Below, in pieces: positions 1 through 64,000 of a DNA stretch of 64,000 nt. Positions within the stretch are counted from its first letter, which is position 1; the number at the start of each line of letters is the position of its first letter. This stretch comes from an uncultured candidate division Zixibacteria bacterium (lineage in GTDB: Bacteria > Zixibacteria > MSB-5A5 > UBA10806). Position numbers and translations under genes: made by a program. The notes under the pieces are model-generated. The model ran no database searches. It was not told the DNA's origin and saw only the letters and a program-made list of their open reading frames with translations. The stretch is taken from NCBI GenBank assembly GCA_963801605.1, contig CAWDFP010000007.1:64001-128000 (forward strand), read 5' to 3'.

Positions 1-521
1 AGGCTCTTCGCGAGTGCGAAGGTGAGCTTCTCCGTTATGGCGGACACAAATACGCCGCCGGGCTTTCTATTCTCCCCGAGAAGATCGATTCGTTCCGGCA
101 AGCGTTGAATGTGGTTTCAGCCCGCATGCTCTCCGATGAAGACCTTATCCCCAAACTCGATATCGATGCCGAGCTTGATCTCGAAAAAATCAACGATGAT
201 CTGGTTGTTACTCTGGAGAAGTTTTCACCCTTTGGACCAATGAATATGCGTCCTGTTTTTGTCAGTTATGGCGCCGAGATCGTCGGATCACCTCATGTGG
301 TTGGTAATAATCATCTGCGGTTCCGAGTCAGAAAAGGCAACAAAGTCCTCGATTGTATCGGATTTAACCTCGGCGATTTCCTGAAAAATATGACTTATCA
401 TCCGCTTTTGGTGGATATCGCCTATGTTCTCGAACACAACTACTGGAACGGCTCCAACCGCATTCAGCTCAGACTAAAGGCTGTTCGCTTGACCGGGCAA
501 ACTCATATTACCTCGGGCTAA
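1..521 (+). CDS. recJ: Single-stranded DNA exonuclease RecJ, C-terminal part (truncated by window)
   Basis: Frame open from base 3: ALRECEGELLRYGGHKYAAGLSI (DHHA1 GGH..AAG), PFGPMNMRPVF, C-terminal OB-type region. Confidence 0.9.
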   Translation, partial: ALRECEGELLRYGGHKYAAGLSILPEKIDSFRQALNVVSARMLSDEDLIPKLDIDAELDLEKINDDLVVTLEKFSPFGPMNMRPVFVSYGAEIVGSPHVVGNNHLRFRVRKGNKVLDCIGFNLGDFLKNMTYHPLLVDIAYVLEHNYWNGSNRIQLRLKAVRLTGQTHITSG

Positions 522-590
522 AATCTAAGTTTAATCGGCCTTGTCGAAATCCGTATTATTCGCTCGACGTCCACTTACTCTTCAAGTCCA

Positions 591-618
591 TTGACAACCT
601 ATCATAGATTAATATAAT
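591..618 (+). promoter_or_regulatory. Sigma70-type promoter
   Basis: TTGACA-16 nt-TATAAT upstream of 696. Confidence 0.6.
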
Positions 619-695
619 ACCGCCTTAATTTAGGTCCTGGCATTGGCTAAGGTAAACGGAACCGAAACCTTAAATGTCCTGTTGTTGACAGGTAA

Positions 696-1715
696 GTGAT
701 TATGAAAACGCAGTTGTCTCATAAAGAACGAATCGAACGCCTTCTAAACGGCAAGGATATTGATCGTCCCGCAATTTCCACCTGGCGTCATTTCTATCAT
801 AGAGAAAATTCCAGTGATGATTTAGTCGAGGCCATGATCGAATTCCAGCGTAAATTCGATTGGGATTTCATGAAAATAAATCCGCGGGCTTCATATTTTG
901 TCGAGGCTTGGGGGGCCAAGTACATACAATCCCGCGAGCCTCTTGTTAAAGCTGCCAAAATCAGTCTTCCCGTAAACAAAATCGATGATTGGTCCAAAAT
1001 TAGACCGTTGACCCCAACTTCAGGTAGCCTCGGTGAGATATTGGACGCTACCCGCAAAATAGTAAAACAGGCCGCTTCTGAGGTTCATATCGTACAAACT
1101 GTCTTTTCGCCCTTATCTATCGCAGGCGACCTGGTTGACGATGGTGATGCGCATTTTGTCCGTCTGCTTCGTGACGGGCCAAAAGAGCTGCATCGCGCTC
1201 TTGAGGCGATTACCGAAACCTTCGTTGGTTTTGTGAGAGAGCTGATGTCTACCGGTATCTCCGGTATCTTTTTCGCCACTACCGAATGGGCCAGCCGCGA
1301 TCTGATTACCGAAGAGGAATACCTGGAATTTGGACCCCAATATGATCTAGAATTGTTGAAGGCAGCCCAAACCGCTGAATTCAATATTGTGCATGTCTGC
1401 AATAAGAATAATATGTTGCCCCTGATAAAAGACTATCCCGCCCCGGTTCTGAGCTGGAATCCTTACGAGCCGGGTAATCTCTCAATTCATCAGGCTGCTC
1501 AGATTTCAGATAAGATATTCTTAACTGGAATGGATCAAAACATAGCCCTTCTCAACGGGCCATCGGAGATAATAACAAAACAGATCGAGGAGGCGTTGCG
1601 TGATGCTCCCTTGGGACGGCTTATTCTTGGGCCGGGATGTGCCTTGAAAGTCAGCACTCCCGATAAACATCTTCAAACTGCGGTTGATACCGTGCAAAAA
1701 TGGAAAGAATTATGA
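696..1715 (+). CDS. Uroporphyrinogen decarboxylase (URO-D)/MtaA-CmuA family protein
   Basis: ERIERLL..DRPAISTWRHF, QTVFSPL, HVC, ILGPGC motifs. Confidence 0.75.
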   Translation: MIMKTQLSHKERIERLLNGKDIDRPAISTWRHFYHRENSSDDLVEAMIEFQRKFDWDFMKINPRASYFVEAWGAKYIQSREPLVKAAKISLPVNKIDDWSKIRPLTPTSGSLGEILDATRKIVKQAASEVHIVQTVFSPLSIAGDLVDDGDAHFVRLLRDGPKELHRALEAITETFVGFVRELMSTGISGIFFATTEWASRDLITEEEYLEFGPQYDLELLKAAQTAEFNIVHVCNKNNMLPLIKDYPAPVLSWNPYEPGNLSIHQAAQISDKIFLTGMDQNIALLNGPSEIITKQIEEALRDAPLGRLILGPGCALKVSTPDKHLQTAVDTVQKWKEL

Positions 1716-2185
1716 AAGACGAATTTCTATCCGGATTGTCTGCTGAACAAATACTTGAATTAGCCGATGATTTTATCAAAACCGCTACCAATTCTCATTC
1801 TGCTATGGAAAGCATAGTCAGCTTGTTGAAAGCAAGTATACCGCATTATAATTGGGTCGGTTTTTATCTATTAAATGATGGCAACATGCTTGAGCTAGGG
1901 CCGTTTCGAGGCGAGCCGTCGCCTCACGCGGTTATTCCAGTCGAAAGCGGAATTTGTGGCGCTGCGGTCCGCGAGAAACAAACTATTATCGTTCCTGACG
2001 TAAATGCTGATCCTCGATTTCTGGCCTGCTCGCTATGTACCCGTTCTGAAATTGTAGTCCCTATCAAACGCGGCGACGATGTGCTTGGCGAAATTGATAT
2101 CGATTCCGATACGCCGGACGCTTTCAAGGATCAGGATCGATTATTGCTGGAATCGATTGCGATGAAAATCGCTGATATCCTATAG
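1712..2185 (+). CDS. GAF-domain protein, free methionine-R-sulfoxide reductase-like
   Basis: NWVGFY, LGPFRG, GICG, ACS..RSEIVVP, EIDIDS motifs. Confidence 0.8.
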   Translation: MKDEFLSGLSAEQILELADDFIKTATNSHSAMESIVSLLKASIPHYNWVGFYLLNDGNMLELGPFRGEPSPHAVIPVESGICGAAVREKQTIIVPDVNADPRFLACSLCTRSEIVVPIKRGDDVLGEIDIDSDTPDAFKDQDRLLLESIAMKIADIL

Positions 2186-2417
2186 TCAATATTTATCCCA
2201 CTAATCATAACTCGTATAAATGATGCCATGATTCTGCGTGTCCCGAATTTTAATCGAGGCCTTTCGGTCTAATAAATCGAAAGCAGGAAATCTAATTGGG
2301 GCTGGGTCCCCCTTCAATCTGGGTGAGATGCTTTCTGAGGTTCCTTGCACAGAAGTAAGCATACTTTTGGCCACAATGCTCTTGCCGGAAATGACGGCTT
2401 TCTCTATATTCAACCTC

Positions 2418-2504
2418 GGAGAGGTGCCTGAGCGGTCGAAAGGGGCGGTCTCGAAAACCGTTGAGCCTGTGAGGGCTCCCAGGGTTCGAATCCCTGCCTC
2501 TCCG
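2418..2504 (+). tRNA. tRNA-Ser(CGA)
   Basis: GGAGAGG/CCTCTCC acceptor stem, anticodon loop CTCGAAA, long variable arm, GGTTCGAATCC; CCA not encoded. Confidence 0.95.
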
Positions 2505-2631
2505 GATTGAATCGTCACAAGTATTAAGTATATGTTTATTTGAATATGATTGACCTTTTCGCATTTCGCATTATCTTAACAATCGTAGTAAGTTTTGATT
2601 ACTATTAGCAATACGCTTAAGGGAGGATGTT

Positions 2632-3078
2632 ATGGGGTTTGTGGATGATCTGACAAAAACGCAGGCCGAAGTACTCGAGGCTATTGACGGCCTTACCGCC
2701 GAGGAAATGACCCGGGAAAACGCCATTGGAAAATGGTCGGTTAGGGATATTATCCTGCACATGGCTATGTGGGATGGCGAGGCTCTCAAAGGTTTTGCTA
2801 TCTGGCGAACCGGCCACGACGTTGATTGGGCTTATACCGAAAGTTATCTCAAGTTCAACGAATTCTGGCATGAAAATCTTAAGAAACTTTCATTAAATCA
2901 AGTTATTCAAATGTTCAATCTGACACGCCACGCCCTTATTAACGATATCTCAGCCGTATCTGCCGAGGTTTGGGAAAAGCGCGGTGGTATTCCGTCCTGG
3001 CTGCCGGGCATAATAATAAAGCATGGGAATCATCATATTGAGAAACTTCAGGCCTATAAAAAATCGTTAAGTAAGTAG
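2632..3078 (+). CDS. DinB/YfiT-like protein
   Basis: GKWSVRDIILHM and C-terminal HxxHH. Confidence 0.8.
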   Translation: MGFVDDLTKTQAEVLEAIDGLTAEEMTRENAIGKWSVRDIILHMAMWDGEALKGFAIWRTGHDVDWAYTESYLKFNEFWHENLKKLSLNQVIQMFNLTRHALINDISAVSAEVWEKRGGIPSWLPGIIIKHGNHHIEKLQAYKKSLSK

Positions 3079-3170
3079 CAAATTAACCGATTGTTCGAAA
3101 ACCTTACTCGGAGAGCCCAATAATCGAGTCCTGAGAAATGCGGCCGATTAATACCATAACTTAAGAATAT

Positions 3171-4688
3171 ATGTTTAAGAGAATTCTTATTGCCAACAGA
3201 GGCGAAATCGCGGTCAGAATAATACGAGCTTGCCGCGATCTTAATATTACATCCATTGCAGTATTCTCGGACGCGGACCGAGCCTCTTTGCATGTCAGGC
3301 TGGCGGATGAGGCCTACCCGATTGGCCCGGCGCCATCTTTGGATTCTTATCTCGTCATGTATAAAATTATCGAGACCGCTCAAAGAGCGCATGCCGATGC
3401 TATTCATCCCGGATACGGATTTCTATCGGAAAACGCTGTCTTTGCCGAGGCCTGTAGCCGAGCAGGTATAGTTTTCATCGGGCCGCCGCCGGATGCTATC
3501 AGAACTTTAGGTGATAAAATGGCCGCGCGCAAGATGATGAAACAAGCCGGTGTCCCGATCGTTCCCGGTACCGAGGACCCCATTGAGGATGAAATCGGTA
3601 CAATCAAGATTGCCGAGTGGATCGGTTACCCGATTCTGATAAAGGCCGCTGCGGGCGGTGGCGGTAAAGGGATGAGGGTGGTAAATGAAAAGTCGGAAAT
3701 TAAATCGGCGGTGCGTGCGGCGCGATCCGAGGCTAAATCGGCTTTTGGCGATGATCGCATTTATGTCGAAAAATATCTACCGCGTCCCCGTCACATCGAA
3801 ATTCAGATTATTGCTGATGCCCATGGTAATTATGTCTATCTCGGCGAACGCGAATGTTCAATCCAACGCCGTCACCAAAAGGTTATTGAGGAAGCTCCCA
3901 GCCCGCTCGTGGACAGCGCCATGCGGGCTAAAATGGGCAAGGCCGCTGTATCGGCCGCCCGCATTGCCGGATATGTTAATGCCGGCACGATTGAGTTTTT
4001 GGCTGACGACAAAAAGAATTTCTATTTTTTGGAGGTCAATACCCGACTGCAGGTTGAACATCCGGTAACGGAGCTTGTAACGGGGATCGATCTGGCGGTT
4101 GAGCAAATCAGAATAGCCGCGGGGGAGAAGTTATCATTCGATCAATCTGATATCGAAATAAAAGGCCACGCCCTCGAATGCCGTATTTACGCCGAGGACG
4201 CCTCATCCAGTTTTTTACCGTCTACGGGCAATATCAGCTTCTATCAGGAACCTGGAGGGCCCGGCGTGCGAGTCGATTCCGGTGTTTATGAAGGCGCCGA
4301 AATTTCGGTATATTACGATCCCATGATCGCCAAACTTTTGTCTTATGGAAAAGACCGCTCTCAGGCCATTGCCAGAATGCTTCGCGCCCTGAATGAATTT
4401 CATATAGCGGGAGTGACCACCAATATTAACTTCCATAAGACTATCTTAAGTCATCCTGAGTTTGTAGCGGGACATCTTACCACTCGGTTTATTGAACACT
4501 ATTATAAGCCCGCTGACGAAACTTCGGAGCCTTTATTGAATTCCATTGCCCTGGCTGCTGCCTTGGCCGAACATCAGACTCGCACTAAATTCTCTGCGTC
4601 CGTAAATCTCAAACAGCAGACATCTAAGTGGAAATCTAGCAATCGGTTACAGGCATTTAATAATGTATCGCATAAAGGCTGGAAATGA
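3171..4688 (+). CDS. accC: Biotin carboxylase subunit of acyl-CoA carboxylase
   Basis: ILIANRGEIA, HPGYGFLSEN, GGGGKGMR, RECSIQRRHQK, EVNTRLQVEH. Confidence 0.92.
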   Translation: MFKRILIANRGEIAVRIIRACRDLNITSIAVFSDADRASLHVRLADEAYPIGPAPSLDSYLVMYKIIETAQRAHADAIHPGYGFLSENAVFAEACSRAGIVFIGPPPDAIRTLGDKMAARKMMKQAGVPIVPGTEDPIEDEIGTIKIAEWIGYPILIKAAAGGGGKGMRVVNEKSEIKSAVRAARSEAKSAFGDDRIYVEKYLPRPRHIEIQIIADAHGNYVYLGERECSIQRRHQKVIEEAPSPLVDSAMRAKMGKAAVSAARIAGYVNAGTIEFLADDKKNFYFLEVNTRLQVEHPVTELVTGIDLAVEQIRIAAGEKLSFDQSDIEIKGHALECRIYAEDASSSFLPSTGNISFYQEPGGPGVRVDSGVYEGAEISVYYDPMIAKLLSYGKDRSQAIARMLRALNEFHIAGVTTNINFHKTILSHPEFVAGHLTTRFIEHYYKPADETSEPLLNSIALAAALAEHQTRTKFSASVNLKQQTSKWKSSNRLQAFNNVSHKGWK

Positions 4689-5185
4689 TCTATCTGATCA
4701 CCATTGGCGATAAAAAATACGAAATTTCTATCGACGGCGATCTCTCGTCGATAAAGATTAATAACCGGGACGTTAACGTTGATTATCGTCTACTAAGAGG
4801 CGGTAAGCTGCATTCAATTCTTGCCAATCATATCGGTCATGAATTTGCCTTAACGCGTACTGATGGTGGTTTCGAGGCCTGGCACGGTTCCCGGCAATTG
4901 CATATCGAAGTTAGCGATGAAAAAACCGAACGATTTAAAAGCCTGATGGGTGGTATTAAAGGCGCGGCCAGGGCCGAATCGCTTAAAGCCCCAATGCCCG
5001 GTTTAATCCTGAAAGTCGAAATCGAAGTTGGACAGAGTATCAAGAAGGGGGATGGGCTTATCATTATCGAGGCTATGAAAATGGAAAATGAATTGAAAGC
5101 CCATAGTTCCGGTATTATCAAAGAAATCAAAGTAAAGCCCGGCCAGCCCGTCGAAAAGAATCAGGTTCTGATAGTTTTTGAGTGA
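4685..5185 (+). CDS. Biotin carboxyl carrier protein
   Basis: APMPG and EAMKMENE biotinylation motif. Confidence 0.92.
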   Translation: MIYLITIGDKKYEISIDGDLSSIKINNRDVNVDYRLLRGGKLHSILANHIGHEFALTRTDGGFEAWHGSRQLHIEVSDEKTERFKSLMGGIKGAARAESLKAPMPGLILKVEIEVGQSIKKGDGLIIIEAMKMENELKAHSSGIIKEIKVKPGQPVEKNQVLIVFE

Positions 5186-5331
5186 TCCTTTAGTTCTTCA
5201 TGCTAATTTAATCACATATAGATATTTTGCGAAATATTATTTAATTCACTTCTTGACTTGTAATATCCGAAGCAATATTTTATGCGAAAATTAATATAGA
5301 ATTCGCGAAAACATTTTTAAAGGAGGAGGAC

Positions 5332-5934
5332 GTGAAACGTTTCATTCTAACATTAAGCATTATAGCGGTCGGCTTGATGCTTGTTAGCCCCGCTATAGCT
5401 CAGGATACGAAGAAAGCCCCTACCCAGGAAGAAATGATGGCGTCTTACATGAAGTATGCGACTCCAGGGCCATTCCATAAATATCTGGATCCGTTGGTTG
5501 GCAGTTGGGATTGCACCGCTACGATGTGGGAAGACCCCAGCGCTCCGCCATCGGTATCCAAAGCCACCAGCGAAAAGAAATGGGTGCTTGGCGGACGGTT
5601 TGTTCAGGAGGATGCCTCTGGTGAGATGAATGGGATGCCCTTCCACGGTATTGGCATGACCGGTTATGATAATATATCCAAAAAGTTTAACTTTATCTGG
5701 TTGGATGAAATGGCAACCTCAATGATGTATATAACCGGCGACTGTGATTCTACCGGCAAAGTTATTACCATGTTCGGAAACTACACCGATCCCATGTCCA
5801 ACATGCAGGAAAAGAAATTCAAATCGGTCTTACGCATCATCGATAACGATCATCATGCTTTTGAAATGTACAACATCGGACCCGACGGTAAAGATGTCAA
5901 AACTTTCGAACTCGCTTACACTCGCAAAAAATAG
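5332..5934 (+). CDS. Exported DUF1579-family protein
   Basis: Signal peptide, TPGPFH..L..LVGSW, GGRF, GYDN..W.D.M; strong AGGAGG RBS. Confidence 0.8.
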   Translation: MKRFILTLSIIAVGLMLVSPAIAQDTKKAPTQEEMMASYMKYATPGPFHKYLDPLVGSWDCTATMWEDPSAPPSVSKATSEKKWVLGGRFVQEDASGEMNGMPFHGIGMTGYDNISKKFNFIWLDEMATSMMYITGDCDSTGKVITMFGNYTDPMSNMQEKKFKSVLRIIDNDHHAFEMYNIGPDGKDVKTFELAYTRKK

Positions 5935-5971
5935 TATATCGAATAAAATCCGGTAAACGATAGTTCCTGAT

Positions 5972-6022
5972 TCGGCCCGAAGACCCGTCTTATACTAACG
6001 GGATTTCCGGGCCGATTTGTTT
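5972..6022 (+). terminator. Hairpin after DUF1579 gene
   Basis: TCGGCCCG...CGGGCCGA with inner CCCGT/ACGGG, followed by T-rich tail. Confidence 0.55.
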
Positions 6023-6161
6023 CTAAAATTAATAGAAATATTTCCTTAATTAATTAGCCTTTCCATACCCACTTTTGTTTGAACTTAGTACGCCCAATCT
6101 TAGTTATTAAAAACAAATATCAATAAGAACGATTCATCCTTAATAGAGAATTCGAGGATAT

Positions 6162-7643
6162 ATGGCAGTCAAAGATAGACCGAAAACTCTTGGAGAGTTG
6201 AGAAAAACGGGATGGCACAGCAAGTCAGTAAAAGAGGAGTTGCGTCAAAACCTTCTTAAAAGGATAAAATCCGGCAAACCGATTTTCGACGGCATAATCG
6301 GTTACGAGAGAACCGTGGTGCCTCAACTCGAAAATGCCATTCTTTCAAAACATAATTTTATTCTCCTGGGGTTGCGTGGCCAGGCCAAAAGCCGGATCAT
6401 CAGGCAGCTTTTCACTTTGCTTGACGACTTTATCCCGATTATTCCCGGAACGCTTCTGAACGAGGACCCTCTCAACCCGATTTCGCCCAAAGGAAAGAGA
6501 ATGGTGGATGAGTGCGGCGACTCAATGCAGATCGAATGGCTTCCGGCCGAGGCGCGGTATCATGAAAAACTGGCAACACCCGATGTTTCAATCGCCGATC
6601 TCATTGGTGATATAGACCCCATCAAGGCTGCCCGCGAAAAACTGGATATCTCGAATGAGGAAGTTATCCATTGGGGTATAGTTCCCCGCACCAACCGCGG
6701 AATATTTGCCATTAATGAGCTTCCTGACTTGCAGCCCCGTATCCAGGTTGGCTTGCTTAATATTCTTGAGGAAAACGATATTCAGGTCAGAGGATTTCCG
6801 CTTCGGGTGCCGCTTGACATGCTTCTGGTTTTTACCGCCAACCCCGAGGATTATACCAACCGCGGTAATATCATAACCCCGCTCAAAGATAGAATCGATT
6901 CGCAAATCATCACCCATTATCCGCGTTCTATCGATGAGGGCAAGCGCATTACCGAGCATGAGATCACGCATAAAGGTGTAGGGGCCGCTATTCCGGAATT
7001 CATTCGCGACTTGATTGAAGAGGTTTCTTTCCAGGCCAGGTCCAGCGAATTTGTCAATCAGGCATCCGGTGTATCGGCCAGGGTCTCGATTTCTGCCTAT
7101 GAGAATTTCCTGTCGAATATCGAGCGCCGTGTTCTCATAAACAACGACAATGACTACTTCCCCAGAATGTGCGATATCTATTCAATTATCCCCTCGATAA
7201 CCGGAAAGATCGAACTGGTATATGAGGGCGAGCAGGAAGGCTCGGTGCTGGTTAGTTATAATTTGATTGGCGCTGCGATTAAGAGCGTATTTTCGAGATA
7301 TTTTCCCAAACCCATCAAGGATAAAAGCCGGATGGATAAGGGAGAGGATGATAATCCGTTCGAGGCGATCACTGATTACTTTTCATCGGGAAAGAAGCTC
7401 GAGCTGTCTGATTATATGCCGTTTCCCGAATATAAAAAACGGTTGGAGGCTGTCAGCGGTTTGCGGCAGGTAATCACAAAATATTTCAACACCGATAACG
7501 ATCGTGAATTCCTGTTGCGCATGGAGTTTGTGCTTGAGGCGCTGCATCAAAACAATATGATTTCACGCGAGGTTCATGACGCTGTTATTCAATACTCCGA
7601 TCTATTCTCCAAGATGCTTAGCGGCATGGGAGGCCTGCAATGA
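6162..7643 (+). CDS. AAA+ ATPase (Mg-chelatase/MoxR-like), partner of the vWA protein
   Basis: Walker A GLRGQAKS, INELPDL, TANPEDYTNRG, LKDR. Confidence 0.85.
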   Translation: MAVKDRPKTLGELRKTGWHSKSVKEELRQNLLKRIKSGKPIFDGIIGYERTVVPQLENAILSKHNFILLGLRGQAKSRIIRQLFTLLDDFIPIIPGTLLNEDPLNPISPKGKRMVDECGDSMQIEWLPAEARYHEKLATPDVSIADLIGDIDPIKAAREKLDISNEEVIHWGIVPRTNRGIFAINELPDLQPRIQVGLLNILEENDIQVRGFPLRVPLDMLLVFTANPEDYTNRGNIITPLKDRIDSQIITHYPRSIDEGKRITEHEITHKGVGAAIPEFIRDLIEEVSFQARSSEFVNQASGVSARVSISAYENFLSNIERRVLINNDNDYFPRMCDIYSIIPSITGKIELVYEGEQEGSVLVSYNLIGAAIKSVFSRYFPKPIKDKSRMDKGEDDNPFEAITDYFSSGKKLELSDYMPFPEYKKRLEAVSGLRQVITKYFNTDNDREFLLRMEFVLEALHQNNMISREVHDAVIQYSDLFSKMLSGMGGLQ

Positions 7644-8734
7644 AATTTGTATATTCGCAATGGGACGATGAGTTTTATCAGCATCTCAAACAACTCAGCG
7701 ACTTGATGGCGATATTTAATTATCTGCTGGTCAGAACCAACGGTGATGTTGAAGAAACTTTCAAGATCATGCAAAAACTGCAGCGCGAGGGCTTGATCGA
7801 TCCCGGTTTCGATCTCGGAGAGTTTAAGAAGCAGCTTCAGGAAAACAACATGATCCAGAATTCCCAGGCAGGCTTGAAACTGACCTCCAAGGGCGAGCAG
7901 AGCATCCGTCAGGACGCTTTTGAACTTGTATTTAAAAAGATGAAAGGATCGGGCAAGGGCCAGCATCTTCTACCGTATGAGGGCGGCTCCAGTGACGAGT
8001 GGCTTCCTGAAAAGCGATCCTACAAATTCGGCGATAATTTTCAGGCGATTGACTATAGCGCCTCGCTCCTTAATTCAATTACCCGCAATAACGATTTCAA
8101 TTTCGATCTAAATGAAAAGGATTTGGAAGTATTCGAGTCGGAACGCACCTCGTCCTGCGCTACGGTCTTGATGATTGATATTTCTCATTCGATGATTCTC
8201 TATGGAGAGGACCGCATTACGCCTGCTAAAAAAGTGGCTATGGCATTTACGGAGCTTATACTGACTAAATATCCCAAAGACGATTTATCAGTGGTTCTTT
8301 TTGGGGATGATGCCAGGGAGGTCAAGATCAAAGACCTGCCATATATCAGCGTCGGGCCGTTCTATACCAATACTCAGGCCGGTTTGCGATTGGCCAGACA
8401 AATCCTTATGACAAAAAAGCATGTTAATAAACAAATCTTTATGATAACCGACGGCAAACCATCGATGATTATTCGTGCCAATGGTCAGATATATCGAAAT
8501 CCTGCCGGGCTGGATCCTATGATTGTAAATCGTACGCTTGATGAAGCGGTTATCTGCCGTAAAAAGAAAATTACGATTACCACTTTTATGGTTACCGACG
8601 ATTCATACCTGCAAACTTTCGTTCAAAAACTGACCGAGCTTAACAAGGGACGAGCTTACTTTTCGTCGGTTGATAACCTTGGCAGTTATATTCTTTGGGA
8701 TTTTGTATCCAACCGCAGAAAAAAGTATAGCTAA
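7640..8734 (+). CDS. vWA-domain protein
   Basis: MIDAS motif DISHS, YTNT, ITDG; ATGA overlap with the ATPase gene. Confidence 0.85.
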   Translation: MKFVYSQWDDEFYQHLKQLSDLMAIFNYLLVRTNGDVEETFKIMQKLQREGLIDPGFDLGEFKKQLQENNMIQNSQAGLKLTSKGEQSIRQDAFELVFKKMKGSGKGQHLLPYEGGSSDEWLPEKRSYKFGDNFQAIDYSASLLNSITRNNDFNFDLNEKDLEVFESERTSSCATVLMIDISHSMILYGEDRITPAKKVAMAFTELILTKYPKDDLSVVLFGDDAREVKIKDLPYISVGPFYTNTQAGLRLARQILMTKKHVNKQIFMITDGKPSMIIRANGQIYRNPAGLDPMIVNRTLDEAVICRKKKITITTFMVTDDSYLQTFVQKLTELNKGRAYFSSVDNLGSYILWDFVSNRRKKYS

Positions 8735-8812
8735 AGTTATAATTAGCTTAAAATGAAAACGGCTGCATTCAATAACACAGCCGTTATTTCTTATAACCTG
8801 CAATTGCTTTTA

Positions 8813-10171
8813 TTACTTCTCGGCAATACCCGATTCGCTCTGGAGTCCCTTTAACTTTTCTCGAAGAGTTTTTCTATCGATCCCCAGAATTTCGGCCGCC
8901 CTGGTTTTGTTGCCATCGACACTGGCGAGCACATTCTGAATGTATTCGGTCTCGACTTCGGCTAAAGTGCGATCCAGGCCGGTTTCCCTCATTGCTGAAA
9001 AACGCATGTTGGATGGCAGATCGGGGGCATCGATTACGCCGCTATCGGACATTACCGCCAAACGCTGCATTAAATTTTCAAGCTCCCGCACGTTACCCGG
9101 CCAGTCGTAGCGCCGCAGTATATCCAATGCTTTATCTGTAAATTGTGGTTGAGCCTTGCCGAATTCCGATGCAAACTTGGCCGCGAAATGCCGAACTAAG
9201 AGCAAAATATCTTCTTCACGTTCCCTGAGTGGCGGGATATTTATCGTAATCACCGAAAGTCGAAAATAGAGGTCTTCCCGGAATGTCCCCTTTTTAACCA
9301 AACTCTGTAAGTCCTTATTTGTTGCCACCACAACCCTGACATCGACCTTTCGCGGTTTGGTGTCTCCAACCATGCAGACTTCTTTATCCTGTAGAACTCG
9401 GAGCAGCTTAACCTGCATCGATGGACTGGTTTCGCCAATCTCATCGAGAAATATCGTGCCGCCGTCGGCTGTCTGAAAAAAACCGGCTCTCGAATCGCTA
9501 GCGCCCGTAAAAGCCCCTTTGATATGGCCAAACAGCTCACTTTCTAATAAGCCTTCCGGAATTGCGCCGCAATTTATTGGCACGAATGGGGCCGAGCCGC
9601 GAGGGCTCGCGTAATGAATTGCTCTGGCGACAAGTTCCTTACCCGTGCCGCTTTCGCCGGTTAGCAGAACGGTAGCCGACGTAGCCGCCGATTTGGATAT
9701 GGCCTCAAAAATCTTTTGCATCGCTTCCGAATTGCCCAAAAGCCCGTGCGATGGCGATTTTATTTTGCTCTGAGTGGCGTTCATTGACCGCCGGAGTCTA
9801 AGTTTTTCCAGGGCGCGTTCCACCGCCGAAAAAAGCTCCTCTTCGGTAAAGGGTTTTGCCAGGTAATCCTCGGCGCCGCTTCTAACGGCTTCAACCGCCC
9901 CCTCGATTGAAGCATAACCGGTCATCATCATGATCTCGGTGTCCCTGAGATTTTCGCGGACATGCTTAATGAGATCGAGTCCACTTACGCGGGGCATTTT
10001 TAGATCGGTTATTATTAGATCGACTGCTCCCGATTCCAGAATCTTAAGTGCCTCGGCCACGCTGGAGGCTACATACACTTCGTAACCTTGCGACGACAGA
10101 TTCCTGCGTAAAACCTCGAGCGTATCGGGTGCATCATCGACAACAAGTATTTTCTCGTTTCTATCAGTCAT
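8813..10171 (-). CDS. Sigma54-dependent response regulator (NtrC family)
   Basis: REC domain, GESGTGKE, GAFTGA, WPGNVREL, Fis-type HTH. Confidence 0.95.
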   Translation of the reverse strand: MTDRNEKILVVDDAPDTLEVLRRNLSSQGYEVYVASSVAEALKILESGAVDLIITDLKMPRVSGLDLIKHVRENLRDTEIMMMTGYASIEGAVEAVRSGAEDYLAKPFTEEELFSAVERALEKLRLRRSMNATQSKIKSPSHGLLGNSEAMQKIFEAISKSAATSATVLLTGESGTGKELVARAIHYASPRGSAPFVPINCGAIPEGLLESELFGHIKGAFTGASDSRAGFFQTADGGTIFLDEIGETSPSMQVKLLRVLQDKEVCMVGDTKPRKVDVRVVVATNKDLQSLVKKGTFREDLYFRLSVITINIPPLREREEDILLLVRHFAAKFASEFGKAQPQFTDKALDILRRYDWPGNVRELENLMQRLAVMSDSGVIDAPDLPSNMRFSAMRETGLDRTLAEVETEYIQNVLASVDGNKTRAAEILGIDRKTLREKLKGLQSESGIAEK

Positions 10172-11912
10172 CCTGGCCACCTTCTCCAGCCTCATCATCA
10201 CCTTTTACGGGTAACTGGATCTCAAAAATCGATCCTTTGCCAACTTCGCTGGCAACTTTGATTGTACCGCCATGCGATGTCACAATTCCATGCACTACCG
10301 AGAGCCCCAACCCCGTGCCTTCGTTGACGTCTTTAGTGGTAAAAAAAGGTATAAAAAGCTTATTCATGATATCCTTACTCATCCCAATCCCGGTATCTTC
10401 TACACGCAATAAAATATGGCCGTCAACCAGCGACGTTGAAATAGTCAGTTTGCCTCCGCCGGGCATGGCCTGAACGGCATTCACCGAGAGATTAACCAAT
10501 ACCTGATAAAGCTGCGATTGATCGGCTCTGATCAACGGTAGATCTGGCGTTAAACAACGCACCATCTCAACACCGGCTTTCTGGCATCGAGATTCCAGGA
10601 AATACAAACCTTCCTTAACCATCTTATTGACATCGACCAGCGATTTCCTGGTGGGCATTTGACGGGCAAATAGCATTAGCTTCTTAACGACTTCTCTGGC
10701 GTGCAAGGTAGCGTTGATTATTTTGTCGATATCAGATCCAGTCTGCGGCGGCAGATCTGCGGTTTTTTTAACAAGCTGCGCGAATCCGAGAATTCCACCC
10801 AACGGCTCGTTCAACTCATGGGCTACACCGGCGGATAATTGGCCGATGGTCGCCAGGCGATCGGCGTGCCTGAGTTGCTCCTGAAGACGCTGGCGGTCTT
10901 CCTCCGCCTGTTTTTGTTCGATAATAAGATTGATTTGAGTGGCTATCGTATCGATGAGTTTGCGTTCTTCTCTTAGAAACGGTCCTTCGTCAATCGTGGG
11001 TTTCGGTTCAGTATAGATTACTTCTACATAACCGCGAGATTTTTCATGAACGATAATTTCGGCTCTTTGTTTATCGATCCCGTCCTTAAAACAAGGGGAG
11101 ATGTAAGTGCTGCCGTTGAAAACGATTTTGGCGCAGGTGTTTTCGGGATATTGCCAGGCGGCCGGCAACAGGTCAACGATGCCCTGCAAAATTTCCTGCG
11201 ACGATATATCGACTTTTTCGGTGAGGGTTGCAATTCCATAAAGACAGGTTAATTCCTTAATCCTTTCTCGAAGCGCCGCCTGGGCCCTTTGATTTACCAG
11301 GGCGACTCCCAGGGTCTGGGCCACCGCCTCGTACAACCCGATCTCAAACTCGGTAAATCGATTTCGGTTGCGGGCCAGCAGCTCTAACGCCCCAATAATT
11401 TCGGTGCCCACGGTTATCGGTATAATAACTATCGATAGAAATTCGCCTCCGATAATCAGCCCGTGAAAACGTGAATAACCCCGCGTGACCTGGCCAAAAT
11501 CAAGAGGCTTATCAGCATCGCCTGTCCAAAAGCTGCCATAAGCCGTAAAGAACGGCAGCATAGGATCGGCGTTGCGGTTTATCACGTCCTGTGTCAAACA
11601 TTCAAGCGGTGAACGCTGTTCGGAATTTGACTCCCCATTTTTACTGGGGGGGCAGGGGATATTTTCAAAACTACAGGCGGCTTGATCATTGCGCCTCGCC
11701 GAGAAACATTGAAGATTACCACCTTCGCGGGAAATCGTCCTGACCGCATCGCAACTGGAGAAATCGAGGATTAAGCATAATACCTCGCGCATAAAATCAA
11801 TTTTCGGTTCGCCGCGGTTGGCGCAATTTAAAATTGAATGCGATAAAGCCCTAAAATCGTCGGGCAGCCTGAGAGGTGGTTGATTATCGAAATTTCCCGC
11901 AAATTCATTCAT
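10164..11912 (-). CDS. GAF sensor histidine kinase
   Basis: H-box AHELNEP, NAVQA, DTGIG, PFFTTK, GTGLGL. Confidence 0.93.
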   Translation of the reverse strand: MNEFAGNFDNQPPLRLPDDFRALSHSILNCANRGEPKIDFMREVLCLILDFSSCDAVRTISREGGNLQCFSARRNDQAACSFENIPCPPSKNGESNSEQRSPLECLTQDVINRNADPMLPFFTAYGSFWTGDADKPLDFGQVTRGYSRFHGLIIGGEFLSIVIIPITVGTEIIGALELLARNRNRFTEFEIGLYEAVAQTLGVALVNQRAQAALRERIKELTCLYGIATLTEKVDISSQEILQGIVDLLPAAWQYPENTCAKIVFNGSTYISPCFKDGIDKQRAEIIVHEKSRGYVEVIYTEPKPTIDEGPFLREERKLIDTIATQINLIIEQKQAEEDRQRLQEQLRHADRLATIGQLSAGVAHELNEPLGGILGFAQLVKKTADLPPQTGSDIDKIINATLHAREVVKKLMLFARQMPTRKSLVDVNKMVKEGLYFLESRCQKAGVEMVRCLTPDLPLIRADQSQLYQVLVNLSVNAVQAMPGGGKLTISTSLVDGHILLRVEDTGIGMSKDIMNKLFIPFFTTKDVNEGTGLGLSVVHGIVTSHGGTIKVASEVGKGSIFEIQLPVKGDDEAGEGGQDD

Positions 11913-12199
11913 ATTAAAACCTGATCATTCTTGCCGCTAACCGGAGCATTAAATTGGATTCATCGGCTATGCTCCTCAATCTCATAAAGTACTATGAAAG
12001 TATGGTATTGTCAAATCAGCCTGGCAATGGAGAAACTTAAATCCTGGCAAGTTTTAGAGCTTTACTCCATGATTTCAATTTAATATAATATTATTTGAGT
12101 ATTTTAAGCGACAAAGATGGTATGACGGAATTTTTTCGAAAATTTAGGAAATTAACGGTTGAAATAGTCCTGTCAAAATCAATCCTGAGAGGTTAGCTG

Positions 12200-13576
12200 A
12201 TGCATTACCCCTGGTGGTACGTTCCGTTCCTGACATCTCCGATGCTAATTGCCATAATTTCAATATTGCATGTGATAGTGTCGCATTACGCTGTCGGAGG
12301 CGGTTTTTTTCTGGCAATCGAAGTTGGATATGCCTACAAATCCGGAAATAAGGATTATTTGAATTATCTTAAGGATCACGCCTGGTTTTTTATTCTGATA
12401 ACCGTGGTCTACGGAGCTATTACCGGAGTTGGCATCTGGTGGACCATTGGCCTGGCCTCGCCCCTGGCAACGGAGACCCTGATTCACAATTTCGTTTTCG
12501 GCTGGGCGATGGAATATGTAGCCTTCATCATCGAATTGACGGCAGCATTTATCTTCTTTTATTATTGGGGCAAACTTGAGCCTAAAATGCATACCAAAAT
12601 CGGATGGATTTATGCTATTGCCGCCTGGGTCAGCCTGGTTCTCATTACGGCCATCACAGCCTTCATGCTTAACCCTGGTAGTTGGACTATTCATCGCACC
12701 TTCTGGCGAGGCATCTTAAATCCCCAATTCCTTCCGCAAGTCTTGGCCAGAACCGGAGGCTCATTCTTGCTGGCCTCTCTCTATGTTTATTTGCATTCAT
12801 CTCTCAGAGTCAAAGATAAAAATCTGCATAATCTTATCGAAAGCCGGTCGGCTCGTCCGGCGCTTTGGGGAGGAGTATTGATTGTTTTGGGCGGTATCGG
12901 ATGGCTTATTGCTTTACCGGAATCCGCCAGAGCGGCGTTGGCGGCCGCCAGTGTTCTAAATGTTCTGACGGTAATTATATTCGCCTTAACCCTGGCGGTC
13001 CTGGCAATGATTTATCTGGGACCATATCGAAATCCCGGATGGTTTACCCCCGGATTTACCATATTGATCTTTCTTTCGGGAGTAGCCGCTGTAACGACCG
13101 GGGAATATATCCGGGAGGCGGTTCGCAAGCCATACATCGTTTACAATACAGTGTTGTCGAATCAAATTCTGCCGGAAGAGATTCCGAAAATGAAAGCATC
13201 CGGCTATCTCGAAAGCGGAGTCTGGACCAAAGAGCTGATCTCCCAAAAATATCCGGCGGCGCTTTCCGATGGCAAAATCGATGGTGCTAAATTATTGAGT
13301 CTTCCCGATTCGGAACAACGCCAGATTGGCGAGGTGCTATTTCAATATCATTGCAATGATTGCCACGCCGTACAAAATGGTTATTCGGCTATAAATAACT
13401 CGACCCGCGGCTGGACCGAACAAATGATTTTCGAAGTTGTGGAACATCCGGAGAAAGCTCACTTTTTCATGCCTCCCTGGGCCGGAACAAGGGAAGAGGC
13501 CACATTGCTCACCAGGTATCTGACAAATATCGCCCCGGCGCATCCAGCGGGCATGTACTACGGGAATGGGAGGTAG
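12200..13576 (+). CDS. Cytochrome bd subunit I-like membrane protein fused to a monoheme cytochrome c
   Basis: N-terminal H..SH, GAITGVGIW, WAMEY..F..E, EYIREAVRKPY; C-terminal CNDCH and FMPPW. Confidence 0.75.
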   Translation: MHYPWWYVPFLTSPMLIAIISILHVIVSHYAVGGGFFLAIEVGYAYKSGNKDYLNYLKDHAWFFILITVVYGAITGVGIWWTIGLASPLATETLIHNFVFGWAMEYVAFIIELTAAFIFFYYWGKLEPKMHTKIGWIYAIAAWVSLVLITAITAFMLNPGSWTIHRTFWRGILNPQFLPQVLARTGGSFLLASLYVYLHSSLRVKDKNLHNLIESRSARPALWGGVLIVLGGIGWLIALPESARAALAAASVLNVLTVIIFALTLAVLAMIYLGPYRNPGWFTPGFTILIFLSGVAAVTTGEYIREAVRKPYIVYNTVLSNQILPEEIPKMKASGYLESGVWTKELISQKYPAALSDGKIDGAKLLSLPDSEQRQIGEVLFQYHCNDCHAVQNGYSAINNSTRGWTEQMIFEVVEHPEKAHFFMPPWAGTREEATLLTRYLTNIAPAHPAGMYYGNGR

Positions 13577-13577
13577 G

Positions 13578-14726
13578 ATGAATCCGGGAGCATTAATTGC
13601 ACCATCGAGTCCGGTCGGTTTTCCGGCCCCATACTGGTTTCTCGTTCTTTTCAAAGTATTAGGTTTTACGCTTCATGTATCGCTTATGAACCTCTGGTAT
13701 GCCGGACCGGTCATAGCGCTCATCCTGTGGTTTCGAGGAGGATTCTCACGCGCCCTCACCAATCGCCTGATGAAAAAGATGCCGATTATAGTTGCTTATG
13801 GGATTAATTTCGGAATCGTGCCTCTTCTGTTTGTACAGGTTGCCTACTACAAAGTGTTCTATCCATCGACAATTCTCATGGCCTGGCCCTGGCTAAGCGT
13901 TATTGCTTTGCTGACCGTCGCCTATTATGGCGTTTATATCTACGCCACTGCACTCAAAAAGGACGGTGATAATATCGCGTCATGGAAACGCGCCGCCGGA
14001 TGGATTTCCGCGTTGTTTTTTTTGATTATCGGATTTATTTTTGCCAGCGAATTCAGCCTCATGACCAATCTCGATAACTGGAAACGAATCTGGCTCGATG
14101 GCAATATCGCCGGAGCGGTATATGGCCTGGCGCTTAATTCTGGCGATCCAACACTAATACCCCGATGGCTTACGATGTTTGGCCTGGCGATCACTACAAC
14201 CTCGGCATTTATGGCGGTTGATACCGGTTTATTCGCGTCCAAAGAAAGCCTTGATTACAAAAAGTGGGCCAGTCGTTTTGTCTATAAACCGTACACTCTG
14301 GGAATAATCTGGTATGCCATAGCCGCATCCTGGTATGTTTTCGGGACCTGGCAGGCCGATATTAAGAGCCTTATGTTTTCGTCTCCTATGATAATCCTAA
14401 CGGTTATCACCGCCGTCTCAATGAGCTTACCCTGGCTTCTGCTGTTTATATTTACCCGCAACCGAGTAATCGGACGAGGACTTGCCATCGGAGTCGGCCT
14501 GACACAATTTGGAGTAATTGCCTTGAACGCTATCAGCCGTCAGGTCGTACAGAACGCCGAACTCGGGCGCTATCTAAATATTACAGATGAGGTTGTCCGG
14601 ACCCAATGGAGTCCGATGATCATCTTTTTAGTGTTGTTTGTCGCGGGGATCGCTTTATGCGTCTGGATGATTCGGCAAGCCGCCAAATCCGGCCAAAACA
14701 GTTTACCTCCTGAAACGACCGGATAA
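13578..14726 (+). CDS. Polytopic membrane protein, partner of the bd-like subunit
   Basis: GGAGG RBS, about 9 hydrophobic helices, TLHV..MN, GIVPLLFVQV. Confidence 0.65.
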   Translation: MNPGALIAPSSPVGFPAPYWFLVLFKVLGFTLHVSLMNLWYAGPVIALILWFRGGFSRALTNRLMKKMPIIVAYGINFGIVPLLFVQVAYYKVFYPSTILMAWPWLSVIALLTVAYYGVYIYATALKKDGDNIASWKRAAGWISALFFLIIGFIFASEFSLMTNLDNWKRIWLDGNIAGAVYGLALNSGDPTLIPRWLTMFGLAITTTSAFMAVDTGLFASKESLDYKKWASRFVYKPYTLGIIWYAIAASWYVFGTWQADIKSLMFSSPMIILTVITAVSMSLPWLLLFIFTRNRVIGRGLAIGVGLTQFGVIALNAISRQVVQNAELGRYLNITDEVVRTQWSPMIIFLVLFVAGIALCVWMIRQAAKSGQNSLPPETTG

Positions 14727-14831
14727 TTATGTAACTTGCCTGTTGCCAGAAACGTAGTTTATGGTGTAAGATAAAGTTCAGGGCGCTTGATTTTCGATAA
14801 TGTGAAATTGAAATAGCAAAGGAGTCTCCCC

Positions 14832-15692
14832 GTGGATAACTTACAACATTGCCACAACTGCGGCTGGCCTATAGAGTCCGGCGACAAATTTTGCAGAAAT
14901 TGCGGGAAACCGTTTGAGGATAAAGAGCAGGAAATCCCGCCATTATCGGCTACTCCTCCGGTTCCGCCTATTCCCCCGGAAGAACCATCGCAGACGCTTC
15001 CGCCAGCGGAAGAGCCAAAATATGTTGCTTGGGAGGATAGACAGCATCTTGGCTTTTTTGCGGGACTCTGGAAAACCTGGGTGGAATCCGTTTTTAACCC
15101 TGAGAAGTTTTTCTCAAAGCTGCCGTTTTCCGGCGGTATGGGAAGCCCAATTCTATATGCGTTGATCGTAATGTGGCTGAGTTCTATAATCAGTAAATTC
15201 TATGGGGTTATTTTTGCGAATGTCTGGTTATCCGCGTTCGAGAAATATCTCGATAAAGCCGGCCCGGGTTTTGATTTTGGTATTGGGAAAAGCGTCACGA
15301 TTCTTTCCTTTTTCCAATCAATTTTCATTGCTCCTATATTGATTATTCTGGGCCTCTTTATCATGAGCGGAATTTATCATCTCCTTTGCATGATCTTCGG
15401 CTGGTCTAAACGCGATTTCGAGGCTACTCTTCGAGCGGTGGCGTATGCCAGCGGTCCCGCCATTTTCGCGATCGTCCCCATGTGCGGCTCGCCAATTGGA
15501 TGGATCTGGGGGTTGGTACTGGCGGTCATTGGCCTCAAGCACATGCAGCAAACAACCAGCGGGAAATCGGCCCTTGTGATCCTGCTCCCCATAGTACTGT
15601 GTTGCTGCCTGATATTCATACTGGCGCTCGTTTTTGGAACTGCGATTTGGGCCTTTATTCAAAACGCATCGCGTAGCGGTTACAGTTATTAA
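14832..15692 (+). CDS. Zinc-ribbon + YIP1-family membrane protein
   Basis: CHNCG..FCRNCG, Pro-rich linker, about 5 TM helices. Confidence 0.75.
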   Translation: MDNLQHCHNCGWPIESGDKFCRNCGKPFEDKEQEIPPLSATPPVPPIPPEEPSQTLPPAEEPKYVAWEDRQHLGFFAGLWKTWVESVFNPEKFFSKLPFSGGMGSPILYALIVMWLSSIISKFYGVIFANVWLSAFEKYLDKAGPGFDFGIGKSVTILSFFQSIFIAPILIILGLFIMSGIYHLLCMIFGWSKRDFEATLRAVAYASGPAIFAIVPMCGSPIGWIWGLVLAVIGLKHMQQTTSGKSALVILLPIVLCCCLIFILALVFGTAIWAFIQNASRSGYSY

Positions 15693-15750
15693 AAATGAAT
15701 TAGGTTTTGTAAACAGGCTTATCTTATGATTATGGTGAGCCTGTAGTTTT

Positions 15751-16158
15751 ATGAAGTTAAAAATTGAAAATAAGGCGCCTCAATCACCGGTTCACATCGT
15801 TTGGGGCGCCATGGTTATATTTGTAATCGTTGGCGCTAAAATTATGAGCGCTTACCTGCCGCTCCTGCCGCCATGTATTTTTCGCACACTAACCGGAATT
15901 CCCTGCCTGACCTGCGGCGGGACCCATTGCATTAGCGCCTTATCTAATTTTGAAATAACCTCCTCATTTCTCTATAATCCGCTGATTATGATCAGTCTGA
16001 TGGGATTAATAATATTCTCGCTGATATACTTAGCAGGAGTTCTATTTAGCAGAAGACTTATCATTACGCTTACCTCCATTGAGAAGACGACGCTTAGAAT
16101 ATCTGTAATTTCTCTCATAGCGCTAAACTGGATATATCTAATTATAAAATTGAAATAG
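15751..16158 (+). CDS. DUF2752-family membrane protein
   Basis: PCIFRTLTGIPCLTCGGT, YNP. Confidence 0.8.
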   Translation: MKLKIENKAPQSPVHIVWGAMVIFVIVGAKIMSAYLPLLPPCIFRTLTGIPCLTCGGTHCISALSNFEITSSFLYNPLIMISLMGLIIFSLIYLAGVLFSRRLIITLTSIEKTTLRISVISLIALNWIYLIIKLK

Positions 16159-16261
16159 AGAATCTCGGGGCACCGGAATGCTTGCTTTGATGTTTATTGA
16201 TATCCGAGACAGTTTTTATTATACTCAGGGCTGTTTTAGATGACAGGAACAGGATGTGAAA

Positions 16262-16691
16262 TTGGCTAAAATTTAGGAATATATTTATCTCCGGTGTAAT
16301 CCAGGGATCAGCGCTGGGTCGGAATATTCACTCGCAGGAATACCGGACTCAAATTAGAGACATTCTTCGGGATGCCATGCCGGATGCCAAAATCTATGAT
16401 CCTTTCGATGGTCACGAGAATTCGATTGATTATGACGATGACCAGGGACGGAAAACCTTTTTACATCATATCAAGCAGGTTCAGGAATCGGATCTGGTGA
16501 TCGCTTATTTACCGCACGCCTCTCTGGGAACGGCCATCGAAATCTGGGAATCGTATAAGCTTGGCATTCCAGTCTGGATCATTAGCCCGATGAGCACCAA
16601 TTGGGTGGTGCGGTTTTGCAGCGATAAGGTCTTCGGCGATATTGAGTCATTTGCCGACTATCTCAAGCACGAGTATGTAAATGTGGAGTAA
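16262..16691 (+). CDS. Nucleoside 2-deoxyribosyltransferase-like protein (probable 1-nt indel near the start)
   Basis: Frame extends upstream of 16377 as FRNIFISGVIQG; SDLVIAY..SLGTAIE motif; TTG start at 16262 is one base out of frame across an AAAA run. Confidence 0.6.
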
Positions 16692-16696
16692 TTAAA

Positions 16697-16993
16697 ATGC
16701 CTACTTATGAATATAAATGCCGGGATTGCGGCGAGAAATTTGACGAATTCCAAAAAATAACCGATCCGCCTTTAACACGATGCCCATCGTGCGGAGGAGA
16801 AATCGATAGATTAATTTCAGGCGGCTCGGGAATTATGTTCAAGGGGTCAGGCTTTTATATTACGGATTATCGGTCGGCAAACTATAAAAAGGCTGCCGAG
16901 AGCGAGAAATCGGCCGATCTGGCATCCAAAGCCAAGAGCGATACCAAGCCCGCGAGCGAATCCAAGCCCAAAACCGAAACGAAAAAAGATTAA
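16697..16993 (+). CDS. FmdB-family zinc-ribbon protein
   Basis: MPTYEYKCRDCG, CPSCGG, FKGSGFYITDY. Confidence 0.9.
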   Translation: MPTYEYKCRDCGEKFDEFQKITDPPLTRCPSCGGEIDRLISGGSGIMFKGSGFYITDYRSANYKKAAESEKSADLASKAKSDTKPASESKPKTETKKD

Positions 16994-18072
16994 ATGATTT
17001 TCTGCCCGCCGAGATGACCTGCGAGCTGGCCACAGGCTCCCTTGATATCGGCCCCTCGGCTTTCCCTGATCATAGCGGCATAAACCCGCGGATATAAATA
17101 TTCTCGAAAAGCAATTACGTCATTTTCATTCGGACGTTTAAAGGGCAGCCCCTCGACCGGATTATATCGCATCAAATTAATTTTGCAGGGGATTCCCTCA
17201 ATTAATTTTATAAGTTTTTTGGCATCCGAAATTGAATCGTTCACGCCTCCCAGGAGCAAATATTCGAACGATACTCGTCGTCCGCTTATTTGGGTGTAAC
17301 GTTTGGCCTCAGTCATTATTTCCGAAAGACTATTGCTTTTCGCAGGGGGGATGAGACGCTCTCGAACATTTTCGTCGGCTGAATGAAGCGAAATGGCCAG
17401 CCCCAGTTTACCGGGGTTGGAGACAAATCGTTTCATTCCGTTCAATATTCCAACTGTGGAAATTGTGATCTTTTTCTGCGAGAGAGATGGCCCATAATCA
17501 TCGGTTAATATCGCGCAAGCCTTAAGGACATTATCGAGGTTCAGCATCGGCTCTCCCATGCCCATAAAAACGATATTGGATATCCTGCGCTTAATTGCCC
17601 TCCGGGCCTGAAGAAATTGATCGACGATTTCGCCGGCATCGAGATTGCGCTTAAATCCAATTTGCCCTGTGGCGCAGAACAGACAACCCGCAGGACATCC
17701 GGCCTGACTGGAGACACATAAAGTGACACGATCTCTTTCGGGTATCAACACTGATTCGATATAAGGACCGTCATGAAGCTTAAAAAGGAATTTCATCGAA
17801 CCGTCGGTGGAAGACAATTGCTGTTCGCAGTCAAGTTTGGTGATTCGAGTGTTTTCGGATAGTTTCAAGCGAACAGGTTTTCCGATATCGCTCATAAGAT
17901 CGAAACTTTCAACACCCTCCTGATAAATCCATCGAAAAATCTGTCGTCCTCTGAACGCTTCGAGATTCAGGCTGACGGCGAAAGCTTCAAGCTCGCTTCG
18001 ATCCATACCTTTCAGGTCAATTGACTTCATCACAGTGGAATTTACGATTTTTATCGCCTCCTTCAAAATCAT
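16990..18072 (-). CDS. rlmN: Radical SAM RNA methyltransferase RlmN (true start probably about 18030)
   Basis: CVSSQAGCPAGCLFCATG, FMGMGEP, SLH, ACGQL. Confidence 0.93.
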   Translation of the reverse strand: MILKEAIKIVNSTVMKSIDLKGMDRSELEAFAVSLNLEAFRGRQIFRWIYQEGVESFDLMSDIGKPVRLKLSENTRITKLDCEQQLSSTDGSMKFLFKLHDGPYIESVLIPERDRVTLCVSSQAGCPAGCLFCATGQIGFKRNLDAGEIVDQFLQARRAIKRRISNIVFMGMGEPMLNLDNVLKACAILTDDYGPSLSQKKITISTVGILNGMKRFVSNPGKLGLAISLHSADENVRERLIPPAKSNSLSEIMTEAKRYTQISGRRVSFEYLLLGGVNDSISDAKKLIKLIEGIPCKINLMRYNPVEGLPFKRPNENDVIAFREYLYPRVYAAMIRESRGADIKGACGQLAGHLGGQKII

Positions 18073-18115
18073 TTATCTTGACTGCTCCCGCCATTTTTTC
18101 TAAGCTTATGCTATT

Positions 18116-18922
18116 ATGAGAGTAGCGGCAGTTCAATTTGACCCTCAATTCGGCAAGGTATCCGAAAATATCGACCGCGTATTTTCTCTGGTTGAGGGCA
18201 CCCGAGCCGATCTCTATGTCCTCCCGGAACTATGCTTTAGCGGTTATACGTTTCAATCCCACGATGAGGCTCAAGCCCTTTCGGAAGGCGTCAAAGGGGG
18301 GCTCTCGATTGGCAAAATGGCCGAGCTTGCTGCCCGTCAAAATGCGGCCTTAGTATTCGGATTTCCCGAAAAAGCGTCCGAGGGATTGTACAACTCCAGC
18401 GCCTTTATTTCACCTGATGGCGATGTCGCGATATACCGCAAAATACATCTATTCATGAATGAAAAAGATTGGTTTTTGCCGGGCAACGAGCCTCCCAAAA
18501 TTGTCGAATTCCGCGGTTGCCGTTTGGGGATGATGGTTTGTTTTGATTGGATATTTCCGGAAGCGGCCCGAACGCTGGCTCTTATGGGCGCCCATTTAAT
18601 TTGCCATCCGGCGAATCTGGTGCTGCCGTATTGCCAGTCGGCGATGATCACCCGTTGCCTGGAAAACCGCGTATATGCCATAACTGCCAACAGGATAGGG
18701 GAGGAGCTTAGAGGCGGATTCGAAAACCGGTTTACGGGTCAAAGTCAGATAATTTCCCCCCAAGGAAAAGTTCTTTATAAAGGCTCAAACGATAAAGATG
18801 AGATTGGATTTGCCGATATAGAATACAGGGAGAGCGAAAATAAGGCAGTGAACCATAAAAATAACCTGTGGGAGGATCGTCGCCCACGATTCTATTTCGG
18901 CAATGATGAGAAAAAATTATAA
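18116..18922 (+). CDS. Nitrilase/carbon-nitrogen hydrolase
   Basis: E-K-C triad: LPEL, YRKIHL, VCFDW. Confidence 0.9.
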   Translation: MRVAAVQFDPQFGKVSENIDRVFSLVEGTRADLYVLPELCFSGYTFQSHDEAQALSEGVKGGLSIGKMAELAARQNAALVFGFPEKASEGLYNSSAFISPDGDVAIYRKIHLFMNEKDWFLPGNEPPKIVEFRGCRLGMMVCFDWIFPEAARTLALMGAHLICHPANLVLPYCQSAMITRCLENRVYAITANRIGEELRGGFENRFTGQSQIISPQGKVLYKGSNDKDEIGFADIEYRESENKAVNHKNNLWEDRRPRFYFGNDEKKL

Positions 18923-19289
18923 AATACTCGTCATCGATGATGAACCAGAGATAACCGAGATTATCAAATCGTTTTTGAGCGGGGCCGGTTATGATGTCCT
19001 GATCGAAAATTCATCGGTTATGGGAGTCGAGAAGGCTAAATTATACAAGCCGGATATGATCCTTCTCGATATAATGATGCCCGTTATGGACGGCTATGAG
19101 GTTTGCGCCAACATCAAAAGGGATATGGAGCTTTCAAACATTCCGATCCTTTTCCTGACCGGAAAGGACGCTAACGAAGATGCGGGCAGAAGCTTTAAAT
19201 CCGGCGCAGATCTATTTATAAAAAAGCCGTTTTCCTGCGAGCGTTTACTCCAACTGGTGAAGATGGTATTGATGTCTGTAGCCCGGTAA
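18903..19289 (+). CDS. Single-domain response regulator
   Basis: VIDDE, LLDIMMP, KPF. Confidence 0.9.
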   Translation: MMRKNYKILVIDDEPEITEIIKSFLSGAGYDVLIENSSVMGVEKAKLYKPDMILLDIMMPVMDGYEVCANIKRDMELSNIPILFLTGKDANEDAGRSFKSGADLFIKKPFSCERLLQLVKMVLMSVAR

Positions 19290-19314
19290 TCTCAGTTATT
19301 TAATAGATGATCAC

Positions 19315-19387
19315 AAGCGAGCCTTTTGGCTCGCTTTATTTATTTTCGCTCAAAAAAAAGCCGGGATTCTTTCGAATTCCCGGCTTG
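19315..19387. terminator. Two hairpins between convergent genes
   Basis: AAGCGAGCC/GGCTCGCTT with T-rich tail; A-run then AAGCCGGGA/TCCCGGCTT. Confidence 0.7.
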
Positions 19388-19403
19388 ATTCATTTAACGG
19401 CGT

Positions 19404-20252
19404 TTAGTTTTTGAAGAAATGTTTGGCGATAAAGAATACATTTTCTTTCCGCTCTCTCAATCGTCGGTAATAATAGGGGAACCAGTGATCGCCGTAAGGA
19501 ACGTAAATCAGCATGCCATATCCTTCTTTTACCAATTGAATCTGGCCGCTTCTGTTGATTCCATACAGCATCTGGAATTCGAATTTATCCTTATCGATTC
19601 CCTTTTGTTTGGCATATTCTTTGGTTGCGGAAACCATAGCGCCATCATGAGTCGCTATGGAATGGAAAATGCCGCTGTCGAGCAAAATCTTCATTAGTTT
19701 GATGTAGTTGGAATTGACATCATCCTTTTTCTGAAAAGCAAATGAGGCCGGCTCTTTGTAAGCGCCTTTGCACAGTCTTACCTTAATTCCCCGCCTGTTG
19801 AGTTCCTTGATATCAGCCTCCGAACGATACAAGCTGGCCTGAATTACCGTGCCGACATTGTCATACTTTTCGGCCCAGCGATAAACCAGCTGCAAAGTAC
19901 GTTCGGTGTACTTGGTACCCTCCATATCGATCCGAACAAAGCTGTTATGCGACTTGGCAGCCTCTATAATCCGGCTGACATTATCGTAACAGAACTGATC
20001 GGAAACATCAAGACCCATCTGCGTAAGTTTCACGGAAACATTGGCCGTGACTTTTTCTTTATCTATGGAATGGACTAACTCGATATAAAGATCAGCAAGC
20101 TTGGTAGCCATTTCGGAAGATGTAACATTTTCACCAAGGATATCCATGGTGGTTCTCATTCCCATTTTATTGAGCCTGCGAACCGCCTCGAAAGCATCCT
20201 CTTTGGTTTCACCAGCGATAAATCGCTTTGCTAAGAATGTAAATAAACCCAC
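19404..20252 (-). CDS. Monofunctional proline dehydrogenase
   Basis: RFIAGE, SVKLTQMG, RIDME, RLCKGAY, ATHD, FQMLYG, YVPYG, RRLRER; GTG start after AGGAG. Confidence 0.92.
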   Translation of the reverse strand: MGLFTFLAKRFIAGETKEDAFEAVRRLNKMGMRTTMDILGENVTSSEMATKLADLYIELVHSIDKEKVTANVSVKLTQMGLDVSDQFCYDNVSRIIEAAKSHNSFVRIDMEGTKYTERTLQLVYRWAEKYDNVGTVIQASLYRSEADIKELNRRGIKVRLCKGAYKEPASFAFQKKDDVNSNYIKLMKILLDSGIFHSIATHDGAMVSATKEYAKQKGIDKDKFEFQMLYGINRSGQIQLVKEGYGMLIYVPYGDHWFPYYYRRLRERKENVFFIAKHFFKN

Positions 20253-20353
20253 ACCACACTCCTTTCGAGCGGGGAATCTAACACTAATAGTCTTAGACAG
20301 CAAGTGAAATATTTAACGATCATTGGGAGAAAAAAATGTTCTTTAATGGAGGT

Positions 20354-21529
20354 CTATTCGATCTTTTTCTTTTTGCTTTTTTCGATATCGATCATTTCCA
20401 GTCCGGAGGCATATGGACTGGTAACAGGTTCGATGATCGACATGAGTTTGGCGGTTGTCTCTCGGATTTTAATGGCGGAGCGTTCGATGGTTTCAAGTTT
20501 GGTTACAATATCGGCAGGCAATTTATCGCGTGACATAAGCATCAACTGGGTGTTGCCCAGTATAGCCGTCAGAGGATTGTTGATCTCATGATTGATTGTA
20601 ACAGTTGTTTCAGTGATGGCGGCCGCCCGTTCCGATTTTACCAATTTCTGGAAATCGGCTTTAAGCTTTTCGAACGATTTAATTAAATAGGCGGTGTCGT
20701 TCTTAGCCTTTAGATCAATCAGTTCCTTTATTCGGCCCGCAATCTTAGTATTAACATGCTTGCGATCTTCAAAGCCCAATGCCAGATAATATCCGGCCAG
20801 AGTAGAAACCCAAACTCCGGCTGCAACTTCCATATCGGCCCAGAGATACTTGAGAGTGTTTTCGCCTATTACTTCGCCGTCATTAATAACAGCCACCTGA
20901 TCCTGCGGCAGCCTCTCGATCTCCCGAACTATTGTCTTATTTCGATGAATATATAGCGACATCCAGGCATCACCGCCAGTAGCGGAGCCGATCGTTAAAC
21001 ATCGAATACCGTCAGCTTTCAGAGCCAAAAGCAACTGACGACCTAAAATCTCCATCACAACCGAGCCGACGGGGGCAAGCAGAGTATGCATTCGGACTCC
21101 AAGTTGCGACGAACACAGCCAGAGCGCTTCCGAAAGGGCCAGTGGATTTTCGTCATTATCCTCCGCAATAGCGGCAATTTGGCCAACGGGGCTGCCAAGA
21201 TGCTTTATGATGCTAATGCAGATTATTTTTCCATCATCGGTTGTAACGGATAAATTATTGGGAAGAGGAGTCTTGCCCTGATCCGAAGGTTCAAGTCCAT
21301 AATCCTTGATAACTTTATACAGGGCATTTTGATACCTTTCCGGCCCATGAATGAAATTTTCCTCCTCAAGGCCGGGTATTCTAACTGTTATTATCGTAGC
21401 GAGGGGATGAGAGATATTGGCGAGAGCGGTTCCGCAAGTTGATGCAAGTTCACCAAGACGGCTTTTACCGATCGATTTTAGATATGTAATCACTAAATTT
21501 AGCCGCGAATCAGGAACTTTCATCACCAT
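20354..21529 (-). CDS. Protein with C-terminal HisKA (DHp) helix pair but no ATPase domain
   Basis: INHEINNPLTAILG near the C-terminus; no N/G1/F/G2 boxes; start uncertain (21529-21565). Confidence 0.7.
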   Translation of the reverse strand: MVMKVPDSRLNLVITYLKSIGKSRLGELASTCGTALANISHPLATIITVRIPGLEEENFIHGPERYQNALYKVIKDYGLEPSDQGKTPLPNNLSVTTDDGKIICISIIKHLGSPVGQIAAIAEDNDENPLALSEALWLCSSQLGVRMHTLLAPVGSVVMEILGRQLLLALKADGIRCLTIGSATGGDAWMSLYIHRNKTIVREIERLPQDQVAVINDGEVIGENTLKYLWADMEVAAGVWVSTLAGYYLALGFEDRKHVNTKIAGRIKELIDLKAKNDTAYLIKSFEKLKADFQKLVKSERAAAITETTVTINHEINNPLTAILGNTQLMLMSRDKLPADIVTKLETIERSAIKIRETTAKLMSIIEPVTSPYASGLEMIDIEKSKKKKIE

Positions 21530-21558
21530 TTTACCCTTATAACTTTTAGGTAATATAC

Positions 21559-21587
21559 TTGACAACGCCGGAATTGGTCAATATGAT
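21559..21587 (+). promoter_or_regulatory. Sigma70 promoter of purF
   Basis: TTGACA-17 nt-TATGAT. Confidence 0.75.
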
Positions 21588-21684
21588 TTGGCCTTCAATT
21601 CCGGCGGCGTTGTCCGCAGAATCATTCTGTTTTGAAAACAGGTGATCCTAATGAGAATATCGGCGGATTAAGGGGAGTTATTAA

Positions 21685-23064
21685 TTGGATACTTTAAGAG
21701 ATAAATGTGGTGTTTTCGGTATTTACGGGGTGCGAAACGCAGGCGCTTTGACATATCTCGGTCTTTATGCGCTGCAGCATCGCGGCCAGGAATCCTGCGG
21801 CATTATAACTGCCAATAACGGCGGTTTTCATTCCAGGCTGGGCATGGGACTGGTGAACGAGGTTTTTGCATCACCGGAGGATATAGAATCACTCAAAGGC
21901 CGCTCTGCGATCGGCCATAACAGGTATTCGACCACAGGCTCATCATCGCCGGAGAATATCCAGCCTCTGGTCATGAATTACAGCCGCGGATACCTGGCAA
22001 TCGGGCATAACGGCAATCTGACAAATTACCCGCGGGTCAAGCGCGAGCTTGAAAAAGCCGGTTCCATTTTGAGAACATCATCGGATACCGAAGTCATTTT
22101 GCATCTTTTGGCACGTTCCAAAAAGCAAAGGATCGAGCAGGCGCTGGCCGAATCGCTACAAAAGGTGGTTGGCGCCTACAGTTTAGTGCTTCTAACGCCC
22201 AGGCAGCTTGTGGCCGCCCGCGACCCTGCGGGGGTCCGTCCGCTGGCGTTAGGGCGGCGCCGTTCGAACTGGGTGGTGGCATCGGAAACATGCGCCTTCG
22301 ATATCATCGGAGCCAAATATGTCCGGGACGTTGAACCGGGCGAGATTATTGTAATCGATCAGGATGGCCTTCACAGTTACACCAATCTTCTGAAAAAAAG
22401 CCCGCATGCATTTTGTATATTCGAGTTGATATATTTTTCAAGGCCCGATTCAAAAATTTATGGCACCAATGTCGATAAGGTTCGTCGCCGGTTAGGACGG
22501 GCGTTAGCCAAAGAGCATCCGGTTGAGGCGGATATCGTCATCTCCGTGCCCGATAGTTCGAATACGGCGGCATTGGGATATTCGGAGGAATCCGGGATAC
22601 CATACGATATCGGATTAATCAGAAATCATTACGTGGGGCGAACCTTTATCCAGCCAGAGCAAAAAATCCGCGATCTCGATGTTAAGATTAAGTTTAATGT
22701 TGTCAAAGGTGTGATTAATAACAAACGGGTGGTAGTTGTAGATGATTCTCTGGTGCGAGGCACAACATCGAGGAAATTAGTTCAAATGCTTCGGGAAGCG
22801 GGCGCCAGGGAAGTTCATCTGAGGTTATCATCGCCACCGATAACAAATCCGTGCTTTTATGGAATCGATATGCCGACAAAAAGGGAGTTGATCGCATCCC
22901 GCAAATCTATAGAGGCTATCAGGCGTTATTTGGAGGCCGACTCTATAGGCTATTTGTCGCTCGATAGAATGCTCGATATGCCGTCTCTTCCCAAAGAAAG
23001 CTTTTGCCATGCCTGTTTCTCGGGAAAGTACCCTATCGATATTTATAATAGAGGGAAGAAGTAA
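21685..23064 (+). CDS. purF: Amidophosphoribosyltransferase
   Basis: Propeptide then CGVFG, LQHRGQES, GHNRYST, VVVDDSLVRGTT, CHACF. Confidence 0.96.
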   Translation: MDTLRDKCGVFGIYGVRNAGALTYLGLYALQHRGQESCGIITANNGGFHSRLGMGLVNEVFASPEDIESLKGRSAIGHNRYSTTGSSSPENIQPLVMNYSRGYLAIGHNGNLTNYPRVKRELEKAGSILRTSSDTEVILHLLARSKKQRIEQALAESLQKVVGAYSLVLLTPRQLVAARDPAGVRPLALGRRRSNWVVASETCAFDIIGAKYVRDVEPGEIIVIDQDGLHSYTNLLKKSPHAFCIFELIYFSRPDSKIYGTNVDKVRRRLGRALAKEHPVEADIVISVPDSSNTAALGYSEESGIPYDIGLIRNHYVGRTFIQPEQKIRDLDVKIKFNVVKGVINNKRVVVVDDSLVRGTTSRKLVQMLREAGAREVHLRLSSPPITNPCFYGIDMPTKRELIASRKSIEAIRRYLEADSIGYLSLDRMLDMPSLPKESFCHACFSGKYPIDIYNRGKK

Positions 23065-23154
23065 TCGCATAAATCAATTCTTTGGCGAGATTTGATTTCG
23101 GTTATTTCATTTTGTCGTTCTCCTTTTAAGGTTTTAAGGTTTACAGACGGACTT

Positions 23155-23868
23155 GTCAAATCTCCGAGGAGATTTGACCTACTATTTTTAGTTTCAAGTC
23201 CCCTTGCAGTATTGTAAGGGGGAGGTCCCGGGACCGATAATCCCGCCGGAAAATGGCGGGCAAACCCTTTACAAGATGGGACCTGTCCTGACCTGCCTCC
23301 AGTTTCTCCTCTCTTTGGAGAGTCAAACTGACCTCCTTTGGGAGAAGCGATCCTGGCTGCCGGTTGAATCGACGACGATTCCGGGGGACCCCTGTGGGTC
23401 CCGAGAGGACAGCCACCTGTAGGGAAGGTCTTGTGGCCACAATTGTCCTTCCACTTATAAGCCTCTATAAATCAAAATGCACTTTGAACGCGTTTTGGAG
23501 GATTCTAAGAGCGTGGAGGAAAATAGAGAAATCGGCGTTCACGGAGAGAAAGGGATTCTGCGGGAATGCAAATAAAGTAAATTGGTGCGCATAGCGTACG
23601 CCAGACTGTTGACAATTAGTCATTTCGAGAATTGTTGCTTATAAGAGCATATTTCTTTTTTGCTTAAGGTGTAAGGGCGTATTGCAATACGCCCCTACAA
23701 CAAAATGATTAAATTTCGAATGCGATAAATCAATGACTTTGTAAACAATCTCTGGTGCGCATAGCGCACCCTACACGGGTTTGTCGAAACCTATCATTCG
23801 ATTTTTCAGTTGACCGCAAGCTTTGGATTTGCAGATTAAGGCAGGGCATATAGAGATATCCCCCTGCG
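23155..23868. repeat. Cluster of GTAG-type REP-like palindromes
   Basis: GTCAAATCTCC-GA-GGAGATTTGAC-CTAC (23155), GTAGGGAAGG...CCTTCC (23419), GGGCGTATTGCAATACGCCCCTAC (23675), GGTGCGCATAGCGCACCCTAC (23754), variant at 23584. Confidence 0.7.
23198..23416 (+). ncRNA. Candidate structured RNA, family unknown
   Basis: GC-rich island with at least 7 helices; G-U pairs and cUUUGg loops form on the + strand. Confidence 0.45.
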
Positions 23869-24066
23869 AAATCCATATTAAGAATAATTTGGAATATTGC
23901 GGGGATTATCGCCCAATTAAAGTCGACAAGAACGCGGTTTACCGAGCTTGATTCGGCAGATTATTACAGCATTCATTATTCATCATATTTAAAAATAATT
24001 ACAATGCGTATAAATCCTAATGTCTTGAAGGATTTTACGGTTTTGCGGGCTAATATTTGAAAAGAC

Positions 24067-24095
24067 TTGACATAGATGGACTGAGTCAATATTAT
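24067..24095 (+). promoter_or_regulatory. Sigma70 promoter of the tRNA pair
   Basis: TTGACA-17 nt-TATTAT. Confidence 0.75.
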
Positions 24096-24112
24096 TTGAG
24101 ACTGAAACAAGT

Positions 24113-24186
24113 GGGCCCATAGCTCAGTTGGTTAGAGCAGCAGACTCATAATCTGCGGGTCCCAGGTTCGAGCCCTGGTGGGCCCA
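24113..24186 (+). tRNA. tRNA with CAT anticodon, most likely Ile2 (lysidine type)
   Basis: GGGCCCA/TGGGCCC stem, loop CTCATAA; lacks initiator features (C1 mismatch, three G-C anticodon pairs). Confidence 0.9.
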
Positions 24187-24206
24187 TGTTGAGCGAAAGT
24201 TAGCGT

Positions 24207-24283
24207 GGGCGATTAGCTCAGCTGGTTAGAGCGTTCGGTTCACATCCGAAAGGTCACTGGTTCAAGTCCAGTATTGCCCACCA
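24207..24283 (+). tRNA. tRNA-Val(CAC)
   Basis: Cloverleaf, loop TTCACAT, encoded CCA. Confidence 0.93.
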
Positions 24284-24414
24284 TTTGATAATATTATTAC
24301 AGGCAGGTGTGCGATTCCTGACATTAATCCATTTTCGGCTACGGTCGCAGGCAGTCCGGCGAATCTCGGACTGGAAACAGACTGATCGTGAATATAGAGT
24401 GGGATATAATGACT

Positions 24415-24441
24415 ATGCGCCGTATTTGCGGCGCATTTTTT
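24415..24441 (+). terminator. Intrinsic terminator
   Basis: ATGCGCCG/CGGCGCAT + TTTTT. Confidence 0.75.
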
Positions 24442-24458
24442 ATTTATAAAGGCGGAGG

Positions 24459-25183
24459 TTGAAATTGCAGAAAGATCTAACAATGCTTTTGGATTTACAG
24501 GAAATCGATGATCAGCTTGGCGAATTGGAGCGCTCCAAGATATATCTTCCGGAGATGATTCATAATCTCGAAAAGGAAATCGAGGAGCTAGCCCAGGCGA
24601 TTGCCACCAACGATAAAATTCTGGAAGAAAGCCAGAGGGAACAGCGCCTCATCGAGCTCGAAATCGAAACCGATAAAGTCGATCTCGATAAATTCCAAAA
24701 GCAGATGCGGGTTATCAAAACAAACAAGGAATATGACGCTTTAACCGCCGAAATCGACACTAAAAAGCAGGGCATAGCCGACAAGGAGGAGAAGATCCTG
24801 ACGCTTATGTCGGCGGCCGATGAGGCCCGCGAGAAAGCGGCGGAGATGAAATCGATGTTGGCTGAGGTTCGGACCAGAAACAATGAGCAGTTCGAAACAT
24901 TGCGCAATCAGGAATCGACTCTTCAGGCCAAGATCGAGGATAAGACTGGCTGAAAGAACGAATCTGGTTAAAGGATATTAATCGGCAGATCGTGGGAGTT
25001 TACGAGCGAATTCGCAAGGGCAAAGGCGGTATGGCTGTAGTGCCGATCCGCAAAAGAGCCTGCAGCGGTTGTTTCAAGCAGATACCGCCGCAGCGAATTC
25101 AGGAGATCCGTCGCGGCGACCGCATCTTTGCCTGCGATAGTTGCGGTCGGATACTAACCTGGACCGACGAAGAAAACGCCTGA
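24459..25183 (+). CDS. Coiled-coil C4-type zinc-ribbon protein (DUF164/CT398-like), frameshift near 24945
   Basis: LQEIDD, TNKEY, YERIRKG, CSGC...CDSCGRIL split over two frames. Confidence 0.85.
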
Positions 25184-25268
25184 TAAAATTTTAAGCGATC
25201 TTGCTTACTAAATCAGATAATTAACGATTGGGTAAGGATGATCGCTTTTTTATCTAGAAGGAATAATT

Positions 25269-26729
<1,461 letters not shown>

Positions 26730-26750
26730 ATAATATTATTGGTAAACGCC

Positions 26751-26802
26751 TTGACTTATGGTGAATTAGGTATTATCATTGAATATGAATGTCAATGTCA
26801 GT
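26751..26802 (+). promoter_or_regulatory. fur promoter with overlapping Fur-box-like AT-rich site
   Basis: TTGACT-17 nt-TATCAT followed by TGAATATGAATGTCAATGTCA. Confidence 0.5.
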
Positions 26803-26847
26803 AAATGAGATGAGAAAACGGCAGTTGTTGATAAAGAAAGGGATGAT

Positions 26848-27273
26848 ATGAAACGCGAACAGGAAATATTGGCTGGTTTTCTCAAACAGAAAGGCCTGAA
26901 ACAGACCGGGCAACGCGAGAAGATACTCGATATATTTCTTTCGAATATGAAGCATGTATCGGCTGATGAACTGCACGCGATCATAAGAAAGAGCGATCCC
27001 AGGATAGGATTTTCAACAGTATATCGAACGCTCAGGCTTCTCACCGAATGCGGGTTGGCCAGAGAGGTTAATTTCGGTGACGGCCGGGCGCGTTTTGAAA
27101 GAGCATTCGATAAGGGCCAGCATGGACATCTCATTTGCACTAACTGCGGCAAGACCGAGGAGTTTGCAATCGGTACCATTGAAAAATCGTTAAAGCAGAT
27201 TTCGGCAAATGCAGGTTTTAAGGTGCACGGGCACAGGCTGGAGGTTTACGGGTTGTGTAAACGCTGCCAGTAG
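26848..27273 (+). CDS. fur: Fur-family transcriptional regulator
   Basis: TGQR, HVSADEL, STVYRTL, HGHLICTNCG, CKRC. Confidence 0.92.
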   Translation: MKREQEILAGFLKQKGLKQTGQREKILDIFLSNMKHVSADELHAIIRKSDPRIGFSTVYRTLRLLTECGLAREVNFGDGRARFERAFDKGQHGHLICTNCGKTEEFAIGTIEKSLKQISANAGFKVHGHRLEVYGLCKRCQ

Positions 27274-27295
27274 GGCAGTTTATTTTTTTGCCTAG

Positions 27296-27337
27296 ATTAT
27301 TAATTGATAATTATTCTAAATAGACAATAATCAAATT
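27296..27337 (+). promoter_or_regulatory. Fur-box-like operator upstream of feoB
   Basis: ATTATTAATTGATAATTATTCTAAATAGACAATAATCAAATT resembles tandem GATAAT hexamers. Confidence 0.6.
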
Positions 27338-27357
27338 AGTTTTCCGGCCCGAGTGTT

Positions 27358-29324
27358 ATGAAAGAGCAACAAGAGATAAAGACACTCGCCTTATCGCCGG
27401 TTATTCTGGTTGGCAATCCGAACGTAGGTAAATCGGCATTGTTTGGAGCTCTCTCGGGTAAATATGTCGAGGTTTCAAACTATCCGGGCACGACGGTTGA
27501 TTTTTCAGCAGGCTGGATTAAAGCCGATGGCCAGAGGCGCGAGATATTCGATTCACCGGGGGCCGATACCTTATCGCCGGTCTCCGAAGACGAAATCGTG
27601 ACCCGCGATCTGATCCTGGATTATCCTGATTCGCCAATAATTTATGTAATCGATGCCAAGAATATTATTCGCGGTTTGGTACTGCTTTCGCAGTTAGCCG
27701 AGTATAGGCGCAAGGTCATAGTGGCGCTCAATATGATGGATGAATCGGCGGCGGCCGGGACGGTTATCGATACCGCGGCTCTTTCAAGGGTATTAGGAGT
27801 CCCGGTTATTCCCACAGTGGCGGTTCAGAGATCGGGAATCGAGGAGCTTAAGAAAGCCATAGCATCGGCGGCTGTTCCCAATTTAGTATTCGATTTTGGA
27901 AAGATGATTGAAGATGGTATCACCCGCATTGCCGGAATACTGGGAAAAAAATCGAATAATTACCCGCGGGCTTTCGCTTAGTTATTTGAGCGGCGAAAAC
28001 GGGTTTTCGGATGAAATTAAAAAATATATATCGTCGGATAAGTTAGGGAATATTTCCGAAATCAAATCCCGACTTCAAAGCTCGCATGTAGAACCGTTGG
28101 GATTTATAATCGCGAAAACCAGAAACGTCGAAGCCCAAAGATTCCTGACGCCTTTTATTAAGCACAAAGAATCGGGTTCCGGGCGGTTTATGCGATCGAT
28201 GGGAAGATATTCGCATCATCCGTTATGGGGCATACCGTCTCTTTTGTTGATACTTGTGGGACTGTACTATTTTGTCGGGGTCTTTGGCGCTCAAACTTTG
28301 GTCGGATTATTCGAAAAGAAGTTGTTTGGCGGCTTCATCAATCCCTTTTTTATCAAGTTATTTTCATATTTACCCTGGGCTTTTCTGCGGGATTTATTTA
28401 TCGGTCAATACGGAATTATCACGATGGCGTTGACCTATGCCTTGGCGCTCATATTTCCAATCGTGACGACTTTTTTCCTGGCTTTCGGAATTCTAGAGGA
28501 TTCCGGATATCTGCCTCGTCTGGCGTTCATGGTGGATCGCATATTCAAGAAGATCGGCCTTAACGGCCGGGCCGTGCTGCCTATGATTCTGGGTCTGGGA
28601 TGCGATACCATGGCGGTTCTGACCACCCGGATACTATCGACAAAAAAAGAAAAACTGATGGTTACATTTCTTCTGGCGCTGGCGGTACCCTGTTCGGCAC
28701 AACTGGGCGTCACGCTTGGTATCCTGGGAGCAATATCGCCGCTGGCTATAGCAATCTGGCTGGGAGTGATTCTGGCGGTTATGTTTTTAGTCGGATATTT
28801 ATCATCAAAAGTAATTCCAGGGCGGTCATCCGATTTTATTCTGGAGATCCCGCCGCTTCGCCTGCCGCGATTACAAAATGTGATTGTTAAGACTCTAATG
28901 CGTCTGGAATGGTATCTTGAAAGAGGCGGTCCCGCTGTTTGTTCTGGGGACGTTGATCCTTTTTATACTCGATAAGCTCCATTTTCTAAAATTAGTGCAG
29001 GAGGCGTTTAGTCCAATAGTGGTTACCGTACTTGGTCTTCCCGCGAAAGCATCCGAGTCATTTATAATGGGCTTTTTGCGGCGCGATTACGGGGCAGCCG
29101 GTTTTAAGGGATTATTCGATCAGGGGCTGCTCGATCCGGTGGGGGCGATTGTGGCCATGACCACGATCACATTGTTTGTCCCCTGTATCGCCAATTTCTT
29201 CGTGATCGTAAAGGAGCGGGGCGTTAAAACGGCTATCGGCATGGTTTTGTTTATTATTCCTTTCGCAATAGCTGTGGGAGGAGCCTTGAATCTCATTTTG
29301 AGAGGATTTGGGCTATGGCAGTAA
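27358..29324 (+). CDS. feoB: Ferrous iron transporter FeoB, two apparent frameshifts (near 27945 and 28920)
   Basis: GNPNVGKS, NYPGTT, DSPG, NMMD, LEDSGY, GLGC, PCSA, FILEIP. Confidence 0.92.
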
Positions 29325-29512
29325 AATGTCCATTATGCGGATATCGGTTTAATTCGGAAGATGCTAAAAGCCATTGCGCCAGTTGCCCGATAAATTCGGG
29401 ATGCGGCAAAATATGCTGTCCCAACTGCCAATATTCCTGGGTGGAATCATCAACCTGGGTGAGCGGCTTGATAGCATTTGCAAAAAAGGGGTTGAGACAT
29501 GGAAGATCATAG
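29315..29512 (+). CDS. Small Cys-rich protein
   Basis: CPLC..CASC..GC..CCPNC; overlaps both neighbours. Confidence 0.65.
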   Translation: MAVKCPLCGYRFNSEDAKSHCASCPINSGCGKICCPNCQYSWVESSTWVSGLIAFAKKGLRHGRS

Positions 29513-30155
29513 GGATCATCCGTTAGAGGAGTTGTTAGAGGCGCTGTATAAGGCCCAGGAGGACGGACATCTGCCAATAAGGCCCGGAGAGCTTCATCTT
29601 CCCGCTGAGCCATCGCCAGCGGAATTAGAGTCATATATTGGTCGAGGGCTAATTGATGCCAAAAACAGTCATATCGATCTCACGCCGCTGGGGTTGGCCA
29701 AAGCAGAGCTTCTGGTGCGACGGCATCGATTGGCGGAGCGGCTATTTTCGGAAATACTGCAGCTCGATGAATCAGCGCTTCATTCCACAAGCTGTTCGTT
29801 TGAACATGTACTCGAACCGGCTGTAACGGAATCCGTTTGCACAATGCTGGGGCATCCTCCAACCTGTCCTCATGGCAAACGAATTCCGCCAGGCGAGTGC
29901 TGTAAAAATTCCCGTAAGGAGTTGGCTCCGATAGTAATTCCGCTGGCAGAGCTACCGGCGGGTTCGAATGCCAGAATTGTGTTTGTGACTACTCCTTATC
30001 ACCAGAGATTGAGCCGCCTGGTAAATCTGGGCGTAGTGCCGGGCGGATATATTACGCTCCTTCAAAAAAGGCCGTCATTCTTATTGCGTTCCGGTTCGAC
30101 AGAGATCGCTATCGATGAGGAAATTGCCGGCGAAATCTATGTCAGGAAAACTTAG
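29499..30155 (+). CDS. DtxR/MntR-like metalloregulator with C-terminal FeoA domain
   Basis: RRHRLAERL, FEH, PTCPHG, RLVNLGVVPG. Confidence 0.85.
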   Translation: MEDHRDHPLEELLEALYKAQEDGHLPIRPGELHLPAEPSPAELESYIGRGLIDAKNSHIDLTPLGLAKAELLVRRHRLAERLFSEILQLDESALHSTSCSFEHVLEPAVTESVCTMLGHPPTCPHGKRIPPGECCKNSRKELAPIVIPLAELPAGSNARIVFVTTPYHQRLSRLVNLGVVPGGYITLLQKRPSFLLRSGSTEIAIDEEIAGEIYVRKT

Positions 30156-30209
30156 GAGCGGTTGGATATAATATATTACGTGGGAATCGAGCGATATTCA
30201 GGCTATTAA

Positions 30210-31485
30210 CTAATCGCTGATTATTTCAGGTAAAAATTGCGCGCCTACTTTTTTTCGCGGTTCTTTAAGCTTCATTGATATAAGATATGAGCTGATTGTT
30301 GTTAAGCAGACGATAAAGAACAGAAGCTTAAGAGAGAAGACCTGACTTAATAATCCTCCCAAAGCGGAGCAAAAAACGGTTGGCGCGATCAGAGTATGCA
30401 TCACTCCAATCGATAGCAACCGTCCCTTTTCAGGGGAAATTTCCAGAAGATAGTTTACATATCCCATGCTGATCCCGGCCTCAGCCGTTCCCAAAAGGAG
30501 AAAGACGGCGGCGAACGCTATGGGGGAGATGGGAAAGAAGGACGATGTCAGGGCAATTAACGGGGGAAAGACGCTGAAAAAGGCGGCCACCACAATCACC
30601 TTCTTATTTGAAATATGATTCGATAACCAGGCCCAAAGGATATTCGAGCCCAGGTATCCGATCATCTGAGCTGTCAAATATACTCCGGCAATCGATTTGG
30701 AAGCTCCCAGCCTGTTGATGGCAAAAACCACATAAAAAGGGGATGCCAGGTAGTAGGTATTGATTATGGCCCGAGACCAGAATAATCGTCGGAAGTTGCC
30801 ATCATTGGTAAATATCGCCAGGGCTGATTTTAGCTGCTGTCCGGGGACTGGCTTTTTCGAGTCTATCCTCAGTTACCGGCTCCTTAACAAAGGCGAAGGT
30901 GATAAGCCCCAGAAGCATCAGAAGACAGGCGACAATATAAAGATAACCGAAATTAAAGGGGAACGAATAGCCCTGTATCATCCGTCTCACAAGCAGACCC
31001 TCGGCGGCCGCGACGCTGCCCCCGATAAACATTCTTAAACCGAAATAGCTGCCGCGTTTATTGGTGGGAATTGTCTTGCCCACAATCTCCGTAAAGGCGG
31101 CGCCGGCAAAACCGGCGGCGATATTAACAAGCGCATAACAGACTCCAAAGGATATCAGAATTCCCACGGGATTGTCGCTGAATGCAAAAATGCCGGCTAT
31201 GGCTAAGAGGAAAAATCCAAATCTTAAATAGGATAATTTATTATAGAATCCCAGGACTTGTTTCCGGTGGACTATAAAAACGGCGGCAAATAGCTGAGGA
31301 AAAAACCATCCAAAATTCTCGATCGAGGAAAACAGGCCAATTAAGACTTTGGAATTGGTAAGCTGTGAAATAAAAACCGGTAATATTGTAGAGCCGGAGA
31401 GGAATGCCGCCGAGGCGTTGAAAAATACGCCGTTTATTACTCCCAATGAGAAATTGCGTTTGAAATCATTGCCCGTTTTTGACAT
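30210..31485 (-). CDS. MFS transporter, frameshifted near 30800-30850
   Basis: Hydrophobic helices, KTIPTNKRGSY, EISPEKGR; split over two ORFs. Confidence 0.8.
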
Positions 31486-31585
31486 GGGCCACAAGATATA
31501 TGGAAGGTTGGCTCTCTGCAAGAGATTAGGATGATTTATCGCTATATCCGGGCTTGAAAATCAAGGGCATTTATATTATTATCGC

Positions 31586-32365
31586 TTGGTGCAAGCAACT
31601 TACGAACATAGGAATATCCATTTTGCAGAGTTATCGTCGGGCGCTTTGTCGCGATTTCTTTTCAGTATCTCGCTGGCGCTGGCAACGATAGCTACAAAAA
31701 GCCTTTTTTACCTGGTTTTGCTTTTGGCTTTTGGTATGTTGGCAATTCTTTCGTGGAATGGAAGTTTCAAGGCCATCCTTAAAATAGCGAGCTATACAAT
31801 TTTCTTTCTGGCGTTCATATTCATGCTGCATCTCTTTTTTAATCCGGGGAAAGTGATATTCAAGTTCTGGTTTCTCACTGCCACCGTTGAAGGCGCCAGG
31901 GCCGGGCTTTTGTACGGCCTGAAACTATTGGTCTTTTCCTACGCCGCCGGAATAATTTTTCTATCGGTTGATCCCTTTGAGTTGATATCGCCAATGGAAC
32001 GGATTGCTAAAGCGATAGGCCGGCCGGGGAAAATAATTGGGGCGCTATCACTTTCATTTTTCCTGGCTATTCGGTTTTTGCCGGAATTGTCTCAGCAGGG
32101 CCGATTGACAATTCTATCACTCAAAACAAGAGGATTTGAGATTAAAGGCGGATTAGGACATAAAGCCAGGGTGGCGGCGTTGCTCATCGTCCCGATGTTT
32201 GTAAATGCTATCAAGCGGGCCGAATTGGCTGCAGCGGCGCTAAATATTAAAGGGTATGCCACCAGATATTCACGAGCAGTATTCGCCCCGACCAGAATCA
32301 CCTTAGGGGGCATTATCACGATTTCAATATCGGTTGTAATCCTGATTGCGGGGTGGCGAACTTGA
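31586..32365 (+). CDS. ecfT: ECF transporter T component
   Basis: LAIRFLP, TRG and KGY coupling motifs; upstream of truA. Confidence 0.8.
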   Translation: MVQATYEHRNIHFAELSSGALSRFLFSISLALATIATKSLFYLVLLLAFGMLAILSWNGSFKAILKIASYTIFFLAFIFMLHLFFNPGKVIFKFWFLTATVEGARAGLLYGLKLLVFSYAAGIIFLSVDPFELISPMERIAKAIGRPGKIIGALSLSFFLAIRFLPELSQQGRLTILSLKTRGFEIKGGLGHKARVAALLIVPMFVNAIKRAELAAAALNIKGYATRYSRAVFAPTRITLGGIITISISVVILIAGWRT

Positions 32366-33159
32366 TAGCGAAACCGGATAGCATAAGCGAGAGCCAAATT
32401 GTTAAATCAAACCCAAGGCGTAATGTTTTGCTGAAATTGGAATACTGCGGAACGAGCTTTGCAGGATGGCAATGGCAGAAGGATACTCGAACGGTACAGG
32501 GAGTGCTTAAAGAAAATCTGGAGAAGTTTCTGAGGCATAACATTAAAATAACGGGTTCGGGACGGACCGATGCGGGGGTCCATGCCCTGGCGCAGTATGT
32601 AAATTTCAATACTACTCATGGAATGAAACCGGAAGAAATTAAACATCGTTTAAACCGCATGCTGCCATCGGATGTAGTCGTTTTAACTTGTCGAGACGTT
32701 CCCTGGTCGTTCGATTCCAGGAGGCAGGCGCATTGGCGGGCTTACCGGTATCTAATCAGCGAAAAGCTAACGGCACTGAATAGGGACTTTGCCTGGACTA
32801 TAGATAGAAAATTGGATTTAGTATTGCTTAATCGCCTCTCTAAATTAGTCTCAAAATCAATTCATTTCGAAAACTTCTGCAAAACCAAATCTCTCAAGGA
32901 AAGCAACGATTGCACCATCTTTAAGGCTAACTGGTCGCGGCGGAATGGTTTTCTGCGTTTTGAAGTAACAGCGAATAGATTTCTTCACAATATGGTCCGT
33001 CTGTTAGTGGGAACAATGGTTGCTGTAGAAAATGGTAAGATGAGCATTGAGCATTTTACCGAATTGCTAAATGGTAAAAAAAAGGAAAAGACGAAATATA
33101 TCGCGCCCGCCTGCGGCCTTTACCTGGTTGAAGTGGGCTATAAAGGAGATAACGTATGA
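32353..33159 (+). CDS. truA: tRNA pseudouridine(38-40) synthase
   Basis: [29 protein letters not shown]. Confidence 0.95.
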
Positions 33160-33803
33160 AATTTTTCTTAGACACCGGAAGCGTTGACGAAATCCGCAAA
33201 GCGAATGAACTCGGGATGGTCGATGGCGTCACCACTAACCCGTCGCTGTTGGCCAAGGAGAAAAAGCCATATCGCGAGATTCTCAAGGAAATCTGCGCGA
33301 TTGTTAAGGGTCCGGTTTCGGCGGAGGTCACCGCCACCGATACCGAGGGAATGCTTCGCGAGGGACGGGAGCATGCCAAGATCGCGGATAATATCGTGGT
33401 TAAGATTCCAATCATTAAAACCGGCGTTAAGGCGATCAGCCAGCTAAGAGCCGAGGGAATCAATGTTAATGTCACGCTCTGCTTTTCAGCATCGCAGGCT
33501 CTGATCGCCGCCAAGGCGGGAGCCAATTATATTTCACCGTTTATCGGGCGACTCGATGATATCTCATCGGATGGCATGAAACTGATCGAGGAAATAATCA
33601 CGATATATGATAATTATGGTTTTGATACGGAGGTCCTGGTAGCCTCGGTTCGTCACCCGATGCACGTAGTCGATGCCGCCATGTTGGGGGCCGATATCTG
33701 CACCATGCCATATTCGGTATTCGACAAGCTCTTAAGTCATCCGTTAACGGATGTGGGCCTCAAAAACTTTTTGGCCGATTGGGAGAAAGCGCAAAAGCAA
33801 TGA
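33156..33803 (+). CDS. tal: Transaldolase/fructose-6-phosphate aldolase (small type)
   Basis: [37 protein letters not shown]. Confidence 0.9.
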
Positions 33804-35095
33804 TCTCTCGCTATAGTTTGCCCGAGATGGCCGATCTCTGGTCGGAGCAAAATAAATTTGCCACCTGGTTAAAGGTCGAGATCGCCGTTTGTGAAGTCAA
33901 AGCTGGTAAGGGGCAAATACCCAAATCGGCGCTGACTACAATCAAGAAGCGAGCGGCTTTCGATCCGGATCGTATCGCCGCCATTGAAGCCGAAGTTAAT
34001 CACGATGTTATAGCGTTTCTTACCAATGTCGCGGAAAACGTGGGGCCCGATTCGAAATATATCCATCTGGGACTGACGTCATCGGATATTCTTGACACAT
34101 CCCTGGGCTGCTTGATGAAGCAGTCGGGGATTCTAATTAGAAAGAAACTTGCCGAGGTCTCTGATCTGCTGCGGGAAATGGCGCCCAAATACAAAGATGC
34201 TCTAACCATAGGGCGCACCCATGGGGTTCATGCCGAACCGACGGTGTTTGGCTTGAAATTAGCCTTGTGGTATACCGAAACTGCTCGAGATCTGAATCGT
34301 CTGGATGATGCTATCAAAGAGGTATCGGTCGGCAAGCTGTCCGGAGCGGTCGGGAATTTTGCGCATATCGAACCAGAGACGGAAGCGCTGGTTTGCAGGA
34401 AATTAGGCTTAATGCCGGCGGAAGTTTCCACCCAGGTTATTCAGCGCGATCGGCACGCCCATTTTCTGGCGGTCCTGGCGGTTATCGGAGGTACTGTAGA
34501 AAAGATAGCGACCGAAATTCGTAATCTTCAAAGAACCGAAATATTAGAGCTTGAAGAGGGCTTCACCAAAGGTCAAAAGGGCTCATCGGCGATGCCGCAT
34601 AAGAAAAATCCGATCACTTGCGAGCGATTAGCCGGATTGGCGCGAGTTCTTCGGGGGAACGCTCTGGCCGGCATGGAAAATATGGCGCTCTGGCATGAAC
34701 GAGATATAACGCATTCCTCGGTGGAGAGGATAATTATTCCTGATTCCACGACGCTATTGCATTACATGCTTCACAAGCTTTTGGGTGTCCTTTCCAATCT
34801 AGTCGTCAATACCGACAGGATGCGTCAAAATCTCGAAATCACCCGCGGTCTGGTTTTTTCTCAAAGGGTGCTTCTGGCTCTTACCGAAAAGATGCCAAGC
34901 AGGGAAGAGGCTTATCAGTTGGTTCAGAATCTGGCTATGAAAAGCTGGAAAGAGGGACTTGATTTCAGGAAACTGGTTAAGGATTCCCCGGATATCCGGA
35001 AATATTTGAAAGTAAAAGAAATTGACACTCTATTCGATTATGCCTACTTTACCCGGCGAGCAAATGATGTTATAAGAAGGGCGATCGAAAGATGA
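33800..35095 (+). CDS. purB: Adenylosuccinate lyase
   Basis: [26 protein letters not shown]. Confidence 0.96.
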
Positions 35096-35714
35096 CAAAA
35101 GAAGGCTACCTGTTTCCATTACCATTTTTTATTCTGGGAATTATATTATTCTTTCTTTTTGATAAAACCATGACATCGTTACCTCTTCTTTATGCCGCCG
35201 CTGTGTCGTTCTATCTGGGATTGGTGATTGTGCTGTTTTTTCGCGATCCCGACCGGAAAATTCCGTCCGGTGAAAATCTGGTGATTTCGCCGGCTGATGG
35301 AAAGATAATCAGAATCGACTGCGAGGGAGAAAATCCAGCACTTTCGATATTTCTATCGGTAACCAACGTGCATGTTAATCGAGCGCCGGTAACGGGGTAA
35401 TAAATTCAGTGGAGCATCGCAAAGGGAAATTTCATACGGCTTTCAAGAAGGCCGCGATGCATGAAAATGCCCGCAATGAAATCGAGATCGAGACTAATAG
35501 GGGACTGGTTAAGATGAATCAAGTCGCCGGTTATATCGCTCGACGGACAATCTGCTATAAGAAACCCGGCGACAAAATTGCGGCAGGCGAGCGGATAGGT
35601 CTGATTCGGTTTGGAAGCAGGGTCGATCTTACGCTTCCGGCCGGTTCGAAGATCGATGTTAGTTTGGGTCAGAAAGTGCGGGCAGGCGAGACCGTTCTGG
35701 GGAATCTATCGTGA
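35092..35714 (+). CDS. psd: Phosphatidylserine decarboxylase, frameshift in the GGGG run near 35395
   Basis: FFRDPDR, SPADG, HVNRAP, RFGSRVD. Confidence 0.9.
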
Positions 35715-36493
35715 AAAATTTTAAGGGCATTCTTCCCGGCATGTTTACCATGGGCAACTTGGCCTGTGGTTTTGCATCGATAATAACATCAAGCATGGCC
35801 AGGTCGGGCGCCAACGGACATAATACAGCCAATCTTTTCGAGGCGGTCTGGCTAATCGTTCTGGCCGCCTTTTTCGATTTTCTCGATGGCCTGGTGGCGC
35901 GCTTTTCCAAGAGTTATTCACGATTTGGAGTTGAGCTCGATTCGCTAACCGATATCGTTTCTTTCGGCGTTGCTCCGGCGGTGTTACTCGTGAATTTCGG
36001 CCTTATTTCGCATGGCAATTGGGCCTGGATACTGGGTTTTGTTTTTCTAATGGCGGCCAGTTTCCGGTTGGCTCGATTTAACCTGTCCGCAACGCTCGAG
36101 AAAAAAGTAAACTTCGTCGGATTGCCGGTACCATCGGCGGCCATTGTAATAATCTCCTATATACTTTTCTCTTATGAAGTGTGGGACAGCATAAGGTTGG
36201 AGAAATTTTTTATTATCGTAATTTTGGCGTCGGCGGCGCTGATGGTTTCCACGGTGGAATTTGAGACGATGCCGCGCTTCGATTTCGGTAAGACCTCGAA
36301 TAGAATAAAGGTCATTATTCTTATGGCGGCGGCAATAGGGATCATGATTAACGCCTCCCTATTAATCTTTCCCCTGGGGATGATTTACATTCTTTATGGA
36401 ATTGGCAAATTTGTAGCTGAGCTGCTGTTCGGAGATAAAAAAGGAGCACCCAGAGAGGCAAAACTATCGAAAAGCGGGCATGAGGCAGTATGA
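35711..36493 (+). CDS. pssA: CDP-diacylglycerol-serine O-phosphatidyltransferase
   Basis: DFLDGLVAR..G..LDSL.D..SFG.AP, RLARFN. Confidence 0.93.
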   Translation: MKNFKGILPGMFTMGNLACGFASIITSSMARSGANGHNTANLFEAVWLIVLAAFFDFLDGLVARFSKSYSRFGVELDSLTDIVSFGVAPAVLLVNFGLISHGNWAWILGFVFLMAASFRLARFNLSATLEKKVNFVGLPVPSAAIVIISYILFSYEVWDSIRLEKFFIIVILASAALMVSTVEFETMPRFDFGKTSNRIKVIILMAAAIGIMINASLLIFPLGMIYILYGIGKFVAELLFGDKKGAPREAKLSKSGHEAV

Positions 36494-36738
36494 AATTTAT
36501 CGCCAATATTAATGTTTCTCTTAAAGAAGGCGTGCTTGATCCGCAGGGTGTCACCATCGGACGAGCCTTGCAGGAATTAGGTTTCGATTCGGTAATTAAA
36601 ACATCGACCGGTAAATTCTTCAGGCTCGAAATCGAGGCCGAAACCGAAGCGGATGCCAAAAGAATCGCCGGAGAAGCGGCCTCGAAACTATTAGCCAATC
36701 CAGTCATAGAACGATACGAGGTAGAGGTAGTTCGTTGA
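36490..36738 (+). CDS. purS: FGAM synthase subunit PurS
   Basis: LDPQG, LLANPVIE. Confidence 0.95.
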   Translation: MKFIANINVSLKEGVLDPQGVTIGRALQELGFDSVIKTSTGKFFRLEIEAETEADAKRIAGEAASKLLANPVIERYEVEVVR

Positions 36739-37442
36739 AGGTTGGAGTAATAGTATTCCCTGGCTCTAATTGCGATCATGATGCCTATCGGGCATTCAAA
36801 TTGATTGCTGGTGTTGAGCCTGTATATCTGTGGCATGGTTCGCATGATCTCGAAGGGTGTGACGCTATCATTCTTCCGGGTGGTTTTTCGTATGGGGATT
36901 ACCTTCGGGCGGGAGCGATTGCCCGGTTTTCGCCCATTATGAAAAAAGTAATTGAATTTGCCAAAGGCGGAGGCGTGGTTTTGGGAATCTGTAACGGATT
37001 TCAGATTCTGACGGAATCAGGTCTATTGCCGGGCGCTCTAATGAGAAATTCGAACTTACGATTTGTTTGCAGGGAAGTCACCTTGCGTGTCGAAACAGAT
37101 AAAGCCCTCTTAACGGCCGGGCTCAAACTCGGAACATTGCTTCGTATGCCGGTCGCTCACGGGGAGGGCGGTTATTTTGCCGAGTCATCGGTTTTAACCA
37201 GGCTCGAATCATGCGGCAGAATATTGTTTCGGTATGTCGATGCCGCCGGAGTGGTAACATCAGGGGCAAATCCTAATGGGTCTATTAATGGTATCGCTGG
37301 TATTGTAAATGAGGATGGCAATGTTTTTGGCATGATGCCTCATCCGGAACGCGCAGCGGAGGCTGTATTAGGATCGGCCGACGGGCTACAGCTTATCAAG
37401 GCGTTGTCATCACAGGTTGCTGGAGGTGTGATTGCGAGATAA
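36735..37442 (+). CDS. purQ: FGAM synthase glutaminase subunit PurQ
   Basis: FPGSNCD, GGFSYGD, GICNGFQ, MPHPER. Confidence 0.96.
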   Translation: MKVGVIVFPGSNCDHDAYRAFKLIAGVEPVYLWHGSHDLEGCDAIILPGGFSYGDYLRAGAIARFSPIMKKVIEFAKGGGVVLGICNGFQILTESGLLPGALMRNSNLRFVCREVTLRVETDKALLTAGLKLGTLLRMPVAHGEGGYFAESSVLTRLESCGRILFRYVDAAGVVTSGANPNGSINGIAGIVNEDGNVFGMMPHPERAAEAVLGSADGLQLIKALSSQVAGGVIAR

Positions 37443-37731
37443 AGAGATAAAATTTATTATCATCTCACTGATAATGGCGGCTATCATAGGCGGTTTTATG
37501 GGACAGCTAATCGGTGAGTATCTTCCCGAAGGGGCCGTAAAGACCTTGTTTGTGAAGAGCATGGATATCGGTATCGGACAACGAGGAATCAGTGTAAATG
37601 AAGTCCAGGAGCCAATTTATATCGATCTTTACAGTATTTCGCTGGCCTTTGGGCTGATAGTAAAAATCAATTTTGTATCGCTTTTGATGATAATCCTTGT
37701 TATAATATACTTCAAATGGTGGTATCTTTAA
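37432..37731 (+). CDS. Small membrane protein (DUF4321-like)
   Basis: Two hydrophobic segments; operonic position. Confidence 0.6.
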   Translation: MRDKEIKFIIISLIMAAIIGGFMGQLIGEYLPEGAVKTLFVKSMDIGIGQRGISVNEVQEPIYIDLYSISLAFGLIVKINFVSLLMIILVIIYFKWWYL

Positions 37732-37747
37732 ACCATGAGGTGTTTTA

Positions 37748-37990
37748 ATGAATAATCCAGTCTTGCTTTCAATGCCTGGCGGCCAGGAGCTTTTTCTCAT
37801 ATTTCTAATAGTGCTTCTGCTGTTTGGCGCTAAGCGAATCCCCGAAGTAGCCCAGAATCTGGGCAAGGGGATCAGGGAATTTAAGAAATCTATGCGGGAA
37901 GTGCAGTCGGAAATCGATTCTGCCGATCCCAGCAAAAGCAAAATAGAGGCTCCCAAACCGGAAGATAAAACCGCAACCGATAAGAAATAA
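37748..37990 (+). CDS. tatA: Twin-arginine translocase TatA/E
   Basis: LLLFGAKRIPE, LGKGIREFKK. Confidence 0.93.
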   Translation: MNNPVLLSMPGGQELFLIFLIVLLLFGAKRIPEVAQNLGKGIREFKKSMREVQSEIDSADPSKSKIEAPKPEDKTATDKK

Positions 37991-37992
37991 GC

Positions 37993-38448
37993 ATGCCGGT
38001 ATTCACCAAAGATGATATTGCTCGGATAGCGGCCTGTTTGGGAAATTTGGAAATCTCCGACGACCGCGATCATTTCAGGATCAAGTTAGTGCAGCGAAAG
38101 GAAAAGAGATCGCTTTCGCTTGAGATTTACCCTGAGGTTTCACTGAGCGATAATGCCAAGGGATCACTGGTAGTTGTATATACCGGCAATTGCCATTTAC
38201 AGCTTCACAACTGCACCGGTTACGTTCTATCGGACGAATTAGGCGAGGTGACTTTTGTTTCGGAGTGTACCGGTAAAATTTCGGGATTGGTGGTGGAACG
38301 CGAAGCGGCCTGTTCGCTATATTCCAATGTCGATCGCAAGCTCATCTCCGATGATTTTACCCGTTTCGGAGTTGAAGTTATGTTATCCGGCGTAGCTCTT
38401 TCTCTTGCAGAGGATGTTTTATCATCAAAGAACGGTGTAAACGAATAG
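37993..38448 (+). CDS. Hypothetical protein
   Basis: 151-aa ORF starting 2 nt after tatA. Confidence 0.7.
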   Translation: MPVFTKDDIARIAACLGNLEISDDRDHFRIKLVQRKEKRSLSLEIYPEVSLSDNAKGSLVVVYTGNCHLQLHNCTGYVLSDELGEVTFVSECTGKISGLVVEREAACSLYSNVDRKLISDDFTRFGVEVMLSGVALSLAEDVLSSKNGVNE

Positions 38449-38498
38449 ATATTTTTTTTTACAATTTAATAGACAAAGACGACCGATAAAGGTGTTCT

Positions 38499-38903
38499 AT
38501 GCAGTTTACCAGAAAAGGTGATTACGCGCTAAAGGCCATGGCATATTTGGCAGTGACCAAAAGCTCTAATCCCCATACAATCGATGAAATTTCCGAACAG
38601 AGTCGGATTCCCCGGCATTTTCTCGCCAAGATTCTCAAGGATTTGACACACGCCAATCTTCTGATTGCAATGAAGGGCGCGCATGGAGGGTACACTCTGG
38701 CCAAAAAACCATCGGAAATAAGCCTGCTTGAAGTTATTGAAGCGTCGGTGGGGCCGTTGGCGCTCAATCTCTGTCTGGAGGGAAGCGGCCGATGCTCGGA
38801 GCTTTCGACATGCGGGCTTTATCCGGTATGGCAACAGGCCTCACGGGCCGTGCGAGATGTTTTTGAAAAGGCAACACTAAGCTCAATTTCCCAGGGACAG
38901 TGA
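38499..38903 (+). CDS. Rrf2-family regulator (IscR/NsrR-like)
   Basis: DYAL, GAHGGY.LA, three Cys (C-x6-C-x5-C). Confidence 0.9.
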   Translation: MQFTRKGDYALKAMAYLAVTKSSNPHTIDEISEQSRIPRHFLAKILKDLTHANLLIAMKGAHGGYTLAKKPSEISLLEVIEASVGPLALNLCLEGSGRCSELSTCGLYPVWQQASRAVRDVFEKATLSSISQGQ

Positions 38904-40120
38904 GTCGTGAGATGAGCGAGCGATTCGTTTATTTCGATAATATCAATACGACTTTCCCCGATCCGGAGGTCGTTGAGGTCCTAACAAAGGTATTGGTATC
39001 CCGGGCGGGCAATCCGTCATCCCATATTCATTCGGCCGGTATTGCGGCCGGGGAAATCCTGGATGAAGCCCGTCAGAAGGTAGCGGCATTGATTAATGCC
39101 GATGCCAATAAAGTCATTTTTACATCGGGTGCAACGGAATCGAATAACTTAGCGATCACGGGATTTATAAAAGCTCATCCCCAATATCAGATTGTAGTTT
39201 CGAATATTGAGCATTTTTCGATACTAAATCAGGCCGCAAGGCTTAAAAGGGAAGGCCACAAGGTAAGCTTTCTCGACGTTAACAGCTACGGACTGATCGA
39301 TTGCGCCAAATTAGAGATAATACTTAGCGAAGGACCATCGTTAGTATCAATAGCGCCGGCTAATCCCGAGATAGGGACTATTCAAGATATTGATAAGATA
39401 GGCGAGATCTGCCTTAAATATAATGCGGTACTGCATTGTGACGGGACTGCGGCGGCATCAACTATGGAAATCGATGTGCGCAAGATGAATATCAGCTTCC
39501 TGACGCTTTCGGGCCACAATATGTACGCCCCGGTTGGAATAGGCGCGCTTTACACAGGAAATAGTATAGCGCCACTTTTCGAAGGCGGCAATCAGGAGAC
39601 GGGTATTCGTCCTGGCACCGAGAATTTTCCGGCAGCAGCGGCAATGGGCGAGGCTTGCACAATGTTATCGAAAAATAGAAATCGGTGGAATCAAGAGCTT
39701 GGGAATATGGGGCAGCGGCTTTGGAATGGATTATCAGAAAAGATACCTTTCATTCATTTTACCGGCCATCCAAAGCAGCGTTTGCCGGGGCATGTTTCAT
39801 TCTGGGTAGAGCATATCGAGGGTGAATCGCTCTTACTATTATTAAATATGAAAGGTGTAATGGCGGCCTCGGGATCAGCCTGCAGTTCGAATCTAAAGGG
39901 ACGCGATGAAGAGGATTTGGCGGCCTCGCATGTCCTAACCGCTATCGGGGTACCAAACGATATTTGCGCCGGTTCGATAACATTTTCGCTGGCCAGATAT
40001 AATACCGAAAATGATGTTGATTATGTGTTAGAGATAATGCCCGGAATCGTTGAAAAGCTTTTGGCCATGTCGCCAAGTTATAGCGATTATCTCAGAAAAA
40101 AGGAGTTATTACATGAATAA
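38900..40120 (+). CDS. iscS: IscS/NifS-like protein with the PLP lysine replaced by Asn
   Basis: GNPSS.H, FTSGATESNN, IEH, RPGTEN, SGSACSS; SGHNMY where SxHK is expected. Confidence 0.85.
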   Translation: MSREMSERFVYFDNINTTFPDPEVVEVLTKVLVSRAGNPSSHIHSAGIAAGEILDEARQKVAALINADANKVIFTSGATESNNLAITGFIKAHPQYQIVVSNIEHFSILNQAARLKREGHKVSFLDVNSYGLIDCAKLEIILSEGPSLVSIAPANPEIGTIQDIDKIGEICLKYNAVLHCDGTAAASTMEIDVRKMNISFLTLSGHNMYAPVGIGALYTGNSIAPLFEGGNQETGIRPGTENFPAAAAMGEACTMLSKNRNRWNQELGNMGQRLWNGLSEKIPFIHFTGHPKQRLPGHVSFWVEHIEGESLLLLLNMKGVMAASGSACSSNLKGRDEEDLAASHVLTAIGVPNDICAGSITFSLARYNTENDVDYVLEIMPGIVEKLLAMSPSYSDYLRKKELLHE

Positions 40121-40496
40121 ATCATTTCCATATTCTCCGCTGGTGATGGAACATTTCGCCAATCCCCGCAACATGGGCGAGATTGCCGATCCATCCGCTG
40201 TTGGCGACGTAGGCAATCCTACCTGCGGGGATATGATGCGGCTCTATTTGAAAATCGAAAATGGCGTTATCGTAGATGCCAAATTCAAGACTTTCGGATG
40301 CGGAGCCGCCATCGCTTCATCGTCGATTTTGACCGAGATGCTGATCGGCAAAAAGGTTGAGGATGCGCTCAAGATTTCCAATGAGGCCGTTGCGGAGGCG
40401 TTGGGTGGGCTTCCGCCGGTTAAGATTCACTGTTCAGTAATGGCCGAAGAGGCCGTAAAAGCGGCTTTAGCGGATTTCGAGAAACGCAACAAATAG
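40113..40496 (+). CDS. iscU: Fe-S scaffold IscU/NifU-N
   Basis: HFANPRN, NPTCGD, FGCGAA, KIHCS. Confidence 0.95.
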   Translation: MNKSFPYSPLVMEHFANPRNMGEIADPSAVGDVGNPTCGDMMRLYLKIENGVIVDAKFKTFGCGAAIASSSILTEMLIGKKVEDALKISNEAVAEALGGLPPVKIHCSVMAEEAVKAALADFEKRNK

Positions 40497-40521
40497 GGCA
40501 GTTGAATCGCCGTCAAGCAAT

Positions 40522-40560
40522 AAAAAATGGGCCTCCTCGTTAAGGGAGGCCCAATGTTTA
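40522..40560. terminator. Terminator between convergent genes
   Basis: A-run + TGGGCCTCC/GGAGGCCCA. Confidence 0.75.
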
Positions 40561-40585
40561 TTTACGACAAGAATTTTTAGGGCGC

Positions 40586-42657
40586 TTACCTTGCTGGCGG
40601 ACAGGAAGGACAAGGCGTCGGCGACGGCCCGCCTTTGAAGAAAGATACCATATAGGTTACATCCAAACCGTTGAAGGAGCAGGAGGCGTTAACATCGCCG
40701 GATACAAACCAGGTGTTGCCCGGTGTACATTCGCAGGAATAGGGAGGCAGGGGCCCGCCCTTGAAGTAGGAGACGGAATAGGTAACATCAAGGCCGTTGA
40801 AGGTGGTCGAGCCATTGGCGTCGCCGGGGGTGTAGGCGCAAGGAGGGGGGCCAAAGTTTGTGCGCAAAATCATAAGAGAGTTATTATCTGCCACATAAAC
40901 ATAAGAGCCGGAAACAAATAAATCTTCGGCCCAGCCTGGCGTATCAAAGCTTCCCTGCAAGGTGGGGTTTGAGGGGTCGGAGATATTTACTATCTGAAGG
41001 CCGGCATAGTAATCGGCCACATATGCATAAGAGCCGGAAACAAATACCCCCGAGCTACAACTGGCGTAGCATAGCTCGCCTGCAGAGTTGGGTTGGAAGG
41101 ATCAGAAATATTTACTATCTGGAGGCCGGAAGACCAATCGGCCACATAGGCATAAGAGCCTAAAACGAATACTGCATAGGCAATGCCCGGCGTATCATAG
41201 CTCGCCTGCAAGGTGGGATTGGAAGGATCAGAGATATTTACTATCTGAAGGCCGGATTCGCCATCGGCCACATAGGCATAAGAGCTTGAAATAAATACGC
41301 CTAGGGCAGGGCCCGGCATATCATAGCTCGCCTGCAAAGTGGGGTTGGAAGGGTCGGAGATATTTACTATCTGAAGGCCGGAATAGTAATCGGCCACATA
41401 GGCGTAAGCGCCCGAAACGAATACTTCCTGGGCATAGCCTGGCGTATTACAGCTTCCCTGCGGGACAGGAGATGAGGGATCAGAGATATTTACTATTCGA
41501 AGGCCAGTGGAGCCATCGGCCACGTGGGCAAAGGAGCCTGAAACGAATACTCCATGGGCTTGGCCTGGCGTATCGTAACTTCCGCTTAAGGTCGGGCTTG
41601 AGGGATTGGTGATATTTACTATCTGAAGGCCTGAAGTGTAATCGGCCACATAAGCATAAGAGCCTGAAACGAATACTCCCTGGGCATAGGTTGGCGTATC
41701 AAAGCTTCCCTGCAAAGTGGGGTTTGAGGGGTTAGAGATATTTACTATCTGAAGGAAGAACCCATCGGCCACATAGGCATATGAATCTGAAACGATTACT
41801 CCCAAAGCATTGCCTGGCGTATCGAAGCTACCCTGCAAAGTGGGGCTTGAGGGATTTGAGATATTTACAATCTGAAGGATATAACCATCGGTCACATAGG
41901 CATAGGAGCCTGAAACGAATACTCCCCGGGCCTCGACTGGCGTATCATAGCTTCCCTGCAAGGTGGGAGTTGAGGGGTTAGATTTATTGACAATTTGAAG
42001 GCCGGAATAGCCATCGGCCACATAAGCGTAATTGCCGGAGACAAAGACGTCAGAGCCCTGTCTGGCGTATCATAGCTTCCCGCCAGGGTTGGGCTTGACG
42101 GATTGGAGATATTGATAATCTGAAGGCCGGATGTGTCATCGGCCACATAAGCGTAACTGCCGGATACAAAGACGCCATAAGCAAAGTCCGGCGTATCGAA
42201 GCTTCCGGCCAGTGTCGGGCTTGAGGGATTGGAAATATTGACAACCTGAAGGCCGGAAGAGCCAGCGGCCACATAAGCGTAAGAGCCGGAAACGAAAACG
42301 CCTAAAGCATCGATGGCGTAAGCTGCCGACCAGAGTCGGACTTGAGGGATTGGAGATATTTACTATCTGAAGTCCGAAAGAGGCATCAGCCACATAAGCG
42401 TAAGAGCCGGAGACATCAATTGCTTTTCCATAACCTTGAAGAAAATATTGGCTTACAAATACAGGCGCTGCAGGGTCTGAAATATCGAGGATAACAAGTC
42501 CATTTACAAAAGCGCAATAAGCATAATTGCCAACTACTTCGACATCAATGACGCCGGTCCAGAGGGTTGAGCCGACATATTCTACGTTTTGGGCGTGAAT
42601 ACCGGCCGCGCCGAGCAGCATCAAGAATACCGAAAAAATCAGAACAAAACGATTCAT
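40586..42657 (-). CDS. Secreted LVIVD-repeat protein with dockerin-like tail, several frameshifts
   Basis: Signal peptide MNRFVLIFSV, about 13 repeats YAYVAD..SGLQIVNISNP..P, C-terminal GDANG..NGLD. Confidence 0.85.
40890..42510 (-). repeat. Coding tandem repeat, about 126-bp unit, about 13 copies
   Basis: GATATTTACTATCTGAAGG-like core recurs every 122-126 bp. Confidence 0.9.
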
Positions 42658-42740
42658 CTTTTCCTCCAAAGGAAAAAGCCAGGGCCAAATGGAACTCTTT
42701 AGTTTTTCTGCCAGTATCCCAAAAGAAGATAATAATAATA

Positions 42741-42768
42741 CAGGCCCAATATAATAGAATTGGGCCTG
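42741..42768 (-). terminator. Hairpin after the Omp28-like gene
   Basis: CAGGCCCAAT/ATTGGGCCTG. Confidence 0.55.
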
Positions 42769-42794
42769 AAAACAATCCAAAATTTAGGAACTGC

Positions 42795-44111
42795 CTATGG
42801 CGCCGGCGGACAGTCCGGGCAGGGTCCCGGTGTTGGCCCTCCCTTGAAATAAGCGACGCCGTAGGTAATATCAAGCCCGTTAAAGCTACAACTTCCATTT
42901 ATATCACCAGCCACAAACCAGGAATGACCCGTGGTGCATTCGCAGGAATATGATGGCGGTGGTCCGCCCTTGAAGTAACCCACTCCGTAGGTAACATCCA
43001 ACCCATTGAAGGTGTTACTGCCATTAATATCGCCAGTCACGTAAATACACCCGCTCGGCGGCTCATGCACCAAAAAATGGAATATAGATGCGCTGGATCT
43101 TTCAGGCGCATGGCCATTGAAAGCTACAACCTTCCAGTAATAGGTGGAATCATTAGGAACACAGAGCGGGGGAGACCAGGTGGTGTCGGAGAGCGTGTCT
43201 GAAATAAGGAAAGGATTGCTAAATGAAGGCGTAAAGTTAAGATATGCCAGGTAACGCACTGCATAGCCTGAATCGGTATCAATGGTGCTGTGCCAAGCAA
43301 CAGTAGTTGTGCATGTGGGAATCGTATCCCCATTGACGGGGGAAATCAGGGTGAAAGGTTCGAGATAGTATGTCATCGTCATGACATTTCGCTTAGCGCC
43401 CTGTAAAATCCTGTGGCCTGAATCCGATTGAACGAAAACAACCACATCGCAATTAGCCTGAACCAAAGGACTGGGACAGGAGAAGGCTTGTGATAAATTA
43501 ACAGTATCGCCGTTGGCAATTGTAAGGGCGATACCGCCGGAGTTAGGCGTTAAATCCCTGAATGTCTGATTGTGTATTGTCGTGCCGTTTGGCGACGAGC
43601 GATTTATGTTTGATTCTGTTATCGCAATGCGAACCTTTAAGTTGGTATTCGTAATTGGAGCAGTTGCGATAATCGTAATATTTGCATGGCCGGCGCGAGT
43701 TGTAGAATTGTAATCGCCGGCAATTTCAATATCAAGCGGCGAGCTAACTGCCAACTCTGTATTGATTCTCGATCCCCAGGTGCCGTGGGTGGCCCCAGCA
43801 TCAATATTTCCGTCAATGAACAAGCTTGGCGCATAATCATTGCCATAGTAGCTGTCTCTGGCAGTTATCTCGGAAATATTATATTGATAGTAAGGATCGC
43901 TTGAGTCCGGATAATATCGGTGGTAACGAATAAGAATTAGGCGATCAGGATGAAGAGTAGCTTGCTGATCTAGGACCAGATCAGCGGCGGGGCAAGATGG
44001 TCAGCACCAGTTGGTTAACATCTCCCCAACGACGATTCTTTCGGTGGCCAAAGCATGCCCGACAAGCAGGCAAAATCCCAAAGCAACAAACAATACCGCA
44101 GTCATCCTCAT
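42795..44111 (-). CDS. Putative secreted selenoprotein: Omp28/thioredoxin-like domain (CUxxC), beta-rich linker domain, dockerin-like tail; 438 aa
   Basis: ATG 44111 after GAGG, signal peptide, EMLTNWC-TGA-PSCP, frame continuous into the tracked 342-aa ORF. Confidence 0.85.
43964..43985 (-). promoter_or_regulatory. SECIS-like hairpin
   Basis: GCTGATCTG-GTCC-TAGATCAGC starting 15 nt after the in-frame TGA (44001-44003); G-first apical loop. Confidence 0.75.
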
Positions 44112-44399
44112 ACACTTACCTCTCTGTCTGTGTGAATCGGTCTATGGATCAATAAAAATAATTTAGACAAAAATTGAAATAAATTCGGGGCAAAAATCGA
44201 AGTGTTGTTAATCACGCAGCGGTCTCTTTATCATGCCAACGATTCAAGTATTTTTACAGAAGAAGCCAGGCAACCGCCTGAAGTCTTTTATATAGATACC
44301 ATATAAGATTATTTTGTCAAGTATTTTACAAGGCAAAAAATCAAAATTGTAAAGGGAGGAAATATGGAATCTACAGATGAAGGCGATTCGAATTTGAGA

Positions 44400-45416
44400 T
44401 CACCATCGCTGTTTTAGGAGATTAGACAACTGCGGTCCGGTCATATTTGATTCCAATACAACCGTTTTGCCCTGCTTGGAGATATTTAAGCTTTCGAGCA
44501 GCGCCCTATTCGGATCGTTAGGGGGCAGGAATGAGGCCAGCCCGCCACCAATCTGGAAAATGCTGGAAACAATCAGGGCGTTGCTTTCACTATCCATTCC
44601 CAGATAGCCATTTACGAGAAACCCGTTGCCACTTGGGGAGATCGACAGGCCAACCTCATCGAGATAATCAACGTAACCAAGAGCGGCGCGGGCAGTAGAT
44701 GATCGTATTTGGACGGTATCGGCCTTGACGAGATTCCGCATTTCGGGAGTTACCAGGATAAACATGTTGGCAAGTTTGGAGTCATTTGTCGAAAAATCCT
44801 GACTCAGACGCTGAAATGTATCGTATGTCGAGATGCCGGGCGCTTTACCGCCGGCAACATCGAGTATGCTTTTAATAATCTCCTCAGAGCCTCCGACCGC
44901 TAATCCTCCTCCCGGAAGCTGGCTGATACATTCGCCGTCTTTCGGGTTAAGCAGGTAGGCAGCGCCGGTCGACCACCATAGAAGCTTTTTATTGGAATAG
45001 TTTATCTCTTTCCAACCTTTGGATTTAATGGTTTGAAGATTGATTTTGTTATCGAGATTGCCGGTGATGATAAAAGCGCCATTTGAGGGAAGCTTTCGTG
45101 GTATGGCCGTTGTTTTTGATCCCTTAATCCAGCTTTTATCAAAAGGCATAAACATTACCAGGCGATCAATATTGGCAAGATCCAGATTCATCAATCCCAA
45201 ATAGTAGCTTAACGTGTTATTTCCCAGCATGGCCGTTTTGAGATCGGGATATTGCGCCACTTGTCCGGGTCTCATCCACAACACAACTTGCGCGTTGCCC
45301 GGAATAGGGGCGACTATCGTTTGTTGAGCCAAGGCTATACCGCCTGCGAGCGATATTACCGCCCAGGTCGTAAGTATAGAGATTAATCTTATTTGGTTGT
45401 TTTTCATTTTATTCAC
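44400..45416 (-). CDS. Exported hypothetical protein
   Basis: 338-aa ORF with signal peptide ending ALA-QQ. Confidence 0.75.
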   Translation of the reverse strand: MNKMKNNQIRLISILTTWAVISLAGGIALAQQTIVAPIPGNAQVVLWMRPGQVAQYPDLKTAMLGNNTLSYYLGLMNLDLANIDRLVMFMPFDKSWIKGSKTTAIPRKLPSNGAFIITGNLDNKINLQTIKSKGWKEINYSNKKLLWWSTGAAYLLNPKDGECISQLPGGGLAVGGSEEIIKSILDVAGGKAPGISTYDTFQRLSQDFSTNDSKLANMFILVTPEMRNLVKADTVQIRSSTARAALGYVDYLDEVGLSISPSGNGFLVNGYLGMDSESNALIVSSIFQIGGGLASFLPPNDPNRALLESLNISKQGKTVVLESNMTGPQLSNLLKQRW

Positions 45417-45774
45417 TTTCTATTTATTCATAATTTGCTCGAACTACTTAATGTTTGCGAAAAATGGCGGGATGTCAATAACGATTTTTTAATTAAATCA
45501 ATTTAATGATAAATCATAATTGGAGTTTGCTAATTAAAATGCGAAGGGGGGCTTATATTTATATTAATTCGGTTATTAAGCGATACCTGCATGGTAATAA
45601 CATTTTGCTTGTAATTTTGCGATTTTTGGGCTATAATTAACGTGGTAATGATTATCTTCGATGCCTGTCGAGGTTGTGTTGATCAGAATTGGAAATTGCA
45701 GTAACGGAGTCTTTAATTTCGCAAGGTTTTCGCATTTTCATATAGTGGTACCTTAGTGGAGATTGGAGGTAGAT

Positions 45775-48700
45775 TTGAAAAGCTCTACACTTGTGTTTGT
45801 CATCCTGCTGGCCCTAACAGGGTTGGCGTACCCCGCTCAAACGGTTAACATAGGCCTAACGCCATCGGGGGCGGAGCTTCTCTTTCAGGATCAATCCGGA
45901 ATTGACCTGCGAGTAGATGTGGGGGAATTGAATTTCGACGAAATCAATACCTCTGAAGGGCAATTTATCTTGATCACGTCCGACGGATTGGGAAGCTCTC
46001 AGAATATAGGTGAGCCTAACCTGCCGATATTGAATCGTCTGATTTCAATCCCGTATGGATGCGAACTTCAGTGCGAAGTTACCAGTTCGGAATACCAGGA
46101 TATTTCGCTTTCAGATTTGAATTTGACCAATCCTATTATGCCCGTACAGCCGCCGCTCTCAAAAGGAGTTGATCCGGCGACGGTTCCTTTTGAATACAAT
46201 CGAAGCGTATACCAGCAGAGCGGCTATTATTCTCAGCAACTGGCGTCAGCTCAGATTCTTGGCGTGATGCGCGCGATGCGAATGGGATTGGTTTCAATAG
46301 CTCCGATACAATATAATCCGCTTGAAAATACTCTTCGAGTTTATAAAACGGTAACCGTCCATATAAGCTATCTTCATCCGGATTGGACAACCACCCGTCA
46401 AACCTGGGAGCGCCTTGATTCGCCAGTCTACTCAACAGTATATGGGCAGGTATTCAACTATGTTGGTCAAGAATCAATGCTGCTCGAAGACCATACCAGA
46501 TACCCGATAAAATATGTAATCGTTTCGCCGAGAATGTTCGAAACTCAGCTACAACCATTCATTCAATGGAAAATTAAAAAGGGTTTTAAGGTCGTAGTCG
46601 GTTATACGGATGTCATTGGGACGACCAATACAGCCATAAAAACATGGATTCATAATTTGTACGATGCCGGCACTCCGGACGACCCGGCGCCATCGTTTGT
46701 GCTGCTTGTCGGTGATGCTCAGCAGATTCCGCCGTTTTCATTCAGTACTCACATCTCCGATCTCAGCTTTTGCGAATTTACCAATGATACTTATCCCGAG
46801 ATATATTATGGGCGTTTCTCAGCGCAGACGGTCGCGCAACTGACTCCTCAAATAGACAAGACTCTGGAATATGAAAAATATCTGATGCCCGATCCCAGCT
46901 ATCTGGGCAGGGTTACTATGATCTCCGGCGTCGATGCTAATTACGCTCAGCATCAAGGCAATGGGCAGATCAACTATGGAACCCGCTATTATTTCAATTC
47001 AGCTCATGGAATCACGTCCAATACCTGGCTTTATCCGGCCTCAAACGGTAATGTGGAAGCCGCCATTATCGCGACGATAAATAGCGGCGTAAGCTTCATC
47101 AACTACACCGCTCACGGCTCTCATGATGGTTGGGCCGATCCATCGCTATCAACATCCAACGTCAACGCGCTTACTAATGCGCATAAATATACATTAGCGG
47201 TGGGAAATTGTTGTTTGACGAATACCTTTGGAACCGATTACTCCGACCCGTGCATGGGCGAAGCCTGGCTACAGGGAGCTAACAAAGGAGCTATCGGCTA
47301 TATCGGGGCATCCAACAACAGCTACTGGGATGAGGATTATTATTGGGGAGTTGGATGGCATACCGTAATTGACAACGGTCCCGACTATGATCCGACTCGT
47401 CTGGGCGCTTATGATGGCGTTTTCCATACTCATGGCGAACCTGTCAGCCGTCATTATGTGACCAACGATGCCATGCTTTATTGCGGCAATTTGGCGGTTA
47501 CCCAATCGGGTTCAAGTATGATTGCCTACTACTGGCAAATTTATCATCTGATGGGCGACCCCTCGGTAATGACTTATCTCGGCCTCCCAACGACTAATAA
47601 TGTAGTGCATACGGGGTCGATGCTCTTTAGCGGCACGACATATACAGTTCAAGCCGATCCCGGCTCATACGTGGGTATCTCTCTCGATGGTGTCCTGCAT
47701 GGGGCGTCATATATTGATTCATCAGGATCGGCTAACATTACGCTTGATCCATTCAGCGGCCCGGGTACAGCGGATATCGTGGTAACCGCTCAAAACCGGA
47801 TTCCCTATACCGGAACGATTCAACTAATTGCGCCATCCGGCCCGTTTGTAGTATTCGACAGCAGCAGCGTAAACGATGCCACCGGCAACAATAATGGGAT
47901 CATCGATGCCAGCGAGCATATAATTTTGGGTGTACGTCTGAAAAATGTGGGACCTGATACGGCCCACGCTGTTTCGGCGACCCTGGCCTGTACAGATACT
48001 TTTGTAACCGTAACTGACAATACCGAATCGTATGGTGACATTATTGGCAATAACGGAACCGTAAACAGGCCGAGCGCTTTTGCTTTCAATGTTTCAGGAA
48101 GAACTCCGGAAAATCACAATATTTCATTCCAGATCACAATGACGGATGATGCCGCTCATAACTGGAACGGCACAATTTCCCTGCCCGTTCATTCGCCGGC
48201 GCTAAGTTATGCGTCGATCCAGATAAATGACGGTTCCGGCAATAATAACGGGGCGCTCGATCCCGGCGAAACCGCTCAGCTGGTGGTAACGCTTCAAAAT
48301 AACGGTTCCGGCCAGGCTTTTGCAATTACGGGTATCCTTTCCGAAAACGATACATATATCAGTTTAGGCGATGCCAACGGTACTTTCGGAAATATACTTG
48401 CCGGAGGAAACGGTAATAATTCCGGCGATCTATTCTCCATAACTGCCAGTTCATCTTGCCCGCTGGGTCATACCTTTAATTTAATTCTGGCATTAACCGG
48501 AGCCGACGGATATGTAACATCCGTGCAGATTCCCATGGTAGTAGGGATTAGAGTGCCGATTTATACGGATGATTTTTCGACCAATCGAGGCTGGACCGGT
48601 CTTGGCGGTCTTGGGCAATGGACTATTGGAGCCTGCACGGGCGGCGCCGGCAACGATACTCATGGCGGTCCCGATCCCTCTGTCGATCACAGCCCGACAA

Positions 48701-49762
48701 GCGACAATAAAGTACTGGGAACAGATCTGACCAGCGGAACCGGAGGGGATTACGATTCCAATTTGACGCAAACCTATTGGGTAACATCCCCAACAATAGA
48801 CTGCTCCAATTACAGCGGTGTTCAATTGCAATTCTACCGTTGGCTGGGGGTGGAACGCGTATTATATGATACCGCATATCTTCAGGCTTACAACGGCAGC
48901 GCCTGGGTAACTCTATTCCGCAATGATTCCACGCTGGATGAATCTGCCTGGATTTTGCGAACGCATAATATTTCATCGTATGCCGATCATAATGCAAATT
49001 TCAAGATCAGATTTGGAATCGGCGGCTCAGATCACGCCTGGCAGTTCTGCGGTTGGAATATCGATGATATTTTAATCAACGGATATCAGGAAGTTGCTCC
49101 GGGGAATCCTGATCTTTCACTTTCGATAAATAGTCTGGCAGATACCCTGGTTCAGGGCGATTCGGCCTCACACTCGTTCAAAATATACAATGGGGGAACG
49201 TCCGATCTGCGGATAACATTTAACTGCACGGCCGCATGGGTTAGATATTCGGGTAATCAAATTACGGTACCGGCTAATGACAGCGCCAATTATTCGTTGA
49301 CGCTTCGTTCCGCCAGCCTTTCGCCCGGGCCGTTTGCGACTATCGTTAACCTATGTCTCCAACGATACCGGTAATGCCTCGGGGTCAATCCCGATCAGTT
49401 TGTTGGTCAGGCCGGTTGCTCCGCCTCAGTGTGAATATATCCTGGGTGACGTTAATGGAAATAACGTCTTTAATGGTTTGGATGTAACTTACGGCGTTGG
49501 TTACTTCAAAGGTGGAATCCCTCCGCCATATAGCTGCGAATGTCCGGCGGGAAGCGGTAATTACTGGTTTGTCGCTGGCGATATTAACGGCAGCTGCTCA
49601 TTTAATGGCCTGGATGTAACTTTTATGGTAGCTTATTTCAAGGGCGGCGGCGTTTTAACCACCTGTCCTGATTGTCCATCGTCAGGAATATTGAAAGCTC
49701 CGCAACAACCTATCTTAGTACCTACCGCAAACCAAACCAATGGGAGTGGATCGTCGGAATAG
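45775..49762 (+). CDS. Gingipain-like C25 cysteine peptidase with dockerin-like tail, frameshift near 49345
   Basis: Propeptide GEPNLP, LLVGD, YGRFSA, YTAHG (His), GNCC (Cys), LMGDPS; GGAGG RBS with TTG start. Confidence 0.88.
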
Positions 49763-49795
49763 AAACGTAGAAACATTATAAGATTCAGATTTTGG

Positions 49796-49832
49796 CAACC
49801 GAGGGTAATAGATACCCTCGGTTGTTTTTTTG
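49796..49832 (+). terminator. Intrinsic terminator
   Basis: CAACCGAGGGTA/TACCCTCGGTTG + T-run. Confidence 0.9.
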
Positions 49833-49923
49833 ATGCCCCTCTAATCAGAGGAATTTATATGGCAATAACTTACATCTAACAGCAAAAGCGATTGATTAAG
49901 TAGATTCCCTTGATTAAGCCTCC

Positions 49924-49998
49924 AAAAAAGTAAACCGGACAGTCTTTACATCTAACTGCCCGGTTCTTCCCCCTTTAATATAGCCCCCCCTAATTACG
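49924..49998 (-). ncRNA. Candidate small RNA of about 75 nt
   Basis: Minus-strand TTGACC-16 nt-TAAATT promoter (50031-50004), G-rich body, hairpin + T-run. Confidence 0.35.
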
Positions 49999-50273
49999 AC
50001 CCTAATTTACCACAAAGCTCTTTATGGTCAAGACTAATAAAGTCGGTAGGGAATAGGTATATCGAAATACGCAGTAAATAAGGGGATAAAATATTTCGTT
50101 ATACAAATCGGAATGAGATTAAATCGAGCTGGGTGCTTATGGTTATCGAATAAGATATTGGATAATTTTCAACGATCCGATTAATTTTTTATTTTGAAAA
50201 TTGCAATAATAATGAAATCAAATTTATGCAATTAATAGCGCTGAGAATTGGTCTTAAATCTTTTGGGAAAATA

Positions 50274-50351
50274 TGGGGTGGGAGATGGGATTTGAACCCA
50301 CGGCCCCCAGGGCCACAACCTGGTGCTCTAACCAACTGAGCTACACCCACC
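50274..50351 (-). tRNA. tRNA-His(GTG)
   Basis: G-1, loop TTGTGGC, GGTTCAAATCC, C discriminator, CCA. Confidence 0.93.
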
Positions 50352-50569
50352 ACGCAAACTATTTTCGTCCCTAAAATATTCACCGGCAACGATTATGTCA
50401 ATATAATAGATGGCTTTATTCCCACCAATATGGGCATGTCCCCATAGCCATTTTTCAATAATTGAGTAAGGATTATACAATTAATTTCGGCAAATTTTGA
50501 GAGCTGGCATATCTACATGACCCTTCTGGTTTTAGCAAGCCGTCCCGGTATGCAACCATAAGCAGTGTT

Positions 50570-50586
50570 ACGGCATAATGGTTGCA
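50570..50586 (+). promoter_or_regulatory. Sigma54 (-24/-12) promoter
   Basis: CGGCATAATGGTTGCA: GG-N10-GC, 40 nt before the ATG at 50626. Confidence 0.55.
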
Positions 50587-50625
50587 TTCTCATTTAGAGG
50601 GAGAATTGCACCTTAAGGAGGGGAA

Positions 50626-52619
50626 ATGAAATGTTTTAAGACAACGAGATCGAAGACTCTGTTGTTGTTATTGGTGTCTGCGATTATAGTTGATCTCATA
50701 TCGAGCGGCTGTGGACTTAAAAAGCCGCAAGCTCCATCATGGATGACAACCTGGGATATTCCCCTGGCTAACCGAACTTTCACTATAGCGGAAATCCTCG
50801 ATGATTTGCATAGCACCAATATCGTTTATAACGATAGCGGTAATCCCACAATAGAGTTAACTCAGAACCTCGATACCACAACCGTGGCGCAAAGCTTGAA
50901 GGTTGAATCCACAAGCATGAATCTTTTGGATTCAGTTGGTATCCTGGAGGTAGCTCCACCATCGAACGTGACGTCGTTTACAAATCTCAGCGACGTCATC
51001 GATATTAGTTTGGGATTCGTCCCGCCGGCGCCATTTGAAACCATCCAACCGCTGGGCAGAATCGATAATTTTACCTGGGCGCATATCGAACAGGGGTTAT
51101 TGGATGTTACTTTTCATAATGCGCTGGAAATCGATCTGGATACCTTAATTGTCACCCTGATCGATTCTGCCGATATGCATCAAATAGGCACTCTGGTATT
51201 CGAGAATGGATTGCCTTATCTTGCGACAGAAACCCGTCAGGTCGATATTTCCGGGCAAACAATTTCCAATTGCATTTTTATGCGTTGCCACGGCCATACG
51301 CCCGGAGGGCTGCTTATCAATGCCGGCTCTCAGCGTCTCGAATCAGAGGTATCGTTTCCGAATAATTTACTGGTATCATCGGCGTGCGCCCGAATAGAGC
51401 AATTTACCCGCGTTAAAGAGGGTAGATTTGAAATTGATGATTCAACCAAAATAATATCGTCGGTTGTCTATCAGGGAAACCTCAATCTGCAAGTAGCCAA
51501 TTATTCCAACTTACCGTTTGATGTCAGACTGCATTCACCAAATTTCAAATGGCAGGGATCGGATTTTAATATCAGCCGCAGGCTGGAACCACATAATCTT
51601 ACGGAAGTCACCATTGATATAGCGGGTTATGTTTTTACGCCCGACCAAAACTCCGATTCGCAGTTTGTGACAGTCGAAATGATTAACACTATGGCACCGG
51701 CGGATAACCAGGCAATATGTTTTCAATTCGTCGGATAGCTTAGCCCTTCATGTTGACGTATCACAAATATATTTAGAATCGGTCAGCGGCCGGATTAAGC
51801 CGGTTCCAATCACCATGGATACGGTTACGAGATCGCTCGATCTTCCCCGAGGGTATGGAGCAAACCGCCCTTACTCATGCCAATTTGAGTCTCAATTTGA
51901 GCAATAACTGCATGGTCGCGGCCTATACCGAAATTACGGTAACGGGGAATGGCCGTACCCTTCATCTGAACGGCCTTGTTCCGGGCAAAAACTCGTTTGA
52001 CGCTCCGCCCGCAGTCACTACGCTCAGCGCCAATCCGGAGGAGCTATTAAGCTTTTTCGATCCGCCCCCCGGCGAACTGGTTATTTCCGGTAACGGGATA
52101 ATCAATCCGGATTATGAGGTGGTGACATTAAGGCGGAACGATAGTTTCTGGGGCGAATTCACATTTCAATCGGCTTTAGCCTTTGCGGTAAGGGATACCG
52201 TTGAGCTTGAGCCGGAAATCTCGAAAATTGAACCGAATACAAAGAACAGTGAATTCAATTACGGAGAATTTACTGCGGACTTGACCAATCATCTTCCTGT
52301 CGGCGCCCTGGTGACATTCTTCATTGGCTGCAGTTCGGATTCCACGTTATACAGCGATCCGAATACTATCAGACTGGGGCCATATCAATTGTCGGCGGCA
52401 CTTACCGACGCTAACGGGTTTGTCTCCGAACCGGTAAATTCCACAATTTCGGATTCGTTGGGGACCGAGGCTTTACGTTTGTTTGAGCGCGATTCTCTTT
52501 TTGTCAGTCAGCGAGTTGAGCTTCTGCCGACGCCGGCGTCAGGGGTTGTTGTCACGGGTTCGGATAATATTCGTGTCGGCGCCAGAGCCAGAATTCAAAT
52601 GCTACTTGGCGGGGATTAA
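50626..52619 (+). CDS. Large beta-rich lipoprotein, frameshift near 51720
   Basis: Lipobox-like SSGC, P.W..TWDIPL; two ORFs that abut in different frames. Confidence 0.65.
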
Positions 52620-52628
52620 GGGGAAAAT

Positions 52629-53891
52629 ATGAAATTACGGATATTAATTTGGGGACCGATATTTCTCAGCCTGATCGCGTTCCACCTGGCCTGGAGCAGG
52701 GGAGAGAACAATCCACGCGCGGTTGGCATGGGCGGCGCCTATACAGCCCTGGCGCGGGATCTCGACGCTCCCGATTGGAATCCGGCCAATCTGGGATTAT
52801 CGGACGGTAAGGGATTTACAATAAATTTCTTTAATCTGGGCATGCGTGCAAAAAATAACAGCTTTTCGCTCGACGATTACGAACGGTATAACGGCAAGTT
52901 TTTGACTGATTCAGATAAAGATGAAATCATAAATTCGATTCCCTCAACCGGTCTGGGTTTGGACCTGACCGCGGAAGCCTCGGCATTTAATTTTTCAATC
53001 GGAAATTTCGCGGCTACTTACAAGGCAATCGGAGTGACCAGTTTCTCCATAGATAGAGATCCGTTCAAGCTGATGCTGCTGGGAAATGCAGTCGTACATG
53101 AAGTTTCGGTATCGGATACGAGGGGCGAAGCGTTTGCCTTAGGAGATTTTGGCCTTTCTTACGGACAAGCAATTCGTCGCTGGCCGGGAGGAGAGCTATC
53201 GGTTGGGGCGAGCGTTCATTATCTCAGGGGAATTGCTTATGCAGGAATATCCGAAGCTCTCGGCGGGGTGATAACCACCGATACCGGTTTCGTCGGCTCC
53301 GGGCAGATGATCTATCACACGTCCAGGGGCGGCGATGGATATTCCTCGGATCTCGGCTTAGCCGTAAGATTTTCCGATGATTGGTTTTTCTCGGCGGCCT
53401 GGCAAAATGTATCGAGCAAGATCAATTGGCGAAAAGATAATGAGGAATATCGGATGTGGTTTGAAATGAAACCCCTGACCGCGGAGAGCATGCTTGATGA
53501 AAACCGCGCCGATTCAATGGTGACCTCAAATGATACATCCTACAACTATGGAGCGTTCTCAACGCGATTAGCGCCAGCAATCCGGATGGGATTGGCCAAA
53601 AAATGGAAACGGTTCGCCTGGTCTTTAGACTGGGAGCAGAATCTTTTCAGCGGCCCGGGAACCGGGGTCAATCCGAGGATTGCCAGCGGGCTGGAATACA
53701 AGCCCTGGCGTCATTTGCCGCTCAGAACCGGATTAGCGTTCGGGGGCAATCAGGGATCGATATATTCAGTGGGATTGGGATTAATTTTTGGGCCATATAA
53801 TCTCGATTTAGGCCTGGCCAATTCAGGGTCGCCATCGCCGACACATACCAAGGGGGTTCGGTTAGCTTTTGCAATGAGTCTGCGATTTTAA
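52629..53891 (+). CDS. Outer-membrane beta-barrel (PorV/FadL/TraF-like N-terminus)
   Basis: PRAVGMGGAYTALARD....WNPANL; terminal Phe. Confidence 0.7.
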   Translation: MKLRILIWGPIFLSLIAFHLAWSRGENNPRAVGMGGAYTALARDLDAPDWNPANLGLSDGKGFTINFFNLGMRAKNNSFSLDDYERYNGKFLTDSDKDEIINSIPSTGLGLDLTAEASAFNFSIGNFAATYKAIGVTSFSIDRDPFKLMLLGNAVVHEVSVSDTRGEAFALGDFGLSYGQAIRRWPGGELSVGASVHYLRGIAYAGISEALGGVITTDTGFVGSGQMIYHTSRGGDGYSSDLGLAVRFSDDWFFSAAWQNVSSKINWRKDNEEYRMWFEMKPLTAESMLDENRADSMVTSNDTSYNYGAFSTRLAPAIRMGLAKKWKRFAWSLDWEQNLFSGPGTGVNPRIASGLEYKPWRHLPLRTGLAFGGNQGSIYSVGLGLIFGPYNLDLGLANSGSPSPTHTKGVRLAFAMSLRF

Positions 53892-54069
53892 GTATCAGGT
53901 CAATTCCATAGTTATTTTGTCGATAATAGTATTGACGCCCGAATGGCGCTAATATTTGGGAAATTCAATAAAGCATAGAATTGATGATAATCGAGCTCGA
54001 ATTGCGAATTAGGCGCTTAAATTAATAAATTAACCGGGTAAAAAAAATAAAGAAATCTATTATTTTTGC

Positions 54070-54098
54070 TTGCAATTAATAATCTGGCATGATAATAT
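54070..54098 (+). promoter_or_regulatory. Sigma70 promoter with extended -10
   Basis: TTGCAA-17 nt-TAATAT with TG at the extended position. Confidence 0.55.
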
Positions 54099-54661
54099 CT
54101 GTTTCAATCTGCGTTGGATGCTATCTTATGTAGTTAAGAACGGCGTTCAACCTGAGAATCCGATAAATAGCTGCATTCATTTGAGCTGTTTAGCGGCGGT
54201 TCTTCCCAGGTCGGCAATTGCTATGGCCTATTGACTCGGTTGTGGGATATCGGGGTCTTTTCCGGGGATACCGCATATGAATCATAATTGATTATCTTGG
54301 CCTGATTTACTTTGTTTATTGGGAACGAAACATACGCTGATATTGTTAGTATAATGCATTAGAGAATACTAACTACTGCCAAAATAACAGCGGTTTTTCT
54401 ACAAGAAGTTCTAGTATACGGAGAAGGGGCGACCGAATTGCCGAACTTCGAAGGTCAGTGCCAGTAAATTGAAAGTATAGGTATTTTACGGGGCAGAGGG
54501 GCTGTGTCGGAGTCTATAACAGAGGATTTGAAGTTAAAGAAGTAATAAAACAGGTTAATTGTAAGTTTTCGAATCTTTCAGGTAAGCTTAATTGATATAA
54601 GGGGATAGACGATATCGGAAATCTCTGATATTGACGGAAGTGTAACTGAAAGCAGATATTA
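54093..54661 (+). ncRNA. Candidate large structured RNA (about 570 nt), family unknown
   Basis: Complementary ends and many internal helices with G-U pairs on the + strand; no long ORF. Confidence 0.55.
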
Positions 54662-54717
54662 GGAAAAAAAATAATGGCCCATATATGATAGATGGCACCA
54701 TGAAGGAGGCAACCAGA

Positions 54718-54915
54718 TTGGTTGAAAAAACCCAGGAAGTAGACAAGGAATCCAAGGAGATTCCTGCCCAGAAGGATGAGAGTCGTCAAGACGACCAGAG
54801 TCCAGAGGTGAACCATGAGCGTATTGCCAGGATGAAAAAGGCTTTTCGTCCAACATGGCTTCACGACCAGATTAATTCCAACGGCAACGGTAAAGGCTCC
54901 GTCAAAAAAGACTAA
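54718..54915 (+). CDS. Small charged hypothetical protein (65 aa)
   Basis: AAGGAGG 8 nt before an in-frame TTG within the tracked 76-aa ORF. Confidence 0.55.
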   Translation: MVEKTQEVDKESKEIPAQKDESRQDDQSPEVNHERIARMKKAFRPTWLHDQINSNGNGKGSVKKD

Positions 54916-55133
54916 AAAATAATCCTTGACTTTTGACCTGGAGGGGTTAATCATTAATAAGCGGGCATATAATATGCAAGCTCTTTGAGAAGTTTTCTAA
55001 GGGTTCACGTTTCGTATTTGGAGCTTGATAAATTAGAGAAGCTCTCAGAGATCGAAAAAAAATTAAAGCGGTCTTATGTATTAGGTGTCTTCTTACCCCC
55101 TCCGGAAGATATTTGAGGCTAAGGCCGCAAAAG

Positions 55134-55161
55134 AGGCCCCGTAATGGGGCCTTATTTTTTT
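55134..55161 (+). terminator. Intrinsic terminator (likely bidirectional)
   Basis: AGGCCCC/GGGGCCT + T-run. Confidence 0.85.
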
Positions 55162-55170
55162 GGGGTATTT

Positions 55171-56274
55171 TTATTCCTTAGTGGTGAATTTAATAGGATA
55201 TATAATCCAAACCGGCAGATTTATACCATTGGAGGAGGCCGGGATAAAAAGGCTTTCTTTGGCGGCTTTGATCGCGGATTCCTCGAAACCGACGCCGGGG
55301 GCATCACAAGATACAATCTCCGCTTGTTTGATGGTACCATCGCTTTCCACGCGCGCCCGAACCATCAAGGTACTTGAAAGGCCGCTCTTCTTAGCCCATT
55401 CCGGATATTCGGGAATAACCATTTTCACAGCCGTGGGCGCCTTTTCAACAGTAACGATTACGCTTGATTGCGGCAAAGCAACCTGAACGGAGCCAGGAGC
55501 GGCGTGATAATCCGCCATCGATGCCTGGCGCGATTGCTTGTCGGGCACCATACGAGCGTCAGCCATTGTAAAAGCGCCAACGCTGACGGTATCCCCAGGC
55601 TGCAAAACCGTATCGGCCACAAAACCGAGGGAGGTTGGCTGTTTTGCCGGCGCTATTTCCATAGCCAGGGTTTTTCCCGAATCGGCAGTTGGTGCAGGAA
55701 TAACGGCGATTAACTCACCTGGTTTCTCCGATGTCAAAGCTTTCGCAACGGTAATCTCTTGGCGAGGCGCTTTCATTTTCGGAGCGGGTGCGGCAGGCGC
55801 TTTGTTACCCGCGGGTGTTTCAGCGGGTGGAGAAGGCAAATTAGCGCGATTCAATTCGAGGTTCAGTACCCTATACTCATCGCCCCCGACTTTATCTTTT
55901 TGGGTAATCGTCATTGGCGTTTGAATCTCACTTAAATCGGAAATCGATTTTACCAGGAATAAGACAATCGAAGCCGCCAATGCAAAAGAGAAAGCCATCC
56001 GAAGCGAATATTTTTTGGATATCTTTTCCGGAATTATCACGGGAGCTATCTGACCCCGGATTTTTCGCATGACGGCAGCGTCAAAAGCGGCGCCATCAAT
56101 TGCAGACATGACCTGCCTGCCGTGGTCCGCGGAAACCTGAAGCGCTTTGATATTCAGGAATGCTTCGCTGCACTCAGGGCACAGAGCCAAATGCCGATCC
56201 AATTCGGCTTTTTCAGAGGGCGAAATATCCGGATATAACCAGAGCAGCCTATCTATTTTTTTGCAATCGCTCAA
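55171..56274 (-). CDS. Zinc-binding anti-sigma (zf-HC2) fused to a TonB C-terminal domain
   Basis: HLALCPEC, one TM helix, Pro/Ala linker, PEYPEWAKKSG...F.PA...G. Confidence 0.8.
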   Translation of the reverse strand: MSDCKKIDRLLWLYPDISPSEKAELDRHLALCPECSEAFLNIKALQVSADHGRQVMSAIDGAAFDAAVMRKIRGQIAPVIIPEKISKKYSLRMAFSFALAASIVLFLVKSISDLSEIQTPMTITQKDKVGGDEYRVLNLELNRANLPSPPAETPAGNKAPAAPAPKMKAPRQEITVAKALTSEKPGELIAVIPAPTADSGKTLAMEIAPAKQPTSLGFVADTVLQPGDTVSVGAFTMADARMVPDKQSRQASMADYHAAPGSVQVALPQSSVIVTVEKAPTAVKMVIPEYPEWAKKSGLSSTLMVRARVESDGTIKQAEIVSCDAPGVGFEESAIKAAKESLFIPASSNGINLPVWIIYPIKFTTKE

Positions 56275-56834
56275 ACCAGATTACCTCTATTAATAAGTTC
56301 GGTCAATCGTTGCCTGGCCCTGAACAGCCGCGACATAACGGTGCCGATTTTAATCTTCAATATTTGGGATATCTCCTCATACCCATAATTGCCATAGGCC
56401 TTGAGCACCAACACTTCTTTGAGCTTGTCAGGCAGCCTCTCAATCGCCGTTTCCACGTCGGCCAACCGTTGGTTAGAATCATCGGAACTTGATTCAATTT
56501 TCGATTCCTGAGAGGCATCGAGTTCATTTATCTCGCGAAATACCCGGCCCCGTCTGGTATGCCGTCGGAGTCTGTCACGACACTCATTCATACTTACGCT
56601 GGCGGCCCAGGCCGAGAAATCCCGGGACTGATCGAAGCTCTTCAGGTGGAAATAAATTTTAACGAAACTGTCCTGGGCTGCCTCCTCGGCCTCGATTTTA
56701 TCTCCCAGCATCCGGTAGCAAATCCCCAAAATCCTCTGCCTGTGCCTTAAGAGAAGCTGCTCGAAGGCTTTATCGTCACCATGAAGAACCAGGCCGATAA
56801 GCTCTATATCCCGGATACTATCGCCCACGAGCAA
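56271..56834 (-). CDS. ECF sigma factor
   Basis: GDDKAFEQL, AEEAAQDSF, YEEISQIL..GTVMSRLFRAR. Confidence 0.92.
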   Translation of the reverse strand: MLVGDSIRDIELIGLVLHGDDKAFEQLLLRHRQRILGICYRMLGDKIEAEEAAQDSFVKIYFHLKSFDQSRDFSAWAASVSMNECRDRLRRHTRRGRVFREINELDASQESKIESSSDDSNQRLADVETAIERLPDKLKEVLVLKAYGNYGYEEISQILKIKIGTVMSRLFRARQRLTELINRGNLV

Positions 56835-57090
56835 GAGATTCCCTGTTTCTATACGTTTTGGAGTTGCGCTTATTCCCCATCGAATCGGGGACTAGCCGTT
56901 TCCATGCGCTAAATCTTGCATATAACATGGGTTATGGCAATATATTTTTTTACTTAGACAATCGCCCTGCTATAATTAGGAGCCTGGCGATCCCAATTCT
57001 TTGAGGTTGCGTATGTCCGGGAGTATCTATTATCATTGAGACTTAGTGGATAAATCCCAATAGCGAATAGGGGATAGGCAAATAGATAAT

Positions 57091-57393
57091 TTGATTGTGG
57101 TTATGGTCTCTTGCGCCTCTGAAGAAGAAGCCCAAAAAATCGCAGGGCTATTAGTGGAAGCTCATCTGGCGGCCTGTGTCAATATCATGCCTGTACGGTC
57201 CATATATGAGTGGCAGGGGAAATTAGAAGATCAAAAAGAGTGGCTTATGTTGATCAAGTCAGAAAATTCGCATTTTGATGATATTAAGACAATGGTCTCG
57301 GCTAACCATTCTTATGAAATTCCGGAGATAGTCGCTCTAGATATTAGTATGGCGTCTGAAAAATATGGCGATTGGATAAGGAATTTTTTTTAG
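57091..57393 (+). CDS. cutA: Divalent-cation tolerance protein CutA
   Basis: LAACVN, SIYEWQG, HSYEIPE. Confidence 0.92.
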   Translation: MIVVMVSCASEEEAQKIAGLLVEAHLAACVNIMPVRSIYEWQGKLEDQKEWLMLIKSENSHFDDIKTMVSANHSYEIPEIVALDISMASEKYGDWIRNFF

Positions 57394-57424
57394 GATAAAA
57401 TAATTAGACAAGAGGGTATTCGTA

Positions 57425-57845
57425 ATGAACAGTATCAATGTAAATGACGGTTTTCTGATAAGATGCGATATCGGAGATGAAATCGTATCGAGGCTAAAGG
57501 GATTCGCCGTCGAGAATAAGATTTACTCCGGGACTGTGCTGGGGATCGGCTCCATTAAGGATCCGGAATTGGGCTATTATGATATCGAAAAGAAGATATA
57601 TCTTAAAAAACGATTTGAGGGTGATTATGAACTCTTAAATCTATCGGGCAATTTTGCCAGGTTTGGCGAGGAAGTAATTCTGCATTGCCATGCAACTATT
57701 GTCGGACCCCGAATTTCATGTCATTGGCGGGCACTTGTTCAGAGCCGACGTGGCGGTAACAACCGAATTTTATATCAGGCCGGGCGGAATTGAACTCAAT
57801 CGGGCCCTCGATAAACAAACAGGACTCAACCTGCTTAAATTCTAA
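57425..57845 (+). CDS. PPC/DUF296-domain protein, frameshift near 57706
   Basis: GIGS, ELLNLSGN, HCHA; IGGHL continues in another frame to TAA at 57845. Confidence 0.8.
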
Positions 57846-58603
57846 TGGCCCTAATAACGCTTGCCACAGACTATGGAGATCGTGACGGCTACAGCGCCGC
57901 CTTAATCGGCGTTATAAAAACGATAGCGCCGTCAGCGGAGGTTATTGAGGCTTCCAACAATCTGACGACGATAGCTAAAACATCGCTGGCGCTGTGGCGT
58001 TATTACGCGCAGTATCCCAAAGGAACTATTCATTTGGTGGTTGTCGATCCCACAGTTGGGACATCAAGACGAGCGTTGATAGGGATTGGCGGCGGATATT
58101 ATTTCGTCGGCCCTGATAATGGCATTTTTTCAAGGGTTATCGAGGACAATCCCCAAATGAACTGGTATGAAATTGACCAAGTCAGGCTTCCGAAAAGAAC
58201 GATATCTCAGACCTTTCATGGACGAGATATCTTTGCACCGGCGGCGGCTTTGTTGGCCCGGGGCGATCCTCCGGAATCGTTTGCATCTAAAATTACGAAT
58301 CCTATTGTGATGGTTGTCCCCCAGCCTGTTTTCACTGCCGGGCGTATCTCCGGTGAAATTATAGATATTGACTCTTTCGGAAACCTGATTATTAATATCA
58401 GGGGGGAGAACTTGAGCGAAAAGCCTAAAGTTGCCATAAAAGGGCATAGGATAAGATTCGGAAAAACTTTCGCCGATGTTAAGCCCGGCAATCCAGTGGC
58501 CTATATCGGAAGTCTGGGCTTGCTGGAGATTGCCGTTAATGGTAAGCGGGCGGATAAATACTATGGGGCAAAAGTGGGGAATAAAGTGACGGTATCAATA
58601 TGA
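57845..58603 (+). CDS. SAM hydroxide adenosyltransferase (chlorinase/fluorinase, DUF62) family
   Basis: TDYG, VVDPTVG..R, GPDNG, TFHGRDIFAP, DSFGN. Confidence 0.92.
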   Translation: MALITLATDYGDRDGYSAALIGVIKTIAPSAEVIEASNNLTTIAKTSLALWRYYAQYPKGTIHLVVVDPTVGTSRRALIGIGGGYYFVGPDNGIFSRVIEDNPQMNWYEIDQVRLPKRTISQTFHGRDIFAPAAALLARGDPPESFASKITNPIVMVVPQPVFTAGRISGEIIDIDSFGNLIINIRGENLSEKPKVAIKGHRIRFGKTFADVKPGNPVAYIGSLGLLEIAVNGKRADKYYGAKVGNKVTVSI

Positions 58604-58667
58604 AATTATTTCAATTCGGGTGGCATCAGGATATCGCAAGGCTCCATCCTGAGGCATACGAGGTAAT

Positions 58668-59429
58668 ATGATCTGTCCGGTCTGCAATACGGATGGCGAT
58701 CGGGTAATAGATTCTCGTCCGACGCCCGATGGCAAGGCTATCAGGCGGCGCCGCGAATGCCTGGCCTGCGGCAACAGGTTCACCACGTACGAACAGGTCG
58801 AGGCTCCCGGGCCGGCTGTAATAAAAGCCGACGGACATCGCGAGAGTTTCAATATCGATAAGCTGGCCAATTCGCTTCAAATGGCATTAAAAAAGAGGCC
58901 GGTATCTCATGACAGGCTTCAGGCGGTCGTGACCGATCTTTCGATCCGAATAAAAAACGATTTCCCAGCGGAAATAACGACGTCTCAAATCAGCGACCTC
59001 GTTCTCAACGAACTTCTCAAGTTAGATGAGGTAGCATACGTTCGATACGCGTCCCACAGGCGGACATTTGCCGATAAAGATGAGTTCATAACATCGCTGA
59101 GGGCTTTGCCAAGTTCACTTCAGGTGGTTAAGACCAGCGGACGGTATGAACCGTTCAAACGCGATAAACTGCTTTCCTCGATGATCATCGCGCTGCGCAA
59201 AAGGCCGGTATCGCGGCGAAAAATCGAGAAGGTGGCTGAAGAGATAATCGAATCTTTCGCCGAGCGCAGCGAAGTCAGCTCCTCGGAGATTGGCATTCTG
59301 GTTATGAAAAGATTGCGCGAAATAGATGAAGTTGCCTATATCCGTTATGCCTCCGTATACCGCAAATTCCGCGATGCCGCCGAATTCACCAAGGAAGTAG
59401 AGAATCTCTCCGGAGAGGAAACGGCATGA
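58668..59429 (+). CDS. nrdR: NrdR with two ATP-cone domains
   Basis: CPVC..VIDSR..RRRRECLAC..RFTTYE, then two ATP-cones each ending DEVAY.RYAS. Confidence 0.9.
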   Translation: MICPVCNTDGDRVIDSRPTPDGKAIRRRRECLACGNRFTTYEQVEAPGPAVIKADGHRESFNIDKLANSLQMALKKRPVSHDRLQAVVTDLSIRIKNDFPAEITTSQISDLVLNELLKLDEVAYVRYASHRRTFADKDEFITSLRALPSSLQVVKTSGRYEPFKRDKLLSSMIIALRKRPVSRRKIEKVAEEIIESFAERSEVSSSEIGILVMKRLREIDEVAYIRYASVYRKFRDAAEFTKEVENLSGEETA

Positions 59430-60184
59430 CAGGCAGTAAGCCATCAGATATGCCGATCCTGGATCATCTTGAAGAACTGCGCTGGCGGATCATCAAGATT
59501 CTGATAGCCCTTTGTATAGCATCGATAGGCAGTTATTTTTTTACCGATACGTTTTTTAGATGGATACGGTGGCCTCTTGACGCCGGCACGCCTCCGGGTA
59601 AAATCATTACCCTGAATTATCTGCGGATCGGGGAAAGCTTCAGCGTCAGGATAAAAATGGCGCTCATGGCGGGGATTTTTATCTCTATTCCCATAACACT
59701 TTTTCAAATCTGGCGTTTTATCGCTCCGGGGCTATACAAACATGAGAGACGGCGAATACTGCCGCTGGTTTTCTGGTCGTCAGTGCTATTTCTGATAGGG
59801 GCAGGAATGTGTTTTTTCTGGATGATGCCGATCACGATCAGATTTCTGCTGACTATCGCCCCGGAGAACGTGACCCCGGTGTTGACGATTAACGAGTATA
59901 TTAATTTCGTGATGTGGACTACAATTTCGTTCGGTGCCGTATTTCAGCTTCCGTTAATTGCGCTCTTTCTGGGAAAACTTGGAATCATCAACTGGCGAAT
60001 GATGGCTCAGGGAAGGCGTTACGCGATCGTGGGTATCGCGATAGTTGCGGCGATAGTCACCCCCAGTACGGATGCGCTTTCGATGATCCTCCTGGGTTTA
60101 CCATTATATTTACTTTATGAAATCTCGATCTGGCTGGTACGTTTTCAGGCAAGGAAACGTCCAAAGCCGAATCCAGCCGTCTAA
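59426..60184 (+). CDS. tatC: Twin-arginine translocase TatC
   Basis: MPILDHLEELRWR, WRFIAPGLY.HE, FQLP, LYE. Confidence 0.95.
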   Translation: MTGSKPSDMPILDHLEELRWRIIKILIALCIASIGSYFFTDTFFRWIRWPLDAGTPPGKIITLNYLRIGESFSVRIKMALMAGIFISIPITLFQIWRFIAPGLYKHERRRILPLVFWSSVLFLIGAGMCFFWMMPITIRFLLTIAPENVTPVLTINEYINFVMWTTISFGAVFQLPLIALFLGKLGIINWRMMAQGRRYAIVGIAIVAAIVTPSTDALSMILLGLPLYLLYEISIWLVRFQARKRPKPNPAV

Positions 60185-60546
60185 TTGACTCGAAATTGAG
60201 ATTTATCTATTAATTAGAACTTATTTCGCCAACGGAATAATTGGGCTTCAAGGTTGTAATAATGGATAAAGCGGAGGTTGTTGTGATCTATGTAACCTCT
60301 TTTCTGCCATCTGGCAAATAATTTGGAACATAGGCAGGAACAGATAAGTTAATTATATAAGAAGGATTTATGAAGCGAGTTTGGTATGTGCTTCGACCCA
60401 ATTTTACCATAAAATACGAAATCTATATTAAGGGGGAAGGATGCCCCTTTTCGAACAAAGTATGAGCCTCAATTATATTTTTTGGGGCTTAAATTGTTAA
60501 GGCGGAATAATTACATATATCAAACTTGGCAAGGCGGCAGGTTAGT

Positions 60547-63405
60547 ATGAAAAAAGGCAATATTTATCTTCGAGCCATAATAATATTATTCAGTTTATCG
60601 ACAGCCACTGCTTATGCCCAGTTTGATTTCGGACAGAACAAAATTCAGTATTCGCAATTTGACTGGCAGGTGTTAACCACTGATCATTTCGAAATTTATT
60701 TTTATCCGCAGGAAAAAGATATCGCCGAAACAGCGGCTCAATTGGCCGAGGATTCGTACGATTTCCTTCAGGGGAAATTCAATTTCACGATTAATAAAAA
60801 AGTACCCTTCATCGTATATAGCTCTCCGGTATTTTTCGAACAAACCAATATCGTACCGGGTATCCTTCCCGAAAACGTAGCCGGATTTACCGAATATTAT
60901 AAGCAACGCGTTGTAATTCCTTTCAATGGATCGATGTCGGATTTCGCTCACGTCATAAGGCATGAGTTAACTCACGTTTTTACCTTTCGGAAAATGGCCT
61001 ATGTAGACAAAATTCATAACAAAAAGACAATGGCCCAGGCGCCATTGTGGTTTACCGAGGGTATCGCCGAATACTGGTCGGAAGGCTGGAATAAAGAAGC
61101 CGACATGTTCATGCGCGATATGGCGGTAAGCGGCCATATTATTAATGTCGAGGATCTATATTCGATTTCCGGTTCATTTTTAATGTATAAGGTTGGCCAG
61201 TCGCTCCTCAAATATATGGGCGATACTTATGGTGACGATAAACTCACGGAGCTATTCGACAACTGGTGGAAGGGACAGGATTTCGAGAAAATAGTAAAAA
61301 TCACTTACGGCAAAAGCCTGGAGACTATCGGCGGAGAGTGGGAATACCAACTCAAGAAAAGCTATTACCCGCTGTTGCAGCAGCATGAGTTAGTTGAACG
61401 CAAATCTACGCAACTCACCAGTAAGGGTTATAATATCAAGCCTACTATTTATCTGAAGGATACCAAGAATGGGCGTGAAGAGCATATTGCTTTCAAATCT
61501 TATAGATTGGGATACTCCAGCATTGCGGATATATCTCTCGATGGCGAAAAGGCGGGGTATCACAATCTTATAAAAGGAGAACGCTCGGAGGATTTCGAAT
61601 CTTTGCATTTTAACGAAACGGGAATAGATTGTAATAATAACGGTCTGCTGGCTTTCGCATCCAAGAATCAGGAAAAGGACGTTTTATATATTTACGATAC
61701 CAGGCGAAACGCGATAGTCGATAAAATTGAAAACGATTCGCTGATTTCGATTGCTTCGCCGTCATGGTCTCCCGATGGCAGGAAGATCGCATTCGAGGGT
61801 ATTGACCGCGGGGGACGTTCCGACCTTTATATATTCAATTTCGGCAATCGTGAATTTACCCGATTGACCAATGACGTTTATGCAGACAGATCGCCGGTTT
61901 ATTCGCATAACGATCAAAATCTAATTGCTTTTTCATCAGACCGCGGACTCGAAGGGTTCAAGGGTGCGCGCAATCTATTCCTCTATCATGTCGATACCGG
62001 AGAGATTACCAGGCTTACCAGCGGCAATCAGCTCGATGTGACGCCGATCTGGTCAAAGAGCAGCGACAGGCTGATCTTTTCGTCGGACCGCAGCGGGGCG
62101 ATGAATATATATGTCATGGACGGTGTGACGGGCGATAATCCGATAATTTTCCAGATGACAAATTTTGTGACCGGGGCATTTGATCCGGTGTTAGCTCGTA
62201 ATGATTCGGTGGTGGTGTTCTCGGCCTACGCAGACCAGGCCTATAATATCTTCAAGATGGAACTTCCCGCCGAATCTCAGGCAATAGCCAGCGAAAACGC
62301 TCGCACTGCCGAAAGCGCCGGCGACTCGTCCCTGGCGGTTGCCTCTCCGGTGGAATGGAGCCTGGCGGATGCCTGGTCCCGTCCAAAGCTTAAAGGTCAG
62401 CTTTCCCAGGGATCGGTTAAGTATCATCCAAAATTCTCATTTGATATTGCCCAATCGGCAGTTTCCTATGATGCCATTACCGGCAGCGCCGGCGGCCTTC
62501 AAATGGCTATGACCGATGTTCTTGGCAATCATCAATATTATTTCCTGCTTTCCAACACTGCCACATCCAGATCAACGTTCCTGAAGAGTTTCAATTTTGG
62601 CGCTACTTATATCAATCGAACGCATCGTCTCAACTGGGGCGCGGGAATATTCCATTTTTATAACGAATATGATGATGATTATTACGGTTATGTCGCCGAA
62701 CGCGATTACGGCGTTTTGTTTCTGGCCAGCTATCCGTTATCGCGCTTTAGAAGAATTGAATCGGTTATCGCGTTCAAACAGGTCGATAAGCAAACCCTGT
62801 TGCCGAACAGTCCGCATGGTACCAGCGCCTCGGCGTCGCTGTCTTATGTAAAGGATACATCGATCTGGCGTCCCACAGGCCCAATCGATGGTATGAGATA
62901 TAATTTAACCATTTCCGAGGCAGTGGATTTATCTCATTCCAGATTATTCAGCAGTTCCTATAATATCGATATCCGAAAGTATTTCAGGCTGGCGGCCAAT
63001 TCGGCATTTGCCTCCAGGGTGATGTATATACGTTCGTTTGGCGAAGATCCGGAGAGATATTATCTGGGGGGAAGCTGGTCGCTGCGCGGATATCCTCAGC
63101 GCTTCCTTTACGGGAAAAGCATGATGTTAATCAATAATGAACTTCGCTTTCCGCTGATTAATGACCTTCAGTTGGGATTTCCATTTGGAAATATCAGATT
63201 TTCGGCAATCAGCGGGGCTCTTTTCCTCGATGCCGGGAACGCCTGGGAAAATCATTTTGGCAGTATGTATGGAAGTTTCGGAATTGGATTCAGGGTACCG
63301 CTTGGGTATATAACGGTTTTAAGATTCGATTTTGCCAAGAGGACCGATTTCCATTATGTAAATCGAGCCACGAATTTTGATTTCTTCTTCGGGTGGGATT
63401 TCTAA
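60547..63405 (+). CDS. Metallopeptidase-like + TolB/PD40 propeller + Omp85 barrel fusion
   Basis: FGQNKIQY, HELTH..WFTEGIAEY, PSWSPDG repeats, LGG..SLRGY, terminal GWDF. Confidence 0.85.
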   Translation: MKKGNIYLRAIIILFSLSTATAYAQFDFGQNKIQYSQFDWQVLTTDHFEIYFYPQEKDIAETAAQLAEDSYDFLQGKFNFTINKKVPFIVYSSPVFFEQTNIVPGILPENVAGFTEYYKQRVVIPFNGSMSDFAHVIRHELTHVFTFRKMAYVDKIHNKKTMAQAPLWFTEGIAEYWSEGWNKEADMFMRDMAVSGHIINVEDLYSISGSFLMYKVGQSLLKYMGDTYGDDKLTELFDNWWKGQDFEKIVKITYGKSLETIGGEWEYQLKKSYYPLLQQHELVERKSTQLTSKGYNIKPTIYLKDTKNGREEHIAFKSYRLGYSSIADISLDGEKAGYHNLIKGERSEDFESLHFNETGIDCNNNGLLAFASKNQEKDVLYIYDTRRNAIVDKIENDSLISIASPSWSPDGRKIAFEGIDRGGRSDLYIFNFGNREFTRLTNDVYADRSPVYSHNDQNLIAFSSDRGLEGFKGARNLFLYHVDTGEITRLTSGNQLDVTPIWSKSSDRLIFSSDRSGAMNIYVMDGVTGDNPIIFQMTNFVTGAFDPVLARNDSVVVFSAYADQAYNIFKMELPAESQAIASENARTAESAGDSSLAVASPVEWSLADAWSRPKLKGQLSQGSVKYHPKFSFDIAQSAVSYDAITGSAGGLQMAMTDVLGNHQYYFLLSNTATSRSTFLKSFNFGATYINRTHRLNWGAGIFHFYNEYDDDYYGYVAERDYGVLFLASYPLSRFRRIESVIAFKQVDKQTLLPNSPHGTSASASLSYVKDTSIWRPTGPIDGMRYNLTISEAVDLSHSRLFSSSYNIDIRKYFRLAANSAFASRVMYIRSFGEDPERYYLGGSWSLRGYPQRFLYGKSMMLINNELRFPLINDLQLGFPFGNIRFSAISGALFLDAGNAWENHFGSMYGSFGIGFRVPLGYITVLRFDFAKRTDFHYVNRATNFDFFFGWDF

Positions 63406-63416
63406 GAATTATCGAT

Positions 63417-63453
63417 AGGCCCGCTGTGAAATTGCTGGCTCGCGGGCTTTTTT
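63417..63453 (+). terminator. Intrinsic terminator
   Basis: AGGCCCGC/GCGGGCTT + T-run. Confidence 0.6.
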
Positions 63454-63679
63454 ATGCGGACAAATAACCTCAATTTAGATCAAATATTTTTGCTATTAAT
63501 AATTCGATATTGGTGCGCCGGGGACCTGTTAAGGCTGTCAGTTTGTTCTATAGATGAGTAATTCAGAAAATATTCGGCCATAAAAATGGCTTGTGACATT
63601 TTGGGGGCGTTTCTATATTCGAGTTCGATTTATCCGATCAATTGAAATGTAAGATAACGCAGCCAAGGGGAGGGAAAAG

Positions 63680-64000
63680 TTGGCATCATCCCAAAAATTA
63701 TTTCTGCGCTCAATCATCATTCCCGGGATTGAGCTATTTGCGCTATTACTATTCGCGTGCGGTCACCAGGCGCCAATACTCATTTCTAAGATCGAAAATG
63801 CCTGTAGCTGGAGCCAGGGGGGAAGCAACGCAACGCGCACAGCATACGTGCCGGCTAACGCCAATGGGTTTCCGAAACCGATCTGGAACCGCAAACAGGA
63901 AACACCTTTATTAATCGAACCGACGGTTGGATCCGGATATTTGTTTATCCCAACTACCAATGAGCGAATCTCAATAGTCTCATACGAAGACGGCAGCCGG
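63680..64000 (+). CDS. Lipoprotein, probable PQQ-like beta-propeller (BamB-like), truncated by window
   Basis: TTG after GGAGG; LLLFAC lipobox; WSQGGSNATRT; frame open to the window end. Confidence 0.6.
   Translation, partial: MASSQKLFLRSIIIPGIELFALLLFACGHQAPILISKIENACSWSQGGSNATRTAYVPANANGFPKPIWNRKQETPLLIEPTVGSGYLFIPTTNERISIVSYEDGSR

Follow-up and report, generated by a model that had tools for sequence, protein, structure and literature searches.

We detected a minus-strand gene at 42795..44111 of the window (the whole stretch of 64,000 nucleotides of Zixibacteria DNA analysed here) whose in-frame UGA codon 37 is, on comparison with homologous genes, very probably read as selenocysteine (Sec). 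The gene product is likely an exported thioredoxin-fold oxidoreductase with a U-P-S-C active site containing Sec37, which would reduce or reshuffle disulfides of cysteine-rich secreted proteins. We suggest that the gene is a divergent relative, carrying a dockerin-like tail, of a family predicted in 2008, and that it very likely encodes a selenoprotein.

The minus strand from 44111 to 42795 is a single frame of 438 codons followed by TAG (42797-42795), so that a protein of 438 aa is predicted if UGA37 is Sec. The only internal stop is TGA codon 37 (44003-44001), in the context E-M-L-T-N-W-C-U-P-S-C-P, where Cys36 is encoded by TGC at 44004..44006, the predicted Sec occupies the nucleophile position of the UxxC motif and Cys40 (43992..43994) is the resolving cysteine. 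A candidate ribosome-binding site, AGAGGT (44118..44123, minus strand), lies 6 nt before the ATG at 44111, and a terminator-like hairpin was found by consensus match 3' of the gene (42741..42768, minus strand). The database protein P0003 (342 aa) and the mechanical open reading frame both begin at TTG 43823, 96 codons 3' of this ATG; the first-pass annotation had extended the frame upstream to ATG 44111 with a stop at codon 37 only, and re-reading of the frame bore this out. Gene callers thus lose the signal peptide and the entire active site, and the annotation is corrected here. The closest full-length Cys form of the gene, the orthologue P0002, is also 438 aa long, has the same architecture and is 63% identical over residues 23-245; of the 67 database matches, most span only 48-90% of the domain.

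The protein is likely exported, as had been proposed: residues 1-22 (44046..44111; MR, a hydrophobic core and ALA) resemble a signal peptide when judged by eye, and a crude count places a hydrophobic stretch here in 108 of 129 homologues. Residues 23-245 (43377..44045) form an Omp28/HBP35-like module, predicted as a thioredoxin-like fold followed by a beta-sandwich. Residues 246-352 (43056..43376) have no Pfam match and appear to form an FN3/Ig-like beta-sandwich with a Cys267/Cys317 pair, according to the all-beta model and FN3 fold matches. The dockerin-like tail with six Cys occupies residues 353-438 (42798..43055).

The comparison of homologous sites carries most of the argument. Pooled over all loci, 134 distinct sites were tallied, 107 with TGA and 27 with TGY, leaving out 6 matches without the [CU]xxC motif and those starting beyond query residue 60; Cys40 is present in all 134 by definition. 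In these homologues, drawn from independent assemblies, TGA was always aligned to Cys. The search for Cys/UGA homologue pairs suggested in the first-pass annotation was therefore positive, and it included a full-length Cys orthologue, P0002. Because 35 of the sites came from metagenome loci chosen by their SECIS pattern and are biased, the other 99 (73 TGA and 26 TGY) were used as the unbiased set. The source genome itself has a paralogue at C6:195857 with N-W-G-TGA-G-Y-C and the same hairpin. The Omp28-like domain was found in all 24 genomes of the order and, at E 1e-10, in 23 of 151 genomes drawn from the phylum. On a quick tree of 130 rows the Sec forms are intermingled with the Cys forms, with 21 changes between them, at least 15 of which are forced by strong branches. 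The p-value of 5e-9 obtained from homologue counts overstates the case, since the homologues are kin, some of them near-copies, and the counts are not independent events.

In several relatives (loci L149, L085, L087, L152, L145 and L084), 3-4 Omp28-like genes stand in tandem, Sec forms together with Cys forms. One homologue (L048, G080:C17:72794-73456) has the shifted motif S-G-G-G-G-U-P-Q-G, in which TGA takes the place of the resolving Cys and Cys is absent.

The predicted SECIS hairpin (43964..43985, minus strand, within codons A43-Q50) was found as claimed, with a G-first loop, GUCC, on a 9-bp stem (43985-43977 with 43972-43964); the stem starts 15 nt and the loop 24 nt after the TGA. The 22-nt hairpin alone folds at -11.5 kcal/mol (z -3.7), and the fold of the whole 64-nt segment is unexceptional (z -1.15). 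The bacterial SECIS consensus in the available text of PMC13188914 has a loop of 3-9 nt with G in the first two places, a stem of 4-16 bp, a distance of 16-37 nt from UGA and a minimum free energy of -7.5 kcal/mol or lower, and the loop, stem, distance and energy found here all fall within it. By chance, a G-loop stem of at least 9 bp at that distance follows 827 of 103,794 TGA triplets in the genome (0.8%) and arises in 301 (1.5%) of 20,000 sequences that recode this peptide synonymously; scanning the whole genome for a TGA with a hairpin returned mostly noise.

The hairpin is more informative across the family, where its presence tracks the TGA. Counting G-loop stems with an energy of at most -5 kcal/mol, a threshold of our own choice, we found one after 66 of the 73 TGA sites versus 3 of the 26 TGY sites in the unbiased set, so that 7 Sec sites lack a hairpin by this test and 3 Cys sites pass it. 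The exact core GATCTGGTCnTAGATC follows 31 of the 73 TGA sites and none of the 26 TGY sites. In a first tally, the peptide ADLVLD was coded GAT-CTG-GTC-YTA-GAT in 13 of 13 unbiased Sec members, and distant members have another hairpin, four bases nearer the TGA. Base pairing over 13 sequences (85.5% paired, 3 pairs changed on both sides) counts as weak evidence, since the query supplied the structure and Sec members stand beside Cys members in the set.

The source genome (G000; 3.06 Mb, 87% complete) has selC, selD, selA and selB in one cluster (C6:1293256-1299696). The selA, selC and selD genes score above their cut-offs; selC matches RF01852 with 68.7 bits and is called tRNA-SeC by ARAGORN, and selD itself carries an in-frame TGA and a hairpin. 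The check for Sec machinery was thus positive for these three genes and qualified for selB (C6:1297842-1299696), which is present but split in the assembly by one frameshift near C6:1298435. The selB gene scored above its cut-off in all 24 relatives searched, 3 of them as partial matches, and is split only in the source genome among the 25 genomes scored. A true frameshift would mean no Sec insertion in this strain: the lineage would use Sec, the strain would have lost it, UGA37 would end translation, and the gene would be decaying as a pseudogene, where relaxed selection could account for a private drift from Gly36 to Cys. We regard this as very unlikely. The two selB halves still align over the full length of the SelB of three relatives (residues 1-200/229 and 189-620), and no damage is seen in selA, selC, selD, the hairpin or the 401 codons that follow the TGA. 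The assembly is also rich in indels. Of 139 orthologues of ORFs from 400 kb of genome G085, 23 are split in the source genome by 35 shifts, or 0.24 per kb, a count in which a few rows may be shadow frames. At this rate a gene of 1.9 kb has about a 36% chance of being split, and the selB frameshift is therefore probably an assembly error. The same rate is a caution for every split-gene finding in this genome.

An error-prone assembly could also have produced the TGA itself, and the public reads and contigs searched include none that spans the TGA or codon 36: four sequencing runs were found, none of them RNA and two with a small share of the sequence words, and of three 151-nt pieces aligned the nearest (43850-44000) stops one base short of the TGA. 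It is nevertheless scarcely credible that the TGA is a mistake of sequencing or that UGA is generally read as Trp or Gly here. We rejected a base-call error at the TGA on the grounds that the same codon is TGA at 107 homologous sites. General recoding was rejected because TGA is an ordinary stop in this genome, ending 177 of the 668 long ORFs (at least 400 aa), and the only tRNA with a TCA anticodon that was found is tRNA-Sec. The reading of UGA37 as Sec at the first Cys of the Omp28/thioredoxin CxxC, as first proposed, is supported by the sel genes, by the TGA and TGY homologues and by the hairpin that accompanies TGA.

The Omp28/HBP35-like module passes the gathering cut-off of Pfam PF11551 Omp28 (58-59.9 bits vs 34.9). 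It scores below that of the Omp28 lipoprotein family NF033782 of NCBIfam (41.5 vs 150), and the predicted cleavage site shows no evident lipobox. In the AlphaFold model (pLDDT 92, pTM 0.61; 49-row alignment, Sec folded as Cys), strand 1 leads through the UxxC into helix 1; two beta-sandwiches come next, and a tail of two helices closes the chain. In mature numbering, the strand spans residues 5-11 and the helix 18-31, and Pro73 precedes the strand 74-77. The model thus shows the arrangement expected of a thioredoxin fold, in which helix 1 comes after strand 1 and opens with [CU]xxC, and a Pro stands ahead of the next strand. Among known structures, HBP35 of P. gingivalis matches the fold best (5y1a; E 5.4e-14, 14% identity, TM 0.47 by query length), and the DUF1223-type 2axo is next. 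Sequence searches of the PDB found nothing below E 0.0036, and the single-protein search returned only thioredoxins at E 0.4-0.5.

From this model, the protein is probably a thiol-disulfide oxidoreductase. HBP35 is likewise secreted, with an N-terminal thioredoxin CxxC module, and the available text of PMC2907840 reports insulin reduction that is lost in the C48S/C51S mutant; it differs in having Cys instead of Sec, in its 14% identity and in a conserved C-terminal secretion domain in place of the dockerin-like tail found here. The same text cites HBP35 as complementing a dsbA mutant, an oxidase-like property, so that the thiol chemistry may run in either direction, reductase or oxidase. It also reports hemin binding by HBP35 and a growth benefit from it when hemin is scarce. 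Since HBP35 is the best fold match, the Sec protein could have heme or soft-metal binding at the cell surface as its main job, with the redox motif secondary. This is quite unlikely, given the low identity to HBP35 and that the neighbours scanned include no recognisable gene for heme or metal uptake. Sec and its costly SECIS are moreover kept in about three quarters of the members, which indicates catalysis at U37.

For the oxidoreductase reading we propose the following course of events. SelB would bind the G-loop hairpin and deliver Sec-tRNA, with insertion of Sec37, as expected from known chemistry, and the signal peptide would export the protein. The selenolate of U37 would then attack a substrate disulfide and C40 would resolve the intermediate, also by known chemistry, so that disulfides of cysteine-rich secreted proteins would be reduced or isomerised in the manner of thioredoxin. 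That the substrates are the cysteine-rich secreted proteins of the cell itself is a tentative suggestion. A DsbD/CcdA-type membrane protein, for which the source genome has 2 matches over the cut-off, may recharge U37/C40, and the dockerin-like tail could perhaps retain the protein in the envelope or on the surface.

The source genome has a second exported-looking UxxC candidate (C6:1327664-1328893, plus strand; TGA at 1327865, F-A-E-W-U-S-A-C), with a thioredoxin-like and a helical-repeat-like region and a 9-bp G-loop stem.

The first-pass annotation had proposed a functional vicinal Cys at position 36 and a dedicated link to the neighbouring C25 protease, and neither is kept in the family. 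The residue before Sec in the 107 Sec sites is S in 58, G in 19, W in 11, T in 8, A in 3, Y, N and R in 2 each, and E and C in 1 each, the single Cys being that of this gene. Cys at this position was found in none of the 27 TGY sites and in none of the 102 motifs collected from a set of 208 database proteins, where 110 proteins have no motif, many of them because they are truncated, and a pattern search for C-U with this SECIS returned only this gene among 148 loci. A conserved CU motif was rejected on these counts. The 8 W-x-U sites comprise six TGG-GGC-TGA, the TGG-GCC-TGA of the G151 orthologue and the TGG-TGC-TGA of this gene, and codon 36 is one G-to-T change, within a G run, from GGC (Gly). 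The mature chain has 13 chalcogen residues, and Cys36 would leave one thiol unpaired if the others pair as we expect. The most likely origin of Cys36 is a recent single-base mutation of a Gly codon or an error in base calling, and no conserved role is attributed to it.

The C25 (gingipain-like) peptidase gene (45763-49762, plus strand) lies 1.65 kb away, is divergently transcribed and has the same dockerin-like tail type. It is split near 49334-49374 here and is in one frame in the G151 orthologue, so the split is likely an assembly indel. The two genes could be functionally joined, the selenoprotein serving as a dedicated reductant for this protease and Cys36 forming a functional vicinal pair with Sec37; CU motifs are known in other selenoproteins (PMC13188914, Table 1, in the available text), and C25 is also adjacent in G151, of the same genus. 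We consider this combination quite unlikely. G151 is the only one of 6 orthologous loci with 5.7-7.8 kb of upstream sequence in which C25 is adjacent (a seventh locus has only 2.3 kb upstream); C25 is absent from the other five, and a conserved C25 partnership was therefore rejected. In addition, the G151 orthologue has W-A-U, not W-C-U, and the counts for Cys before the active-site residue in Sec sites, TGY sites and protein CxxC motifs stand against a functional pair. The bacterial CU selenoproteins SaoL, HgcA and SaoC, listed in the same table, share the adjacent Cys-Sec in translation; they have different folds, and the CU found here is private to one gene. If Cys36 is real, a three-chalcogen C-U-x-x-C site can be imagined, as a switch between a vicinal Cys-Sec ring and a U37-C40 bond or as a soft-metal clamp, which with tail docking on cohesin scaffolds beside secreted proteases would make an extracellular selenium redox module; we regard this as improbable.

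A better-kept neighbour is the upstream gene for a 338-aa, likely secreted protein (44400..45416, minus strand), which is retained upstream in several close orthologues and in 2 of the 6 orthologous loci above. This protein has a likely signal peptide, falls in unnamed atlas clusters and gives weak DUF3352/TP0453 leads. On the other side of the selenoprotein gene, 40586-42780 (minus strand) encodes a secreted protein with LVIVD repeats that ends in a dockerin-like tail of the same kind; it is spread over three frames, likely through assembly indels. Near the C25 gene, 52629-53891 (plus strand) encodes a DUF5723 protein with a weak PorV/PorQ-family match.

The description of the protein as dockerin-tagged stands as far as a dockerin-like tail is concerned; as a dockerin proper the tail falls short, with 14.5 bits against the PF00404 cut-off of 22.9 and weak dockerin matches in the PDB (E 0.1-0.9). 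Like type I dockerins, it has the duplicated G-D-x-N-x-x-x-x-x-N-G-x-D loop and helix; it differs in its score below the cut-off and in six extra Cys, and cohesin binding is only conjectural. The source genome has about 44 copies of the six-Cys dockerin-like tail, 105 matches to the T9SS-type tail and 3 cohesin-like domains over the cut-off (C6:276405, 278584 and 1732450). By a rough pattern count, the tails of 110 complete homologues are T9SS-type in 68, dockerin-like in 15 and of other kinds in 27. The dockerin-like tail would thus stand where most relatives carry a T9SS-type tail, and it may be a second sorting or anchoring signal. Our literature search, which left most subscription journals aside, found nothing on dockerins of Zixibacteria.

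The novelty implied at first was overstated, as Omp28-related UxxC selenoproteins are already catalogued. The NCBIfam family NF045500, "Omp28-related selenoprotein", is equated in the available text of PMC13188914 (Table 1) with the hypothetical protein GOS_C, described in the available text of Zhang and Gladyshev 2008 (PMC2398784) as Trx-like with UxxC, with 74 Sec and 312 Cys sequences. The Trx-like fold with UxxC that defines the family in that text was found here in the frame, the model and the fold search. The gene aligns to NF045500 over aa 20-247 (E 3e-14) at 53.1 bits, where the cut-off is 200, and by this score was rejected as a member of NF045500 proper; five relatives score 31-64 bits, and the cut-off was reached in none of the 31 genomes of this group. 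The thioredoxin-like fold, UxxC, coding-region SECIS and Cys homologues are shared with GOS_C/NF045500. The gene differs from it in the FN3-like and dockerin-like C-terminus, and its named relatives are Zixibacteria, whereas the GOS set is marine metagenomic. A literature search on Omp28 with selenocysteine or selenoprotein, most subscription journals lying outside it, returned nothing relevant, and neither Omp28 nor Zixibacteria was found in the available main texts of PMC13326102, PMC12013277 and bioRxiv 2022.07.06.499078. The genome list in the supplement of PMC13326102, in the part available, has at least 7 Zixibacteria rows, so its database may hold these genes.

Taken together, the gene is not a new kind of system, its fold, motif and recoding being catalogued as GOS_C/NF045500, and the special features proposed for it, the vicinal Cys and the protease partner, are not conserved. 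As a natural system, the family is well suited to testing how Sec and Cys replace each other while the coding-region SECIS is gained and lost in step, and also to studying how selenoproteins work outside the cytoplasm.

What the first reader, a model, noticed from the sequence alone, without database searches (positions are those of the whole stretch)
54070..54661. Large (~570 nt) end-paired structured non-coding element with its own promoter
Seen: TAATATCTGTTTCA (54093-54106) pairs with TGAAAGCAGATATTA (54647-54661). Internal helices include GTTGGATGCT/GGCGTTCAAC (54113/54142), CCTG-AGAATCCG-TAAATAGCT/AGCTGTTTA-CGG-GTTCT-CAGG (54151-54210), long-range TCGGCAATT/AATTGCCGA (54211/54436), CGCTG/CAGCG enclosing GTTAGTAT/ATACTAAC, TAAGTTT/AAGCTTA and GATATCGG/CTGATATT. 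Wobble pairs consistently favour the + strand. I see no RNase P, tmRNA, rRNA or group I/II intron signature. Known: OLE and ROOL RNAs are of similar size. Inference: a possibly undescribed large ncRNA or giant leader. The 5' arm overlaps the predicted -10, so a TA-flanked MITE is an alternative.
Basis: partly seen in the sequence, partly recalled or inferred. Interest (0 to 1): 0.78.

Follow-up and report, generated by a model that had tools for sequence, protein, structure and literature searches.

The report
Fossil protease gene kept as leader
This 600-base non-coding stretch is the decayed back end of a protease gene that most related bacteria still carry at the same spot, and it likely survives as a long leader with two predicted promoters for the small gene behind it rather than as a new large folded RNA.

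Summary
The motifs are present, but the interpretation changes. In most relatives this slot, between a PorV-like gene and a conserved 65-aa ORF, holds an M6 metalloprotease gene. The element aligns in register with that gene's last 660 nt in 9 of 9 homologues (z 2.1-9.0; controls at most 2.8). The non-coding versions form one clade, show no codon periodicity and keep 553-658 of the ancestral 684 nt. Best conserved are a sigma70-type promoter (54070-54098) and an ECF-type promoter motif (54327-54354), both traceable to codons of the old gene. The end pairing is chance-level (47 of 500 shuffles), includes the -10 box and is absent from 8 homologues. RNAalifold finds no shared fold in 10 homologues. 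The element is single-copy with no empty site, so it is not a MITE, and it has no Rfam match. It is not inert: the 5' ~400 nt is more conserved than saturated synonymous sites, a 5' hairpin is predicted in all 9, and pairing is weakly preserved between close relatives. Verdict: an old gene relic likely kept as a two-promoter leader; a stand-alone mRNA-born RNA is possible but not shown.

The parts
53933..54671 (+). Relic of the 3' ~810 nt of an M6 (InhA-like) metalloprotease gene; reading frame destroyed; the 5' ~930 nt of the gene is missing
   Evidence: Local alignment to the G011 gene nt 936-1748, z 7.1; family DNA profile hit above all 300 shuffles; global test z 5.7
54070..54098 (+). P1, predicted sigma70 promoter (TTGCAA, 17 nt, extended -10 TG-N-TAATAT); in register with the ancestral codons V-E-N-R-Q-x-x-G-Y-D
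   Evidence: Exactly one such site in each of 9 full homologues; the intact genes of G004, G005 and G043 read TTGAAA-N17-TATGAT here (3 of 18); register
54113..54151 (+). 5' terminal hairpin of the predicted P1 transcript
   Evidence: A hairpin at p>0.7 starts within about 15 nt of the predicted start in 9 of 9 homologues; the first 60 nt has mean z -1.5 against -0.3 in 8 intact genes
54151..54210 (+). Second hairpin (inner stem 54164-54192); the G001 stem differs by two A-U to G-C double changes
   Evidence: compensatory changes read by eye from the G000/G001 alignment; not shared in the same form by deep lineages
54327..54354 (+). P2, predicted ECF-sigma promoter motif GAAAC-N16-AGTATAA; the best conserved block; in register with the ancestral codons G-T-E-T-S-V-S-V-V-S-I
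   Evidence: Found in 10 of 10 homologues that cover it, with 16-17 nt spacing and a variable spacer; highest synonymous-identity window of the intact family genes, 0.58 against 0.43 overall; resembles the own promoter of an ECF gene on contig C6, GGAAC-N16/17-xGTATAA in 21 of 21
54322..54400 (+). Hairpin overlapping P2 (CGCTG/CAGCG, GTTAGTAT/ATACTAAC; basal GGGAAC/GTTTTT)
   Evidence: Weak covariation: 74% of cells paired, 10 of 500 shuffles as high; covariation score 125 of 500; consensus energy -0.19 kcal/mol
54487..54701 (+).
   Evidence: z -0.4 to 1.9 against the intact genes in 9 homologues; z 0.2-3.8 in 3 of 4 close pairs
54703..54915 (+). Shine-Dalgarno (54703-54709) and a conserved 65-aa ORF (TTG 54718), motif ERIxRMKKAFxPxWL, no known family; likely the gene the leader serves
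   Evidence: 22 of 24 genomes of the order; 67 homologues, the named ones from Zixibacteria; no Pfam or NCBIfam hit; a 99%-identical metatranscriptome contig covers 54726-55051
54926..55160 (+). Downstream unit: predicted promoter P3, relic of a small lipoprotein-like gene, conserved hairpin with a CCCCCTCC loop (55096-55103) and an intrinsic terminator (55133-55160)
   Evidence: covariation in 23 sequences, 0 of 500 shuffles as high

Best explanation
The element is the decayed 3' end of an M6 metalloprotease gene, and it likely persists as a ~610-nt 5' leader because it carries two predicted promoters that drive the conserved small ORF and the RNA element behind it. Shown: the intact gene sits at this slot in most relatives; the element aligns in register with its last ~650 nt; the non-coding versions form one clade; two promoter-like motifs are the best conserved blocks and map onto ancestral codons. 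Inferred: one old deletion removed the 5' ~0.9 kb of the gene. A sigma70 promoter latent in the V-E-N-R-Q-x-x-G-Y-D codons (P1) and an ECF-type internal promoter already under synonymous constraint (P2) were kept, so the small ORF has a housekeeping start and probably an envelope-stress start. The P1 transcript gained a 5' hairpin that would stabilise it, and lineage-specific hairpins over the 5' ~400 nt, while the last ~200 nt drifts. The end-to-end helix is a chance feature of this genome.
For: Synteny: of 22 order genomes with the small ORF, 17 have a long ORF ending within 154 nt of the match, 3 have the 700-830 nt non-coding region and 2 have short gaps. The ORF is Peptidase_M6 with a FlgD-Ig/sorting tail. 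Homology: 9 of 9 elements align to the last 660 nt of 6 intact genes at z 2.1-9.0; the 27 control comparisons (5' part, middle, reverse complement) gave z -1.8 to 2.8. Single loss: 8 non-coding loci are one side of a 95/94 branch of the PorV-like protein tree; identity between deep non-coding lineages is 0.36/0.32/0.34 by codon position against 0.67/0.76/0.39 among intact genes. Spacing: P1 to SD is 553-658 nt against 684 in G004, P1 to P2 is 238-274 against 278. Promoters. The pattern G[GA]AAC[AT]-N15-xGTATAA has 4 matches in the genome, all 4 intergenic. Two defined the pattern; the other two lie 48 and 63 nt before predicted exported proteins, one of them cyclophilin-like by my reading. At the 9 other spacings 2 of 13 matches are intergenic. 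The only strong terminator found in 53800-55300 is at 55133.
Against: No start site or transcript end was observed. With a weight matrix built only from the 21 ECF promoters, P2 ranks 97th of 6.1 million positions, a score that 73-106 sites reach at each spacing tested, so its sigma factor is not established. P2 also contains TATAAT in several homologues. The 5' ~400 nt outside the promoter boxes is more constrained than a mere spacer needs: it still resembles the intact gene (segment A z 1.6-6.2 in 8 of 9; segment B z 2.1-13.1 in 8 of 9) although four-fold sites in the neighbouring gene are saturated between deep lineages (0.21-0.37). Pairwise consensus folds of the 5' part beat column shuffles in 3 of 4 close pairs (z -2.9 to -3.6), and the 9-way 5' alignment gave z -5.2, but at only -8.4 kcal/mol (SCI 0.12). 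Two other lineages (G009, G016) lost the gene without keeping the leader.
Confidence: 0.6

Rival explanations
1. The 5' ~400 nt has been exapted as a stand-alone structured RNA, made from P1 and cut or terminated near 54480-54700, with its own trans-acting or scaffolding function: a large analogue of OxyS-type mRNA-born sRNAs.
For: Nucleotide constraint outside the promoter boxes exceeds synonymous sites (close pairs 0.58-0.80 identical over this part; four-fold sites 0.33-0.56 in the 3 pairs with data). Predicted pairs were kept more often than the null mean in 8 of 8 directional tests, 3 of them at 34-48 of 1000. 5' hairpin in 9 of 9. Double changes at the P2 basal stem. The adjacent lipoprotein-like gene went the same way and left an RNA element.
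Against: No shared fold across lineages (0 pairs; SCI 0.04-0.12). 18-40% of predicted pairs are broken even between close relatives. Whole-length z is -0.3 to +0.1 in 3 of 9 homologues and overall no better than the coding ancestor. No strong terminator before the ORF.
Confidence: 0.2
2. Inert relic: only the promoter DNA is selected, and the rest persists because deletion is slow in this lineage.
For: The genome has 116 gaps of 600 nt or more without an ORF of 100 codons. Deep-lineage identity is about 0.34. Most 60-nt windows have mean folding z near 0. All homologues are 4-19% shorter than the ancestral distance.
Against: The 5' ~400 nt is conserved above synonymous sites while the last ~200 nt is not (the reference domain is itself less conserved there). 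None of 9 homologues has a large deletion between P1 and the SD.
Confidence: 0.16
3. An old, ornate large ncRNA of the OLE/ROOL kind, closed by a terminal helix.
For: Similar size; own promoter; z about -2.4 in this genome.
Against: No match to any Rfam model in the window or in 9 homologous loci. No consensus structure. Terminal helix not conserved. The sequence descends from a coding gene and was found in one clade only.
Confidence: 0.03
4. A TA-flanked MITE with terminal inverted repeats.
For: 12-nt arms, 92% complementary, 545 nt apart.
Against: One copy in the genome. The arms are chance-level and absent from homologues. Relatives carry a colinear gene, not an empty site. Nothing in viral contigs for the linked ORF.
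Confidence: 0.01

Closest known systems
Bacterial sRNAs born from protein-coding genes: OxyS from a peroxidase gene, STnc240 from gabT, STnc3230, EcsR2 (PMC8825220; 7 passages read)
   Same: A non-coding transcribed unit occupies the syntenic slot of a lost gene and descends from its 3' end; low sequence conservation after release from codons.
   Different: About 600 nt, against about 65 coding nt plus 3' UTR for OxyS. It runs from a promoter inside the old coding sequence, has no terminator of its own and is predicted to lead into the next ORF. A discrete RNA and targets are not shown.
Bacterial gene relics whose internal promoters serve the downstream gene (general knowledge, recalled)
   Same: Frame destroyed, colinear decay, promoter motifs the best kept parts.
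   Different: It is old (neighbouring synonymous sites are saturated) yet keeps 81-96% of the promoter-to-SD distance, and its 5' part is under constraint.
OLE (RF01071, 616 positions) and ROOL (RF03087, 574 positions) large ornate RNAs (search listings and abstract starts of PMC12286853, PMC9723947, PMC3413148)
   Same: Size and an own promoter.
   Different: No model match, no conserved intricate fold, no long conserved sequence blocks beyond promoter motifs, and a demonstrable coding ancestor.
ECF sigma-factor promoters (AAC in -35, CGT in -10, often autoregulated; PMC8103513, 11 passages read)
   Same: P2 has AAC in the -35 box, a 16-17 nt spacer and GTATAA, like the own promoter of one ECF gene of this genome.
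   Different: The -35 reads GAAAC or CGAAC rather than GGAAC; it differs from the GGAAT-N16-CGTAT motif of the ECF gene encoded next door; the cognate sigma is not established.

Membership tests
Gene relic (pseudogene) of an M6 protease gene | Intact gene at the syntenic position in relatives | tested here: met
   17 of 22 have a long upstream ORF; those fetched are M6 proteases
Gene relic (pseudogene) of an M6 protease gene | Colinear, same-strand nucleotide homology to the intact gene | tested here: met
   9 of 9, z 2.1-9.0; controls at most 2.8
Gene relic (pseudogene) of an M6 protease gene | Reading frame lost, no codon-level constraint | tested here: met
   No codon periodicity; best profile hit of 27 frames E 0.029, this genome E 4.1
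Gene relic (pseudogene) of an M6 protease gene | Neutral decay throughout | tested here: not met
   The 5' ~400 nt is conserved above four-fold sites; only the last ~200 nt drifts
mRNA-born sRNA (OxyS type) | Derived from the 3' end of a lost coding gene at the same locus | tested here: met
mRNA-born sRNA (OxyS type) | Own intrinsic terminator defining a discrete RNA | tested here: not met
   Only a weak 6-pair candidate at 54235-54254; the strong terminator is at 55133, behind the ORF
mRNA-born sRNA (OxyS type) | Discrete stable transcript and base-pairing targets | not testable with these tools
   Only contigs were available, no raw reads
OLE / ROOL large ornate RNAs | Match to the family covariance model | tested here: not met
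   genome-wide searches were also blank, but their controls rang nowhere, so those two are weak
OLE / ROOL large ornate RNAs | One intricate secondary structure conserved with covariation | tested here: not met
   0 consensus pairs in 10 homologues; the same tools detect covariation in the 3' element. Caveat: the alignment is only 46% identical
OLE / ROOL large ornate RNAs | Very high expression as a discrete RNA | tested here: inconclusive
   Low-depth contigs only
MITE | Multiple dispersed copies | tested here: not met
   One copy in 3.06 Mb, genome 87% complete
MITE | Terminal inverted repeats shared by copies, target duplication, empty site | tested here: not met
   Arms at chance level and absent in 8 homologues; relatives hold the ancestral gene
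ECF-dependent promoter (P2) | -35 AAC, fixed 16-17 nt spacer, conserved -10 | tested here: met
   10 of 10 homologues
ECF-dependent promoter (P2) | Match to the motif of a particular ECF sigma factor of the genome | tested here: inconclusive
   One -35 mismatch to the C6 ECF motif; rank 97 of 6.1 million, with similar counts at wrong spacings

The most novel reading that the evidence does not exclude
The 5' ~400 nt is a large structured RNA caught in the act of being born from an mRNA. An internal promoter and chance hairpins in a protease coding sequence were kept after gene loss and are being refined independently in each lineage. The same operon has done this twice: the adjacent lipoprotein-like gene left a C-rich anti-SD RNA. 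This would be a traceable coding ancestor for a several-hundred-nucleotide bacterial ncRNA.
Probability: 0.17. Interest if true: 0.75.

Novelty: new variant of a known kind. Interest (0 to 1): 0.38.

Why it matters
It removes a false candidate for a new OLE/ROOL-class RNA and shows how such candidates arise: an old gene relic with its own promoter and a G-rich strand folds plausibly. It is also a clean natural series of intact gene, relic and clean deletion at one locus, in which promoters hidden in codons outlive the gene and the freed sequence stays partly constrained long after synonymous sites saturated. That makes it a testable case for how leaders and ncRNAs arise from coding sequence. 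The better RNA candidate is next door: a C-rich-loop hairpin conserved with covariation across the order and not in Rfam.

Tried and rejected
Rfam scans of the window, the region and 9 homologous loci: nothing for the element. The tmRNA lies elsewhere in the genome. OLE, ROOL and 6S models found nothing genome-wide (only the 6S control rang). BLAST of the element against 61 relatives and 285 phylum genomes found only G001 convincingly; the other homologues came from synteny. Viral contigs: no relative of the small ORF. CsrB-like sponge: about 11 GGA in 570 nt by eye, near chance; dropped. Pairing of the leader with the downstream C-rich loop: not significant in any of 9 (34-186 of 300 shuffles as good). 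The neighbouring ECF sigma as driver of P2: its own motif is GGAAT-N16/17-CGTA(T) in 20 of 21 orthologue loci read (one masked), which differs from P2 in both boxes. Protein-level traces: tblastn found none for G000-G002 and one 53-aa patch at 47% in L097. Expression: none of the 6 runs laid had a contig on 54070-54670. The organism is barely present in them (depth 2-5, contigs only), so this is no evidence of silence. One search had a pattern error (3 training sites) and was redone; only one search is used. The protein atlas did not hold the small ORF. Literature searches showed no paper on this locus; the one paper holding both 'Zixibacteria' and 'noncoding RNA' is on another organism (listing only). 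No supplements were read. Earlier scan findings: none near or like this stretch.

Full report
Setting. The element lies between a 420-aa PorV-like/DUF5723 gene (52629-53891, +) and a 65-aa ORF (TTG 54718-54915). Further on come a predicted promoter, a hairpin, a terminator, and a convergent ECF sigma and anti-sigma-TonB pair. Named homologues of the small ORF and named loci are from Zixibacteria. The element is single-copy in the genome and has no Rfam match.

Observation. The listed motifs are present. The + strand folds at z about -2.3 to -2.5, which 2 of 14 other long gaps and 2-3 of 7 homologous coding segments also reach. The strand preference is explained by composition. The terminal helix is reached by 47 of 500 shuffles, begins with the -10 box and is not found in 8 homologues.

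Homologues. BLAST found one other carrier, G001, at 79% over 122 nt. Synteny did better. The small ORF was found in 22 of 24 genomes of the order. In 17 of these a long ORF ends within 154 nt of the match, in 3 (the genus of this genome) there are 700-830 non-coding nt, and in 2 (G009, G016) a 126 or 359 nt gap. The long ORF is an M6 metalloprotease with a FlgD-Ig/sorting tail. A metagenome scan gave 15 loci. After dropping duplicates (L084 and L085 = G001, L089 = G002, L093 = L092, L095 and L096 = L094) and L091 (21 nt upstream only), I had 9 full-length homologues including this genome and 2 partial ones. L088 does not reach P2 and was not aligned.

Origin. The spacer hit the 3' part of the protease gene in nhmmer. 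A DNA profile of the family's genes hit G000 and G001 above all 300 shuffles each and did not hit G002. In pairwise local alignments 25 of 27 fell in the 3' half of the gene in one register, with recognisable codon blocks such as G-M-L-I-W, E-W-W-P, G-D-P-F-P-G and S-G-T-x-T-S-V. In a global test all 9 elements matched the last 660 nt of 6 intact genes (z 5.7 for this genome; range 2.1-9.0), while the 5' part, middle and reverse complement gave -1.8 to 2.8. The protein signal is essentially gone (best E 0.029 in L097). On a tree of the upstream protein the 8 non-coding loci with that gene are one side of a 95/94 branch (two of them long-branched), and the two clean deletions sit elsewhere. Identity between deep non-coding lineages shows no codon periodicity. 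One old loss is the simplest reading (inference).

What is kept. Each of the 9 full homologues has exactly one sigma70-type site, P1, 553-658 nt before the SD, against 684 in the intact G004 gene. P1 is in register with codons that read TTGAAA-N17-TATGAT in 3 of 18 intact genes; given codon usage that count is not clearly above chance, so P1 looks like a latent promoter that was recruited. The strongest block is P2, GAAAC or CGAAC, 16-17 variable nt, then (A/G)GTATA, in 10 of 10. In the intact genes of the family this 25-codon window has the highest synonymous identity (0.58 against 0.43; 6 related genomes, not independent), so P2 probably predates the loss. Two ECF genes of this genome have strictly conserved own promoters: the neighbour, GGAAT-N16/17-CGTA(T), and one on C6, GGAAC-N16/17-xGTATAA in 21 of 21 readable loci. 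P2 resembles the second, with one mismatch in the -35 box. A pattern covering both has 4 matches, all intergenic, two of them independent of its definition. A matrix trained only on the ECF promoters ranks P2 97th of 6.1 million, with similar numbers at wrong spacings. So 'ECF-type promoter' is likely and the cognate sigma is open. A third ECF gene (C6:8640) has a TGAAAC-N17-CGTA site upstream and is another candidate. General ECF promoter features are from PMC8103513 (passages).

Structure. RNAalifold on 10 homologues predicts no pair (the alignment is 46% identical, which limits power). As a positive control the 3' hairpin element gives -11.5 kcal/mol over 23 sequences, with 32 double-change cells and 0 of 500 shuffles as high. 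Within the element only the first 60 nt after the predicted start is consistently structured (mean z -1.5 against -0.3 in the coding ancestor; other windows -0.6 to +0.3), with a 5' hairpin in 9 of 9. The stem around P2 has weak support (10, 23, 35, 125 and 424 of 500 on the five measures). Whole-length z values are -2.4, -2.6, 0.1, -1.4, -0.3, 0.1, -2.4, -3.8 and -1.8.

Evidence against plain junk. Four-fold sites of the upstream gene are saturated between deep lineages and even between G000 and G001 (0.21-0.37), yet the ~215 nt between the promoters and the ~130 nt after P2 still resemble the intact gene in 8 of 9 homologues each, while the last ~200 nt does not. The reference domain is itself less conserved there, but 3 of 4 close pairs show the same drop. 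Between deep non-coding lineages the first segment is no longer alignable (z -1.5 to 1.5), and the second is in 3 of 10 pairs (z above 5). Close pairs keep predicted pairs slightly more than the null in 8 of 8 directional tests, 3 at under 50 of 1000, with 18-40% of pairs broken. Pairwise consensus folds of the 5' part beat shuffles in 3 of 4 pairs. This is weak, local, lineage-specific constraint, as expected of a structured leader or a young RNA, not of an ornate RNA.

Expression. Only contigs were available. One metatranscriptome contig, 99% identical, covers 54726-55051, the small ORF and the start of the downstream unit; it was the only piece at 99% or more in that run over 20 kb. DNA in the library cannot be excluded, and nothing can be said about ends or levels.

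Mechanism. Most likely (0.6): P1 (housekeeping) and P2 (ECF, probably envelope stress) make long-leader transcripts for the 65-aa protein that run on to the terminator at 55133-55160; a 5' hairpin would protect the P1 transcript; selection on both promoters and some local structure has kept the relic. Rivals are a stand-alone mRNA-born RNA (0.2), an inert relic (0.16), an OLE/ROOL-type RNA (0.03) and a MITE (0.01).

Comparison and novelty. It works like the coding-gene-derived RNAs described in PMC8825220 (OxyS, STnc240, EcsR2; passages read) in origin, but it fails the terminator test and is about six times longer, so I do not file it as an sRNA. It fails the OLE, ROOL and MITE tests. My searches showed no paper on this locus. 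Verdict: new variant of a known kind; interest 0.38.

Noticed in passing
window 54926-55160 (+): Conserved RNA element not in Rfam: a hairpin with an invariant CCCCCTCC (anti-SD-like) loop followed by an intrinsic terminator, with covariation in 23 sequences across the order. In many relatives it is the 3' end of a small lipoprotein-like gene whose RBS and start codon overlap a conserved TTGAC-N17-TAATCAT promoter; here, in G004 and in several others that ORF has decayed while promoter and hairpin remain. The loop is complementary to the GGAGGGG kept in that promoter's spacer in 7 of 9 homologues. Probably a better sRNA candidate than the finding itself.
   Followed up: partly
window 54718-54915 (+): 65-aa protein family with the motif ERIxRMKKAFxPxWL, in 22 of 24 genomes of the order and also seen in two other families of the class; 67 homologues, no Pfam or NCBIfam family. 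All four runs had their near-identical contig on this ORF, but they were found with this stretch.
   Followed up: partly
window 56851-56876 (-), upstream of the ECF gene 56271-56834: Strictly conserved autoregulatory-type promoter GGAAT-N16/17-CGTA(T) in 20 of 21 orthologue loci (one masked); 5 intergenic matches in this genome suggest a small regulon. The anti-sigma is a zf-HC2 protein with a TonB C-terminal domain.
   Followed up: partly
G000:C6:991081 (L125), C6:1691743 (L126), C6:1804826 (L127): A second ECF gene with the own promoter GGAAC-N16/17-xGTATAA (21 of 21); similar sites precede a lipoprotein-like gene and an exported cyclophilin-like gene (protein labels are my reading of the sequences).
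   Followed up: partly
window 49763-50277: The gap after the dockerin-like ORF holds a long hairpin and C-rich tracts; 49925-49987 is 83% identical in G001, and an 87%-identical metatranscriptome contig covers 49670-49977. Possible second small RNA.
   Followed up: no
window 25269-26729, 27358-29324, 45763-49762; G000:C1:14253-15579: Several genes are split into overlapping frames (IMP-dehydrogenase-like, FeoB-like, the gingipain-like gene, an M6 paralogue on C1; labels are my reading), which suggests indel errors in this assembly. The element's non-coding state does not rest on this assembly alone.
   Followed up: no
G000 whole genome: No 6S RNA match (control rang in 5 of 14 genomes; genome 87% complete), and 116 gaps of 600 nt or more without a long ORF, one at C6:1891051-1891809 folding at z -5.0.
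   Followed up: no
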